Origin: an uncultured Chloroflexia bacterium | GTDB lineage: Bacteria > Chloroflexota > Dehalococcoidia > DSTF01 > JALHUB01 | Direction: 5' to 3' | DNA length: 64,000 bases | NCBI GenBank assembly: GCA_963703345.1 | Contig: OY969814.1 | Location: 1,504,001-1,568,000 of the forward strand | Shown here: positions 1-64,000 of the stretch, in pieces | How the letters are laid out: every line of letters starts with the position of its first letter | How positions within the stretch are numbered: the first letter of the stretch is position 1 | Translations under genes and position numbers: made by a program | The notes under the pieces: model-generated | The model's database searches: none | The model's input: the letters and a program-made list of their open reading frames with translations, nothing else | Told to the model about the DNA's origin: nothing

Positions 1-8
1 CCCAAAAT

Positions 9-40
9 CTGGGCACCCGCTCGAAAGAGTGGGTGCCCAG
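9..40. terminator. GC-rich hairpin, probable terminator
   Basis: ctgggcacccgctc-gaaa-gagtgggtgcccag, preceded by aaaa (U-tract if read on the minus strand). Confidence 0.5.
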
Positions 41-200
41 TCATCTCCTTGAAGCCCCCTTTCACCGGCTCTGCACGCTTCGCTCAAACACGTCCCGAGG
101 CACCCACGATAGGCCTGTGCTGCCAGTGGACATTTAGCCGGAAGGCGTGCTATAGATATCCACAATCGGGAATCGAAGCAGGAAATAGGAGGTTTCTTTC

Positions 201-851
201 GTGGCAAACGACATCGAGGCAAGACTCGAAGCCCTGAAAAGAGAGGTGGAGGGGCTGAAGGGCAAGGCCGTCACGGTCACGGAGACTATTGCGAACCCCG
301 CGCCTCTGGGTCTCGCCGGCTTTGGTCTCACCACGCTGCTGCTCAACGTGGTGAACGCAGGCATCATCAACAAGACCGACATTGGGATGGTGTTGCCCGT
401 CGGTCTCTTCTACGGCGGTCTCGCGCAGTTGCTGGCCGGCCAGTGGGAGTTCAAGAAGAACAACACCTTTGGCGCGACCGCCTTCACGTCCTTCGGCGCC
501 TTCTGGCTGTCCTTCGCTGTGATGGAGATACTGATCGGCAACAAAATTCTGGGTCCGGTATCGGCTCCGGGCGGCATCACGGTGTTCCTGATCGGATGGG
601 GAATCTTCACCACCTACATGTTTGTCGGCACCATGAGGATCTCAGTGGCGCTGATGGTCGTGTTCGCAGCGCTGGCGATTCTCTTCTATCTGCTGGCCTG
701 GGGCGCACACAGCGGAAACTCGAATGTCGAACACTTCGCTGGCTATGAAGGTCTCTTCACTGCCGGCGCGGCGCTGTACGCCTCATTCGCCCAGATCGTC
801 AACGAGACCTGGGGCCGCGTACTCCTGCCCCTGGGCGTAATCAAGAAATAG
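201..851 (+). CDS. satP: GPR1/FUN34/YaaH (SatP/AceTr) acetate uptake family transporter
   Basis: ANPAPLGLAGF signature, NTFGATAFTSFGAFW, ~6 TM helices, AGGAGG RBS. Confidence 0.9.
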   Translation: MANDIEARLEALKREVEGLKGKAVTVTETIANPAPLGLAGFGLTTLLLNVVNAGIINKTDIGMVLPVGLFYGGLAQLLAGQWEFKKNNTFGATAFTSFGAFWLSFAVMEILIGNKILGPVSAPGGITVFLIGWGIFTTYMFVGTMRISVALMVVFAALAILFYLLAWGAHSGNSNVEHFAGYEGLFTAGAALYASFAQIVNETWGRVLLPLGVIKK

Positions 852-922
852 CAGGCGCTCTTAGCGAGAAGAGGGCGCTCGCGGAGGCAACCGCCTAGAC
901 GCGAGCGGGCCAGGAACCATTG

Positions 923-961
923 GGCCGCCGGCGAAGGATTCTTCGTCGGCGGCCTCTCTTT
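923..961 (+). terminator. intrinsic terminator after satP
   Basis: ggccgccggcgaag-gatt-cttcgtcggcggcc followed by tctcttt. Confidence 0.7.
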
Positions 962-1072
962 GTCCGGCCCCGTCCGACCCTGCGCTGGACAAGCAGAAGC
1001 GACGGCCGAACGGCCGCCGCTTCCATCGCTGGCCCCCTGGTCTTCTTATGGGCTGCCCGTTCCCTGGCCGGA

Positions 1073-1522
1073 TTAGGCCGCCGTTATCAGCAGGACCGGC
1101 ACGTGCGACTCCCTTAGCACCTGGTCGGCGACGCTTCCGAACATCAGTCGCGCCACGCCCCGTCGCGAACGCGTGGCCATGGCGATGATATCCGTGCCGT
1201 ATTCGGCCGCCGCCTTCAGTATCTCGCTCGACGGGTTGCCGAAGCGAACTTCCATCTCCGGCTTCAGGCCGTGGTCCTCAAAGCGCTCCGCCACAGGCCG
1301 GAGATGGTTCTCCGCCTCCTCTATCTGCGACTCGACCCAGGCAAGGCTGGCCACCTCGTCGCTGTCGCCATCCTGCGTAACCTGGCTGTTACGCTTGTCG
1401 AGATCGACGACCGTAAGCAGCCGAATGCTGCATCCAAATGCCTTCGCTGTCTCGGCGGCATGCTGTACTACGACTTCGGAACGAAGGGAACCATCCACCG
1501 GGACCAGCATCTTCTTGTACAT
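1073..1522 (-). CDS. universal stress protein (UspA family)
   Basis: MYKKMLVPVDGS start; MATRSRRGVARLMFGSVADQVLR motif. Confidence 0.92.
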   Translation of the reverse strand: MYKKMLVPVDGSLRSEVVVQHAAETAKAFGCSIRLLTVVDLDKRNSQVTQDGDSDEVASLAWVESQIEEAENHLRPVAERFEDHGLKPEMEVRFGNPSSEILKAAAEYGTDIIAMATRSRRGVARLMFGSVADQVLRESHVPVLLITAA

Positions 1523-1676
1523 GGCGTCCTACCTCCGACCTGAAAGCAGTAAGCGCTATATTGCTAGGCTCAAGAAGATATCGGCAGACGCCAGACCGAT
1601 CTATATAGTGGCAGTTCCCTATATGCGGGCCACGATGCGAGCCGGTTCGCGCGAGGAAGCGACGAAGCCGGCACCT

Positions 1677-2498
1677 TTAGGAGATGGGGACCTCCGGCGC
1701 GAACGAGATCGGCGCATAGCCCCCGGACAGGAATCCGCCTTCGACCGCGATGCCCTGGCCTGTGATGTAGCTGGAGGCGTCGGAGGCGAGAAACACAGTC
1801 AGCGGGCCCAGTTCCCACGGTTCGCCGACGCGCTGAGCCGGGAAGAACTTGCCCCTGTCCTTCCAGTAGCGCTCCTCCTGCTCGTTCGCCGACGGCCGCT
1901 TCGCGAACTCGCCGGGGATGATGCAGTTCACCCGAATGTTGTAACGGGCCAGCATGATTGCAAACGACTTGGTGAGGGAGACGATACCGGCCTTTGCGGC
2001 CGCATATGGGAGTATATGGGGAGCCCCGCGGAAGGCAGTGCCGGAGCTAAGGGTAATGATGGAGCCGCTACCCTGGTCGATCATCGGTTTGGCGACGGCG
2101 CGGGCGCAGTAGAAGGCGCTGGAAAGATTTACGTCGATGTTGTCGTGCCAGTCTTCGTCGGTCACTTCCCACAGAGGTCGGTTGAGACCGCGCGCCTCGC
2201 CGATGCCGGCGTTGGCCACGATCACGTCGACCCGCCCGAACTCATCCAGCGCGGCGCCTACGAGCCGGTCGACCTGCGCCGAATCACGCACGTCCGTCCG
2301 CACGGCGATGGCCCTGCGTCCGCCGCCCATGGCGATGACGTCACGCGCTATCGCATCGATGTATTCTTGCGTGCGCGCGGCGGCGACGATGTGAGCGCCT
2401 GCCTTCGCCAGGGCCAGGGTCATGTCCTTCCCCAACCCGCGGCCGGCGCCGGTAATCACGACCACTTTTCCAGTCAGGTCGAACCTCTCCATCACCAT
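1677..2498 (-). CDS. short-chain dehydrogenase/reductase
   Basis: TGAGRGLG, NAG, YAAAK, YITGQ motifs. Confidence 0.93.
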   Translation of the reverse strand: MVMERFDLTGKVVVITGAGRGLGKDMTLALAKAGAHIVAAARTQEYIDAIARDVIAMGGGRRAIAVRTDVRDSAQVDRLVGAALDEFGRVDVIVANAGIGEARGLNRPLWEVTDEDWHDNIDVNLSSAFYCARAVAKPMIDQGSGSIITLSSGTAFRGAPHILPYAAAKAGIVSLTKSFAIMLARYNIRVNCIIPGEFAKRPSANEQEERYWKDRGKFFPAQRVGEPWELGPLTVFLASDASSYITGQGIAVEGGFLSGGYAPISFAPEVPIS

Positions 2499-2606
2499 CG
2501 CTGTTCATCCTCCCTGTTGCTGCTCGTCCGATTGTGGGCAGTATATGGGATGGCCTGCCTGACGGCAACGTCGAAAGAGACCTGGGTGGATCGGCTGGGG
2601 GGCAGG

Positions 2607-3602
2607 TCAGACAGTCCAGACGCTCTGAAGCCGCTTGATGTCCATCGTGCCACTGTTGGCGATATTTTCGGCCGGAATACCGGCTTCCTCGGCCGCGGCC
2701 AGCGGGTTCAGGCCGCCATCAAGAATAAGGCCCACCTTGTTCAGCCCAACGGGTATCTGGCAAACAGGCTGGCTGGGGTAGCCGGTGACGACCACGCCGC
2801 CGATTCCCACGCCCCGCAGCTTCTCGATGATCTCCTCAGCCATCGGTTTCGCCGCACCCGGTATCTCGCGGAAATTCGCGAGGATCTTGCCGTTGCCGTT
2901 GATAGCCGCCTCGCGCACGCTGGTCATGCCCGCCTTGATGTAGGCTAACGAGGGGTCTAGCGACGAGCCGGCGTAGTGGATTATGGCGACGAATCGCCGC
3001 GGCTGGCCATCACGCACTTCCAGGATGCCGCCGAAGCGGGAGTCCATCGGAATGCCGGCCTTGAGCAGCACGCCGTTGATCGTCGCGCTGCAAACGGTTG
3101 CCAGCCCGACCCTACCTTCGGGGACGATAACGTCACCTAGCTTCTCGCCTTCGTCGGCCACGGCAACGAGCTCACTCACGCAGACGCCGGCGACAAACGC
3201 GTCCTTCATCGCCGCCAGCGCCTTCCGGAACCTGTCCTTCGGGAAAATCGACGTGTTTATCACGACCTCGCCGGTGCCGCGGGTCGGGTCCAGCGTCGTC
3301 TGAAAGGCAAGCGAGGCGATGCGTTCAATGACGAAACCGAGCTGCTCCGGCGCCAGCGCGTTCGACAGCTCTTCGTGCCCCCGGCGCGTCAGCATCCGGC
3401 CATCCCTGCCCAGCGGCTGGGTGAAGCCGCGGGCATCGGTGATCCGCAAGTGATAGCGGACCGTGCGCTCGTTCAGGTAGATGCCCTGGTTCTCTAGCTC
3501 GCGGGCGATGCTGATCGAGCCCAGCGGCTCTTTCGACTCGCTGAGCACCTTCAGTATCGCGACCGTCTTTCTCTCCGTGTCGCGGGCTTCGCTCTCCAAC
3601 AT
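2607..3602 (-). CDS. nrpR: NrpR-family nitrogen regulator (wHTH + DUF128/NRD domain)
   Basis: N-terminal wHTH (ERTVRYHL) plus GLATVCSATINGVLLKAGIP, GSSLDP, ILANFREIP, GGLNP motifs. Confidence 0.85.
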   Translation of the reverse strand: MLESEARDTERKTVAILKVLSESKEPLGSISIARELENQGIYLNERTVRYHLRITDARGFTQPLGRDGRMLTRRGHEELSNALAPEQLGFVIERIASLAFQTTLDPTRGTGEVVINTSIFPKDRFRKALAAMKDAFVAGVCVSELVAVADEGEKLGDVIVPEGRVGLATVCSATINGVLLKAGIPMDSRFGGILEVRDGQPRRFVAIIHYAGSSLDPSLAYIKAGMTSVREAAINGNGKILANFREIPGAAKPMAEEIIEKLRGVGIGGVVVTGYPSQPVCQIPVGLNKVGLILDGGLNPLAAAEEAGIPAENIANSGTMDIKRLQSVWTV

Positions 3603-3859
3603 GGACCGATTCTACCTTTGGCGATGTGCGATTCTGTTCGACGACTTGTAGCAGTCAATAGTATTGTAGTGCGCCGCATTCCTTGTGCCAAATGGGGGCG
3701 GAGGGTGCCGGCGGCCAGGGGTAGAGACCTCGGGTCTCGATAGCGTTGAACGACGCGGCCCGACGCCTGGAGCGGTCGAGACCGCGGTGCTGGAAGGGAC
3801 GATGATCCGCCATCCTCGGGCCGCTCGGGTTGCCGAGCGGCCTGGCACTCGTTTCGACG

Positions 3860-4723
3860 CTAGGAGAACAGGTCCTCGGGGCGCGCCTTCGGCGCTCGGA
3901 GAGTTGCGTGGCGGGAGCGGTAGTACTCCTCCGGACTGCAGCCTATCTCGCGACGAAATGCGCGATTGAACTGCGCATAGCTCCCGAAGCCCGCTTCTTT
4001 GGCGACCCCGAACAGCACCTTCTGTTTGTGTTGCGGCCGAATTCGCAGGAACTTCTGCAGGCGAACATGGTTGCGGAAATCGCTGATGTTCATCCCGACC
4101 TGGCGTTTAAACAGACGGCTCAACTGACCGGGGCTGATGCCCGCCTTCCTCGCCAGCGCCGTCAGGTCGCGCGACGGATCGTGGAGCAGGAAGGACATGG
4201 CGCGCGACACTCCGGGGTGAAGCGCCTTCGCGTCCCGAGAATCGCCGTAGGCGAAGGCGTTCCAGGCCGACGCCAGCCACCAGGCCATGCCGTACTCATA
4301 GCAATCGAGCGGCTGGAAGCCGGCGTACAGCTCTTGGGCGATGTTGTTTAGCGTCCGAACGCATCCAGCCGGGAGGACGCGCGTCATGCCTAAGGCAGGG
4401 CCCTTTCCGGCAACGATGGGGATTCGCGGCTTCATCTGCTCGAACATCTGGGACGAGACACCGATCAGCCACATTGAGAAATCCGGCGTGTATTCCATGA
4501 TGACGTGTTCCAGCTCCGGCGGGAGCCAGAGCAGACTGCGCGCTTGGAGATTGAATCTCTCACCGCCGACCTCGTAGACGCAGCTTCCAGCCGTAACGAG
4601 CACGACCTCCAGCGTATCGTGGCAGTGCACCTCTCCCTTCAGCACCTGGGCGACGTCCCGTCGCGGAAACCGCCAGGCCACACCGCTTCTGCCCTTCGGC
4701 AGCGCCACCACTCTTCTAAACAT
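3860..4723 (-). CDS. AraC-family transcriptional regulator with cupin domain
   Basis: HCHDTLE cupin; LSRLFKRQVG and AGFGSYAQFNRAFRREIGCSPEEY HTH. Confidence 0.92.
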   Translation of the reverse strand: MFRRVVALPKGRSGVAWRFPRRDVAQVLKGEVHCHDTLEVVLVTAGSCVYEVGGERFNLQARSLLWLPPELEHVIMEYTPDFSMWLIGVSSQMFEQMKPRIPIVAGKGPALGMTRVLPAGCVRTLNNIAQELYAGFQPLDCYEYGMAWWLASAWNAFAYGDSRDAKALHPGVSRAMSFLLHDPSRDLTALARKAGISPGQLSRLFKRQVGMNISDFRNHVRLQKFLRIRPQHKQKVLFGVAKEAGFGSYAQFNRAFRREIGCSPEEYYRSRHATLRAPKARPEDLFS

Positions 4724-4900
4724 GCGAGAAGACTACATCCTTGTGATGGAATGTGCAATGAGCGCTCAATATCCGCCTGCGAAAGTGGAGAGATCATATT
4801 AACGAATGGACTTACACGGGTCGGACGGCGCTTGAAGTCAGCGCGTCTCAGGCATATCTTGCAGTTACCGGTCCTCTCTTGAAAAGGCGGAAGGCAGGGT

Positions 4901-6121
4901 GTGATGAGACAAGTCGCTGTCGTTGGAGCGGGGATGACCCGCTTTGGCAAGTACCTGGAGCGCGGACTGAAAGACCTGGCGAGAGAGGCCGTCGAAGGGG
5001 CGCTGGCCACCGCGGGGACGGAGAGATCGTCCTTGCAGGTCGCGGTCGTTGGAAACGGCGCCGCGGGCCTCATCACCGGCCAGGAGATGGTGCGCGCGGA
5101 GGTCATGCTGCGGGAGATGGGGATCGGCGGCATCCCCATGCTCAACGCCGAGAACGCCTGCGCCAGCTCCTCGACCGCCTTTCACCTCGCCTGGCTCTAC
5201 GTCGCCTCCGGCATGTACGACCTGGCGCTCGCGCTCGGCGTCGAAAAACTTTACCACACCGACAAACAGCGCTCCTTCGCCGCCATCGGCTCTGCCGTCG
5301 ACGTGGAGCTGACGGAGCAGATGGTCGCCGAGGCCCAGGCGGACCAGGCGCGTGAAGGCCTGGCCGCGGGCGCCGGCTCCTCGCGCAGCCTCTTCATGGA
5401 CCTCTATGCGGCCCTTGCCCGCGACCACATGCGTCGCTACGGCACTACGAAGGAGCAGTACGCTCGCATAGCCGTCAAGAACCACTTCAACGGCAGCCTC
5501 AATCCCCATGCCCAGTACAGGGAGCGCTACACGCTCGAAGAGGTGCTGGCGTCGCCGCCCGTCACCGAGCCGCTCACCCGTCTCATGTGCTCTCCCATCG
5601 GCGACGGTGCCGCCGCGCTCGTCCTCTGTTCGGAGGAGAAGGCGCGTCAGCTCACAACGAAACCGGTCTGGGTGCGTGCCAGCGTCCTCACGACAGGCGA
5701 GGACCATTCTCCCGACGAGCCGGGCCTGGGCGAACGCGCCGCCGCTGCCGCCTACGAGATGGCCGCGCTCACGCCCGAAGACGTCAACGTCGCCGAGCTG
5801 CACGATGCCACGGCCTCTGCTGAGCTTATCCTCTGCGAAGAGATGGGCTTTTGCCCGCGGGGCGAGGGCGGCCGCCTCATCGACAGCGGCTGGACGTCTC
5901 TAGGAGGGAAGCTTCCCGTGAACACGAGCGGCGGCCTCATCTCCAAGGGCCACCCGATAGGCGCAACCGGCGCGGCGCAGATATTCGAGGCGTTCCTTCA
6001 GTTGCGCGGAGAGGCCGGCGACCGGCAAGTGGTTGGAGCCAAGGTCGCGCTCGCGGAGAACAGCGGCGGCATGATGCGGGGCGAAAACGCCGTCGCCAGC
6101 GTGCACATCTTCTCGCTGTGA
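4901..6121 (+). CDS. thiolase family protein (SCP2/lipid-transfer type)
   Basis: ENACASSS, KNH, ELHDA, NTSGGLISKGHPIGATG. Confidence 0.9.
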   Translation: MMRQVAVVGAGMTRFGKYLERGLKDLAREAVEGALATAGTERSSLQVAVVGNGAAGLITGQEMVRAEVMLREMGIGGIPMLNAENACASSSTAFHLAWLYVASGMYDLALALGVEKLYHTDKQRSFAAIGSAVDVELTEQMVAEAQADQAREGLAAGAGSSRSLFMDLYAALARDHMRRYGTTKEQYARIAVKNHFNGSLNPHAQYRERYTLEEVLASPPVTEPLTRLMCSPIGDGAAALVLCSEEKARQLTTKPVWVRASVLTTGEDHSPDEPGLGERAAAAAYEMAALTPEDVNVAELHDATASAELILCEEMGFCPRGEGGRLIDSGWTSLGGKLPVNTSGGLISKGHPIGATGAAQIFEAFLQLRGEAGDRQVVGAKVALAENSGGMMRGENAVASVHIFSL

Positions 6122-6136
6122 CGGCGCCTCAAGCGT

Positions 6137-6739
6137 CTACTGGACGCTCGTGAGACAGAAGAGGTTCGTCTTCTTCGTGTGGTCATAGAAGCGCTGCTCG
6201 CACTTCTCCGGCGATGCGTCGGCCGGCGAGTCAACGCCCGCGATCAGCGTGAACGTCTTGCCGTCAGAGACGTACCAGTAGCCGTTGGTCACGGGATTCC
6301 CGTCCGGATCGGTTGGTATCGGGTCCAGATAGTCTTTAATCTTGCAGAGCGCGTCCAGGTCCTTGTAGCTGCAACCTGACTGGACGTTGTTGTTGTTGCT
6401 CGGGAACTCCCCCTTGTCGGCCTTGTACTGCTCCAGGGCCACGCCGATCTTGTACAGGTCCGAAAGCCGTGTCTGGTCCCGCTCCTGCGCCACGATGGCG
6501 GGAATCGCGGTCGGCCCCGGCGTGGGGATCTCTGTCGCCGCGGGGGCCCACGGCGTCGGCGAAACCGGTGCGGCTTCGACGGTGGCGCGGACCACGTCCG
6601 GCGACTGGGCCTGGTTCTGTGGTTGCGCGTTCGTCGGAGCGCCCAGCGTCAGGTCAAGCGCCAGCGCGATGAGGACGACGAGGATAGCCGACGCTATGGG
6701 AACATAGGGAAGCCACTTGCGCCATTCTTCTCGCGACAC
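6137..6739 (-). CDS. membrane-anchored protein with Pro/Thr linker and pilin/T2SS-G-like domain
   Basis: TM helix, PTP linker, RDQTRLSDL..I..ALEQY..D.G.FP and IPTDP pseudopilin-like motifs; GGAGGAGG RBS. Confidence 0.65.
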   Translation of the reverse strand: MSREEWRKWLPYVPIASAILVVLIALALDLTLGAPTNAQPQNQAQSPDVVRATVEAAPVSPTPWAPAATEIPTPGPTAIPAIVAQERDQTRLSDLYKIGVALEQYKADKGEFPSNNNNVQSGCSYKDLDALCKIKDYLDPIPTDPDGNPVTNGYWYVSDGKTFTLIAGVDSPADASPEKCEQRFYDHTKKTNLFCLTSVQ

Positions 6740-6751
6740 GTCATCCTCCTC

Positions 6752-7795
6752 CTAACATATTCTCGGTAGCTGCTCCCCGCTCATAACGTCGACGATCCGT
6801 TCGCCGCCTATGCGCGTTCTCATGACGACCACGCCGCCGTTCTCAGCCACCGCCCGCCCGATGACCGCCGCTTCCCTGCCGCAAGGATGGCGCCGCAGCG
6901 CCTCGACCGCCCGCTTTCCCTCGCCTGCCGATACAAAAGCGAGGAAGTTGCCCTCATTCGCCACGTACAGCGGGTCCAGGCCGAGAATCTCACACACGCC
7001 CTGCACGCCTGGCCCAACGGCGATGCTCTCCTCCTCGATCACCACGCCCTTGCCGCTCTTCTTCGCGATCTCGTTCAGCGCCGACGACACGCCGCCGCGC
7101 GTCGGGTCGCGCAGCATGTGAATGTCGATCCCTTCGTTAGCCAGCGCTTCCACCATCGGAAACAGCGGCGCCGAGTCGCTCTCGATGGCAACGTCGAGGT
7201 CGAGCCCTTCGCGTAGAGCCATTATAGCGATTCCATGCCGCCCGAGCGAGCCGCTCAAGACGATCTCGTCGCCCGGCCGGACGCGTTGCGGCCCCACGTC
7301 AACGTCGGGAAGGACGGCGCCGATGCCCGCCGTGTTGATGAACAGGCCATCGCCCTTGCCGCGCTCGACCACCTTGCTGTCGCCGGTGACGATCTGGACG
7401 CCCGCCTCCCGCGCGGCCTCCTTTAGCGATACGACGACGCGCCAGAGGTCCGCCATCGGCAGGCCCTCCTCGATGATCAGGCCGCAGCTCAGGAACAGCG
7501 GCCGCGCGCCGCACATCGCCAAGTCGTTCGCCGTCCCGAAGACCGCCAGACTGCCGATGTCGCCGCCGGGGAAGAACAGCGGCTGCACGACGTAGGAGTC
7601 GGTCGAAAGCGCCAGCCGCTGCCCGCCGATGTCGAGCAGGGCGCCGTCGTGCAGCGGCGCCAGGTACGGGTTGTCGAAGGAAGGGAGGAGCACGCGCTCG
7701 ATGAGGTTTTGCGTTAGCCGGCCGCCGCCGCCGTGGGCCAGAAGGACGCGCGGGTACTCGTCGAGAGGCAGCGGGCATTCCGGGAAGAGAGTCAC
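6752..7795 (-). CDS. hypE: hydrogenase maturation protein HypE
   Basis: [29 protein letters not shown]-terminal PRIC; GTG start at 7795 overlaps the hypD stop. Confidence 0.95.
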
Positions 7796-8892
7796 CGGGG
7801 CGCTCCCTGACGTGCGTAGTGATAGTACGCGGCGCAGGCGCCCTCGGAGGAGACCATCGGCGCGCCCAGGCAGTGCTCCGGCGTGCACTCGACGCCGAAG
7901 GCCGGGCAATCCGCCGGCTTCCTGATCCCCTGGAGGACGAGGCCGGCAATGCAGACGGTCTCCGCTTGCGGCCGGGCCGTCACCGCGACGTCGAAGGCGC
8001 GCAGCGCGTCGAAGCGGGCGTAGCGCCCCTTCAGCCGCAGACCGCTCCTCGGGATGACGCCGATGCCGCGCCAGCCGTGGTCGACGACCTCGAACACGCT
8101 CTCCATCAACGCCAGCGCCTGCCCGTTGCCCTCCCGCTTCACCGAGCGCGCGTACTGGTTCTCGACCTCGCAGCGGCCCTCTTCGAGCTGGCGGACGAGC
8201 ATGTACGTCGCCTGCAGCAGGTCCAGCGGCTCGAAACCGCTGACGACCATGGGCATGCGGTATCTCCCCGCTAGCCGCTCGTACGCGACGTAGCCGGTCA
8301 CGGTGCAGACGTGCCCCGGCGCCAGGAATCCCTGGACGCGGTTCTCCGGCGATGACGCTATCGCTTCGAGGGCCGGCGGCACCAGGACGTGCGAAGTTAA
8401 CATAAAGAAGTTGTCGATGCCCTCGCGCTCCGCCACGACGACAGCCATGGCGTTCGCCGGCGCCGTCGTCTCGAAGCCGATGGCGAAGAAGACGACCTTT
8501 CGATCCGGGTGCTCGCGCGCCAGCTTGAGCGCGTCGAGCGACGAATAGACCATCCGCACGTCGCCGCCTTCGGCCTTGACGCTGAGCAGGTCCTTGACGT
8601 TGCCCGGCACCCGCAGCATGTCGCCGTAGGAGACCAGGGTGACGTCGGGACGCTCCGCCAGCGCAATCGCCTGGTCGATAATCTCGACCGGCGTGACGCA
8701 GACCGGACAGCCCGGCCCGTGGATGAGCGTGACCTCCGGCGGCAGCATCTGGTCGATGCCGTATTTGAGGAACGAGTGCGTCTGGCTGCCGCAGACCTCC
8801 ATGATGGTCCACGGGCGCGTCACGGCGGCGGCAATGGCGTCGAGCAGCCTGCGGGAGGCGTCGCCGTCGCGGTATTCATCGAGGTAGCGCAC
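7792..8892 (-). CDS. hypD: hydrogenase maturation protein HypD
   Basis: [34 protein letters not shown]. Confidence 0.96.
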
Positions 8893-9109
8893 TAGGGCCC
8901 TCCCAGCGTTCGCAACATCTCGAAGACGTTTCCCGCCTCCTCGGCGTCGACCCTGCTCAGGGCGAAGCCGACGTGAACGATCACGTAATCGCCGACCTGC
9001 GCGTCCGGCACGAGGTTGAGGTGAACGTCGCGCGTTGCGCCGCCGAAGCGCACCTTCGCCGTCCGCAGCTCCGACGCCTCGTCAATCGAAATGATCTCTC
9101 CCGGTATTC

Positions 9110-9119
<10 letters not shown>
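8892..9119 (-). CDS. hypC: hydrogenase chaperone HypC
   Basis: MCLGIP start; [11 protein letters not shown]. Confidence 0.96.
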
Positions 9120-11373
<2,254 letters not shown>

Positions 11374-11374
<1 letters not shown>

Positions 11375-11751
11375 CAGACTTCGAGCTCGATTCGCCTGAG
11401 GATGCAGTCCTGCCGGGCCTCGACCGTGACGTTGGCGGAGCCGCAGCGCGGGCATTGCAGCGGCGGCAGCGGCATATGGTGGTCGTGGTATTCCGGGACT
11501 GCGGGCTGACCGCGGAAGGCGCAATCGGGGCAGCTCAGCTCTGATTCGACGACGTCGATATTGATGGCGGCGTCCTTCGCGGGGCCGTTAGCAAGCGCCT
11601 GCCGCAGCCACATCCCCAGGCTGGCCGTGTCGAGAAAGGCGAGATCGCCCAGCTCCAACTCCACGGCGACCACGCGCTTGGCTTCGGCCCGCTCCGCTGC
11701 GCGCGTTACCTTCTCGGCGATCTCCCGGGCAATCATAATCTCGTGCGTCAA
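11374..11751 (-). CDS. hypA: hydrogenase nickel chaperone HypA
   Basis: (M)THE N-terminus, CPDC and CPRC Zn motifs; TTG start with GAGGGG upstream. Confidence 0.88.
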
Positions 11752-11864
11752 GACGAATGCCCCCTCATAGATTCGCACATCTATCTTAGCAAAGGGCGTT
11801 CCTTGGCGCAGTCGCCCACGCGCCCCTCACTGTCCGCCGCCCTGTCGGCGCGAACCCACACCCG

Positions 11865-11893
11865 TTGACTGCCCTTCCGGCCCGTGCTATAGT
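11865..11893 (+). promoter_or_regulatory. sigma70 promoter of infC operon
   Basis: TTGACT-17nt-TATAGT with extended -10 TG. Confidence 0.75.
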
Positions 11894-11945
11894 TTCAGAA
11901 CAAATTGGGTATGTTGCCGAAGAAGACGCTGAAGAGGTTACAGGC

Positions 11946-12512
11946 ATAGTTCGCGAACTCCGTATCAATGAGGCCATAAGGGCCCCAGAAGTACTCGTAA
12001 TCGGAGCGAACGGCGAAAAACTGGGCGTTATGCCTGTCGCCCGCGCGCTCGAGATCGCCCGCGAGCAGGACTCCGACCTGGTGGAGGTCGCCCCGAACGT
12101 GCGGCCCCCCGTCTGCCGCGTCCTCGACTACGGCAAGTTCAAGTACGAGCAGGCCCGGCGAGAGCGCGAAGCGCGCAAGCACCAGCGACAGGTCGTCACC
12201 CGCCAGGTGCGCTTCCGGCCCAAGATCACGCCGCACGATATGGAACTGAAGGCGCGCGTGACCGAGAAGCTCCTGAAAGAGGGCGACAAGGTCAAGGTAT
12301 CGGTGATGTTTCGCGGTCGGGAGGTCACCTACCCGGAGCTGGGCAGGAACCTTCTCGATCAGATTTATGAGCACGTCAGGGAGATAGCCGCTCTCGAGAA
12401 GCCGGCCTCCCTTGAGGGGCGCTTCATGACGATGATCCTGGCGCCGGTTGCTTTCAAGCAGCCCAAGCCGCACGAAAACCATCCGCCCACGGAGGCGGTC
12501 GCGGAGCAGTAG
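11946..12512 (+). CDS. infC: translation initiation factor IF-3 (probable ATA start)
   Basis: RINEAI, DLVEVAP..PPVCRVLDYGKFKYE; GAGG 8 nt upstream of an in-frame ATA. Confidence 0.93.
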   Translation: MVRELRINEAIRAPEVLVIGANGEKLGVMPVARALEIAREQDSDLVEVAPNVRPPVCRVLDYGKFKYEQARREREARKHQRQVVTRQVRFRPKITPHDMELKARVTEKLLKEGDKVKVSVMFRGREVTYPELGRNLLDQIYEHVREIAALEKPASLEGRFMTMILAPVAFKQPKPHENHPPTEAVAEQ

Positions 12513-12513
12513 A

Positions 12514-12714
12514 TTGCCGAAGATGAAGACGCACAAGGGCGCCAAACGACGCTTCCACATAACCGGAACCGGCAAGATCATGCGCCGCAAGGGCAACATC
12601 AGCCACTTCCGCCGTCGCAAGGCCAACCGCAGCAAGGGCGACATCAGCGGCAAGCTGCCCGTCGCTAACGCCTTCAAGAAGACTATGCGCAAGCTCCTGC
12701 CCTACGGGAGATAG
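12514..12714 (+). CDS. rpmI: 50S ribosomal protein L35
   Basis: PKMKTHKGAKRRF..TGTGK; position between infC and rplT. Confidence 0.95.
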   Translation: MPKMKTHKGAKRRFHITGTGKIMRRKGNISHFRRRKANRSKGDISGKLPVANAFKKTMRKLLPYGR

Positions 12715-12732
12715 CGCGGAAGAGGATAGGCT

Positions 12733-13095
12733 GTGACCAGAGTCAAGCGGGGCGTCACCGCCCACCACCGGCACAAGAAGATAATCTCGATGGCCCAGGG
12801 CCACCGCGGCCAGCGCCATCGCATCTTCCGTCGCGCCAACGAGTCCGTCCTCCACGCCCTCGACTACGCCTACCGCGACCGTCGCGACCGCAAGGGCCAG
12901 TTCCGACGCCTCTGGATCCAGCGCATCAACGCCGCTGCGCGGGCGGAAGGCATCACCTACGGCCGCTTCATCGAAGGCTTGAGCAAGGCCGGTGTCGAAG
13001 TGGACCGCAAGATGCTCGCCGACCTGGCCGTCCGCGACGCCCCCGTCTTCGCCGCCCTCGTCGGCACCGCCAAGAGCGCCCTCGCCGCTTCTTAG
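12733..13095 (+). CDS. rplT: 50S ribosomal protein L20
   Basis: [35 protein letters not shown]. Confidence 0.97.
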
Positions 13096-13120
13096 CGCTC
13101 CGCTCCCCGCGACCTCAGAC

Positions 13121-13157
13121 AAAACTGGGCCCCAGCTTTCAGGCTGGGGTCTCGTTC
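13121..13157. terminator. probable bidirectional terminator between rplT and pheT
   Basis: aaaac-tgggccccagc-tttcag-gctggggtct-cgtt. Confidence 0.6.
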
Positions 13158-13186
13158 TCTCCTAAACCGAAGGGCTAGGGGTCGGC

Positions 13187-15586
13187 TCAACTTCGCAGCG
13201 ACGCGCCGACCTCGTGCTTCAGCCGCTCCACAATCCCCCGCTGCGCCCGCGCTACCTCCTCGTCGGTCAGCGTGTGCTCCGACGACTGGTACGTAATCGA
13301 GAACGCCAGCGATTTCTTTCCCGCGCCTACCTGCTCGCCCGTGTAGTAGTCGAACAGGCGCACCTCCCGCACCATCGGCGCCTTCCGGATGATCGAGGCG
13401 ATGCGCTGTGCCGGCACGTCCTCGCTCACGATCAGCGCGATGTCCTGCACCACCGGCGGGAAGCGCGGCACAGCCTCGTAGCGACGCGGCCCGGCGACGG
13501 ACGGCAGTAGCCTGTCGAGCACGACCTCAAACACATACGCCTCGCCCTCGACGTCGAAGCCGGCGGCAACGCGCGGCTCCACCTGGCCGATGATCGCGAC
13601 CCGCTCTCCCTGCACGCGCACCTCGCCCGATCGTCCGCGGCTCATGCCGAAGACGTCCGTCTCCACGAACTCCGCCTCGATGCCCAGCCCGCCGAGCAGC
13701 GCCTCCAGGTAGCCCTTGGCATCGTAGAAGTCCACCGACTCCGCCGCCGGATGGCCCCAGCGGTCCTCGCGCCGCCCGCCGATCGCTGCTGTCAGGTGCT
13801 CCTCCTCCAGCGGCAGCTCCGGCCCCCGGGGGAGGTAGACGCGCGCCGCTTCAAAGAGGGCCATCTCACCCTTGTCGTAGCGCAGGTTGCCCGCCAGGCT
13901 TTGGAGCAGGCTCGCCCGCAGCGTCGTTCGGAGGTACTCGTGCTGGCTGCTTAGGCTGTTGACGACCCGCAACGGCGGCTGCTCGGCGAGAAGCTCCGGC
14001 GGCACGACCTGTTGGAGCGAGTCCAGCGTAGTCAGCGAGTAGTTGATGACCTCCTGCATGCCGGATGCGGCAGCCAGGTCGCGGGCGCGCTCCCGCAGCT
14101 CCCGCAGCGGCTGCGGAATGAACGACGGCACTTCGCCGCGGAGGTTCGTCATCGGCAGCTCATCGTAGCCGACCATGCGCGCCACTTCCTCCGCCACGTC
14201 GTCGGCGATGCGCGCGTCCATGCGCCAGTACGGCACGTCGACGACGTAGTCGCCGTCGCCGGCGCGGCAGCCGAACTGCAACCCTTCGAGGACGCCACAC
14301 ACTTTGTCGGGCGACAGGTCGAGCCCGAGGATCATCTGCAGGCGCTTCCGCGGCACCCGAATCGCGACCGGTCCCGCCTTCCGCGGGTAGGCGTCGACGA
14401 CGCCGGAGGCTGCGCGCCCGCCGGCCAGCTCCACCATTAGCTTCGTCGCGCGCCTGGCAGCAACTATCGATAGCTCTGGGCTCAGCCCCTTCTCGAACCG
14501 GCTCGACGCCTCACTGCGCGCCTTCAGCCGGACGCTGGTGTGCCGGATGCTCGCCGCGTTGAAGTTCGCTGACTCCAGCAGCACAGTGCGCGTATCGTCT
14601 CCCACCTCGCTGTTGGCGCCGCCCATCACGCCCGCCAGTGCGACGGCCCCCTGGGCGTCGGCGATGACGAGCATGTCCGGCGAAAGCTCATGGTCGACGC
14701 CGTCGAGCGTCCTCAACTTCTCATCGGCGCGCGCCCGGCGCACGATGATCTTGCCGCCGCGCAGGAGGCTGAAGTCGAACGCGTGCAACGGCTGGCCGAG
14801 CTCCAGCATGACATAATTCGTGATGTCGACGATGTTGCTGATCGGCCGCATGCCCGCCGCGATGAGCCGCTCCTGCATCCAGGGCGGCGATTGACCCAGC
14901 CGCACGTCCTCCACCAGCGTCGCGACATAGCGCGAGCAGAGGTCATCGTCCGCTATCTCCACGCTCACCCGCTCGCCGATGGGGCCGCCCGCCTCGTCGT
15001 AGGAGCCGTTCGGGTAGCGGACGGTCTTTCCCGTCAGCGCCGCCACCTCGCGCGCAATGCCCACCATCGACAGGCAGTCGCCGCGGTTCGGCGTCACCGC
15101 GATGTCGAAGATGGTGTCGCCCATATACTGCTGGAGGGGCATGCCGACCGGCGCGTCCGCGTCCAGCTCCAGAATGCCGACGTGCTCGTCGGAGATGCCC
15201 AGCTCGCGCTCCGAGAGCACCATTCCCGCCGACTCGACGCCGCGGATCGTCGCCGGCGTCAGCGTGACAGCTTCGCGCGTCTGCGGGTTCGTGATGTGGG
15301 CGCCGACGCGTCCGAAGGCGATCTTCTGCCCCGCCGCGACGTTCGGCGCGCCGCAGACGACCGTTATCTGCTCGCCGCCGAGGTCGACGGTCGCCAGCTT
15401 GAGGCGGTCCGCGTTGGGATGCGGCTCGACTTTGACGACGAGCCCGACGGAGATGCCCTCCCAATCGCCGCCCGTGCTCTCGATGCGGTCGACGCCGAGG
15501 CCGGCCATCGTCAGACGGTGGGCCAGCTCCTTCGGCGGCAAATCGATATCGACGTAGTCGCTCAGCCAGCGGAACGATACTCTCAT
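13187..15586 (-). CDS. pheT: phenylalanine-tRNA ligase beta subunit
   Basis: HPNADRL, VCGAPNV, TPNRGDCLS, GQPLHAFD, FDX-ACB C-terminus. Confidence 0.97.
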   Translation of the reverse strand: MRVSFRWLSDYVDIDLPPKELAHRLTMAGLGVDRIESTGGDWEGISVGLVVKVEPHPNADRLKLATVDLGGEQITVVCGAPNVAAGQKIAFGRVGAHITNPQTREAVTLTPATIRGVESAGMVLSERELGISDEHVGILELDADAPVGMPLQQYMGDTIFDIAVTPNRGDCLSMVGIAREVAALTGKTVRYPNGSYDEAGGPIGERVSVEIADDDLCSRYVATLVEDVRLGQSPPWMQERLIAAGMRPISNIVDITNYVMLELGQPLHAFDFSLLRGGKIIVRRARADEKLRTLDGVDHELSPDMLVIADAQGAVALAGVMGGANSEVGDDTRTVLLESANFNAASIRHTSVRLKARSEASSRFEKGLSPELSIVAARRATKLMVELAGGRAASGVVDAYPRKAGPVAIRVPRKRLQMILGLDLSPDKVCGVLEGLQFGCRAGDGDYVVDVPYWRMDARIADDVAEEVARMVGYDELPMTNLRGEVPSFIPQPLRELRERARDLAAASGMQEVINYSLTTLDSLQQVVPPELLAEQPPLRVVNSLSSQHEYLRTTLRASLLQSLAGNLRYDKGEMALFEAARVYLPRGPELPLEEEHLTAAIGGRREDRWGHPAAESVDFYDAKGYLEALLGGLGIEAEFVETDVFGMSRGRSGEVRVQGERVAIIGQVEPRVAAGFDVEGEAYVFEVVLDRLLPSVAGPRRYEAVPRFPPVVQDIALIVSEDVPAQRIASIIRKAPMVREVRLFDYYTGEQVGAGKKSLAFSITYQSSEHTLTDEEVARAQRGIVERLKHEVGASLRS

Positions 15587-15593
15587 TCCGGCC

Positions 15594-16643
15594 TCAGAAC
15601 TGCTTCAAGAAACGCAGGTCGTTCGCGTAGAACAGCCGTATGTCTTCGATGCCGTGCCGCAGCATGCAGATCCGCTCGATCCCCATGCCGGCGGCGAAAC
15701 CGGTGTAGCGGTCGGCGTCGTAGCCCATGTTCGACAGGATCTCCGGGTGTACCATGCCGGAGCCCAGTATCTCGATCCAGCCTTCGCCGCCGCACGTCCG
15801 GCAGCCGCCGCCGCCGCAGATCATGCAGTCGATGGCCATCTCCGCGCCCGGCTCGACGAACGGGAAGTAGTCGCAGCGAAAGCGTACCTTGCGCTCCTGG
15901 CCGAAGAGTCGCTTGGCGAACTCGAACAGCGTGCCCTTCAGGTCCGACATGCTGATCCCCTCGTCGACCGCCAGCACTTCGACCTGCGTCTGCATCCACT
16001 CGTGCGTAGGGTCCGTCGCCTCGTTGCGATAGCAGCGACCCGGCGAGACGATGCGGATCGGCGGGCGCGTCTTCTCCATCACCCGCACCTGGTTCGGCGA
16101 CGTGTGCGTGCGCATAACCACGTCGTACTCGCCGTCGTGCGGGATATCGACGTAGAGCGTGTCCATCGTGTCGCGGGCGGGATGGTCCTTGGGGATGCGC
16201 AGCGCCTCGAAGTTGTAGTAGTCGGACTCCACCTCCGGCCCTTCGACGACCGAGAAGCCCATCGAGACGAAGGCGGCAAGAACGTCGCGCAACGTCTGCG
16301 TTACCGGGTGCAGGCCGCCGATCTTCTTCGGGCGACCCGGCAGCGTCACGTCCAGGCGGCCCGCAGTCGTCGCTTCCAGCCGCTCCGCCTCGACCTCCGC
16401 GCGTCTTGCCTCCAGCGCCTCCTCCAGCGCCTGCTTGAGCCGGTTGGCGACCGCGCCGGCGTTACGTCGTTCCTCGGCGGGAAGTTCGATGAGTCCGCGT
16501 AGCAGACCCGTCAGGCGCCCCTTGCGCCCGAGAAACGTCACGCGCCACGCCTCCAGCGACGCCTCGTCACCGGCGGCGGCAAGAGCGCTGCGGGCCTGCT
16601 CTTCGACCTGTTTCAGCTCATCGATCATGGCAGTCAAGGGCAT
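15594..16643 (-). CDS. pheS: phenylalanine-tRNA ligase alpha subunit
   Basis: HPARDTMDT, RTHTSP, YFPFVEP, GWIEILGSGMVHP, NDLRFL. Confidence 0.97.
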   Translation of the reverse strand: MPLTAMIDELKQVEEQARSALAAAGDEASLEAWRVTFLGRKGRLTGLLRGLIELPAEERRNAGAVANRLKQALEEALEARRAEVEAERLEATTAGRLDVTLPGRPKKIGGLHPVTQTLRDVLAAFVSMGFSVVEGPEVESDYYNFEALRIPKDHPARDTMDTLYVDIPHDGEYDVVMRTHTSPNQVRVMEKTRPPIRIVSPGRCYRNEATDPTHEWMQTQVEVLAVDEGISMSDLKGTLFEFAKRLFGQERKVRFRCDYFPFVEPGAEMAIDCMICGGGGCRTCGGEGWIEILGSGMVHPEILSNMGYDADRYTGFAAGMGIERICMLRHGIEDIRLFYANDLRFLKQF

Positions 16644-16706
16644 GCCTCCACCTACCTGAGGAGAATTGGCGAAATGCCGGGGTGGAAGCTGCGCGCTATC
16701 GAGGCT

Positions 16707-16735
16707 ATTATGAAGACGCGTATTTGCTGGGTCAA
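16707..16735 (-). promoter_or_regulatory. sigma70 promoter of pheST
   Basis: TTGACC-17nt-CATAAT on the minus strand. Confidence 0.65.
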
Positions 16736-16808
16736 CAGCCGATACTTCAGGGGCGAAGCTGGCTAGGCGTGGCCTTTAGGACCGGCGCATTGTAAGATCG
16801 ATGTGCAA

Positions 16809-16885
<77 letters not shown>

Positions 16886-16902
16886 GTGAAGGATCGCTGG
16901 TC

Positions 16903-16987
16903 GGGGAAGTGTCGGAACTGGCAGACGAGCATGATTTAGGATCATGTGCCGAAAGGCGTAGGGGTTCGAGTCCCCTCTTCCCCACCA
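16903..16987 (+). tRNA. tRNA-Leu(TAG)
   Basis: ggggaag/cttcccc acceptor stem, catga-tttagga-tcatg anticodon arm, long variable arm gccgaaaggc, encoded CCA. Confidence 0.95.
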
Positions 16988-17081
16988 GATTAGCGACAGG
17001 ACCGGGCCTCCAGTGGCGCACGATGCCGCCGGCTCCGCCCGCACGGCAGGCATCAGGTAGCGAGGGACGAAGAGACCTCCA

Positions 17082-18071
17082 ATGGCAACTCTGCTGGAGG
17101 TGAAAAACCTAAGAACGCACTTCTTCACCGACGACGGCATCGTCAAGGCGGTGGACGGCGTCAGCTACGACCTGGACGAGGGCGAGACCATCGGCCTGGT
17201 CGGCGAAAGCGGCTGCGGCAAGAGCGTCAGCGCCCTCTCCCTCCTGCGACTCATCCCAACGCCGCCCGGCCGCATCCTCGACGGCGAGGTCTGGTTCGAA
17301 GGCAGGGACCTCCTGAAGCTCAGCGAAAACGAGATCCGCCACGTCCGCGGCAATCGCATCGCTATGATCTTCCAGGAGCCGATGACCTCCCTCAATCCCG
17401 TCCTCACCATCGGCCGCCAGATTACCGAGACGCTGGAGCTCCACATGCACATGGACGGGTCCAGCGCGACCCGGCGCGCCGTCGAGCTGCTGGAGATGGT
17501 CGGAATTCCGTCCGCCGCCTCGCGTATCAAGGACTACCCGCACCAGTTCTCCGGCGGCATGCGACAGCGCGTCATGATCGCTATGGCGCTCTCCTGCAAC
17601 CCCAGGCTCCTCCTCGCCGATGAGCCAACGACGGCGCTGGACGTGACCATCCAGGCGCAGATCCTGGAGATACTTGCCAGCCTGAGCCGGGACTTCGGGA
17701 CGGCCGTCATCATCATCACCCACAACCTGGGCGTGATTGCCCGCTATGCCAGCCGCGTGAACGTCATGTACGCTGGCAAGATCGTCGAGTCCTCCACCTC
17801 GCGCGAGGTCTACGGCAATCCCAGGCATCCCTACACGCTGGGGCTGCTGAAATCGGTGCCGCGGCTCGACCAGGCGCGACGGAGCAAGCTGAATCCCATC
17901 GAGGGCTTTCCGCCCGACCTTGTGCACATGCCGTCGGGCTGCAGCTTCTACCCGCGCTGCGGCTATCGCGACGAGAGGTGCCGCGCCGAAGAGCCACCGC
18001 TTATGCTCGTTGGCGAGAAGCACTACTCGGCCTGCTGGCACGCCGCTGAAGTCGAAAAGGCCGCGGTATGA
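17082..18071 (+). CDS. oligopeptide/dipeptide ABC transporter ATPase (OppD/DppD type)
   Basis: [33 protein letters not shown]. Confidence 0.93.
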
Positions 18072-19090
18072 CGACTGAGCCTGACACCATCGTCGACAGC
18101 GCAGCGACGAGGAGCAGCGACGAAGTCCTCATCGACGTTCGCGGCCTGAAGATGTATTTCCCCGTTACCGCGGGTATCATCTTTCAGCGCAAGATCGCCG
18201 ACGTTAAAGCGGTCGACGGCATCACCTTCTCCATCCAACGAGGCGAAACGCTGGGGCTCGTCGGCGAGAGCGGCTGCGGCAAGACGACGGCCGGCCGCGC
18301 CATCCTTCAGCTCTACCGGCCTACCGCCGGCCAGGTGCTCTTCGACGGACGCGACCTCTGCTGCATCAAGGGGAACGAGCTTCGCCTCGTCCGGCGCAAG
18401 ATGCAGATGATTTTCCAGGACCCCTATGCGTCCCTGAATCCCCGTATGAGCGTCGGCAGCATCATCGGCGAGCCGCTGGCGATCCACAAGCTCGCCTCCG
18501 GCAAGCGGCGCCGCGAGCGCGTCCAGGAGCTGATGCGCATCGTCGGCCTGAACCCGTATTACGCCAACCGCTATCCGCACGAGTTCAGCGGCGGCCAGCG
18601 ACAGCGCATCGGCGTGGCGCGGGCGCTCGCCGTTGAGCCCGACTTCATCGTTTGCGACGAGCCGGTGTCCGCGCTGGACGTCTCCATCCAGGCGCAGATC
18701 ATCAACCTGCTGCAGGACCTCCAGGAGCGGTTCCGCCTGACGTACCTCTTCATCGCTCACGACCTCTCCGTCGTGCGGCACATAAGCGACCGCGTGGCGG
18801 TCATGTACCTGGGAAAGCTGATGGAGATGGCGGACCGGCTGGAGCTGTATGAGAACCCGCTGCACCCCTACACGAAAGCGCTGCTGTCCGCGGTGCCGAT
18901 TCCGGACCCGAAGATAGAGGCGACGCGGGAGCGGATCATCCTCCACGGCGACGTCCCGAGCCCGATGTTCCCGCCGCCCGGTTGCGTCTTTCACACCCGC
19001 TGCCCGATTGCCGTCGGCGAGTGCAGCGAGCACGTCCCGGAATGGCGCGAAAAGTCGCCTGGCCACCGGGTCGCCTGCTGGCGTGTCTAG
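18068..19090 (+). CDS. oligopeptide/dipeptide ABC transporter ATPase (OppF/DppF type)
   Basis: [33 protein letters not shown]. Confidence 0.93.
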
Positions 19091-19653
19091 GCGCTCCCGC
19101 AGGACCGAATATCGCCCTCCGTCGCTCGGTTCGCCTCTTCTGTCGGAGGTACTGTCTCTTCGACGAGTGCCTTGCGCATGAAGGTCACGTCGAACGGCAG
19201 CGCAGCGAACGAGGCGACGCGCGTGACCTCGAACCCCTGCCGCTCGTACCACCGCCGCAGCTCCGTCTGCGCGGCAATCGTCCCGATCTCGATGGCCCGC
19301 AAGCGGAGCCCGCGCGCTCTCGCGACGACGTGGTTCACCAGCGCCTCGCCGAAGCCGTTGCGACGGAGCGCCGGCAGCACCGCCAGCCGTTCCAGGTAGC
19401 ACACGTCGTCGCTGACGCGTTCCAGCGCGACGCAGCCTGCCGGGCCCTTCGCGGTCTGGAGTATGTAGTACTTGACGCCCTTGGCGAAGGCGGCCGTGAT
19501 CCACTCAGGCTGGCAGTTCGATGGGTGCGTCGGGCAGTTCTCCGGTGTCAGGCCGAAACGCTGAGCGACGTCGGCGAACGCCCCGCGGATGAGCGACGCC
19601 AGCAGCTCAGCGTCGTCTTCCGATGCGTCGGTTATCACCTGGTCTACAGCCAT
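19087..19653 (-). CDS. GNAT N-acetyltransferase
   Basis: [21 protein letters not shown] acetyl-CoA motif, WYERQGF. Confidence 0.85.
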
Positions 19654-19718
19654 GCAGCACCTCTACCCCCTTCCGCCAAATTGAACGCGCTGATCCCCTA
19701 TGCTACCATCGATTTGCC

Positions 19719-21544
<1,826 letters not shown>

Positions 21545-21548
<4 letters not shown>

Positions 21549-21585
21549 GGAGGGCCTGCCCGAACGGAGGGACTTTGGTCCTCCC
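21545..21585 (+). repeat. REP-like palindrome (GGAGGAC family variant)
   Basis: gtagggagggcc...ggagggactttggtcctccc. Confidence 0.55.
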
Positions 21586-21663
21586 GTGTCGAGAAGCGCT
21601 TCTGCGGGATGATGAATCCCGCAGCCTTCCCGGAAAGACGGTTGTTGGCAAAGGCTGAGGGTT

Positions 21664-22971
21664 TCAACCCTCAGATCGTTCCCCCCCCCCTTCCCGCCCC
21701 TGCCGATCGAGTTCCACCAACCCTTCTAGCGTCTGCCACACAGTTCTCGGCCCCTGGCCGCCGGCACCTATCGCGTTGTAGATAGAGTGCGCCTGTCGGA
21801 GATGCTCCTTCGCCTTTCCGAGCTCGCCGCGCTGGCCGTAGACGATCCCTAGGTTGCCCAGCGCGTCGGCCTGGCCCAAACGGTAGGCGATCTGCTCGGC
21901 TATCTCGAGGGCCTGCGTGTAGCGTTTCTCCGCCCGCTCTGACTGAGCGCGCTGGTGGTAGACATTGCCCAGGCCAAGTAGGTCTTGGGCCTGGCCCAAG
22001 CGGTTGCCGATCTCGCTGTCTATGTTCAGGGCTTGCTTATAGGCCTTTTCTGCCAGTTCCAACCGGCCGCGTTGGTAGTAGACGTTGCCCAGGCCAAGTA
22101 GGTCTTGGGCCTGGCCCAAGCGGTTGCCGTCCATATTCAGGGCCCGCTCGAGGTTCTTTTCCGCCTTCCCCAATTCGCCGCGCAGGATGTATACGCTCCC
22201 CAGGTTACCTAGGTTTTGGGCTTCGCCGTGGCGGTTGCTGATCTTCCTCTGTATCTTTAACGCCTTCTTGAAGTGCTCCTCCGCCTCGTGCAGCTTGCCC
22301 TGCCGGAGGTACACGCCGCCCAGGTTGCACAAAGCACCGGCCTCACCCAGGCGGTCTCCGGTCTCCCGGTGTATGGTCACCGCCTCCTTCTGGTGCTTCT
22401 CAGCCTTCCCCAACTCGCCGCGCGCGGCGTAGGTGATACCCAGGTTGCTCAGAACGACGGCACGAGCGGTCAACGCGTCTCTATCCGGCGAGATGCGCGC
22501 GGCGACCTTCAGTACCTCCTTGTAGTCTGCCTCCGCCTTGCCATAATCGCTGACGGACTCGTAGCTGTTGCCACGGAGGATGCGGAGGGCGGCCCGCTGG
22601 GAGTCCGTCTCGGCCAGCACCAGAGCCCTCGTGAAGCGGTCAATGGCGTCCCGGTGCTTGTCGGCGCTCTGGGCCTCGTAACCCTCAAGCTGGAGGATGC
22701 GGGCCTCCTGGTATGCGGCCCTGAGCTTCTCGTTGACCGCCTGCGGCAGGCCGTCCACCCACTCCGACCCACGGTCGAGCTTGTTCTCTAAGTCCTTGAT
22801 CTGCTGTGCGACAGCACCGATGTCCACTGTGGTGGCCGGTCGGGGCTTGCCACGGTTCAGCCACCAGCGCACAGGAAAGGTGATGATAGCCCAGATGATC
22901 GCAGCCGCTCCGATCAGAGTAGCAATGGCCAGGACGGTCGGGTCGTGAATGAAGTCGCTTAGCTGGTGCAT
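21664..22971 (-). CDS. tetratricopeptide repeat protein with N-terminal TM helix
   Basis: ~8 repeats of A..L.NLG.VY..RG....A. Confidence 0.85.
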   Translation of the reverse strand: MHQLSDFIHDPTVLAIATLIGAAAIIWAIITFPVRWWLNRGKPRPATTVDIGAVAQQIKDLENKLDRGSEWVDGLPQAVNEKLRAAYQEARILQLEGYEAQSADKHRDAIDRFTRALVLAETDSQRAALRILRGNSYESVSDYGKAEADYKEVLKVAARISPDRDALTARAVVLSNLGITYAARGELGKAEKHQKEAVTIHRETGDRLGEAGALCNLGGVYLRQGKLHEAEEHFKKALKIQRKISNRHGEAQNLGNLGSVYILRGELGKAEKNLERALNMDGNRLGQAQDLLGLGNVYYQRGRLELAEKAYKQALNIDSEIGNRLGQAQDLLGLGNVYHQRAQSERAEKRYTQALEIAEQIAYRLGQADALGNLGIVYGQRGELGKAKEHLRQAHSIYNAIGAGGQGPRTVWQTLEGLVELDRQGREGGGERSEG

Positions 22972-22977
22972 TTCGGG

Positions 22978-23778
22978 CTAGGCCGTTATCTCCTCGCCGC
23001 CGTCTACGCCGATGACGTTGCCCGTCATCCAGTACAGCCGCTCGTCGCACAGCGCCGCAATCGCTTGCGATACGTCCTCCACCGTCGTCGCCCGACCGCT
23101 CGGGTTCTGCGCCGCCGACCGCTTGTACAGCGCCAGCGCGCCCGCTATCTTCCGCATCGCCGGCGTGTCCGTTATGCCCGCGCGAATGGAGTTGACGGCG
23201 ATTCCCGACGGCGCCAGCTCGACCGCAAGCTGCCGCACGTGCGACTCCAGCGCCGCCTTCGCCGCCGATACCGGCCCGTAGTTCGGGATCACCCGCGTCG
23301 AGCCGGAGCTGGTCATCGCAAACACGCGGCTGCCGCGACGCATCAGCTTCAGCGCCACAAGCTCCTGCGCCCAGTACACCAGGCTGTTCGCCATCACGTC
23401 GAGCGTCATCTCCATCTGGCGCTGGCTCACGCGCTGCTTCGGCCCCTCGGCGATGTATGGGACAAGCGTCCCGAACGCCAGCGAGTGCATGAACACGCGC
23501 ACGAACCCGTCGGGCTGCTCGCGCAGCGTCTCCTGAATCGACGATAGGACGGCGGCGCGCTTTTCGGCGTCGGCGGCGTTCGTGTTGAAGAAGACCGCCC
23601 GCCGTCCCAGCGACTCGACTTGTGCCATGACCCGCTGCGCGTTGGGCAGCGTCGAGCGCAGGTCCAGGTGGACGCCGAAGACGTTCATGCCGCTGCGCGC
23701 CAGCTCGACAGCCGTCGCCGCGCCGAAGCCGCTGGAGGCGCCGAGGATGAGCGCCCACTCCTGACTTTCCTTAGTCAA
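22978..23778 (-). CDS. enoyl-ACP reductase-like SDR (FabL type)
   Basis: LGASSGFG, YGPVSAAKAALE (Y-x6-K), WMTGNVIGVDGG. Confidence 0.8.
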   Translation of the reverse strand: MTKESQEWALILGASSGFGAATAVELARSGMNVFGVHLDLRSTLPNAQRVMAQVESLGRRAVFFNTNAADAEKRAAVLSSIQETLREQPDGFVRVFMHSLAFGTLVPYIAEGPKQRVSQRQMEMTLDVMANSLVYWAQELVALKLMRRGSRVFAMTSSGSTRVIPNYGPVSAAKAALESHVRQLAVELAPSGIAVNSIRAGITDTPAMRKIAGALALYKRSAAQNPSGRATTVEDVSQAIAALCDERLYWMTGNVIGVDGGEEITA

Positions 23779-23827
23779 AGCAATGCCTCCTTGTTGCTGA
23801 GATGGCCGGCGATTGGAAGAAGAAGGT

Positions 23828-24694
23828 TCAACTCAGGTCAAGCGACCGGAGGTACTGGCGTAGCTGAGGCGCCAGGTCCGGACGTTGCAGCATCAGCTCC
23901 AGCGACGCCTGCAGCAGCCCGAGGGGGCGGCCCGTGTCGTAGCGCTTGCCCTGGAAGCGATAGGCGAAGATAGGATGCGTCTTCAGCAGCAGCGCCAGGC
24001 CGTCGGTGATCTGGATCTCGCCGCCGATGCCGGGCTTCGTCTCGTGGAGGGCGGCGAAGACGTCCGGCGTGAGCACGTAGCGCCCCACGACGCCCAGGTC
24101 CGACGGCGCCTCTTCCGGCCTCGGCTTCTCGACCAGCGCCTTGACGCGAAAGACGTCCTCCTCCAGCAGCTCCACGGCCATCGAGCCGTAGTGGCTTATC
24201 TCCTCGTGCGGCACCTGCTCGACGGCCAGCACGCAGCCGTCGTGCCGATCGTAGACGTCGATGAGCTGGCGCGTGACCGGTGGGTCCGCGACGATGATGT
24301 CGTCGGGAAAGTACAGCACGAACGGCTCGCCGCAGATGATCGTCTCGGCGGCCAGCACGGCGTGCCCGATGCCCTTCTGCTCCTTCTGGCGCACGAAGAC
24401 CATCTCCGCCATGTCCGCGATGCCGCGGATCTCGTCCCGTCGCGCCAGGTCGCCCTTCTCTTCCAGCGCGCGCTCCAACGCCGGCGCGTAGTCGAAGTAG
24501 TTCTCGACGGCGCGTTTTCCGGCGGAAGTTACGATAATGATCTGCTCGATGCCCGAAGCTACCGCCTCCTCAACGACGTAATGGATGACCGGCTTATCGA
24601 CGAGCGGCAGCATCTCTTTCGGGCTTGCCTTGGTGACGGGGAGCATGCGGGTGCCGTAGCCGGCGGCGAGGATGAGACCTTTGCGAACGCGCAT
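23828..24694 (-). CDS. galU: UTP-glucose-1-phosphate uridylyltransferase
   Basis: AAGYGTRMLPVTKASPKEMLPLVDKP, LVEKP, GEIQITD. Confidence 0.93.
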   Translation of the reverse strand: MRVRKGLILAAGYGTRMLPVTKASPKEMLPLVDKPVIHYVVEEAVASGIEQIIIVTSAGKRAVENYFDYAPALERALEEKGDLARRDEIRGIADMAEMVFVRQKEQKGIGHAVLAAETIICGEPFVLYFPDDIIVADPPVTRQLIDVYDRHDGCVLAVEQVPHEEISHYGSMAVELLEEDVFRVKALVEKPRPEEAPSDLGVVGRYVLTPDVFAALHETKPGIGGEIQITDGLALLLKTHPIFAYRFQGKRYDTGRPLGLLQASLELMLQRPDLAPQLRQYLRSLDLS

Positions 24695-25010
24695 CCTTGT
24701 CTCCGTTCGTTCGTGGGGCAACGAAAGGCTTCTGCAAGCGATTCTACGACGGGCGTGCTGCGCGGGCAAGGCGATATTCGACTGCCGCGTCGAGGCGGAA
24801 GGGGCGTGCCTACCCTAAGCGGCAAGGAGGGGCATTCCAGCTTCGGTGACGCGTCGGTTTGCCAGGGGTTGCCGGCCTCTGGTATAGTACTTACTTGGTC
24901 TGGCTTTCCCAGCCAGGGAAATGCTTCAGGCTTTGGAAAGCCTTGGAACGGTGGGCACCTTTACGTCCTCAGGGGTTGACTTTAGACAATAACCCCATGG
25001 TAGGATGTCG

Positions 25011-25280
25011 CGGTCGTGCTAGACGGGGAGCTAGCGGTGCCCTGAACCCGCAATCCGCTATAGCGGGGTTGAATTCCCGTTCGAGGCCTCAGGCACCGGG
25101 GGACTGGTGCCGCTGCGCGGCGTAGAAGGCCTGGTCCTACGCGGCGAAACCCTATGAACCCCGTCAGGTCCGGAAGGAAGCAGCGGTAAGTAGTGGTCTT
25201 CGGGTGCCGTAGGGCAACCGGGCCAGAGCAAGCGGACGGCGCTAAGCCCGCGGGCCGGGTCGACAACGGGTGCACGACCG
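25011..25280 (+). ncRNA. ffs: large (Alu-containing) SRP RNA
   Basis: helix-8 motif tcaggtccggaaggaagcagc; 5' Alu segment gtgctagacggggagctagcggtgccctg..gcaatccgctatagc; ends pair cggtcgtgc/gcacgaccg. Confidence 0.92.
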
Positions 25281-25322
25281 TCATTTTCCTTGGCCGCTCC
25301 GCGGTAGTTAAAGAGAGAGCTT

Positions 25323-26813
25323 TTGCCCGCTCGACAAAACGGAGCACGAATCCTCAGGGCGCTGAGGGGCCGGCTGTTCAAGGCCAATTCGGGCCCGCCG
25401 GCCGGCTTTCCCATCAGCCGCTCTGGCCTCGCCTTCCTCGTCGCCCTCGCTTTCATCGCCCTCCTCACGTTCGTCGTCTTTCCCGCGCGCCGCATGACCG
25501 TCGTCGCCGATGGTGTCAGCCACTTCGTCCAGAGCCGCGAGAAGTCCGACGCGGCGATACTCCATCGCGCCAACGTTACCCTGGAAGTTGGCGACCGGGT
25601 CCTGCACCAGGCGGACCCCCGCGGCGAGCCGCAGCTTTCCGTGTCGCGGGCGACGCCGGTAGTGGCCGAAGTATCCGGTCATCTCGTCTACTGGCGCACG
25701 CAGGCGAAGACGCTCGGCGGCGCCCTGTCCGAGATCGGCGTGACCCTCGATGACGGCGACAGGGTTCTGGTCAACGGCGTCGTCACCTCGCCGCGCGACC
25801 CACTTGTGCCGCTGGCGCCGCGCATGGTCGCCAGCGCCCTCAGCCTGGCGCGACTGCCCTCGCTGACGCTTTCCGACGACCATCCGCTGTCGATCACCGT
25901 GAGGCGCGCCGTGCCGCTCACGGTTCTTGAGGACGGCCACAGCCTCAGTCTGCGCTCCACCGAGCCGACGCTGGCGCTGGCCCTTAAGGAAAACGCGATC
26001 CTTCTCGGCCCCGGCGACCTCGTTCGGCCCGATCCCGAGACGCCGCTCACCGCCGGCCTCAGCGCCGAGGTAGACCACGCGGCGAAGGTCACGATATCCC
26101 TGCCGGAGGGTGCGACCGTCGTTTACAGCCGCGCTAAGACCGTAGGCGATGCGCTGGATGAGGCAGGCATCGGCCTGACGCCGCTCGACGAAGTGTGGCC
26201 GGCCCGCGATGAGCCCTTATCGCCCGACATGCAGGTGGAGGTAATCCGCGTAACGGTCGGGTCCGTCGTCGACCGCGAGGACATCCCCTACCGAACGGTC
26301 TTCCGCGGCGATCCCGCGCTCGCCTGGGGAGACTCGCGCCGCGTCGAGGGGCAGCCGGGCGTTCACGCGTCGGAGTACCAGGTAACCTACGAGAACGGTC
26401 AGGAGACCGGTCGCGTCCTCGTCCGGGACTGGGTGGAGCAGGAGCCGCAAGACGCCGCAGTCTACTACTCCGCCGCCTCCAACTCCAGCGCCGCCGGCAT
26501 CCCAGACGGCATGCAGGTCGTCGAAGTCAAGCACGTCTACGCCACCTGGTATGATCCCGCCTCCGCCGGCAAGCCCCGCTCTTCTCCCGGCTACGGCTAC
26601 ACCAGCACCGGCGTCCAGGTCACGCGGGGCATTGTCGCCGTCGATCCGTCGGTGATACCATACGGAACGAAGATGTTCATTCCCGGGTACGGCTTCGCCG
26701 TTGCGGCCGACTGCGGCGGCGGCGTCAAGGGGAACATGATCGACCTCGGCTATCCCGACGACTACCCCGTCGATTGGTCTCCCCACTCGGTCGACATCTA
26801 CATTCTTGGTTGA
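25323..26813 (+). CDS. RpfB/YabE-like protein (DUF348 repeats, G5, 3D domain)
   Basis: TM helix, repeated TL..AL...G..L..D.V units, G5 (GQPG..YENGQE), AVDPSVIPYGT..ADCGGGVKGNMIDL; upstream of rsmA. Confidence 0.85.
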   Translation: MPARQNGARILRALRGRLFKANSGPPAGFPISRSGLAFLVALAFIALLTFVVFPARRMTVVADGVSHFVQSREKSDAAILHRANVTLEVGDRVLHQADPRGEPQLSVSRATPVVAEVSGHLVYWRTQAKTLGGALSEIGVTLDDGDRVLVNGVVTSPRDPLVPLAPRMVASALSLARLPSLTLSDDHPLSITVRRAVPLTVLEDGHSLSLRSTEPTLALALKENAILLGPGDLVRPDPETPLTAGLSAEVDHAAKVTISLPEGATVVYSRAKTVGDALDEAGIGLTPLDEVWPARDEPLSPDMQVEVIRVTVGSVVDREDIPYRTVFRGDPALAWGDSRRVEGQPGVHASEYQVTYENGQETGRVLVRDWVEQEPQDAAVYYSAASNSSAAGIPDGMQVVEVKHVYATWYDPASAGKPRSSPGYGYTSTGVQVTRGIVAVDPSVIPYGTKMFIPGYGFAVAADCGGGVKGNMIDLGYPDDYPVDWSPHSVDIYILG

Positions 26814-27706
26814 CGAGCCCGACAACGCCGCGACGCAATAGCAGCACTGCTCATCGCTTCCGACTGCGTAGCGCTCTCCCGCGCGACCTCGCGCTCGCCG
26901 GCCTCACCGCACGCAAGAGCCTCGGCCAGCACTTCCTGACCGATCGCCGCATCCTTCGACGCATCGTCAACGCCGCCAGACTCACTCCCGAAGACACCGT
27001 CGTCGAGGTCGGCGCCGGCCTGGGCGTGCTGACGGCGCAACTCGCGAAGCGGGCCGGCAAGGTGATCGCCGTGGAGGTCGACGAGGCTCTCTGCGAGCAC
27101 TTGCGCCGTCGCTTCGAGGGTACCCCGAACCTTTCCCTCGTCTGCGCCGACGTCATGGCCGTCTCGCCGGAAGAGTTGCTGCGTGCACAAGGCGCCCGGC
27201 CGCCGTACGTTGTCGCTGGCAACCTGCCCTACAACATCGCGGCCGCCGTGCTGCGCCACTTCCTCGAGGCGTCGCAGCCGCCGCAGAGGATGGTTGTCAT
27301 GGTGCAGAAGGAGGTAGCGGAGAGGATCGTCGCTGGCCCCGGACGAATGAGCTTGCTGGCGCTCAGCATTCAGCTCTATGCCGTCCCGCGACTCCTCTTC
27401 ACCGTGCCGCCGTCCGCCTTCCGTCCGCCGCCGAGAGTGGAGTCGGCGGTGCTGAGACTGGACGTGCGCGAGGAGCCCGCCGTGCCCGTCGACGACGTTG
27501 ACGCCTTCTTTCGCATCCTGAGGGCCGGCTTCAGCGCGCCGCGCAAACAGTTGCGGAACGCCCTCAGCCACGCCCTCGGCCGCGACGCCGTCGAAATCGA
27601 AGGAGCGGTGCGCCGCGCGGGCGTCGATCCAACGTTGCGTGCGCAGGCGCTGAGTCTGGAGCAATGGTCCGCGCTGTTCCGCGCTCTCCGGGAGGAACCC
27701 GCATGA
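26810..27706 (+). CDS. rsmA: 16S rRNA dimethyltransferase RsmA/KsgA
   Basis: KSLGQHFL, EVGAGLG, GNLPYNI, MVQKEVAERI; probable TTG start overlapping the previous stop. Confidence 0.94.
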   Translation: MTSPTTPRRNSSTAHRFRLRSALPRDLALAGLTARKSLGQHFLTDRRILRRIVNAARLTPEDTVVEVGAGLGVLTAQLAKRAGKVIAVEVDEALCEHLRRRFEGTPNLSLVCADVMAVSPEELLRAQGARPPYVVAGNLPYNIAAAVLRHFLEASQPPQRMVVMVQKEVAERIVAGPGRMSLLALSIQLYAVPRLLFTVPPSAFRPPPRVESAVLRLDVREEPAVPVDDVDAFFRILRAGFSAPRKQLRNALSHALGRDAVEIEGAVRRAGVDPTLRAQALSLEQWSALFRALREEPA

Positions 27707-28584
27707 AGCTGCGCCTCATCGCCGCCGCGAAGATCAACTGGACGCTGGAGGCGCTTCGCCGCCGCGACGACGGCTACCACGAGATACGGACGGTCTTCCA
27801 GACCATCGCCTTGCACGACAGCGTCGTTCTCTCTTCCGCCGACGCTCTGGAGTTGCGACTTGTCGGGCCGTCGCCGTCGCAGGCCTGGTCGCCCGAAGAC
27901 GATCTCGCGTATCGAGCGGCGAACGCCCTGCGCGAGGAGGTTGGCGATCCATCTTTCGGCGCGCTCATCGAGCTTGAGAAGATCGTGCCCGCCTCGGCGG
28001 GCCTCGGCGGAGGTAGCAGCGACGCCGCCGCGGTGCTGCGGGGCCTGAATCGTCTCTGGCGACTGGACTTCGACCTGGCGCGCCTCGCCCGCATCGCCGC
28101 CTCGCTCGGCAGCGACGTTCCATTCTTCTTGACGGGCGGCACCGCCATGGCCGGCGGCCGCGGCGACGAAGTCGCCCCCCTGGCGGACGTTCCGCTTGAG
28201 GAAGTGGTCATCGCCGTCCCGCGCGACCGCCTGCCGCAGAAGACCGCTCTCATGTACGGTCAATTGCGACCCGAGAACTGCACGTCCGGTGAGCACACCA
28301 ATCGCCTCGTCGAGAAGCTGACGCACGGGGCCGCCGTCTCCGACGACGACGTCTTCAACGTCTTCGAGGCCGTTCTCTCCGATTCCATGCCGCTCGTCGC
28401 AGCCCTGGCGGAAGAGTGCGTGGAGGTCGGCGCCTGTCCGCATCTCGCCGGCAGCGGGCCCGCCTTCTTCTTCCTCTCGCCGCCTGCAGAGGGTGTGAAG
28501 GAGCGCCTCCTGCGCGCCGGCGTCGAGCTCTTTGAGACGACGACGCTGACGGCAGCCGAATCGACCGCGTGGGAGGAGCTCTAG
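27703..28584 (+). CDS. ispE: 4-diphosphocytidyl-2-C-methyl-D-erythritol kinase
   Basis: AKINWTL, DGYHEI, AGLGGGSSDAA, GSDVPFF. Confidence 0.93.
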   Translation: MKLRLIAAAKINWTLEALRRRDDGYHEIRTVFQTIALHDSVVLSSADALELRLVGPSPSQAWSPEDDLAYRAANALREEVGDPSFGALIELEKIVPASAGLGGGSSDAAAVLRGLNRLWRLDFDLARLARIAASLGSDVPFFLTGGTAMAGGRGDEVAPLADVPLEEVVIAVPRDRLPQKTALMYGQLRPENCTSGEHTNRLVEKLTHGAAVSDDDVFNVFEAVLSDSMPLVAALAEECVEVGACPHLAGSGPAFFFLSPPAEGVKERLLRAGVELFETTTLTAAESTAWEEL

Positions 28585-28590
28585 CGACCC

Positions 28591-29022
28591 ATGCCCGAAA
28601 TTTTCGCTGCCTTCGTCTGCGGCTTCGCGCTTTCCATTATCGCGACGCCGCCTTTCGCCCTCTGGGTGCTGAACGCCCGCGACGACATACCATTCATCCG
28701 CAACGCCGTCCCGCAGGGCATGCCGCTCACGCTTCTCTCCGTCCCGATATCGTCCTTCTTCTTCCTCCTCTGGACCGGCCTGGGCCTCATATACGGCATG
28801 GTGCTCATCGCCGCCAACAACTCGCATCCCAATCACGGTCTGGCCAGCCCCAACCTGCTCTATACGCTGTTCATCCTGCTCACCGCCGTCATCTTCCTGC
28901 CGTTCTACGTCCTGATCCCTTCGGCGCGACGCCTGGCCCTCTTCCTAGTCCTTACTTACGTCGCCCTCTTCGGCTGGGCCACGCCCTGGCTCGCTCACTA
29001 CGCCGCAACTCGCGTAAGCTGA
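28591..29022 (+). CDS. hypothetical 4-TM membrane protein
   Basis: four hydrophobic segments, genome-typical codon usage, in operon. Confidence 0.7.
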   Translation: MPEIFAAFVCGFALSIIATPPFALWVLNARDDIPFIRNAVPQGMPLTLLSVPISSFFFLLWTGLGLIYGMVLIAANNSHPNHGLASPNLLYTLFILLTAVIFLPFYVLIPSARRLALFLVLTYVALFGWATPWLAHYAATRVS

Positions 29023-29058
29023 GGGTGCAATTTTGGCGGCAGGCCGGAGGCGAGACGC

Positions 29059-29751
29059 GTGACAAGCGTTATCGATATGCATATCCACACCACGCGCGGC
29101 GCGAGCGACAGCAGCCTGCGCCCCGTGGAGCTTGCCCGCATCGCCCGACGCCTCGGCCTCTCCGCCGTCGTTGTCACCGAGCACGACCGGCTGTGGGACC
29201 CGCTGGAGGTCGCGCGTTTCCGCGAGGAGCGCTCTCTACTGCTGATCAACGGCATGGAGGTCTCGACTAATCTCGGCCACGTGCTTGTGCTCGGGCTGCA
29301 CGCCTATCTGCCGGCGATGCGTTACGCGGAGGAGCTGCGACGCATCGTCAGCGACGCCGGCGGCTACATGATCGCGGCGCATCCCTTCCGGCACGAGTTC
29401 AGCCGCGTCGAGTGGGAGCGGCAGGGGCTGAAGCCGCGCCAGCTTTCGCCGGCTGAGGCGGCGCGCCTGCCTTTGCTCTGCCTCGTCGACGCCATCGAAG
29501 TGCTGAACGGCGGCAACAGCCCGGAGGAGAACGTCTTCGCCCTCGAAGTCGCGCAGGTGCTGGGGAAGCCCGGTGTCGGCGGCAGCGACGCGCACTCGCA
29601 CCAGGGCATCGGCATCCATACGACGGTCTTCGAGCGAACCCTGGAATCGGAAGCAGACCTCCTGCGCGAGCTGCATGCGGGGCGCTTCTACCCGGCAAGC
29701 GGCCTGCTGCAGGGCGACATGCAGCCCTTCACTTTGCCTGCGGACTTCTAG
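29059..29751 (+). CDS. PHP-domain metallohydrolase
   Basis: DMHIHT, TEHD, AHPFR, GGSDAH. Confidence 0.9.
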   Translation: MTSVIDMHIHTTRGASDSSLRPVELARIARRLGLSAVVVTEHDRLWDPLEVARFREERSLLLINGMEVSTNLGHVLVLGLHAYLPAMRYAEELRRIVSDAGGYMIAAHPFRHEFSRVEWERQGLKPRQLSPAEAARLPLLCLVDAIEVLNGGNSPEENVFALEVAQVLGKPGVGGSDAHSHQGIGIHTTVFERTLESEADLLRELHAGRFYPASGLLQGDMQPFTLPADF

Positions 29752-29812
29752 CCCCTACCGCTTCGGCCGTTCCGACCGCTAGAATGAGATGGGTTTTCCC
29801 CCAAGGACAAGC

Positions 29813-32617
29813 ATGCCCACCTACGTCGCCCTCGACCTGGAGACCACCGGCCTCAGCGCCGACACCTGCGAGATCATCGAAATCGGCGCGGTCAAGTTCA
29901 CGCCTGAGCGCGAGATCGCCACCTTCCACACGTCGGTCAAGCCGGTCAGCGCCTTGCCCTATTTCATCCAGCGTCTCACCGGCATCCGGCCCGAAGACCT
30001 CAAAGACGCACCGCTCTTCGCCGAGGTCGCCTCCGACCTGGAGGACTTCCTCGCCGACCATCCCGTAGTCGGCCAGAACGTTTCCTTCGACCTGGGCTTT
30101 CTCGCGGCGCAGGGCATCGAGCGCGGGCTGTCGTTCGACACGCACGAGCTGGCCACGCTTCTCCTGCCGGGTCTCCCCGAGTACAACCTCCGCTCCCTGG
30201 CGCGTCACTTCGGCGTCGACTTCAACGTCCGCCATCGCGCTCTCGCCGACGCCCAGGCCGCGCGTGAGGTGTTCCTGCGCCTGCGCGAGCACCTGTCGGA
30301 GCTGCCCGTGGGCACTCTCGCCGAGCTGCACAACATCGCCGCCGGCGTCGACTGGCCCGTGCGGCACCTCTTCGCCGAGCTGCTGGAAGAGGCGCCGCTG
30401 CTCTCCGAGCCGTCCGCGCCGGCGGAAGCCCTGCCCCTGCCGGTCGAGGTCGGGGCGCCGCTCGTCGCCCGCTCGCCGCTCCAGCCGATAGCCGCCGACG
30501 AGGTGGAGGCGATTCTCCGCGCGCCGGAGGCAACTCCGAAGCTCTTCCCCGAGTTCGAGCTGCGGGCCGAGCAGCTTGCCATGGGGCGCGAGGTAACGGA
30601 GGCGCTGAACTCCGGCCAACCGCTGATAGTCGAAGCGGGCACCGGCACCGGCAAATCGCTCGCCTATCTGGCGCCGGCGGCCCGCTACGCGCTGGAGAAC
30701 GACGCCCGCGTCATCGTCTCCACGGACACCATCAACCTTCAAGAGCAGCTCATGGGAAAGGACATCCCGCTGCTGCGCCAACTCCTCCAGGCATCGCCGA
30801 ATGCGAAGGCTGCTGCTGCCAGGTTACGATTCGCGCAGCTCAAAGGCCGTCGCAACTACCTCTGCATGCTGCGCTTCGCCGCTCTCCGACGCTCCTCCTC
30901 GCTCAGTCAGCCGGAAGCGCGACTGCTCGCCCGCATCCTCGTCTGGCTGCGACGCACCGAGACCGGCGACCGCGCGGAGCTGAGCCTTTCGCCGCAGGAG
31001 GAGACCGTCTGGCAAGGCCTCAGCGCCGACAGCGAGTCCTGCGTCTCATTCGCCTGCCATTACGCCCGCCACGGCGCCTGCTTCCTCCAGCGGGCGAGGC
31101 GTCGCGCCGAAGGCTCCCATATCGTCGTGGTGAATCACGCTCTGCTTCTGTCCGACATCGCGACCGGTGGCCACGTGCTGCCCGAGTACCGTCACCTCAT
31201 CATCGACGAGGCGCATAACCTGGAGGGCGAGGCGACGCAGCAGTTCGGCTTTCAGGGCAGTGACGGCGACGTCCGTGCCCTCCTAGACCGCGTTCACCAT
31301 CGCTTGCCTCGTGGTCGCGCCGGCGGCCTCGTCGAGAGCCTGCGGGCGCAGCAACGCGCCGGCCGGCCCGACACTGCAACTGACCTGGAGGCCTTCGCTG
31401 GCGAGCTCGCCTCAGCCGCGGAAGGCGCTCGCCGCGCCCTGCCGGTCCTCTTCGACCTGCTGTCGTCGTTCCTCTTCGACCACGCCGCCGAGCAGGGAGA
31501 CTTCGACCCGCGTCTCCTCCTCAGCCGCGCCATGCGGGTTCAGCCCGACTGGTCGAACGTCGAAGTGGGGTGGGAGAACCTGGACGTATCTCTGGGCGGG
31601 CTCACCGGCCTCCTGGCGCGCCTGAACGAGAGCGTCGCCGCGGACGGCTCCGGCGAGGCGGAGGAGCTGCTCACGGAGATCTCCGGTGTCGGTCAGGAAG
31701 CCCAGCGTCTGCGCTTCGGCATCGCCTCCGTGCTGACGCGTGACGACCCGGAGACGATCGCCTGGTTGGCCTACGCGCGCCAGAGCGGCAGCGTCACGCT
31801 CTGCGCCGCGCCGTTGCAGGTCGCCGAGGCCTTGCGCGCGCGCCTCTTCGCCGATAGGGAGTCGGCGGTGCTCACCGGGGCCACGCTCAGCGTCGCCGGC
31901 CGCTTCGATTACATCTGCGATGCGCTGGGACTGGAAGAGCCGCGCCAGCTCCTCCTCGGCTCGCCCTTCGACTACGCTCGCTCGACGCTCATGCTCATCC
32001 CCAGCGACATGCCGGAGCCTAACCACAACGACTATCAGGAGGAGTTCGACCACGCCCTGGTCGACCTCTGCCGGGCCGCCGAAGGGCGGACGCTCGTCCT
32101 CTTTACGTCGTACGGCTCGCTCGGCGCCACCCACGGCGCCATCAAGCGACCGCTGGAGCGCGAAGGGATACTGGTGCTGGGCCAGGGGATGGACGGCCCA
32201 CCGAAGTCGCTGCTGAACGCCCTGCGCGAGAACCATCGCACCGTTATCCTGGGCACCAGCAGCTTCTGGGAAGGCGTCGACGTTGCCGGCGAGGCGCTAT
32301 CATTGCTCGTCATCGCCCGGCTGCCATTCGCCGTGCCGACGGATCCCGTCTTCATGGCCCGCTCTGAGCTCCACGAAGACCCCTTCAACGAGTACGCTCT
32401 GCCGCAGGCGGTCATTCGCTTCAAGCAGGGTTTCGGACGTCTGATCCGTCGCAAGACCGACAGGGGCGTGGTCGTCGTGATGGACCGACGCCTTCGGAGC
32501 AAGACCTACGGGTCGTCCTTCCTGCGTTCAGTCCCGCCTTGCACCGTCGAAGATCTGCCCCTGCGCGAGCTTGGCCCTGCGACCGCGGCCTGGCTGGCCG
32601 GCAAACGGCGGAGCTAG
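29813..32617 (+). CDS. dinG: DEDDh exonuclease-DinG helicase fusion
   Basis: DLETTG, HRALADA; EAGTGTGKS, KGRRNYLC, DEAH, FWEGVD, QGFGRLIR. Confidence 0.92.
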   Translation: MPTYVALDLETTGLSADTCEIIEIGAVKFTPEREIATFHTSVKPVSALPYFIQRLTGIRPEDLKDAPLFAEVASDLEDFLADHPVVGQNVSFDLGFLAAQGIERGLSFDTHELATLLLPGLPEYNLRSLARHFGVDFNVRHRALADAQAAREVFLRLREHLSELPVGTLAELHNIAAGVDWPVRHLFAELLEEAPLLSEPSAPAEALPLPVEVGAPLVARSPLQPIAADEVEAILRAPEATPKLFPEFELRAEQLAMGREVTEALNSGQPLIVEAGTGTGKSLAYLAPAARYALENDARVIVSTDTINLQEQLMGKDIPLLRQLLQASPNAKAAAARLRFAQLKGRRNYLCMLRFAALRRSSSLSQPEARLLARILVWLRRTETGDRAELSLSPQEETVWQGLSADSESCVSFACHYARHGACFLQRARRRAEGSHIVVVNHALLLSDIATGGHVLPEYRHLIIDEAHNLEGEATQQFGFQGSDGDVRALLDRVHHRLPRGRAGGLVESLRAQQRAGRPDTATDLEAFAGELASAAEGARRALPVLFDLLSSFLFDHAAEQGDFDPRLLLSRAMRVQPDWSNVEVGWENLDVSLGGLTGLLARLNESVAADGSGEAEELLTEISGVGQEAQRLRFGIASVLTRDDPETIAWLAYARQSGSVTLCAAPLQVAEALRARLFADRESAVLTGATLSVAGRFDYICDALGLEEPRQLLLGSPFDYARSTLMLIPSDMPEPNHNDYQEEFDHALVDLCRAAEGRTLVLFTSYGSLGATHGAIKRPLEREGILVLGQGMDGPPKSLLNALRENHRTVILGTSSFWEGVDVAGEALSLLVIARLPFAVPTDPVFMARSELHEDPFNEYALPQAVIRFKQGFGRLIRRKTDRGVVVVMDRRLRSKTYGSSFLRSVPPCTVEDLPLRELGPATAAWLAGKRRS

Positions 32618-32649
32618 TCGCATCCGCCGTCGAGGCACTTAAGAACAAC

Positions 32650-32674
32650 GTAGCCGAGACTTTCCAGTCTCGGC
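32650..32674 (+). repeat. GTAG-type REP-like palindrome
   Basis: gta-gccgagact-ttcc-agtctcggc between convergent genes. Confidence 0.55.
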
Positions 32675-32752
32675 GTGTCGACGCTTGGCAATTGGAACCC
32701 CGAGGAATCCACGACGCGGGCAAGATGCCCGCTCTACGCGTATCGAAGCGAA

Positions 32753-33991
32753 CTACTCGCGAATCCGGCCCAACAACTCGATCTCGTCCTCGCGACTGCT
32801 CGTCACCCCATCGAGGCGCGCCGCCCGCAGGCGTCGCAGCAGGGCGCCGAGCTCGCGACCCGCCGGGACGCCGAGTCTGCGCAGCGCGCTCGCGCCGAGG
32901 AGGGGCTTTACATAACGCCACTGACGTAGGAAGAGCAGCGCTCTCTCTGCGATGATCGGATTCTGGCTTCGGAGGGCCAGCGCCCACACGGACGCCACAC
33001 TGAACGGCTCCAACAGCTTGGTCAGGCGGCTCGGCGAAGCGTCGGGAGGCGTGAGCTCGTCCAAGACGCCGCGTAGCCGCGCGAGGTCGGTGATTGCGCG
33101 CTCGTGGCGACGCGGCAGCGCCAGCCGCCGCACCAGCGACTCGACATCCCGCTCCTCGCAGTGCCAGCAGACGAGACACAGGCACACCTCGTCCCAGGGC
33201 GCCGGCCGCTCCTCCACCGCCCGGGCGAACGCCGCCTCGCCGGCCTTGTCGAGTCGAAGGCAGGAGTGGATCGCCGCCAGGATCCCCATCTCTTGCGCGC
33301 GCGCCAGCGCCTGCTTGAGACAGTCTTCGTAGAAGATCGCTGTCAGCTCCGCCCACAGGCGCGCGCCGCTGACCGTGTCCAGATAGGCGAGGTCGCGACG
33401 GAGCAGTCGCTCTGTCTCTTCCTCCAGCCGGAACGCCAGCCGCGCCTCGTAACGGACGGCCCGCAGCATGCGTGTCGCGTCGTCGCGGAAGCTGCCCTCG
33501 TGCAGGACGCGGATCAGTCGCTGCTCCAGGTCGCGCCGCCCGCCAAAGAGGTCGAGCAGCTCGCCGGCCGCTGGCGGGGTCAGGCGGAGCGCCATCGCGT
33601 TCACGCTGAAGTCGCGACGCCGCAGGTCCTCGTCGATGCTCGCGGGCCGCACGGTGGGCAGCGCGCCGGGGCGCTCGTACTCCTCCGCCCGCGCGCACGC
33701 CAGGTCGACGCGCGAAGAGGCCAGATCCACGGACGCCGTGCCGAACTTCTCGTGCGTCGTGAGGCGACCCTGTCGCGACTTCGCCAGCTCGCGCCCCAAG
33801 GCGATGGCGTCGTCCTCAACCGCGATGTCGAGGTCAACGTGCGGCCGCACCAGCAGCAGGTCGCGCACGCTTCCGCCGACGAGGTAGAGCTGCTCAGCGC
33901 GGCGTTCGGCAAGCTCCAGCAGCGTCGCCATGGCGTCGCGGTCCGCCTCTGTCAGGCGCTCTTCGAGGGCGACGAGTGATTCCTCCGCCAC
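32753..33991 (-). CDS. tRNA nucleotidyltransferase (CCA/A-adding family)
   Basis: VGGSVRD, DLDI, DLRRRDFSVNAMA, SFRDDATRMLRAVRY; start approximate. Confidence 0.9.
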   Translation of the reverse strand: MAEESLVALEERLTEADRDAMATLLELAERRAEQLYLVGGSVRDLLLVRPHVDLDIAVEDDAIALGRELAKSRQGRLTTHEKFGTASVDLASSRVDLACARAEEYERPGALPTVRPASIDEDLRRRDFSVNAMALRLTPPAAGELLDLFGGRRDLEQRLIRVLHEGSFRDDATRMLRAVRYEARLAFRLEEETERLLRRDLAYLDTVSGARLWAELTAIFYEDCLKQALARAQEMGILAAIHSCLRLDKAGEAAFARAVEERPAPWDEVCLCLVCWHCEERDVESLVRRLALPRRHERAITDLARLRGVLDELTPPDASPSRLTKLLEPFSVASVWALALRSQNPIIAERALLFLRQWRYVKPLLGASALRRLGVPAGRELGALLRRLRAARLDGVTSSREDEIELLGRIRE

Positions 33992-34047
33992 GCTTCGCTG
34001 GCCTTTCGCTGCAAATCCCCAAGGACGCCCGATTATAGCACGCGAAC

Positions 34048-34076
34048 TTGACAACCTCCTCCGGGAATCCTATTAT
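34048..34076 (+). promoter_or_regulatory. sigma70 promoter of rnc-smc
   Basis: TTGACA-17nt-TATTAT; divergent TATAAT on the minus strand at 34032-34037. Confidence 0.75.
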
Positions 34077-34214
34077 GCCTCTGAAGCCAGACCGCACATG
34101 AAGCGCCGAAACGCTGCCCCTGAAGCAGTCGCAACATCGCGCGTCGCAGAGCGGTAGGCACGAAAAGACCGCCGCCATGGCGGTCTATCGCTATCAAGGA
34201 GCGGGTTCGAGGAT

Positions 34215-34943
34215 ATGACGCCGGACTTGAAGCTGCTGGAGAAGAAGCTGGGGCTGAAGTTCCGCAATCCGGCCCTCCTGGAGCAGTCTCTAGTACACCG
34301 CTCCTACCTGAACGAGATGCCCGAGTCCGGGCTGGAATCCAATGAGCGCCTGGAGTTCCTCGGCGACGCCGTTCTCGGTCTCGTCGTAGCGAGCGAGCTT
34401 TACGAGGACTACCCCGACCGTTCCGAAGGGCAGCTCACTGAGATGCGCGTTGCCCTGGTCCGTCGCGACACGCTTGCCCGCGTCGCCAGGAGTCTGTCCC
34501 TCGGCGACTACCTCTTTCTTGGACGTGGCGAACGGGCGGCCGGGGGCGGAGCGCGTCCTTCGAACCTGTCTTCGACCTACGAGGCGGTCGTCGGCGCCGT
34601 GTTCATCGACGGCGGCCTCCAGAAAGCGCGCCGCTTCGTCTTGCGCTCCCTCTCCGCCGAGTACCGCGAGCTGCCGAAGGGCCGCGCCCTGGCGAATCCG
34701 AAATCGCAGCTACAGGAGCTGCTTCAGGCGCGCTTCCAGAAAGCGCCCGTCTACAGGCTGGTGCGCGACGAGGGCCCCGACCATTCCAAGCTCTTTACGG
34801 TGCAGGTCTGGGGCGATAAGAAGCCGCTCGGCGTTGGACAGGGGAAGAGCAAGCAACAGGCGGAAAAAGAAGCCGCCCGCGATGCCCTGGAGAAGATGGA
34901 GCGCGAGAACGGCGGCGAGCCCATGACCGGTACCGATAGCTGA
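34215..34943 (+). CDS. rnc: ribonuclease III
   Basis: NERLEFLGDAVL signature; dsRBD NPKSQLQE..GPDH..GKSKQQAE. Confidence 0.97.
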   Translation: MTPDLKLLEKKLGLKFRNPALLEQSLVHRSYLNEMPESGLESNERLEFLGDAVLGLVVASELYEDYPDRSEGQLTEMRVALVRRDTLARVARSLSLGDYLFLGRGERAAGGGARPSNLSSTYEAVVGAVFIDGGLQKARRFVLRSLSAEYRELPKGRALANPKSQLQELLQARFQKAPVYRLVRDEGPDHSKLFTVQVWGDKKPLGVGQGKSKQQAEKEAARDALEKMERENGGEPMTGTDS

Positions 34944-34963
34944 CACTCCCCTGAGATTTGCCT

Positions 34964-37900
34964 ATGTACCTCAAGCGGTTAGAGCTGCGCGGGTTCAAGA
35001 GCTTCGCGGCTCAGACTGTCTTTCAGTTTGGGACCGGCATCACCGGCGTCGTTGGCCCTAACGGCGTCGGCAAGAGCAACGTCGGCGACGCCATTCGCTG
35101 GGTCCTCGGCGAACAGAGCGCCCGCACGCTGCGAGCCCGCCGCCTCGAAGACGTCATCTTCTCCGGCAGCAGCCAGAAATCGGCCGTCGGCATGGCCGAG
35201 GTCAACCTCGTCCTCGACAACAGCGATGGCTGGCTTCCCATCGACTTCCAGGAGGTCGTCGTCGGCCGCCGTGCCTACCGCGACGGGCAGGGCGAGTACC
35301 TCATCAACCGCAACCGCGTCCGCCTGCGCGACGTGAACGACCTCTTCCTCCACTCCGAGCTCGGCCAAGGTACCTACGCCTTCATCGGCCAGGGCCTGGT
35401 CGAGGAGGTGCTCAGCCTGCGACCCGACGAGCGCCGCGGTCTCATCGAAGAGGCCGCCGACGTGCGGCGCTACCGCGTCAAGCTCGACGAAGCACGCGGC
35501 CGCCTCGTTGCCACCCGCGATAACCTCGACCGCGTCAACCTGCTCCTCTCTGAGATATCTCCCAATCTCGCGCGACTGGAGCGGCAGGCCGAGCGCGCCG
35601 ACATGCACGCGCGTCTCAGCCGCGAGCTGGCGCAAGCCCTCCAGGCGTGGTACGGCCACCACTGGCGCGAGGCGCAGGACGCCCTCACCGCCGCCCTCGC
35701 CGGCTGCGACCAGCGTCAGGAGGAGTTCCGCCAGGCCGAGGCCGCGATTCACGACTGCACCGATGGCGGCGAGACGCTGCATGGGGCCATCGAGGAGCGG
35801 CGGCACGCGATCGCTCAGCGATCCGTCGCCGAGCGCGAGCTCGCCGACCAGTTGCGCCGCCTCGAGCACCAGTGCGCGCTCGATGACGAGCGGCAGCGCA
35901 TGCTCGGCGAGCGTCTCCAGGAGATACGATCGGACGTCGAGGCGCTGGCCGCCGAACGGGAGCGACGCCAGCAGGAAGAGACCGGCGCCGGCGAGCGGAG
36001 GCTCCGGCTGGAGCGCGAGGTCGAGGAGCGGCTCGCCGAAGTCATGACGCGGCGTCAGGAGCTGGAAGGCGCCGAGAAAGAGCGTGCCGAACTGCGCCGC
36101 CGCGCCGTCGAAGCGGAAGAGCAGGCGATTCGCGCCCGCAACGTCGTCGCCGAGATAGAAGCGCGACTGGACCGCGTCCGCAAGACGGAGGAGAGCCTTC
36201 GCCAGGAGATCGAAGAGCTGCGCGACCGGCGCAAGGACAATCTTCGCCGTCTCGCCGGCCTGGCGCAGGACTACAAGTCCCACCACGACGACCGTGCCCG
36301 TATCGAAAAGGAGCTTGCCGAAGTGGCGGAAAGCCAGGTCGCGGTCAACGCCGCCATCGCCGAGACGCGACGCAGCCTGGCCCGCGCCGAAGAACGCGTC
36401 CCCGAGCTCCAGGCCGACCTCCAGCGCGCCAAAGCCCGCGTCGACATCCTCGGCCGCGTCCACGCTGAGCGCGAAGGCTTTGACGACGCGACGCGCATGC
36501 TCCTCATCGCCGCCGGCCAGGCCCCCTACGGCGACGACGAAGACACGCCGGAGCCCGGCAGCCTGCAAGGTTACATCGGCGTGCTTGCCGGCCTCATTCG
36601 CGTGCCGCCCGGCCTGGAGAAGGCCATCGAGGCCGCCCTCGCCGACAGCCTCCAATCGATTGTCCTCGCCTCTCACTCCGACGTACTGGCCGCCGTGCAG
36701 CTCCTCATGGAGTACCCGCGCGGTCGCGTCACCCTCTATGCCGCCGACAACCTGACGCCCTCGCGACCGCTCGTCCTCATGCACGAAAAGGGCATCGTCG
36801 GCGTCGCCTCCGACCTCGTGACCTGCGACGCCCGCTTCAAGCCGCTTATCGAGACGCTCCTCGGCCGGACGATCATCGTCGAGAATCTCGTCATCGGATT
36901 GCGCGTCCTCAAGCGCGGCATGGGGAACGTCGCCACGCTCGACGGCGAGCTCCTGCGGGCCACCGGCGCCGTCACCAGCGGCAGCTCCCGCACGATGGGC
37001 GCCCTCGTCGCCCGCGAGAGCGAGCTGCGACGCCTGCCCGCGCAGATGTCCGACATCGAGGTGGCGGTCAGGGAGCAGCAGGCGGAGATCGACAGCTACC
37101 GCCGCGCCCTCCGCGACTACGACGCCGCTCTCGGCGCGCATGCCGTGAAGCAGCAGCGGCTCTGGCAGGAGCGGGCGACCACCGAACAGTCGCTCGTCGA
37201 GCACCGCGGCCACCTGGCGCTCCTGGCCGGCCAGATGCGCGAGCTGCGCCACCAGGAGACGCGCGTCGCCCAGACAGCGAAACAGGTCACTGGGGAGCGT
37301 GAAAGCCTGGAGCACGAACGCGACTCGCTGACCGGCGAGGCCGCCGCAGCTACAGAAGTGGCGGAGCGCGACACGCAGGTCATCGCCGCCGTCGCGGAGC
37401 GGCTGCCGGAGCTCACCGACGCCCTCACCCAGGCCAGCAGCGCCCTCGCCGCCGTCGAAGGCGAACGGCAGGCGCTTGGTCTGCGCCGCGAAGAGCAGGA
37501 GACCGCCCTGGCCCGCATCGACGCTCAGACGGCCCGCAAGCGCGGCCAGCTTGTCGAGGTCGAGAAGCAGATGGCCGCCGCCTCGGAGCGCCTCCAGCAG
37601 GCGCAGGCGTCCCTGGAAGAGAAGCGACGGCGCTGGGGAGAGCTCACCGGCGTCCAGCAGCCCGACGAAGAAGAGCTCGTTCGGCTGGAATCGCGCGAAA
37701 AGGGCCTGCGCGGCGAGATGGAGGTCGCCCTGGCCCGCCGTCGCGACGCGGAGATTGGCCTCCTCGAAGCGCAGCAGGCGGTCAAGCAACGCACCGACGA
37801 GCTCGAAGCCCTGCGCGAAGGCATGGAGGCGGAAGGCCTGACTGCCACCGAAACCGGCGACGTCGTGCCCGTCTCAAGCCCATCGCAGGGGCTACCAGAA

Positions 37901-38644
37901 TGGCTCGCCGGCAACCACGCGTCCTTCGGCGAACCGGAGGACCGCCTGCCGCCGATCCGCGGTGGCTCGACCATCGACCCCGTCGCCCTCAAAGAGCAGA
38001 TAAGCCACCTGCGCGCCCGCATCCGCTCGCTCGGCCCCGTCGATGCCCAGGCGCCCGCCGACTACGCCGAGAGCCGCCAGCGCTATGACTTCCTCAGCGG
38101 CCAGGTCGCCGACCTCGGCCAGGCGGAGACGCTGCTGCAGGAGGCGATAGCGGAGCTGGAGGAGAAGATCAAGGAGCGCTTCAGCGACGCCTTCCGGAAG
38201 GTCGACGAGGAGTTCCAGCGTTACTTCAGCACCTTCTTCGGCGGCGGCACCGCGCGCCTCGTGCAGACGCAGCCGAAAGAAGACGACGAAGAGCCAGGCA
38301 TCGAAGTGATGGCGCAGCCGCCGGGAAAGCGCGTCGCCAGCCTGTCGATGCTCTCCGGTGGCGAGCGGGCGCTGACGGCCGTATCGCTGCTCTTCGCCCT
38401 CTTGCAGACGCGTCCTTCCCCCTTCTGCGTCCTCGACGAAGTCGACGCTATGCTCGACGAGTCGAACGTCGGGCGATTCGCCGAGGCCGTGAAGAAGCTG
38501 GCCGAAGCGACGCAGTTTATAATCATCACGCATAACCGGCGCACCATCGAGATGGCGGACCACATCTACGGCGTCGCTATGTCGAAGGACATGACGTCGT
38601 CCATCCTCTCCCTCCGCCTCAGCGACCTCGCCCCGAGCACCTGA
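34964..38644 (+). CDS. smc: chromosome segregation protein SMC
   Basis: GFKSF, GPNGVGKSN, coiled coils, hinge, LSGGE, LDEVDAMLD. Confidence 0.96.
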   Translation: MYLKRLELRGFKSFAAQTVFQFGTGITGVVGPNGVGKSNVGDAIRWVLGEQSARTLRARRLEDVIFSGSSQKSAVGMAEVNLVLDNSDGWLPIDFQEVVVGRRAYRDGQGEYLINRNRVRLRDVNDLFLHSELGQGTYAFIGQGLVEEVLSLRPDERRGLIEEAADVRRYRVKLDEARGRLVATRDNLDRVNLLLSEISPNLARLERQAERADMHARLSRELAQALQAWYGHHWREAQDALTAALAGCDQRQEEFRQAEAAIHDCTDGGETLHGAIEERRHAIAQRSVAERELADQLRRLEHQCALDDERQRMLGERLQEIRSDVEALAAERERRQQEETGAGERRLRLEREVEERLAEVMTRRQELEGAEKERAELRRRAVEAEEQAIRARNVVAEIEARLDRVRKTEESLRQEIEELRDRRKDNLRRLAGLAQDYKSHHDDRARIEKELAEVAESQVAVNAAIAETRRSLARAEERVPELQADLQRAKARVDILGRVHAEREGFDDATRMLLIAAGQAPYGDDEDTPEPGSLQGYIGVLAGLIRVPPGLEKAIEAALADSLQSIVLASHSDVLAAVQLLMEYPRGRVTLYAADNLTPSRPLVLMHEKGIVGVASDLVTCDARFKPLIETLLGRTIIVENLVIGLRVLKRGMGNVATLDGELLRATGAVTSGSSRTMGALVARESELRRLPAQMSDIEVAVREQQAEIDSYRRALRDYDAALGAHAVKQQRLWQERATTEQSLVEHRGHLALLAGQMRELRHQETRVAQTAKQVTGERESLEHERDSLTGEAAAATEVAERDTQVIAAVAERLPELTDALTQASSALAAVEGERQALGLRREEQETALARIDAQTARKRGQLVEVEKQMAAASERLQQAQASLEEKRRRWGELTGVQQPDEEELVRLESREKGLRGEMEVALARRRDAEIGLLEAQQAVKQRTDELEALREGMEAEGLTATETGDVVPVSSPSQGLPEWLAGNHASFGEPEDRLPPIRGGSTIDPVALKEQISHLRARIRSLGPVDAQAPADYAESRQRYDFLSGQVADLGQAETLLQEAIAELEEKIKERFSDAFRKVDEEFQRYFSTFFGGGTARLVQTQPKEDDEEPGIEVMAQPPGKRVASLSMLSGGERALTAVSLLFALLQTRPSPFCVLDEVDAMLDESNVGRFAEAVKKLAEATQFIIITHNRRTIEMADHIYGVAMSKDMTSSILSLRLSDLAPST

Positions 38645-38664
38645 GCGCCCTATTGCACGACGAC

Positions 38665-38688
38665 GTAGGGGAGGACTTTAGTCCTCCC
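38665..38688 (+). repeat. GTAG-type REP
   Basis: gtag-gggaggact-tt-agtcctccc. Confidence 0.75.
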
Positions 38689-39086
38689 GCGGGTGGGGGC
38701 GAACCGCTTCACTGCCCCTGGCGACGACATCCCTCTGATCTCGATGAGTGATCGCTGGGAGTGCAGGGGTGCCTAGGGCACCTTTCCCGGCCGAAGGTCC
38801 GCCTCCGGAGGAGGTTGCAGGGGTGTCCCCTGCCTTCCGAAGAACCCATCTAGGGCGGGTGGGTGGGAAGAGAAACGCAAATGTTTCGAGAATACGCCCA
38901 ACGCCGCTGCGAGCTCCAACCCGCCGAAACGACTCGTGCCCTACCCCAAGGGACAGGAGCGCAACGCATTTCGGTGGCGGGCGGTGACCCTCCGGAACCG
39001 CCGAAAGCGCTTGGCAAGTTGACCCCCCTGATCGCCCGATGCTATGATCTCAGCACATCGCGTCAGCGAAAGGAGATACCGGGTCC

Positions 39087-40049
39087 TTGCGTCTATTCCG
39101 CAAAACAAAGAGCGAAGAGGAAGACGTCAAGAAGACCGAACAGGCCCTGGAAAGGACTCGCAAGACCTGGTTCAGCCATCTCACCTCGCTCTTCGAGCGC
39201 TCCCGGATCGATGACTCCCTCTGGGAAGAGCTCGAGGAGCTTCTGATTGGCGCCGACGCCGGCGTCGCCACCGCCCAGAAAGTCCTCGAAGACGTCCAGC
39301 AGCGCGTCGACAAGGAAGGACTGAAAGACCCGGCCGAGGTCCGCGACGCCCTCAAAGACGAGCTCGTCGCCATCCTCAAGACCGCCCAGCCCAGGGGCGC
39401 CCTCTGGCGCAACGGCGGCCACGCCGAAGCTGCCCCCAGGCCCGCAGTCATCCTCGTCGTCGGCGTCAACGGCACCGGCAAGACCACCAGCATCGGCAAG
39501 CTTGCCTATGCCCTGCGACAGGAGGGCCTGCAGGTAACCATCGCCGCCGCCGACACCTTCCGCGCCGCCGCCATCGAGCAGATGCGCGAATGGGGCGACC
39601 GCGTGGGCGCCGAAGTCATCGCCCACAAGCAGGGCGCGGACCCGGGCGCCGTCGTATTCGACGCCTTATCCGCTGCCGAGAGCCGCGGCGCCGACGTCGT
39701 CATCGTCGACACCGCCGGCCGGCTTCACACCAAGTTCAACCTGATGGAGGAGCTGCGAAAGATCCTCCGCGTCATCCAGCGCAAGGACGCCAGCGCGCCG
39801 CACGAGGTGCTGCTCGTCCTCGATGCGACGACCGGCCAGAACGCCCTTACGCAGGCCAGGGCCTTCGCCGAGGCGGTAGACGTCACGGCCATCTGCCTCG
39901 CGAAGCTCGACGGCACGTCGAAGGGCGGCATGGTATTCGCTATTTCCGACCAGCTCGGCGTGCCCGTCCGCTTCATCGGCAGCGGCGAGGGCCCCGAGGA
40001 TCTGGGAGAATTTTCCCCTGAGGAGTTCGTTGAAGCGCTGTTTGAGTAG
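39087..40049 (+). CDS. ftsY: SRP receptor FtsY
   Basis: [31 protein letters not shown]; AAGGAG RBS; promoter TTGACC-18nt-TATGAT at 39019-39048. Confidence 0.96.
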
Positions 40050-40135
40050 CGGAAACGGCTCCAGCTTTCCCTCAAGGACGAGGCCCGTAGGGAGCCACGC
40101 GCGCGTTCGCGGCAGCGACGCCGAGGGGTTACGAC

Positions 40136-42520
40136 ATGCCTGAGACGCTGTTCTGGTGGCTGGCCGTTGAGGCCATGGGCTTGGTAGCCTTCCCTCTCGT
40201 CTATGCGCTCTTCCCGCGTTTCCCTGACCGCGGTTACGCCTTCGCCAAGCCCTTCGGACTGCTCACCGTCGGCTTCGTCTTCTGGATATTCGGCTCCGCC
40301 TCTGTCCTGACGAACAACGCCGGCGGGATCGTCTGGGTCGTCCTGATGGTCGGCGCGGCCTCCGGTTACTTCGCCTGGCGTCGTCGCGACGAGATGCTCG
40401 CCTTCCTGCGCGAGAAGTGGTCGCTCATCCTCGTCATAGAAGGGCTCTTCCTCCTCGCCTTCATCGTCGCCGCCTATCTGCGCTCGTTCACGCCCGACAT
40501 CAGCGGCACCGAGAAGCCGATGGACTTCGCCTTCCTCAACGCTTCGACGATCAGCCAGCACTTCGCGCCCAACGACCCGTGGCTCTCCGGCCACACCATC
40601 AGCTACTACTACGGCGGCTATTTCCTCGTAGCGATGACCGGCAAGCTCGCCGGTGTGAGCACCGGCGTCGGCTATAACCTGGGCCTGGCGATGATCGCCG
40701 CCCTCGCCGTCGTCGGCGCCTTCGGCCTCGTCTACAACCTGGTTACCCTGCACGAAGAGACTGCCGCGAAGCGGGCGAAGCTCCTCGGCTGGCCGCTTGC
40801 CTTCGGGCTCGTCGCTGCCCTCTTGCTGACGGTCGTCGCCAACCTGGAGGGCCTCCTCGAGTTCCTCGCGGCCCATGGCTTCGGCGGAGCCGGCTTCTGG
40901 AACTGGGTCGACATCAAGGGGCTCACCAGCGTCGGCAACACCACGAATACCTGGTATCCCACCTCGAACTGGTGGTGGTGGAAAGCCGCCCGCATCGTCT
41001 CGCCGACCGCGCCGGAGACGATTACGGAGTTCCCCTTCTTCAGCTTCCTCCTCGGTGACCTGCACCCGCACGTCATGGCCATACCCTTCGACCTGCTCGG
41101 GATCGCCGCCGCCGTCCGCTTGCTGCAGGAAGATGAGACGCTCGACCTCTCGTTCTGGACGCGACACCAGATGGTCCTGGTGGCGCTGGCCGTGCTGGTC
41201 GGCGGGCTCTCCTTCCTCAATACCTGGGACCTGCCGACTTTCTTCTTCCTTCTGCTCTCTGCCGCCTTCCTGCGCAACTACCTCGCCCTCAAGCGATGGG
41301 ACTGGAAGCTCCTGAAGCAAACGCTCGGGTTCGCCGTGCCGCTGGGGATCGCTTCCGTCGTTGCCTATGTCCCCTATCACAAGCTGTTCATCCCCGCTTT
41401 CGGCTTCGCCAGCCAGGCGAACGGCATCGCGCCTGTCGAAGGCAACGGTACCATGCCGTTCCACGCCTTCATCTTCTGGGGCCCGTTCGCCGTGCTGATG
41501 CTGCCCTTTGCCGCCCAACGACTCGTCGCTTCCCTGAAAGAGCGTCGCTGGCAGCGCAACGAGTGGCTGGCCGCCGTTCCCGGGCTCGCCGTCGTTGGAT
41601 TCTGGTTCCTGTGGGTGCTGGCGCGCGGTCACCTGGGTAACGCCGTGCCCGCGAGGGGCAGCGCCTGGCTCACCGCCCTCATCCTCATCGCGCTGTTGAC
41701 GCTGCTCATCGCCACGCTCCGCCGCGAGGCCGAGTCCTACGCCGCGGCAAAGGGCTCGCTACCGGTCATTGTCGCCCTTCTAGCCGGCGCTCTGGCGGCC
41801 TTGCTGGTCCTTGGCGCCGAGTTCTACTTCATCCGCGACGTCTTCAACAACCGCATGAACACGGTGTTCAAGCTCTACTACCAGGCGTGGCTGTTCCTGG
41901 CCATCGGTGGCGGCTTCGCCTTCTACTACATGGTGCGATACTGGCTGCCGACGAAGACGATCTCCGGCGGCTGGCGCTACACCTGGGCCGGCGCCGTGGC
42001 CGTCATCCTGGCAGCCGCCCTCGCCTACCCGGTCGGCGCTACCTACGCTCGCACCGAGGACTTCGGTGCCAAGCGCAGCCTCGACGGCCTCGCCTTCGCC
42101 AAGCAGAGCTCCGCTGGCGACTACTCCCTTGCCCAGTGGCTCCTACAGAACGCCAAACCCGCAGACGTCATCGTGGAGATGGTCGGCAATCAGTCCATCG
42201 GCTACGAGTGGGGATCGACAGGTCGCATCTCCTCCTGGACCGGCCTGTCGACCGTTTTCGCCTGGCCGGGGCACGAGCAGCAGTGGCGCGGCGGCGACGC
42301 CCTCACGAAGGGTCGCCTGGAAGACGTCGATAACCTCTACAAGACGGAAGACACGAACCAGGTGCAGCAGATCATCGCCAAGTATGGCATCAACTACATA
42401 ATCGTCGGCTCTCTCGAGCGACAGGCCTATTCGGCGGCGGCGCTTGAGAAGTTCGACGGCATGTATCCGGTCGCAATCAAGTCCGGCGACAACGTAATCT
42501 ATAAGGTCGGGGGGAAATAG
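40136..42520 (+). CDS. DUF2298 / Chlor_Arch_YYY membrane protein (probable GT-C fold)
   Basis: EKPMDFAFLN, PNDPWLSG..ISYYYGG, ITEFPFFSFLLGDLHPH, RMNTVFKLYYQAW, HEQQWRG. Confidence 0.85.
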   Translation: MPETLFWWLAVEAMGLVAFPLVYALFPRFPDRGYAFAKPFGLLTVGFVFWIFGSASVLTNNAGGIVWVVLMVGAASGYFAWRRRDEMLAFLREKWSLILVIEGLFLLAFIVAAYLRSFTPDISGTEKPMDFAFLNASTISQHFAPNDPWLSGHTISYYYGGYFLVAMTGKLAGVSTGVGYNLGLAMIAALAVVGAFGLVYNLVTLHEETAAKRAKLLGWPLAFGLVAALLLTVVANLEGLLEFLAAHGFGGAGFWNWVDIKGLTSVGNTTNTWYPTSNWWWWKAARIVSPTAPETITEFPFFSFLLGDLHPHVMAIPFDLLGIAAAVRLLQEDETLDLSFWTRHQMVLVALAVLVGGLSFLNTWDLPTFFFLLLSAAFLRNYLALKRWDWKLLKQTLGFAVPLGIASVVAYVPYHKLFIPAFGFASQANGIAPVEGNGTMPFHAFIFWGPFAVLMLPFAAQRLVASLKERRWQRNEWLAAVPGLAVVGFWFLWVLARGHLGNAVPARGSAWLTALILIALLTLLIATLRREAESYAAAKGSLPVIVALLAGALAALLVLGAEFYFIRDVFNNRMNTVFKLYYQAWLFLAIGGGFAFYYMVRYWLPTKTISGGWRYTWAGAVAVILAAALAYPVGATYARTEDFGAKRSLDGLAFAKQSSAGDYSLAQWLLQNAKPADVIVEMVGNQSIGYEWGSTGRISSWTGLSTVFAWPGHEQQWRGGDALTKGRLEDVDNLYKTEDTNQVQQIIAKYGINYIIVGSLERQAYSAAALEKFDGMYPVAIKSGDNVIYKVGGK

Positions 42521-42596
42521 TGGCGAAGAGCGGCGACAGGGTGGAGCAAGCACGCCGTTCCCCGTATACTGCTCGTTAAGGAGTTCATAGGCGCTC

Positions 42597-45500
42597 ATGG
42601 CTGTATCTGACGAACCCAAGAAACCCGCCGTCTCCGTCAAGCTCTCGTCCGCTCAGGCGATCGCCTGGCTGAAGGCGAACTGGCCGCGCTACTGGGAGAT
42701 CGCCCTTTTCGCCGCCATAGTCGCCGTTGCCGCCGGGCTGCGCCTCTGGGACCTCGGCGCCCGCTCCTTCAACCACGACGAGAGCCTGCATGCCACCTAT
42801 AGCTGGTATCTCTTCAACGGCCAGGGCTACCAGCACGATCCCATGATGCACGGACCGTTTCAGTTCCACTTCAACGCCGTCTTGTGGAAGACCCTAGGCA
42901 TCATCAGCGCCGCGCCGCTTTTGAACAACTGGGTGAGCTGGGGCGTCAACGACTTCACCGCCCGCCTGCAGTACGCGATGTTCGGGACGGCGCTGGTCGC
43001 GCTGCCGTTCTTCTTCCGAAGCTATATCGGACGCTTAGGCGCCTTCCTCGCCGCCCTCTTCCTGACCTTCTCGCCCGTCTTGCTCTACTTCAGCCGCTTC
43101 GCCCGCAACGACATCATCATCGCCTTTTTCACGCTGGGAATCGTTATCTGCATCTGGCGCTACATGAGCGAGCGCCGCCCTCGCTATCTCTACCTCATCG
43201 CGGCTCTTCTGGCGCTGAGCTTTGCAACGAAGGAAACCACCTTCCTCACCGCAGCGATCCTGCTGCTCTTCCTTGACGTGTTCGTCGCTTGGGAGCTCGC
43301 GTCGGGAATGCGAGATCGCGCTGAGTCGACCGCCGCCGCCGTCGCTGAGCCGTCTCCCGATAAGGCGGCAACGACGCGGCGCGCCCGGCGAAAAGAGGTG
43401 GCGGCCGCACCGGCGAAAGCTGCGCCTCAGCCTCTGCACTGGGCACTCGTGTTCCTTCTGTTCGTCCCGTTTGCCTGGTTCATCGCCGCCGCCTGGCCTT
43501 TGATCGGCAAATGGCGCGCCCGCTGGGGTCTCGAGAAGCTGCCGCTCTCCGCCGACCTCTTGCTGATCGTCGGAACGCTGGCCGGTGTGCAGTTCGCGGC
43601 CGGCGTGCAGCTAATCCCGTTCGTCGGCGGCAAGGATGCCTACTACAAAGATCCGGGCGTCAACGAAGAGACGCTCATGAAGGTTGCCGTCTTCTCATTT
43701 CTCGTCGTCTCCGCCTACATAGGCTTTCTCTGGCGGCCGCGAACCTGGTTGATCTGCGCAAGTATCTTCTACGCTATCTTCGTGTTGCTCTACACGACCT
43801 TTTTCAGCAACATCGGTGGGCTCACTTTTGCAAAGGACGCCAGCGGATTCTGGCAAGGCGCGTTGGGAACCCTTGCTCTCTTGGCCTTCGTTGGACCCTC
43901 GCTGCTCCTGCTTTTTTCGCCTAATTCCCCTGAGGGATCACCGCACAAGTCAATTGAACGACAGTTGACATTGGCTGCCGGGATCGGATTCGCCGTGTTC
44001 GTTGTCGTTTTCCTGTTCGTCCTCGTCGACAATGGCTTCTGGTCCGGAATGTGGGGCTCGTTCGACTACTGGCTCAAGCAGCAGGGCGTCCAGCGCGGCA
44101 GCCAGCCGGTCTACTACTACATGATGATCCTGCCGATGTACGAGTTCCTGCCGCTGGTCCTGGCTATCATCGGCGCCGGCTGGTTCCTCTTGCGCCGGCA
44201 GTTCCTGCTGTCGCTTTCCGCCGTCGTCGGCGTCTGCATCCTGATATTCCTCTACTTCTGGGTCGGCGCCTCGCTGCCCACGCTGATCCCTATTCTCGTC
44301 ATCTTGGGCGCCGCCCTCTTCGCCTTCCGGATGGACCTGTTCACGACGTTCCTCATTTTCTGGGCCGGCGCCTCGCTCATCGCCTACGCCACCGCCGGCG
44401 AGAAGATGCCCTGGCTGACGGTTAACCTGACGCTGCCGCTAATCATCATCGCCGCCAAGTTCCTGAATACCCTCTTTGAGCGCTTCCGCATCCGCCTGCC
44501 CTTCGACTGGCGCAGCCCGGAGATACTCGTGCTCCTGGTGGCGGCCTGCGGCGCCCTGTCGATGATCATCCTTTGGCTGACCGCTTTCTCTGCGACCGGC
44601 GCCGTGCTGGCCGTGCTGCTTGGTGTGGTTGCCGCTGGTCTCATCGCCCGCGCCGTCATGCTCAGGGGAACGCTTCTCGGCGCACAGGCGGCGGTTGCCC
44701 TCCTTGTTCCGGCGTTGTTCATAATCACCGTTCGCGACTCATTCCGCGCCAACTTCCAGATCGGTGACTGGCCGCGGGAGATCCTCTCCTACGCCGACAC
44801 GTCGCCTGACCTGCCCATGGTGCGTGACCGGATCGTCGCCGCCGGCATCCAGAGCGGCCTTGGCAACGACTACCCAGTGTCCGCCGACAACGAAATCGCC
44901 TGGCCGATGGTCTGGTACTTCCGCAACTTCAACAAGGTTACGTGGAGCAGCGGAAGCATGACACCACCCATCTCGGGCAGCATCGTCCTCCTGAAGATAG
45001 ACCACCAGAGCTGGATGGACCCCTACCTCGACGACTACGACCCGCCGATTTCTATACGCCACCTGTGGTGGTTCGGCGACGGCCCGCAGTATTACGAGGG
45101 CATAAACGCCGGCGGCTTCGTCAAGGACCTCTTCGACACAAGCGTCTGGAACGTCTGGCGGAACTACTTCGTCTGGCGGCAAACGCCCTGGGCCCCGCCG
45201 CCCGACGACGCCCTGCTCTACATCCCGAAGTCGCTTGCCACCGGCACCAGCGCGCCGGTGAAAGGGGTGACGATACCTACCGTGACGGTCCCTCCCGCCA
45301 GTCAGCTTGTGATCGGCAGCCAGGGCTCCGGCAACGGCCAACTCGATGAGCCGACGGACGTGAGCGTCGACCAGGCGGGCAACATTTACGTTTCTGAGGG
45401 GCGCAACAACCGCATCCAGCTCTTTGACAAGGACGGAAAGTCGCTGCGCACGTTCCAGCCCAGCGGCGACGCCGCGCTCAACGAGCCATGGTCGGTCGCG

Positions 45501-46157
45501 GTCGCGCCTGACGGAAGCATCTACGTGTCCGATACCTGGAACAAGAACGTGGGCACCGGCATCGGCCAGGTTGTGAAGTACGACGCCAGCTTCAACATTG
45601 TCTGGAAATCGGATAAAACGATTGGTCTATACGGCCCGCGCGACATCCTCGTCTTACCCGACGGCAACGTTCTCGTCGCTGACACGGGCAACAAGCGGAT
45701 CGTCAAGCTCAGCGGAGCGGACGGTTCGCTTCTCGGCGCCTATGGAAGCGACGGCACCGGCCAGGGGCAGTTCAACGAGCCGGTCGGCCTGGCCCTCGGC
45801 CCCAACGGCAACATCTACGTCGCCGACACCTGGAACGGCCGCGTTCAAGTCTTTGACTCCAACTTCAAGTACCTGACGGAGTTCAAGGTCAAGGGCTGGG
45901 GCAGCCAGGAAGTCACGGCCAAGCCCTATCTCGCCGTGCTGCCCGACGGCCGCGTCATCCTTGGAAACCCGGCGAGTGGGCGCATAGAGTTGTACGGCGG
46001 CTTCGGGCAGGCGACGGCCGCCTGGGAGCTGCCCGCAGTCCAGGGCGTTAGCGGCCGGCCGGTCGGTATTGCGCTGGACGGAAAAGGCTTCCTGTACGTC
46101 GCCGATTGCAACGGCAACCGGGTATATCGGCTGCCGGTGAGCAGCCTGACGGGATAG
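42597..46157 (+). CDS. TIGR03663/Agl23-like PMT-type membrane protein with C-terminal NHL beta-propeller
   Basis: LRLWDLG..HDESLH, PMMHGP, YFSRFARND, TKET, RGSQP, EKMPW; NHL repeats (GQFNEP.G..YVADTWN.RVQVF). Confidence 0.82.
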   Translation: MAVSDEPKKPAVSVKLSSAQAIAWLKANWPRYWEIALFAAIVAVAAGLRLWDLGARSFNHDESLHATYSWYLFNGQGYQHDPMMHGPFQFHFNAVLWKTLGIISAAPLLNNWVSWGVNDFTARLQYAMFGTALVALPFFFRSYIGRLGAFLAALFLTFSPVLLYFSRFARNDIIIAFFTLGIVICIWRYMSERRPRYLYLIAALLALSFATKETTFLTAAILLLFLDVFVAWELASGMRDRAESTAAAVAEPSPDKAATTRRARRKEVAAAPAKAAPQPLHWALVFLLFVPFAWFIAAAWPLIGKWRARWGLEKLPLSADLLLIVGTLAGVQFAAGVQLIPFVGGKDAYYKDPGVNEETLMKVAVFSFLVVSAYIGFLWRPRTWLICASIFYAIFVLLYTTFFSNIGGLTFAKDASGFWQGALGTLALLAFVGPSLLLLFSPNSPEGSPHKSIERQLTLAAGIGFAVFVVVFLFVLVDNGFWSGMWGSFDYWLKQQGVQRGSQPVYYYMMILPMYEFLPLVLAIIGAGWFLLRRQFLLSLSAVVGVCILIFLYFWVGASLPTLIPILVILGAALFAFRMDLFTTFLIFWAGASLIAYATAGEKMPWLTVNLTLPLIIIAAKFLNTLFERFRIRLPFDWRSPEILVLLVAACGALSMIILWLTAFSATGAVLAVLLGVVAAGLIARAVMLRGTLLGAQAAVALLVPALFIITVRDSFRANFQIGDWPREILSYADTSPDLPMVRDRIVAAGIQSGLGNDYPVSADNEIAWPMVWYFRNFNKVTWSSGSMTPPISGSIVLLKIDHQSWMDPYLDDYDPPISIRHLWWFGDGPQYYEGINAGGFVKDLFDTSVWNVWRNYFVWRQTPWAPPPDDALLYIPKSLATGTSAPVKGVTIPTVTVPPASQLVIGSQGSGNGQLDEPTDVSVDQAGNIYVSEGRNNRIQLFDKDGKSLRTFQPSGDAALNEPWSVAVAPDGSIYVSDTWNKNVGTGIGQVVKYDASFNIVWKSDKTIGLYGPRDILVLPDGNVLVADTGNKRIVKLSGADGSLLGAYGSDGTGQGQFNEPVGLALGPNGNIYVADTWNGRVQVFDSNFKYLTEFKVKGWGSQEVTAKPYLAVLPDGRVILGNPASGRIELYGGFGQATAAWELPAVQGVSGRPVGIALDGKGFLYVADCNGNRVYRLPVSSLTG

Positions 46158-46196
46158 TAGCGGCTCTCACCGCATCATGAAGGTTAGGGGCGTCTC

Positions 46197-46856
46197 TTGG
46201 AAGCATTTCGTGAGATCGCCGATGCTATCCTTGCCTTCGCCGATCATCACCTCTACGGCGCCCTCTTCATGCTGCTCTTCGCGGAGGAGGCCGGCATACC
46301 GCTGCCCGCGCCCGGCGACACCGTAATCCTGCTCGCCGGTGCTCAGGTCGACAAGGGGCAGGCCAGCCTCCTCGTCGTTGTCCTCTTCGTCGTTGTGGCG
46401 ACGCTCCTCGGCTCGTCCATCCTCTATTGGATATCGCGACTGGGCGGCATGCCGGTCGTGTTGCGCGTCTGCCAATTCCTGCACATCAGGGAAGAGCGAC
46501 TGGAGAAGCCCGGCGCCTGGATCCGCCGCCACCGAGGCGTCGCCATCGTCTTCGGGCGCCTGACGCCGGGCCTGCGCACGGTGACGACGATTGCTGCGGG
46601 CGTCTTTCAGGTGAACTACGGCGCCTTCCTCGCCTACACCGCCGTCTCCGCGACCATCTGGGCGCTGCTCTACGTGCGGCTCGGCGCCTTTGTGCACGGC
46701 TCCTACCGGCACGTTGCCCACTACCTGTTTCGACCCAGCGTCCTGGGACTCGCCCTGCTCGCCTTCGTCATAGCCGCCGCTACCGTCGCCTTCCGACGCT
46801 GGCGCGCCGCCCGGGAGCGAGACCGCCTCCTGGGCGAATCGGCGCTGGTGCGTTGA
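46197..46856 (+). CDS. DedA family membrane protein
   Basis: EEAGIPLPAPGD, FGRLTPGLR. Confidence 0.9.
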   Translation: MEAFREIADAILAFADHHLYGALFMLLFAEEAGIPLPAPGDTVILLAGAQVDKGQASLLVVVLFVVVATLLGSSILYWISRLGGMPVVLRVCQFLHIREERLEKPGAWIRRHRGVAIVFGRLTPGLRTVTTIAAGVFQVNYGAFLAYTAVSATIWALLYVRLGAFVHGSYRHVAHYLFRPSVLGLALLAFVIAAATVAFRRWRAARERDRLLGESALVR

Positions 46857-46958
46857 CCCTCGTTTTCGCCTCCGCCTATAATGTGTCACGTAGCGCGTCC
46901 GATCCTTCTAGTAGACCCGTCATACTGAGGACCGACGCCCTGAAACCGAGGCTCTTCA

Positions 46959-48005
46959 TTGCTGCGTAGTCGACGCGTTTGGCTCGGGATGATCCTGAGC
47001 CTTGTTTTTCTGGCCTTCTTCATCTACCGTTCCCGCGGCGACCTGGGCGAGATCCCCGACGCCTTCGCCCACGCCAACTACTGGTGGGTAGCCGCGTCGA
47101 TACCGGTCTACTTCGCCGGCGCCTGGTTCCGAGCCTGGCGCTGGAAGTATCTAATGCGACCCCTCGGTGAGCTGCGAGTCACCGCGCTGTACCCCATCGT
47201 CATCATCGGATTCATGGCGAACAACCTCGTGCCCGCGCGCGCCGGCGAGTTTGTGCGCGCCTACGTCGTCGGCGAGCGCGAGAAGGTCAGCAAGATGGCC
47301 GCTCTCGGCACCATCGCCGTCGACCGCGTCTTCGACGGCATAACGCTGCTGCCGTTCCTGCTCGTCGTCGGCGCCATCTCCGGCGTCAACAGCGAGCTGC
47401 GGACCATCGCCATCTGGATGACGGCGATCTTCGGCCTTGGCCTCATCGTTCTCGTTGTCCTCGCTCTCTCCGAAGAGCTCAGCCGACGATTCATCGGGCT
47501 GGTGCTGCGCTTTGTCCCGGCGCGACTCAAGCCGAACGTGCGGACGCTGGCGGAGTCGTTCCTGACAGGCTTGCACTCCTTCCGCAGCCCGGTCGACATG
47601 TTCCTCGCCTCGGCGACCTCCGTCGCCTCCTGGCTGCTCGAAGCAACGATGTACTACATGGTCGGCCTCGCCTTCGGCCTCCATCTCGGATTCGACATCT
47701 ACCTGCTCATCTGCGCCGGCGCCAACCTGGCGATAGCCGTAATCGCTACTCAGGGCGGCGTCGGCCCGTTCGAGTTCGTCGCCCAGCAGACTGCCATCCA
47801 CTTCGGTGTTGCGTCGGGTCTTGCCTCCGCCTACGCCGTCGCGCTGCACGCCCTGGTGCTGCTGCCCGTCATCGCCGTCGGCCTCTACGCTCTGTGGGCC
47901 ATCAACCTCTCGCTGGGCCAAGTCCTCAGCGGCAGAGGCGCGACTCCGGCGACGGAGGGCGCTTCCTTGCAGCCGTCCCTGCGTGACGAGAGCGAGGCGC
48001 CGTGA
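46959..48005 (+). CDS. lysylphosphatidylglycerol-synthase TM / flippase-like protein
   Basis: RAWRW, GFMANNLVPARAGEFVR, DRVFDG, GGVGPFE. Confidence 0.85.
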   Translation: MLRSRRVWLGMILSLVFLAFFIYRSRGDLGEIPDAFAHANYWWVAASIPVYFAGAWFRAWRWKYLMRPLGELRVTALYPIVIIGFMANNLVPARAGEFVRAYVVGEREKVSKMAALGTIAVDRVFDGITLLPFLLVVGAISGVNSELRTIAIWMTAIFGLGLIVLVVLALSEELSRRFIGLVLRFVPARLKPNVRTLAESFLTGLHSFRSPVDMFLASATSVASWLLEATMYYMVGLAFGLHLGFDIYLLICAGANLAIAVIATQGGVGPFEFVAQQTAIHFGVASGLASAYAVALHALVLLPVIAVGLYALWAINLSLGQVLSGRGATPATEGASLQPSLRDESEAP

Positions 48006-49309
48006 AATACGGTATCGTCGGCGCCGGCATCGCGGGACTGACGGCCGCGCTTCGGCTGACGCAGAAGGGGCACGAGGTCGCCCTCTTCGAGGCGAGGCCG
48101 CAGCTCGGCGGCCAGGCGGGCACCTTCGAGTGCGGCGGCAACCGCCTGGAAGTCTTCTATCACCACCTGTTCAGCGGCGACAGCGACGTCATCGGCCTCA
48201 TCGACGAGATGGGCCTCGGCGACCGCATGAGCTGGCGCGAATCGAAGGTCGGCTTCTTCCACGGCGGCCGCATCTACAACTTCGTCACCCCCGGCGATCT
48301 CCTCCGCTTCAGCGCCGTCTCGCCCATCGACCGCGTCCGCCTCGGCCTCGTCGGCGTCTACCTGCGACGGCAGAAGAACTGGCGCCGCTACGAGGGTGTC
48401 ACCGCCGAGCAGTGGATCAAACGCTGGGCGGGCAAGCGCAACTACGAAGTCGTCTGGGGGCCGTTGTTGCGCGGCAAGTTCGGCTCCCGCGCCGCGGACG
48501 TCAGCATGGTCTGGTTCTGGGGGAAGATATTCCTTCGCTTCGCCTCCCGCGGCGGCGGCGTGTCGCAGAAGGAGCGGCTTGGCTATCTCATAGGCAGCTT
48601 CGGACTGCTGATCGACGCCCTCGCCGACCGTCTGCGACAGGCCGGCGCGCGCGTCGAAGCGGGCCGGCCCGTGGAGCGCGTCGTCGTCGAGAACGGGCGT
48701 GCCTGCGGCCTCCAGCTTGCCGGCGGCGAGACCGTCCCCTGCGACGCCGTCATCGCCACGGTGCCCAACGCCGCTTTCCTGGAGATGGCGCCCTTCCTGC
48801 CCGACGACTACGCCGGCTTGCTGCAAAGGGTCCAGTACCAATGGGCGAGCACGCTCGTCATGACGCTGAAGCAATCGCTCTCCCCCATCTACTGGCTGAA
48901 CATCAGCGACCCCGAGATACCGTTCGTGGGCGCCATCGAGCACACCAACTACATCGAGCCGGCGCAATACAACGGCCTGAACGTCCTCTACCTGTCGAAC
49001 TACGTCGAGGACTCCTCGCCGGTCGTCGGCATGAGCATCGACGAGATCAGCGACTACTATCTGCCGCACCTGACGAAGATCAACCCGGCCTTCTCCCGCG
49101 ACTGGATCATCGACCGCTGGCTGTTCAAGGACTCCGCCGGCCAGCCCGTCATAACGATGCACTACGGCGATTCGATTCCCTCGCACGAGACGCCCGTTCC
49201 GGGCCTCTACCTGGCGAACACCACGCAGATCTACCCGGAAGACCGCGGCCTCAACTACTCCGTCCGCCTCGGCGACAAGATCGCCTCCTTCGTGACATCC
49301 ACCGATTAG
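48002..49309 (+). CDS. NAD(P)/FAD-dependent oxidoreductase (amine oxidase/protoporphyrinogen oxidase-like)
   Basis: GAGIAGL, LGGQA, FYHHLF, QIYPEDRGLN. Confidence 0.88.
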   Translation: MKYGIVGAGIAGLTAALRLTQKGHEVALFEARPQLGGQAGTFECGGNRLEVFYHHLFSGDSDVIGLIDEMGLGDRMSWRESKVGFFHGGRIYNFVTPGDLLRFSAVSPIDRVRLGLVGVYLRRQKNWRRYEGVTAEQWIKRWAGKRNYEVVWGPLLRGKFGSRAADVSMVWFWGKIFLRFASRGGGVSQKERLGYLIGSFGLLIDALADRLRQAGARVEAGRPVERVVVENGRACGLQLAGGETVPCDAVIATVPNAAFLEMAPFLPDDYAGLLQRVQYQWASTLVMTLKQSLSPIYWLNISDPEIPFVGAIEHTNYIEPAQYNGLNVLYLSNYVEDSSPVVGMSIDEISDYYLPHLTKINPAFSRDWIIDRWLFKDSAGQPVITMHYGDSIPSHETPVPGLYLANTTQIYPEDRGLNYSVRLGDKIASFVTSTD

Positions 49310-49337
49310 ACGTTGCGCTAAGCTATTCGCGCTCCTA

Positions 49338-49366
49338 TTGACAGCGTGCGATCTGTCGGCTACAAT
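49338..49366 (+). promoter_or_regulatory. near-consensus sigma70 promoter with overlapping palindrome
   Basis: TTGACA-17nt-TACAAT; GACAG-N8-CTGTC at 49340-49357. Confidence 0.75.
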
Positions 49367-49420
49367 GCGGCCAGCACGTACGTTCGCCTCAACCATCCAG
49401 GCAGAAAAGAGGGATCTGAA

Positions 49421-49714
49421 ATGGCTGATAAAACTGACCTACTCGTCCAGCGGCTGGACGCTATCCTTGAGCGCCTTGACATGCTTCTGGTTTGCGCGGT
49501 GCCCCCGTTGGCGGATGCGAAAGGGGAACTCGGCAAAGTGGAGAGCGCGATCCTCGGGCTCTGCGATCTTCAGCACACCTGCGAGGAGATTGCCGCGCGC
49601 ATCGGCAAGGGCAAGAACCACGTTGAAGTTACCTTGACCAAGCTGCGAAGAAAAGGGCTGGTCAGGAGTGTCAAGAGCAACGGACGCGTGGTCTACCTCA
49701 GATCCAGGACATAG
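49421..49714 (+). CDS. small winged-helix protein
   Basis: GAGGG RBS; amphipathic N-terminal helix, then TCEEIAARIGK..VEVTLTKLRRKGLV..GRVVY. Confidence 0.8.
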   Translation: MADKTDLLVQRLDAILERLDMLLVCAVPPLADAKGELGKVESAILGLCDLQHTCEEIAARIGKGKNHVEVTLTKLRRKGLVRSVKSNGRVVYLRSRT

Positions 49715-49723
49715 GAGGTCGTC

Positions 49724-50095
49724 ATGACGAACGAAAGCATTGGGCCCTCTGCCGAAATTGCCGAGCTTCTTCGCGAGCTGATCGCTTGGACACGGTTTCA
49801 AGCCTTGCCGGGTTTGAAAAAGATCTTGGAGACCGAGCTAAGTGAGGACAGGAAGCGTGTGGTCTACGAGTTGACCGATGGGTCAAGGGCCGGGCGGGAT
49901 GTTGGGGACCTAGCTGGTGTCCCGTCCAGGACGGTTCATAATTGGTGGGAACGCTGGTTCGAACTAGGAATCGTTAAACAGAGCCGCAGCCGGCCGGGCA
50001 GAATGGAGAGATTATGTTCGCTGAAGGACGTAGGTATTGAGGTCTCAACACCCCGTGGCAAGGAAATCATCGAGCAGGATGCGCCAGCAGGCTAG
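49724..50095 (+). CDS. small HTH/winged-helix protein
   Basis: AGGAGG RBS; VYELTDGSR..RDVGDLAGVPSRTVHNWW.RW..LGIV. Confidence 0.78.
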   Translation: MTNESIGPSAEIAELLRELIAWTRFQALPGLKKILETELSEDRKRVVYELTDGSRAGRDVGDLAGVPSRTVHNWWERWFELGIVKQSRSRPGRMERLCSLKDVGIEVSTPRGKEIIEQDAPAG

Positions 50096-50939
50096 CAAGC
50101 CCCGCCGGGCTAAGAACGACGCCCAGCTAGCAGAAGCTGGACATGGTTTCCGTCTCGTAATGCAGACGGTTCGGGAGTATGTCTTCACCACTCATCGGTT
50201 CCCCCAGGTGGCAGACCTATCCAAGCTCACCAAGATCCACCCCAAGAAGTGTCACGCCATTTGCGACACACTCGTTGGGCAAAGGCAGTTGTACGTTGCG
50301 TTCGGAGGTGAGGGCAGGGGGTCGCCCAAGGTTGTCGTTCCGTGTGACATGATGCAATCCATGCTTAGAACTCAAGCAAGGCCAGAGTGGATCTCCAAGT
50401 ACGAGCTTCCGGAAAGGGCGGAGTTTGTCCGCAAACTAGAGGACCTGCAGACCCAATTGTCTGAGGTTGAACAGATGGAGCGATTGCTGTACTTGACGGA
50501 TATTCCCCTGGAAGAGGCGGTGGCTTCAACACTCCAATGGCTTGGGTTTTCAGATGTACGTCATCATCAAGATGTTACTGACAATCCGGACATAACCTTC
50601 ACCCACAATGGAGTGTGCGCGATTGTTGAGGTTCAAGGTCCATCTGGGCCCGGGGACAAGGAGAAGGTATTACAGCTTCAAGGATGGCTAAATCGTGCCA
50701 TCGGCGAAGGCAAGCGCGCAAGCGAGATTCGCGGTTTCTACGTCCTCAATCACTACCGCGAGGTTGATCCTGAAGCGAGAAGGCCACCGCTAACAGCCCA
50801 CGCGAAGGAGCAGCTTCGGCTTTTTCATGGCAAGCTCTTGACAACAGTATCGCTGTTCGACATCGCCTGCCAGGTCAAGCGCGGGAAGCTCGCCAAAGAG
50901 AAGGCGCGCGACCGAGTGTGGAAAGGCGATGCTGCCTAG
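50079..50939 (+). CDS. wHTH + coiled coil + PD-(D/E)xK-like nuclease domain protein
   Basis: LEEAV...L.WLGF, PDITF, IVEVQG, QL.GW, GFYVLNHYR; start uncertain (50079 or 50160). Confidence 0.7.
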   Translation: MRQQASKPRRAKNDAQLAEAGHGFRLVMQTVREYVFTTHRFPQVADLSKLTKIHPKKCHAICDTLVGQRQLYVAFGGEGRGSPKVVVPCDMMQSMLRTQARPEWISKYELPERAEFVRKLEDLQTQLSEVEQMERLLYLTDIPLEEAVASTLQWLGFSDVRHHQDVTDNPDITFTHNGVCAIVEVQGPSGPGDKEKVLQLQGWLNRAIGEGKRASEIRGFYVLNHYREVDPEARRPPLTAHAKEQLRLFHGKLLTTVSLFDIACQVKRGKLAKEKARDRVWKGDAA

Positions 50940-51026
50940 CCCCCTGAGTGCCTGTCCGTTCGAGGGAGCCTCCACCGGCTGCTCTCGTTGATGTAGAATA
51001 GGCCAGACTCTTCCGAGAGGCCGGCC

Positions 51027-53657
51027 GTGACCCCAATCCGACGCCAGTACCTCGACATCAAGCGGCGCTACCCCCACGCCATCGTCCTCTTCCGCCTCGG
51101 CGACTTCTACGAGACGTTCGACGACGACGCCAAGCTCTGCGCCCGCGAGCTCGACATAACTCTAACTTCGAAGCCGATGGGCAAGAACCTGCGCGTCCCC
51201 CTCGCCGGCATTCCCTACCACGCCCTCGACGGCTACCTGGCGCGGCTCATCGGCAAGGGCTACAAGGTCGCGGTCTGTGAGCAGATGGGCGATCCGGCGA
51301 CGGCGAAAGGCTTGGTCGACCGCCAGGTGGTGCGCGTGGTCACCCCGGGCACGGTCATCGAAGGCCACCTGCTCGACGAGCGCGCCAACAACTATCTCGT
51401 CGCCCTGGCCGTCGGGCCGCTGCCGAAGGACCGTCGCCGCAGCAGCGAACCGCCGCAGGCCGGAATCGCCTACGTCGACATCAGCACCGGCGAGTTCGCC
51501 GCCGCCCAACTGGATGCCGACGCCGTCGCCGCTGAGCTCTCGCGCCTGCGACCGGCGGAGCTTCTCCTGCCCGAAGGCCTCGACCCGCCCGTCGCCGGTC
51601 TGCCGCTGACGCGCGTCGAGCCCGCCTGCTTCGAGCTCGATACGGCGACCGCGCTCCTGCTCGAACACTTCGGCGTCGCCTCGCTGGCCGCCTTCGGCTT
51701 GGACCAGATGCCCCTGGCGGCTTGCGCGGCCGGCGCCGTCCTCCAGTACTTGCGTGAAAACCAGAAGACCGCGCTCAGCCACGTGGCCGCCCTCTCCGTC
51801 TACAACCCGACGCGCTTCATGCTCCTCGATGCCCAGACGCGCCGCAACCTGGAGCTCTTCAGCGGCAGCCCTGGCCTAGCGGCAGGCAGGCGCGATGGCG
51901 ACCGGCACAATTCGCTCCTCGACGTGCTCGACCTGACGCGGGCCGCCCTCGGCGCACGCCTCCTCCGACGCTGGCTCGGGCAGCCGCTGCTCGACCTCGA
52001 CGCCATCCGCGAGCGCCAGGACGGCGTCGCCTGGTTCCACGAGAGCGCCGTCCGACGCGGCGCCGCCGGCGAAGTGCTCGCCGGGATGCCCGACTTCGAG
52101 CGCCTGCTCAGCCGCATGGCCGGCGGCGTCGCCCTGCCGCGCGAGCTCGTCGCTCTTCGGCGCGGCCTTGAGATGGTGCCCGCCCTGCGCGACGCTCTTG
52201 TCGAAGGAAAGGGCTCCGAAGCCGTCGCTGCCATGCTCGCCCGCCTCGACCCCTGCGACGAGACAGCCGCCCTCATCGCCCGCGCCATCGACGACGAGCC
52301 GGCCGGCGACCCGCAGGACGGCGGCGTGGTGCGCGCGGCCTTCTCGCCGGAGCTCGACGAGTTGCGTATCGTCACCCGCGACGTGCGCCGCTACCTCGCC
52401 GAGCTGGAGGCTGCGGAGCGCGCCCGTAGCGGCATCAAGACGCTCAAGATAGGCTACAACCGCGTATTCGGCTACTACATCGAAGTCAGCCGGCCACACC
52501 TGGCGCTCGTTCCGGACGACTACCAGCGCCGTCAGACGCTCGTCGGCGGCGAGCGCTTTGTGACCGAGCAACTCAAGGAGTACGAGAGCCGCATTCTCAA
52601 CGCCCGCGAGCGCATCGGCGAGCTGGAGTCCGGCATCTTCCGGCAAGTCTGCGCCCAGGTTGCCGCCGAAGGCAAACGACTGCTCGCGCTGGCCGCCGCA
52701 GTCGCCGCCATCGACGTGCATCTCGCCTTCGCCGAAGCCGCCGCCCGTTACGGCTACTGCCGGCCGGAACTTTCCGACGACGGCGAAATCGTTATCCGCG
52801 ACGGCCGTCATCCTTCGGTCGAGCGCGCCCTCGGCACCGCCGGCGCCTTCGTCCCCAACGACGTTCATCTCTCGAACGCCGACGCCCAGATAATCGTGCT
52901 GACCGGACCCAACATGGCCGGCAAGTCCACCTACCTGCGTCAGGTCGCGCTCACCGTCCTCATGGCCCAGATCGGCAGCTTCGTGCCTGCAGCTTCCGCC
53001 CGCATCGGCCTCGTCGACCGCATCTTCACGCGGGTCGGCGCGCAGGAAGACATAGCCTCCGGCCAATCGACGTTCATGGTGGAGATGCTGGAGACCGCGA
53101 ACATCCTGCACAACGCCACGCCGCGCTCCCTCGTCATCCTGGACGAGATCGGCCGCGGCACCAGCACCTACGACGGCATGGCCATCGCCCGCGCCGTCGT
53201 CGAGTACCTGCACAATCGCAGCGAGCGGGCGGCAAAGACGCTGTTCGCTACCCACTACCACGAACTCGTGGCGCTGGCGCAGACGCTGCCCAAAGTGAAG
53301 AACTACAACGTCGCCGTCACCGAAGAAGGGGGAAAGATCGTCTTCCTGCACCGCATCGTCCCCGGCGGCGCCGACAAGAGCTACGGCATCCACGTCGCCG
53401 AGCTGGCGGGGCTGCCGAAGGCGGTGGTCCAGCGCGCCCACGACGTCCTCGCCGCTCTTGAATCGCAGGCCAACGGGCGGCGGCCGGCTGCGCGCTCCAG
53501 CCAGACCGCAGCGGAGCAACTCCCGCTTCTCGCCGCGCCGTCGCCTCTCCTGGGCGAGCTCGCGCTAATCGACGTCGACGCCATGACGCCCCTGGAAGCG
53601 ATAACGAAACTCTACGAGCTGCGCAAGAAGGCGCGCGAAGACGACGCCTCGGCGTAG
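51027..53657 (+). CDS. mutS: DNA mismatch repair protein MutS
   Basis: TPIRRQY, FRLGDFYE, TGPNMAGKSTYLRQ, DEIGRGTST, SYGIHVA. Confidence 0.97.
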   Translation: MTPIRRQYLDIKRRYPHAIVLFRLGDFYETFDDDAKLCARELDITLTSKPMGKNLRVPLAGIPYHALDGYLARLIGKGYKVAVCEQMGDPATAKGLVDRQVVRVVTPGTVIEGHLLDERANNYLVALAVGPLPKDRRRSSEPPQAGIAYVDISTGEFAAAQLDADAVAAELSRLRPAELLLPEGLDPPVAGLPLTRVEPACFELDTATALLLEHFGVASLAAFGLDQMPLAACAAGAVLQYLRENQKTALSHVAALSVYNPTRFMLLDAQTRRNLELFSGSPGLAAGRRDGDRHNSLLDVLDLTRAALGARLLRRWLGQPLLDLDAIRERQDGVAWFHESAVRRGAAGEVLAGMPDFERLLSRMAGGVALPRELVALRRGLEMVPALRDALVEGKGSEAVAAMLARLDPCDETAALIARAIDDEPAGDPQDGGVVRAAFSPELDELRIVTRDVRRYLAELEAAERARSGIKTLKIGYNRVFGYYIEVSRPHLALVPDDYQRRQTLVGGERFVTEQLKEYESRILNARERIGELESGIFRQVCAQVAAEGKRLLALAAAVAAIDVHLAFAEAAARYGYCRPELSDDGEIVIRDGRHPSVERALGTAGAFVPNDVHLSNADAQIIVLTGPNMAGKSTYLRQVALTVLMAQIGSFVPAASARIGLVDRIFTRVGAQEDIASGQSTFMVEMLETANILHNATPRSLVILDEIGRGTSTYDGMAIARAVVEYLHNRSERAAKTLFATHYHELVALAQTLPKVKNYNVAVTEEGGKIVFLHRIVPGGADKSYGIHVAELAGLPKAVVQRAHDVLAALESQANGRRPAARSSQTAAEQLPLLAAPSPLLGELALIDVDAMTPLEAITKLYELRKKAREDDASA

Positions 53658-53739
53658 GGGAGGACTTCAATCCTCCCGCTCGTTATCCTCCCGCTGCCCC
53701 ATGCGTGACACAAATGCAAGGGGGGACTTCAGTCCTCGC
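53654..53739 (+). repeat. REP pair downstream of mutS
   Basis: gtaggggaggacttcaatcctccc (53654-53677) and degenerate gcaaggggggacttcagtcctcgc (53716-53739). Confidence 0.75.
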
Positions 53740-53771
53740 GCCGCCTCACGCGCGGCCGAGCAGTCTGGCGG

Positions 53772-55178
53772 TTAGTTCTTCGTGACGGCGGTCAGCCCAA
53801 GTTGATACGACTTGCCCTCGAGCGCCTTGTCAAGCTGGATGAGTCCCGCCCCGTCCCAGCCGTGGAATACGCTGTCCGGCAGGGGCAGAGCCGTCTTCAC
53901 CATCAGGGCCTCCACTTGGTCCGGCGTCAACACGCGCCCCGACGACAACAGCAACGCCGCCGCCCCCGACACCAGCGCCGTGGAAAACGAAGTGCCGTCG
54001 CTCATGGCATAAGGTTCGCTGCCGAAGCAGGTCCAGCGCGCGCAGAACTTCGCCGGGACGGTACTCGCAATGTCCACGCCCGGCGCAGTCACGGTCACCT
54101 CCGGCCCCCAATTGCTGAACCACGCCTTGCCGCGGATCGTGCTGTGGTCGCTCGCCGAGACGGCGATCACATTATCGTAGCGAGCGGGCGCCAGGACCTG
54201 GTTGCCGCCTGTATTTCCCGTCGCCGCGACGATCGTCACGCCGTAGCGGTCGTGGGCCTCGTTGACCGCGTCGTGCAAGGGGGTTGAATCCAGTTGCGAT
54301 GTGAAGCTTATATTGATAACGCTAGCCCCGGCCTTCGCTGCGTATTCGATGCCCTCGGCCGCCTCCAGCCCCGTCGCCAGACCCTGGCAGTCAAGCACCT
54401 TGACAGGCATGATCGTGACGTTCGGCGCTACGCCAATGACGCCGATGCCGTTGTTTCCCCGCGCGGCGATGATCCCGGCGACGAAGGTGCCGTGCCCATC
54501 ATCGTCGTCGATGTTGCCGTTGGGCGGGTCCTGCGGCGCAGGGCATGCCTGCGAACTGCGCACGTAGTTGCAGCCGTGAACGTCGTCCACACAGCCGTTG
54601 CCGTCGTCATCGACGCCGTTCCCGGCGATCTCGCCGCGGTTCGTCCAGATTGCGTCTTTCAGGTCGGGATGAGTAATGTCCACGCCCGTATCGAGCACAG
54701 CGACGACGATGTATGGCTTGCCGGTCTCCACGTCCCAGGCCTTCGGCGCGCCGATGGCGTCGTAGTACCACTGCTGCCGGCCGACGTAGAACGGATCGTT
54801 CGGCGTCATGTCCGCCCGCACGATTGCGTTCGGCTCCGCGTACTCGACCTGCGGCAGGGAGCGATAACGCTGCGCCGCGGCCTGAGTGGAAATGCCGGGT
54901 TCCACCGCCACCAGCGACACGCCGAGGTCACTCACTTTGCTCACTTCCTTCGACCCGACGGTGCCGTTTACTATCCGCTCAGCGGCGGCAACCATCGGCT
55001 GACGATACTTCACGACGAGCTGGCCCGGCACGGCGGCCGGCAGATCCGGCGCGCCGTTTGCCTGTGATAGGCGGAGAGATGGCAGCGGATCGCAGACGGG
55101 TCCGACAGCAAGATAGGCGGCTAGGACTGCCGCCGGAAAAAAGATCAGCAGAGCTACGCGCTTGCGACCAGGCGCCAT
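53772..55178 (-). CDS. S8 (subtilisin-like) serine peptidase, exported
   Basis: signal/TM segment, VAVLDTG, GHGTFVAG, GTSFS triad. Confidence 0.93.
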   Translation of the reverse strand: MAPGRKRVALLIFFPAAVLAAYLAVGPVCDPLPSLRLSQANGAPDLPAAVPGQLVVKYRQPMVAAAERIVNGTVGSKEVSKVSDLGVSLVAVEPGISTQAAAQRYRSLPQVEYAEPNAIVRADMTPNDPFYVGRQQWYYDAIGAPKAWDVETGKPYIVVAVLDTGVDITHPDLKDAIWTNRGEIAGNGVDDDGNGCVDDVHGCNYVRSSQACPAPQDPPNGNIDDDDGHGTFVAGIIAARGNNGIGVIGVAPNVTIMPVKVLDCQGLATGLEAAEGIEYAAKAGASVINISFTSQLDSTPLHDAVNEAHDRYGVTIVAATGNTGGNQVLAPARYDNVIAVSASDHSTIRGKAWFSNWGPEVTVTAPGVDIASTVPAKFCARWTCFGSEPYAMSDGTSFSTALVSGAAALLLSSGRVLTPDQVEALMVKTALPLPDSVFHGWDGAGLIQLDKALEGKSYQLGLTAVTKN

Positions 55179-55272
55179 CCTCACCTCCCCGCAATGCCCA
55201 CGTTCGCCTCCTATACGTTACATCGGATGCTCCCGAGGGGCAAGGGGCGAACGTTATGCTAGAATGGCGTCG

Positions 55273-56994
55273 ATGAGCCGCCCCAATGCTATCCAAAAGC
55301 TGCCGCCGCTGGTGATCGGCAAGATCGCCGCCGGCGAGGTCATCGAGCGCCCAGCTTCCGCCGTGAAGGAGCTGCTGGAGAACGCCCTCGACGCCGGCGC
55401 CCGCCAGGTGAGCATCGAAATCGGCAGGGGCGGCCTCGACCTGATCCGCATCGCCGACGACGGCTGCGGCATTGCGCCCGACGATCTGGCCCTCGCCTTC
55501 GAGCGCCACGCCACTAGCAAGCTCTTCAGCGATGCCGATCTCGACGCCATATCGACCCTCGGCTTCCGCGGCGAAGCGCTGCCCAGCATCGCCGCCGTCG
55601 CCGACGTCGAGCTGCTTTCCCGACCCGTCGACGCCGCCGGCGGTCGCTTCGTCACTCTCCGCGACGGCCGCGTCACGGACAGCGGCGACAACGGGACATC
55701 TCCCGGCACTATCGTCAGCGTTCGGCATCTCTTCAGCCGCCAGCCCGCGCGACTCAAGTTCCTGCGCTCGCCCGCAGCCGAGGCCGCGCAGATCGCCGCC
55801 GTCGTAAGCCACTACGCGCTCGCCTATCCCGAGGTTCGCGTCACGCTCCTCACCGATGGTCGCCTCACCCTGCGCACGCCCGGTAGCGGCGATCTCCTCG
55901 ATGCAGCGGCCGGCGTTTACGGGCATCAGGTGGCTCGCTCCCTCCTGCCGCTCTCCGCGTCCGCCGCCGTATCGCGGTCCGTGTTGCCCTCCTTTGAAGG
56001 GCTGATAGGCGATCCCGGTGTCTCCAGGGCTAATCGCAACTACATAACGCTTTTCATCAACCGGCGCTGGGTGCGCAACCGCGCCCTGACCTACGCTATC
56101 GAGGAGGCCTATGAGGGCTTTCTCATGACCGGCCGACATCCTCTCGCCGTTGTCGACGTCCGCCTGGTTCCGACCGACGTCGATGTCAACGTCCACCCCT
56201 CGAAGCTTGAAGTGCGCCTCCGCAACGAGCGCGAAGTGTTCGCCCTGTTGCAGCGACAGGTGCGGCGCACTCTGACCCAACGCGCGCCAACGCCCGCCGG
56301 CACAGGGACGACGTCCTGGCCCGGCCGTCCGCGTCCTTCGCTCCCCGACAAGCCGATTGAACCTGCGCCCCTCCCGCTGGAGCCCCCTGCCACCGCCCCG
56401 GTGGCCGAGCAGCCGCTGCTCGCGCCGTCCCTGCCCGTCCTACGACCGCTCGGCCAGGTCGGCTCGCTCTACGTCGTCGCCGAGGGCCCGGAAGGGCTCT
56501 ACCTCGTCGACCAGCACGCCGCCCACGAGCGCATCCTCTTCGAACGCTTCCTGAAAACTGACGCAGCTCCCGACGCCCAGGGGCTGCTGGAACCCGTCGC
56601 CGTCGAGCTGGCGCCGCGCCAGCAGGCGCTCGTCGAAGAGATGGCACAGGAGCTCTCCGACCAGGGCTTTTCGCTGGAGCCGTTCGGCGAGCGCAGCTTC
56701 CTCGTGCGCTCTGTTCCCGCCGCGATGGCCGCCGCCGACGTCGCGACGGCGCTCGTCGAGTTCCTCGACGCCCTGGCCCGCGAAGAGGCCGTTCCGGATC
56801 GCCGGCGGCGCGTTGCTACGTCGCTCGCCTGCCATTCCGCCATCCGCGCCGGCCAGACGCTCAGCGCCGAGGAGATGCGCGAACTGCTGCGCCAGCTCGA
56901 GCAAACGGAGAACCCGCGCCACTGCCCGCACGGCCGCCCCACGATGGTCCACCTCAGCGCCGACGACCTCGCCCGCGAGTTCCGCCGCCGCTAA
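55273..56994 (+). CDS. mutL: DNA mismatch repair endonuclease MutL
   Basis: IAAGEVIERPASAVKELLEN, RHATSK, GFRGEAL, DQHAAHER, CPHGRP. Confidence 0.97.
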   Translation: MSRPNAIQKLPPLVIGKIAAGEVIERPASAVKELLENALDAGARQVSIEIGRGGLDLIRIADDGCGIAPDDLALAFERHATSKLFSDADLDAISTLGFRGEALPSIAAVADVELLSRPVDAAGGRFVTLRDGRVTDSGDNGTSPGTIVSVRHLFSRQPARLKFLRSPAAEAAQIAAVVSHYALAYPEVRVTLLTDGRLTLRTPGSGDLLDAAAGVYGHQVARSLLPLSASAAVSRSVLPSFEGLIGDPGVSRANRNYITLFINRRWVRNRALTYAIEEAYEGFLMTGRHPLAVVDVRLVPTDVDVNVHPSKLEVRLRNEREVFALLQRQVRRTLTQRAPTPAGTGTTSWPGRPRPSLPDKPIEPAPLPLEPPATAPVAEQPLLAPSLPVLRPLGQVGSLYVVAEGPEGLYLVDQHAAHERILFERFLKTDAAPDAQGLLEPVAVELAPRQQALVEEMAQELSDQGFSLEPFGERSFLVRSVPAAMAAADVATALVEFLDALAREEAVPDRRRRVATSLACHSAIRAGQTLSAEEMRELLRQLEQTENPRHCPHGRPTMVHLSADDLAREFRRR

Positions 56995-57264
56995 GACCTA
57001 GCTACCGCAGGGCGTGTGTCAGACGCGCTCCCGGCACTTTGTGCTCACGCCCTCCAGGCTGCTCATACCGACGCCTCAGACACGCGCTCGCCGCGCCTCT
57101 GCCCACGCCTTTGCATCGCTCCCGACGTAGGTCCTGAAATCTGCTGCTCCCTCCGCCCCTAAGGGTTTTCCCCTAAAGGAAACCCCTACGTTCGCCGAGT
57201 ATTAGATTGGCGGGCCTCGTGCCGTGCCCAACAACGAGCCCGCGGAGGAAAACCGGCTGCGACC

Positions 57265-58131
57265 ATGATTACGCGTTGGAGAAAAGCTTCGGCTCGGCTG
57301 AGCAGCCGTTCCAGTCTGCTCGGCTCGCTCATGGTAGCCGCCGGCATCGCTCTGCTGGTCGTCTCGTCCGCTTTCTTCCTCGGCCAGGGGTCCGTCGCCG
57401 GCAGCCAGGATTCGCTCCGTTCCTCCGACCAGCCGCCCGCTCCCGACGCCACGCTACTTCTTCCATCGAACTCGCCTTCATTCGAAACGATTGACGCGCG
57501 CCTGCTAAGCGTGACAAAGCCCACAGCATCGCCCACGGCGACAGCGCAGCCGCCGGCGCCTGTCGTTCAGCCGATAGACCCGCCTATCGCCCTGCGGACC
57601 GCCACGCCCGTTCCAGCACCCGTTCGCGTCGTCGCTCCCGTGCAGCCAACGGCAGTTCCTCCAACGCCGACGCCTTTGCCGCCACCGCCGCCGACACAGG
57701 AGCCGCCGCCCGTAGTAGCGCCATCGGCGCAGCTCACAGCCTTCGAGGCGGACATCTTCAGTCAGCAGAACGCTCAGCGCGTGGCAGCCGGGTTGGCGCC
57801 CCTGCAGATCGATTCCGCCCTCGTCGCCGTCGCCCGTGAGCGCTCAAACGATATGGTGCAGAAGGACTACTTTGCGCACGTCAGCCCCAGCGGTGAGACC
57901 GCCTTCATCCTTCTCGACCGCTATGGCATTCCTTACGGCTGGGCCGGTGAGAACCTGGCACGCAACAATTATCCGGACAACGAGTCCGTCGCCGTCTCCA
58001 TGCGCGATTGGATGGCCAGCGAAGGCCACCGCGAGAACATCCTCAACGTCCACTTCACGAACGTCGGCATCGGCTCCGCGGTCGATGCGTCGGGCATGAA
58101 GTATTTCACCGTCGTCTTTACCGGCCCCTGA
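57265..58131 (+). CDS. CAP/SCP-domain protein with TM helix and Pro/Thr linker
   Basis: N..R...GL.PL, DM..YFAH.SP.G, GENLA, WMASEGHRENIL. Confidence 0.88.
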   Translation: MITRWRKASARLSSRSSLLGSLMVAAGIALLVVSSAFFLGQGSVAGSQDSLRSSDQPPAPDATLLLPSNSPSFETIDARLLSVTKPTASPTATAQPPAPVVQPIDPPIALRTATPVPAPVRVVAPVQPTAVPPTPTPLPPPPPTQEPPPVVAPSAQLTAFEADIFSQQNAQRVAAGLAPLQIDSALVAVARERSNDMVQKDYFAHVSPSGETAFILLDRYGIPYGWAGENLARNNYPDNESVAVSMRDWMASEGHRENILNVHFTNVGIGSAVDASGMKYFTVVFTGP

Positions 58132-58154
58132 CTCCCGTCGCCAAAGATACCAAC

Positions 58155-58230
58155 GTAGGGGCGGGACTCCGCGGGTCGCCTGACGGGAATATGTGTGGCA
58201 ACAAGCGTAGGGGAGGAGTTCAGTCCTCCC
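58155..58230 (+). repeat. two GTAG-type REP-like elements
   Basis: gtaggggcgggactccgcgggtcgcc (58155) and gtaggggaggagttcagtcctccc (58207-58230). Confidence 0.7.
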
Positions 58231-58276
58231 GCCGTCGCGCCTGCCGCACCAGGCGAGTCAGATCGACGAATCTGCT

Positions 58277-59614
58277 CTACTGCAGGTCCACGAAGTAGAA
58301 GCTCGCCGCGACGTCGATAAGCTCGTGCCTGAGCTCCGGCGTCTCACCGCGATAGTTCGCTATCGACTCCAGCAACTCGACGAGGTCGCGCGGGTGGCAG
58401 CCGCGAAGAGGACGGCTGGCGTAGTGCTTCTCCATCAGATAGTCCAGCGCCGAATCGGGGCAGGCGATGTCCTTCGATTCGCACACCTGGCGGAAGATGC
58501 GCCGGAAGTCCGCCGGCTGCGGGTCAGGCATCTCGATCTTGTGCCGGATGCGCCGGAAGAACGCCTCATCACCGAGTTGCCGCGGCGGTATGTTCGTCGA
58601 GAACACCAGCAGCAAGTCGAACGGCATCACGATCGTATCGCCCGTGTGTAGGGCCAGGTGATCGACTCCCTGCTCGAGCGGCACGATCCAACGGTTCAGC
58701 AGCTCCTTCGGCTCAATTAGCTGCCGGCCGAAGTCGTCGATTACCAGCACGCCGGCGTTGGCCTTCACCTGCAGCGGCGCCACGTAGAACTTCGATACTT
58801 CGGAGTAGCGCAGCTCCAGGTCCTGCAGGCTCAGCGACCCGCCGGCCATCACCACCGGCCGGAACGTCCGCACCCAGCGACGGTCCCGACGCCGCTCGTC
58901 CGGCGCTCCCTCAATGTCATTGCGCCGGTCCGGGTCCGTGTCGTCCGGTATCTCCAGGTGGACCCGCGGATCGAAGACGCGAATGATGTGGCTGTTGTAC
59001 TCGAAAGCGTAGGGAATGAGCACCTGGCCGGGCAGCATTCGACCGATGGCGGCGGCGGCGCTGCTCTTGCCGTTGCCGGAGTGGCCGTAGAGGAGCATCG
59101 ACCGGCCGGAGTTGACTGCGGCGCCCAGCGCGTCGAGCGTCGAATCGTCCAGAATGAGATGCGACAGCTCGCGTCGCTCGGTCTCGCTGTCGATGCGCAG
59201 GCCGCGCACGGACTGCTGTTGCTGCACCTCCACGTACTGCTCGAAGGAAACCGGCGCCGGCCCATTATACTGACTGCGGCGCAGCACCTCCTCCGCCTTC
59301 TCCATGCCCTTCACCGTCAGCGCGTACTTGTACTGCGCCTCGCCCGCGCCCGCGCTGCCGACGACCTCCACGTACTGCTCCCGCTTCAGGAAGTCGAGAA
59401 GCTCCTCGACCACCGCGAACGGCAGCATCATGTGATTGCCGATCTGTCGCGCTGCCGGACGGCCGGCGAAATAGACGCACTTGATACACTGGTCGAGGAG
59501 AAGACCCGAATGCACGCCGGTCTCCTCGACACTCTGCGGCTGAGGGATGAAGACAGTGGGAGGTGTGTTCCGCGGGTCTTTCTTGGCCTCCAGGCCGATC
59601 TCAAGCTGCTCCAT
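58277..59614 (-). CDS. AAA+ ATPase of unknown function with N-terminal wHTH-like region
   Basis: Walker A GHSGNGKS, Walker B LVIDD, YNGPAPV, LLNRWIVPLE, DEAFFRRI. Confidence 0.85.
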   Translation of the reverse strand: MEQLEIGLEAKKDPRNTPPTVFIPQPQSVEETGVHSGLLLDQCIKCVYFAGRPAARQIGNHMMLPFAVVEELLDFLKREQYVEVVGSAGAGEAQYKYALTVKGMEKAEEVLRRSQYNGPAPVSFEQYVEVQQQQSVRGLRIDSETERRELSHLILDDSTLDALGAAVNSGRSMLLYGHSGNGKSSAAAAIGRMLPGQVLIPYAFEYNSHIIRVFDPRVHLEIPDDTDPDRRNDIEGAPDERRRDRRWVRTFRPVVMAGGSLSLQDLELRYSEVSKFYVAPLQVKANAGVLVIDDFGRQLIEPKELLNRWIVPLEQGVDHLALHTGDTIVMPFDLLLVFSTNIPPRQLGDEAFFRRIRHKIEMPDPQPADFRRIFRQVCESKDIACPDSALDYLMEKHYASRPLRGCHPRDLVELLESIANYRGETPELRHELIDVAASFYFVDLQ

Positions 59615-59724
59615 CAGACCTCTTTCCGGCGCCCATCCCACGGACGCCGCTCAGACAGTATTGCTGCAGGCGCTTCTCGCCGCGACCAAATGGGGCTAAG
59701 CGTGTGCGCTCCGCCAACCGCCCG

Positions 59725-60162
59725 CTAACCGACAAGCAGCAGCTCACGCGTCAGATCTCCCCAACTGAACATAACGACTGACAGCCAGCGGGAGTGCTCG
59801 AGCCACCCTTCAGCCTGCCATTCCTGCATCAACTGTCTCAGTCGCGAAGGCACCGGACCATCCTCATAGAAATCGGTCGGTCGCAGGACGCCGAAGCTGT
59901 ACCGTACCGTCTCCTGGTTCTCCGAGCTCATCAGCGCCAGCGCCAGCGTCACGTAATCCAGCCCGTAGGGCCGGCGCATCTCCGCCATCGTCCCGCGCGC
60001 CCATTCGACGACCATCGAGTCGACGTCGTCGCCGAGGGCGGTAGCGACGTCGCCTCCCAGCTCCCAGCAGGTGTGGTACACGCCGACTCCTGCCTCGACG
60101 GCCTCGCGCACCTTCGACTCCGCTGAGTTCTGTCTGAACCTTCTTAGCAGCGAACCTAGCAT
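59725..60162 (-). CDS. hypothetical protein
   Basis: 145-aa ORF with globular composition; no family recognised. Confidence 0.6.
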   Translation of the reverse strand: MLGSLLRRFRQNSAESKVREAVEAGVGVYHTCWELGGDVATALGDDVDSMVVEWARGTMAEMRRPYGLDYVTLALALMSSENQETVRYSFGVLRPTDFYEDGPVPSRLRQLMQEWQAEGWLEHSRWLSVVMFSWGDLTRELLLVG

Positions 60163-60283
60163 CGGCCTTTGAAACGACAGAGCGCCCTGACTCACTACGA
60201 ACCGGAGTCCCCAATAAGGGCGCGCTCTCTTAGAGTATCGGCAGGAGCCTCGACCGGCTTCAGATGCAGCGCTTTGAAGACGC

Positions 60284-60318
60284 AAGAAAAGGGAGGGCTC
60301 CGTCGCGGAAGCCCTCCC
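60284..60318 (-). terminator. intrinsic terminator
   Basis: minus strand gggagggcttccgcgacggagccctccc-ttttctt. Confidence 0.8.
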
Positions 60319-60349
60319 CTCATGTCTTGAAGCTCAGCCCGTGAGCGGC

Positions 60350-61816
60350 CTAGTTGCGATTGCGGATTAGCCTCCGCGTCTCCAGAAGCGTGATCCCGCC
60401 GAAGACCAATGCAATGACTGACGCCACGGCTGCCCCACCGGTCGGGCCGCCACCACTGCCGTCACCGGATGAAGGAAGCGCCTCCGCCTGGTGGAACGGC
60501 GTCGGCGTCACTCGCGGTGCCACTTGCGGCGTCGGCGTTACGGCCACCGGGCTAACCTGGCTGAGCGGCGTCGGCGGTACCGGCGTATCAGTCGCACTTT
60601 CATGGTGCCTTGGCGTGTGCGTAGCCGTTGGCGTGTCCGTGGGTGTCAGAGTCGGCGTGACGCTGCCCGTTGGCGTCAGCGTCGGCGTGGCCGAAGGTGT
60701 GATTGTCCCCGTGCTGGTGGCCGTCGGCGTGTCGGTGTCGACCGGCGTATTGGTGCTGGTCGCCGTCGGCGTTGCGGTGTCAGTCGCCGTCGGCGTGGCG
60801 GTGTCGGTTGCCGTCGGCGTGGCGGTGTCGGTTGCCGTCGGCGTGGCGGTGTCAGTCGCCGTCGGCGTTGCGGTGTCAGTCGCCGTCGGCGTTGCGGTGT
60901 CGGTTGCCGTCGGCGTGGCGGTGTCGGTTGCCGTCGGCGTGGCGGTGTCGGTTGCCGTCGGCGTGGCGGTGTCAGTCGCCGTCGGTGTGGCGGTGTCGGT
61001 TGCCGTCGGCGTGGCGGTATCGGTCGCCGTCGGTGTGGCGGTGTCGGTTGCCGTCGGTGTGAACGTATCGGTCGACGTTGGCGTCGCGGTGCATGTTGGC
61101 GTCGGCGTGAAGGTCTTTGTTGGCGTGGCCGTGCTTGTGAACGTCGGCGTCGGCGTGGACGTGTTAGTGGCCGTCGGCGTCGATGTCATCGTCGGCGTTG
61201 GCGACGATGGTGGAACGATCTTGTTCACGGGAAGCGGCACGTCCTTGTTGCCGATGTTTTCACACGCCACTCCGCGCACTAGGCGGTTATGCAGACTCGA
61301 TCCGCTCCACAAGTCGGCCTGCGGACCTAGCTGAGCGTTCCAATTCAATACGACCGTGGAGCTCTGCGCTGTGAAGGTTACGTCATATGTGATCACCGAA
61401 GCGTCGGCGGCTTGATGGCCGACCATGTTGACACCTGTGGCCGAGCCATTGGCGCTGCCCCATAAGTTGAAGTTGTCATAACCAATAATGCCAGCTGAGT
61501 CCTTGAAGTCGTGCTGCAGCTGAAGGCAGGTGTATGACGTTCCGAACGTGAGGCCCGTGATCGTCAATCGATGGGGGACGTTGTCTAAATCGCTCCAGCA
61601 ATTCCCGGATCCTATGCCCGCGCAGAGGTTGCCTGTGGTGTAGCCGTCTCCGAATACCTGGCCTTCCAGCGTGTATCGATCACCGGCGGCCGTCGCTTGT
61701 TGGTCATGTCGACCCAAGACTCCGAGCGACACGAGAGCGACGCCGACGATTGCTACGACACCAAGGAATAGCATGCAGCAGACCTGAGAGCGCCCTAATT
61801 GAAAGTGGTTCTTCAT
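60350..61816 (-). CDS. surface protein A: TM, Cys-containing domain, (PTATDTAT)n stalk, LPSSG + TM + basic tail
   Basis: AGGAGG RBS; paralog of 62080-63681. Confidence 0.85.
60765..61060. repeat. 24-bp coding tandem repeat, about 12 units (PTATDTAT)
   Basis: gtcggcgtggcggtgtcggttgcc with synonymous variants. Confidence 0.92.
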
Positions 61817-61840
61817 GCCCAACCTCCTGGCTATACACGA

Positions 61841-61932
61841 CAAGAAACCGCCGCCTTCTGCCTAGAAGACAGCGGCTGAAGAGCTCCGAAATAAACTTTT
61901 CGGCAGCCCGGCAGTCCTGGCCCCGCCTCCCT
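61841..61932 (-). promoter_or_regulatory. 3' half of c-di-GMP-I riboswitch plus terminator (truncated copy)
   Basis: aligns with 63811-63903 (gccgggctgccgaa..ggagctcttcagccg..gaaggcggcgg-ttt); no GGCAAA/GACGCAAAG upstream. Confidence 0.7.
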
Positions 61933-62079
61933 GCTCTTCATCGTTCGCTCCTCTTCCCGAGTCTGCATGCACTGCAGGCCGCTTTGGGAGCGGCCGGCAG
62001 TACGCCTGATTGGGCTGTCGCTTGCTCTATTAGAGCAGAATACCTCTTCAGAGTCCATGCTCCATCCTACCCGGCGATG

Positions 62080-63681
62080 CTATTCATCCTCATGCACTCG
62101 CGCCAGCCGCAGTCCGGTCAGCAGCAGGACGATGCCGGCGAGCGAGAACAGCACGCCCAGAATCGTCGCTCCCTGCGAGGAGCCGTGGTCTCCCGGATCG
62201 CCGGCGTGAGGCAGCACCTCGGTAACCGGTTGCCGCGTGATGACCGCGGGCGCAACTGTGCTCACGTGCGTTGGCGTCGGCGGGACCGTGGTAGCCGTCG
62301 CCGTGTTGACCGGCGTTGGAGTCGGAGTGTGCCTTCTGTGGTGCTCCGTCGCCGTCGCCGTCGGCGTCGAAGGTGTTGCTGTGGGCGTGGCCGTGTTAGG
62401 CGGCGTACCCGTGGTCGTAGCTGTCGGCGTGGCCGTATCGGTTGGCGTCGGCGTTACGGTGTCGGTCGGCGTCGGCGTGGCCGTATCGGTTGGCGTTGGT
62501 GTTGCCGTATCAGTCGGCGTTGGCGTTGCCGTATCAGTCGGCGTTGGCGTGGCCGTATCGGTTGGCGTTGGTGTTGCCGTATCAGTCGGCGTTGGCGTTG
62601 CCGTATCAGTCGGCGTTGGCGTGGCCGTATCGGTTGGCGTCGGCGTGGCCGTATCGGTTGGCGTCGGCGTGGCGGTATCGGTCGGCGTTGGTGTTGCCGT
62701 ATCGGTCGGCGTCGGCGTGGCCGTATCGGTTGGCGTTGGTGTTGCCGTATCGGTTGGCGTCGGCGTGGCGGTATCGGTCGGCGTTGGTGTTGCCGTATCG
62801 GTCGGCGTCGGCGTGGCCGTATCAGTCGGTGTCGGCGTGGCGGTATCGGTTGGCGTTGGTGTTGCCGTATCGGTTGGTGTCGGCGTGGCCGTATCGGTTG
62901 GCGTCGGCGTGGCGGTATCGGTTGGCGTTGGTGTTGCCGTATCGGTCGGCGTTGGCGTTGCCGTATCAGTCGGCGTTGGCGTGGCCGTATCGGTCGGTGT
63001 CGGCGTGGCCGTATCGGTTGGCGTCGGCGTGGCGGTGCTGGTCGGAGTAGGTGTGGCCGGCGGGACAATCTTGTTCACCGGGAGCGGCACTTCCTTATTT
63101 CCGATGCTCTCGCAGGATATCCCCCGCACCAACCGGTTGTGCAGGCTTGAGCCGTTCCATTGGTCCGCGTGCAGGCCCAGTTGCGAGTTCCAGTTCAGGA
63201 TGACGGTAGAACTCTGAGCGGTAAAGACAACGTCATAGGTGATTGCGGTTCCTCCGCCGCCGATCGACACCTCCGGCCCGGCGGTCATGGTGACGCCGGA
63301 AGCGGAACCGTTTGCGCTGCCCCATGAGTTGAAGTTGTCATAGCCAATGACGCCGTTGGAATCCTTGAAATCGTGCTGCAGCTGAAGGCAGGTGTATGAC
63401 GTTCCGAGTGTGAGGCCCGTGATCGTCAATCGATGGGGGACGTTGTCTAAATCGCTCCAGCAATTCCCGGATCCTATGCCCGCGCAGAGGTTGCCTGTGG
63501 TGTAGCCGTCTCCGAATATCTGACCTTCCAGCGTGTATCGATCCCCAGCGGCTGCGGCCTGCTGGTTCTGTCGAATCAGCAGGCCAAGCAACACGAACAA
63601 GGCGACACCGGCGACAGCCACGACGCCAAGAAGTAGCAACCAGTTGACACGGATTTTCCCAATTGGAAACGGGTTTTTCAT
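62080..63681 (-). CDS. surface protein B: TM, Cys-containing domain, (PTPTDTAT)n stalk, LPHAG + TM
   Basis: GGGAGG RBS; paralog of 60350-61816. Confidence 0.85.
62423..63030. repeat. 24-bp coding tandem repeat, about 25 units (PTPTDTAT)
   Basis: gtcggcgtggccgtatcggttggc with synonymous variants. Confidence 0.93.
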
Positions 63682-63810
63682 TTTGCTTGCCTCCCGCAGC
63701 GAATTGCTGCACCCCAGGCCATCACGTGAGCGACAGTGCGCAGAGCGTCTGAGCTTTCGCCTGTTCGAATAACACCCTGCTCATTCCTCACAGCCGGTAC
63801 CACATAAACG

Positions 63811-63846
63811 AAAAAGCCGCCGCCTTCAGCTTAGAAGACAACGGCT
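63811..63846 (-). terminator. riboswitch expression-platform terminator
   Basis: minus strand gccgttgtcttc-taagct-gaaggcggcggc-ttttt. Confidence 0.8.
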
Positions 63847-63864
63847 GAAGAGCTCCGCAAATGC

Positions 63865-63985
63865 CTCTTCGGCAGCCCGGCGGCCCTAGCCCCCACCTCC
63901 CTGCCGTCGTCCCTGATAGCTATTCGGAGACCGTAGATCCGTGGCTTTGCGTCGGCCGGTTTCCCGGCCTTTGCCTTTTCGGAGC
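63865..63985 (-). promoter_or_regulatory. c-di-GMP-I (GEMM-I) riboswitch
   Basis: minus strand GGCAAA-ggccgg-GAAA-ccggcc-GACGCAAAGcc..ggatctacgg..gccgggCTGCCGAA. Confidence 0.88.
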
Positions 63986-64000
63986 GTATTCTGATTGTTG

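Follow-up and report, generated by a model that had tools for sequence, protein, structure and literature searches.

The 64,000 nucleotides of DNA analysed here (the window) come from an uncultured Dehalococcoidia bacterium and contain a compact operon for two small winged-helix proteins and a putative nuclease. The question raised by this locus is what the small proteins do for the enzyme. An earlier note on the sequence had proposed a new defence system, in which the winged-helix proteins form a heteromeric complex that senses DNA or restrains the nuclease. Such a complex may be formed, and sensing and restraint are both conceivable roles for it; the evidence bearing on each is given below.

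The insertion upstream of mutS

The operon was confirmed as three tightly packed genes on the forward strand, situated between a FAD-dependent oxidoreductase gene and mutS. Members of the 90% cluster of the oxidoreductase carry Dehalococcoidia labels, in line with a host of that class. Gene 1 (49421..49714, + strand) encodes 97 aa, comprising an amphipathic N-terminal helix and a predicted winged helix (array subfamily F5); gene 2 (49724..50095, +) encodes 123 aa, with a long N-terminal helix and an ArsR-like winged helix (subfamily F0); and gene 3 (50079..50939, +) encodes a predicted nuclease of the FokI/BspD6I type, 286 aa in length, or 259 aa when read from the ATG at 50160. The ATG at 50079, which makes gene 3 overlap gene 2 by 17 nt, is the more likely start, because it is the one called in the protein collection and relatives carry the extension, and because 9 of 124 junctions in related arrays show an overlap of the same 17 nt in length.

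The genes are preceded by a sigma-70-type promoter at 49338..49366 (+ strand; TTGACA-17-TACAAT, 11 of 12 consensus matches). This was the sole site within 49200–51100; shuffled sequence gives 0.9 sites of at least 9/12 matches, so that the promoter count alone is within chance. The promoter is also kept before the same cassette in two metagenome contigs, L021 and L022, and the view of the locus as a tightly spaced operon with its own promoter was upheld. Two symmetrical elements are candidate operators. The inverted repeat GACAG-N8-CTGTC (49340..49357), a weak candidate, lies over the -35 box and spacer and has one mismatch in L021; its 5-bp arms can be chance products. The palindrome ACGTACGT (49376..49383) lies just past the -10 box and is identical in L021, while L022 has CCGTAC-AAAT-GTACGG at the equivalent spot; a palindrome past the -10 box is found in the window and in both of its nearest relatives, that of the window being short and differing in spacing from that of L022.

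The G-C content of the cassette was 56.0%, against 64.4% for the genome and a mean of 69% for mutS, which places the cassette in the bottom 0.7% of 1.6-kb windows of the genome. At third codon positions G-C was 63–72% in the cassette, against 88–92% in the two flanking genes. The low G-C claimed earlier was therefore real, although the hand-counted figures were not: the 27 lines of 60 nt ranged from 42% to 65%, not 43–53%.

Comparison with related genomes showed that the cassette is a recently gained insertion, its three genes having arrived without any mobile-element gene. The site was empty in 7 of 8 same-genus genomes, where the oxidoreductase gene runs straight into the mutS promoter region, and was occupied in the eighth (G003) by a different 199-aa gene; the cassette was found in none of the eight. 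Two further genomes from the same family had a contig end and another gene at the site, respectively. Breakpoints obtained by blastn against the empty-site genomes fell at 49287–49301 and 50972–50989, so the edges are approximate, and the inserted DNA extends from about 49297 to about 50980, that is, from the oxidoreductase gene to the mutS promoter region. In L021 and L022 the same three genes follow the same oxidoreductase gene; mutS comes next in L021, and the L022 contig ends soon past the cassette.

An integrase, a flanking repeat and a target duplication were looked for at the locus and none was found; nor was there a methylase or integrase among the window's open reading frames at 43–57 kb, as had been claimed. 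A 14-nt repeat (49263/51091) was rejected as a target-site duplication, being located within both flanking genes. The last codons of the oxidoreductase gene differ from those at empty sites and this, together with the lack of an integrase or target duplication, suggests that the cassette was gained by recombination. Horizontal acquisition had been proposed from composition, and is now supported by the empty sites also. In one DNA run, possibly that of the source sample, there are contigs that span parts of the three genes and link gene 3 with mutS; a look-up of RNA data listed none for the cassette.

Predicted folds of the three proteins

The structural model of gene 3 (19-sequence alignment, pLDDT 86.8) comprised a winged helix at residues 1–70, a long helix at 84–107 and then a PD-(D/E)xK domain. 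Foldseek returned FokI as the best match (E = 2e-6, over about 300 columns). Using VIA-align, the cutting domain was aligned with the small subunit of R.BspD6I (Z = 12.4, rmsd 2.9, 143 residues aligned) and with FokI (Z = 12.0, rmsd 3.3, about 142 residues aligned), while residues 1–70 matched winged helices. AF1548, NucS and Hna were close behind FokI (NucS/EndoMS, Z = 10.6), MspJI and AspBHI matched only over the cutting domain (Z about 8), and sequence identity to FokI and the R.BspD6I small subunit was 10–18%. A restriction-like nuclease fold is thus supported by the model, much as had been read from the letters, and the winged helix at the N-terminus stood also; the supposed coiled coil was a single long helix in the monomer model.

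The predicted active-site motif is P-D144...E157-x-Q159 (259-aa numbering). Among 70 relatives, D144 was conserved in 69 and E157 in 67, while position 159, where lysine is usual, was E in 31, K in 23 and Q in 6; K167, Q172, W176, N197 and R207 were further conserved. The predicted site can be active, since the accessible part of PMC4081073 states that BamHI has E, and that BglII and NotI have Q, in place of the active-site lysine. The winged helix of gene 3 could serve in reading modified DNA.

The model of gene 2 (pLDDT 87) consisted of a 31-residue N-terminal helix and an ArsR-like winged helix; it aligned with CzrA (VIA Z = 8.2, rmsd 3.5, 82 residues aligned) and Csa3 (Z = 7.6), and had no Foldseek match at E = 0.001. 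Gene 1 is a predicted winged-helix protein on the basis of sub-threshold Pfam matches (best E = 2e-4) and profile similarity; its closest relatives are in L021, L022 and L001 (Bathyarchaeota). When the gene 1 and gene 2 families were compared, hhalign returned a probability of 97%, and the two are, judging by their profiles, distant paralogues with a shared plan of N-terminal helix plus winged helix, which agrees with what was first noted.

Family libraries did not place the three proteins. In Pfam, PADLOC, NCBIfam and PHROGs no family was above cut-off for any of them, consistent with the claim that they belong to no named system. For gene 3 there was no Pfam or PADLOC match near the cut-off (best PADLOC E = 0.027), 22 further relatives had no PADLOC match at E = 0.001, and Mrr_cat was matched only by distant long-form relatives, below cut-off (E about 0.005). 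No gene 3 relative was present among 30 pattern matches in IMG/VR viral contigs, and plasmids and phages gave one partial match each, to the cutting module only. The PADLOC matches of genes 1 and 2 were weak, and only to the winged helices of CARF/Csa3 models; gene 1 matched NCBIfam HTH_metalloreg with 14.8 bits against a cut-off of 55, and gene 2 had no such match. One distant array member (in L116) passes Pfam HTH_5. Searches of PDB sequences with the family profiles gave weak winged-helix matches; a match of 40 residues to KEOPS Pcc1 was taken as chance. Longer or fused forms of gene 2 were absent from 576 candidates in a weak search that also missed P0024, a fusion described below, and a gene-1-type profile, applied to 301 genomes of the phylum at E = 1e-9, found the host's own genome only.

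Arrays of small genes and their enzymes

Scans with gene 3 produced 141 pattern matches in genomes, which gave two loci (a Bathyarchaeota MAG and a Dehalococcoidia MAG), and 386 in metagenomes, which gave 60; with the window this makes 63 nuclease loci. A small helix–winged-helix gene was adjacent at 60 of the 63, in one case as a fusion, using small-gene profiles built from the same loci; the inclusion of near-duplicates and related clades means that this figure overstates independent support. The three exceptions are cut by contig ends, L037 at 57 nt past the nuclease gene and L075 and L080 inside it. Gene 2 alone (phmmer) found relatives in 46 of the 63 loci, and two more genomes, G464 and G656, found by separate searches, also have arrays. 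It had been suggested that the nuclease would be conserved together with small winged-helix genes, and this was so; the idea of a fixed three-gene system was not sustained, because the small genes number from two to eight (in 19/19 arrays with at least 400 nt of flank on both sides), vary in subtype and order, and are combined with other effectors too.

The small genes fall into four related subfamilies, which occur in many orders and on either side of the enzyme; F0, to which gene 2 belongs, is the commonest partner of the nuclease. Four of six subfamily pairs were linked by hhalign at 96–97%, the other two at 46% and 5%. Gene junctions within arrays were mostly tight, with 103 of 124 between -20 and +15 nt and 51 overlapping by 4 nt, in a count that takes the nearest start and so favours short gaps. 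At one locus (L061, P0024), which sits on a long branch, genes 2 and 3 are fused; this could be explained by one indel at the ATGA overlap.

Among 1.84 billion representatives, gene 3 matched 52 clusters at E = 1e-30 or better, mostly full-length proteins or fragments, and 2483 proteins at E = 0.001. Within the best 150 of these 2483, those below the top set were mostly proteins of 350–500 aa that share only the helix and cutting domain. No array genes were found within 1.5 kb of such relatives having the cutting module only (0/17 in the host's order, 0/6 in the archaeal sample), in a control with short flanks that would miss distant arrays and that comprised mostly long forms with another N-terminal domain; both full-length nuclease forms in the archaeal sample have arrays. 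A phylogeny of 43 nuclease rows, 40 of them different, placed the window's nuclease together with that of the Dehalococcoidia MAG in a clade of 14 rows, which was supported. Both archaeal and bacterial contexts harbour the nuclease with its array, and many gene orders are represented.

Relatives of gene 2 were sought in 401 genomes of the archaeal (Bathyarchaeota) phylum at E = 1e-4, and 17 genomes matched. Eight of these were rejected before arrays were counted, being ordinary or unrelated HTH proteins; of the remainder, eight were arrays and one was a lone, shortened gene 2 relative (G829). The nuclease was present in two of the eight arrays, one being the anchor genome. Three others contained a Swt1-like HEPN gene, one of them with an HNH gene as well and one with an EVE-GmrSD-Schlafen gene downstream. 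A winged-helix-Schlafen gene was found in one array, and in another a gene of 262 aa in which a PD-(D/E)xK-like motif was recognised by eye; the G702 array had no enzyme inside, and an sbcCD-like pair upstream. In the host's class, gene 2 was matched in 3 of 401 genomes: the host's own, one with a nuclease array, and one whose array includes a predicted membrane protein. The HEPN effectors had no detectable profile similarity to gene 3, and the small families gave no significant alignment to gene 3's own winged helix, results that lend no support to a docking domain common to the effectors. HEPN and Schlafen proteins are families known as RNases. Given that the nuclease always occurs with an array, while arrays occur also without it, the nuclease seems to need the array, and not conversely.

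The neighbours of arrays were examined at 21 longer loci, using Pfam for 74 of 86 called proteins and PADLOC for 38. Taken over all the arrays found, many had defence-type neighbours, as had been anticipated (type I and IIG restriction, Shedu, SLATT, OLD, EVE-GmrSD-Schlafen and PDC-S31), these being raw occurrences uncorrected for background. Swt1-like HEPN, HNH, solo Cas1, integrase, resolvase and Cdc6-like genes were also nearby. Many loci have solely housekeeping or unknown neighbours, and the window, L021, L022, L025, L028 and L001 are in housekeeping surroundings, where the stretches of flank that were read contained no further gene recognisable as defensive. Methylase domains were present among the 74 proteins only at L039, in a type IIG fusion, and L040, in a type I system and a solo N6/N4 enzyme. 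A cognate methylase is not conserved beside the nuclease.

Possible control or targeting of the enzyme

These patterns were interpreted, with a probability of about 0.42, as a defence module of the guarded-toxin kind: the small proteins would assemble together, repress their own operon and restrain a toxic enzyme that can be swapped. Overlapping genes would supply the subunits in matched amounts, and the conserved N-terminal helices would build a mixed oligomer. Its winged helices would bind an operator at the strong promoter, with the effector, or the DNA site of the effector, as a possible further target, such that nuclease activity is kept low without methylation. Infection would lift the block, be it by shutting off host synthesis, by a viral mimic of DNA or by competition from viral DNA; the nuclease, which would need to pair like FokI for double-strand cuts, would then cleave DNA, and the infection would be stopped or the cell killed. 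The main support for this reading comes from the pairing of mutually unrelated DNases and RNases with the same array, for which shared control, and not shared targeting, is the simplest explanation, and from the absence of a methylase. Its main weakness is that up to eight paralogues of fixed subtypes are left unexplained, because one repressor suffices for self-repression. The lack of a shared operator, the housekeeping sites, the enzyme-less G702 array and the lone, shortened G829 gene also count against it.

Operators and recognition helices were compared across clades. No operator common to the whole family was seen. One clade has a palindrome, T[CT]AAA-N5/6-TTGA, directly past its tandem -10 boxes; 11 of 19 matches to this pattern in 236 kb fall within 260 nt upstream of the nuclease, the pattern having been derived from those same sites. 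The gene-2 recognition helix is mostly conserved in this clade. Among a clade of 16 gene-2 sequences, four recognition-helix positions, of the kind that contact bases in known HTH proteins, were among the most variable, with ranks of 1, 3, 10 and 7 among 96 (permutation p = 6e-5; the choice of positions followed inspection of the data). Amino-acid-changing differences were about as frequent as silent ones at these positions, 3–5 times the rest of the core, in pairwise counts near saturation (silent differences exceeded 0.65 in 104 of 120 pairs) that do not support positive selection. The N-terminal helix was the most conserved part of gene 2 in the same 16 sequences (mean entropy 0.43, against 0.67–1.2 bits in the rest of the core). 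In the second clade, the one with the palindrome past its tandem -10 boxes, the recognition positions of 10 gene-2 sequences were not unusually variable (p = 0.12). Taken with the palindromes, the recognition-helix pattern fits self-repression with operators that drift between lineages, and fits changing targets or relaxed selection also.

A more far-reaching reading, rather unlikely on present evidence, is that of an undescribed immune class, where the two to eight paralogues would join in mix-and-match complexes that sense DNA, or target it, in a combinatorial manner, activating whichever enzyme is plugged in, be it a FokI-like DNase, a HEPN RNase, a Schlafen protein or HNH. If this were true of the FokI-like enzyme, it would be a natural modular nuclease with its target set by separate, fast-changing subunits.

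The strongest rival to the guarded toxin, itself unlikely, is a split form of FokI, the small proteins being separate subunits that recognise DNA, join the nuclease and direct it onto foreign DNA, so that a changed array, or changes to the four recognition-helix residues, would change the target. FokI was the best Foldseek match, and the nearest structures to the cutting domain are FokI and the small subunit of R.BspD6I, the latter being functional only as a complex with its partner, according to the accessible part of PMC3017599. This reading explains both the paralogues and the variable recognition helix, and it agrees with the absence of arrays (0/23) from nuclease relatives lacking the N-terminal winged helix. 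However, the high variability in the 16-sequence clade could reflect relaxed selection and was not repeated in the second clade; the gene-2/gene-3 fusion, which would also fit, is a single, long-branch case to which one indel could have given rise. Furthermore, the same arrays serve HEPN and Schlafen enzymes, for which DNA targeting is not needed, and with no conserved methylase to protect the host, self-protection is left unexplained.

The arrays might instead be self-regulating or chromatin-type modules of mobile elements, into which stand-alone defence enzymes insert in order to use the promoter. Some arrays do lack this nuclease and contain a variety of enzymes instead, or no enzyme; the small-protein clusters in the ESM Atlas (380, 709 and 143 members) exceed the nuclease cluster (81); and several arrays have integrase, Cdc6-like or solo Cas1 genes as neighbours. 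Yet every nuclease locus with enough contig for a check had an array (60/60), across archaeal and bacterial contexts and many gene orders, and the three genes in the window came alone, with no mobile-element gene; this explanation is distinctly improbable. Least likely of all is a DNA repair or damage module, in which the array would sense damaged or branched DNA and the nuclease act in repair or damage-triggered death: arrays do adjoin mutS (window, L021), rarA/mgsA (L116, L117), sbcCD-like (L118, L120), ruvX (L028) and photolyase (L123) genes, and NucS/EndoMS is among the fold matches of gene 3, but that neighbour pattern was noticed after the fact and without a control, and patchy presence (absent from 8/8 same-genus genomes; gene-2 relatives in 3/401 class genomes) with enzyme swapping characterises conflict genes and not genes for repair.

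Whichever reading applies, the cassette resembles several known systems in part. It shares with FokI and the R.BspD6I small subunit a cutting fold preceded by a winged-helix-type domain and long linker helix, but has one winged helix in place of a full recognition module, E-x-Q/E in place of (D/E)-x-K, no conserved methylase, and separate small winged-helix genes always beside it. C proteins of restriction-modification systems are likewise small DNA-binding proteins encoded upstream of a nuclease gene and coupled to it, with promoter palindromes; they are single XRE-type HTH proteins, whereas the arrays consist of two to eight winged-helix paralogues of several subtypes, without a methylase and with an exchangeable enzyme. 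Their role, in the accessible part of PMC4081073, is to time nuclease synthesis after transfer.

Type II toxin-antitoxin and regulated abortive-infection systems have in common with the arrays small overlapping genes, a strong promoter, operator-like palindromes, a toxic nuclease-type effector and effector exchange; the arrays differ in that each enzyme has two or more putative antitoxins or regulators (two to eight small genes in 19/19 arrays). Gene 2 has the winged-helix fold of ArsR/SmtB and Csa3/CasR regulators, to which gene 1 has weak profile matches, but genes 1 and 2 are below the curated cut-offs, carry an extra long N-terminal helix, lack a CARF domain and are encoded as tandem paralogue arrays. 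Finally, the Swt1-like HEPN protein in or beside four scanned arrays matches PDC-M34B (E = 1e-22 to 1e-53); the window has no HEPN gene, however, and no small array protein matches PDC-M34A. PDC-M34 is not mentioned in the accessible part of the main text of 10.1101/2024.01.29.577857.

The cassette therefore does not qualify as a restriction-modification system, having no methylase, or as a two-gene toxin-antitoxin system, since its family has two to eight small genes, and it matches no system in PADLOC-DB 2.0. No description of these arrays was found in the literature, subscription journals and bioRxiv supplements aside, and none matched in the accessible parts of 10.1101/2024.01.29.577857, PMC6563490, 10.1101/2024.02.06.579148 and PMC3710099. 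A link to ESCRT was rejected, there being nothing relevant in the accessible part of 10.1101/2024.02.06.579148. Given these negative results from libraries and literature, the cassette is apparently the minimal member of an undescribed modular family, the architecture of which is well supported.

The defence systems of Dehalococcoidia, and of uncultured archaea such as Bathyarchaeia and their relatives, are poorly known, and here an unusual design, a variable row of winged-helix genes with an exchangeable enzyme, is common to two domains of life. The version in the window is the smallest complete form seen, with three genes and a sigma-70 promoter in about 1.6 kb, and is small enough for a direct test in E. 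coli. Should the small proteins restrain the enzyme, the family would represent a new type of guarded toxin; should they aim it, nature would have supplied a modular nuclease of the FokI-like kind that might be of value as a tool.

Relatives of the cutting module

The long helix and PD-(D/E)xK domain of gene 3, the nuclease of the cassette, were shared with a large unnamed family of proteins of approximately 350–500 aa (loci L004–L020; protein relatives P0074–P0171), in which this module was accompanied by a different N-terminal domain, Rossmann or glutamine-amidotransferase-like when judged by eye. Members of this family occurred in 17 of the 100 relative genomes, none of them beside an array of small helix-winged-helix genes; the members scanned produced no match in PADLOC and none above the cut-off in Pfam. 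At locus L061 (120–1274), a relative of gene 2 and the nuclease were joined in frame, giving 384 aa; this fusion may be the product of one indel at an ATGA overlap.

Promoters and neighbours of the arrays

A promoter unit occurred in tandem duplicate, spaced by about 54 nt and lying about 200 nt 5' of the nuclease, at loci L023–L026, L028, L036, L075 and L080, where the palindrome T[CT]AAA-N5/6-TTGA came after each -10 box.

Arrays often adjoined genes for DNA repair or recombination, a pattern spotted post hoc and without a control: mutS lay beside the cassette (window 51027), and arrays were neighboured by rarA/mgsA twice (L116:1071–2435; L117:5649–6983), sbcCD-like pairs twice (L118:10925–14814; L120:3497–7047), ruvX (L028:4843–5268) and a photolyase (L123:4858–6300). 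Solo Cas1 genes flanked arrays in two unrelated archaeal-type loci (L045:6603–7745; L119:9079–10311). A 909-aa EVE-GmrSD-Schlafen fusion (L125:2772–5501) was situated directly 3' of an array with HEPN. Coupled to the five-gene array of L121 was a 262-aa gene (8686–9474), preceded upstream by an OLD-family ATPase-TOPRIM gene; a PD-(D/E)xK-like motif was discerned by eye in the 262-aa product, for which library searches returned no match.

The oxidoreductase-mutS site

The cassette was flanked in the window by ordinary genes (42597–49309 and 53772–56994), encoding a glycosyltransferase-like membrane protein that contains NHL repeats, DedA/VTT, lysylphosphatidylglycerol-synthase-like, FAD oxidoreductase and S8 peptidase proteins, and a mutL-like product, the last identified by eye. 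In G003, a genome of the same genus, the position between oxidoreductase and mutS was occupied by another gene, of 199 aa (L143:2995–3594); its product had no match in a Pfam search and, from its appearance by eye, has an N-terminus that we take to be SeqA-like. The oxidoreductase-mutS site is possibly a variable-gene hot spot.
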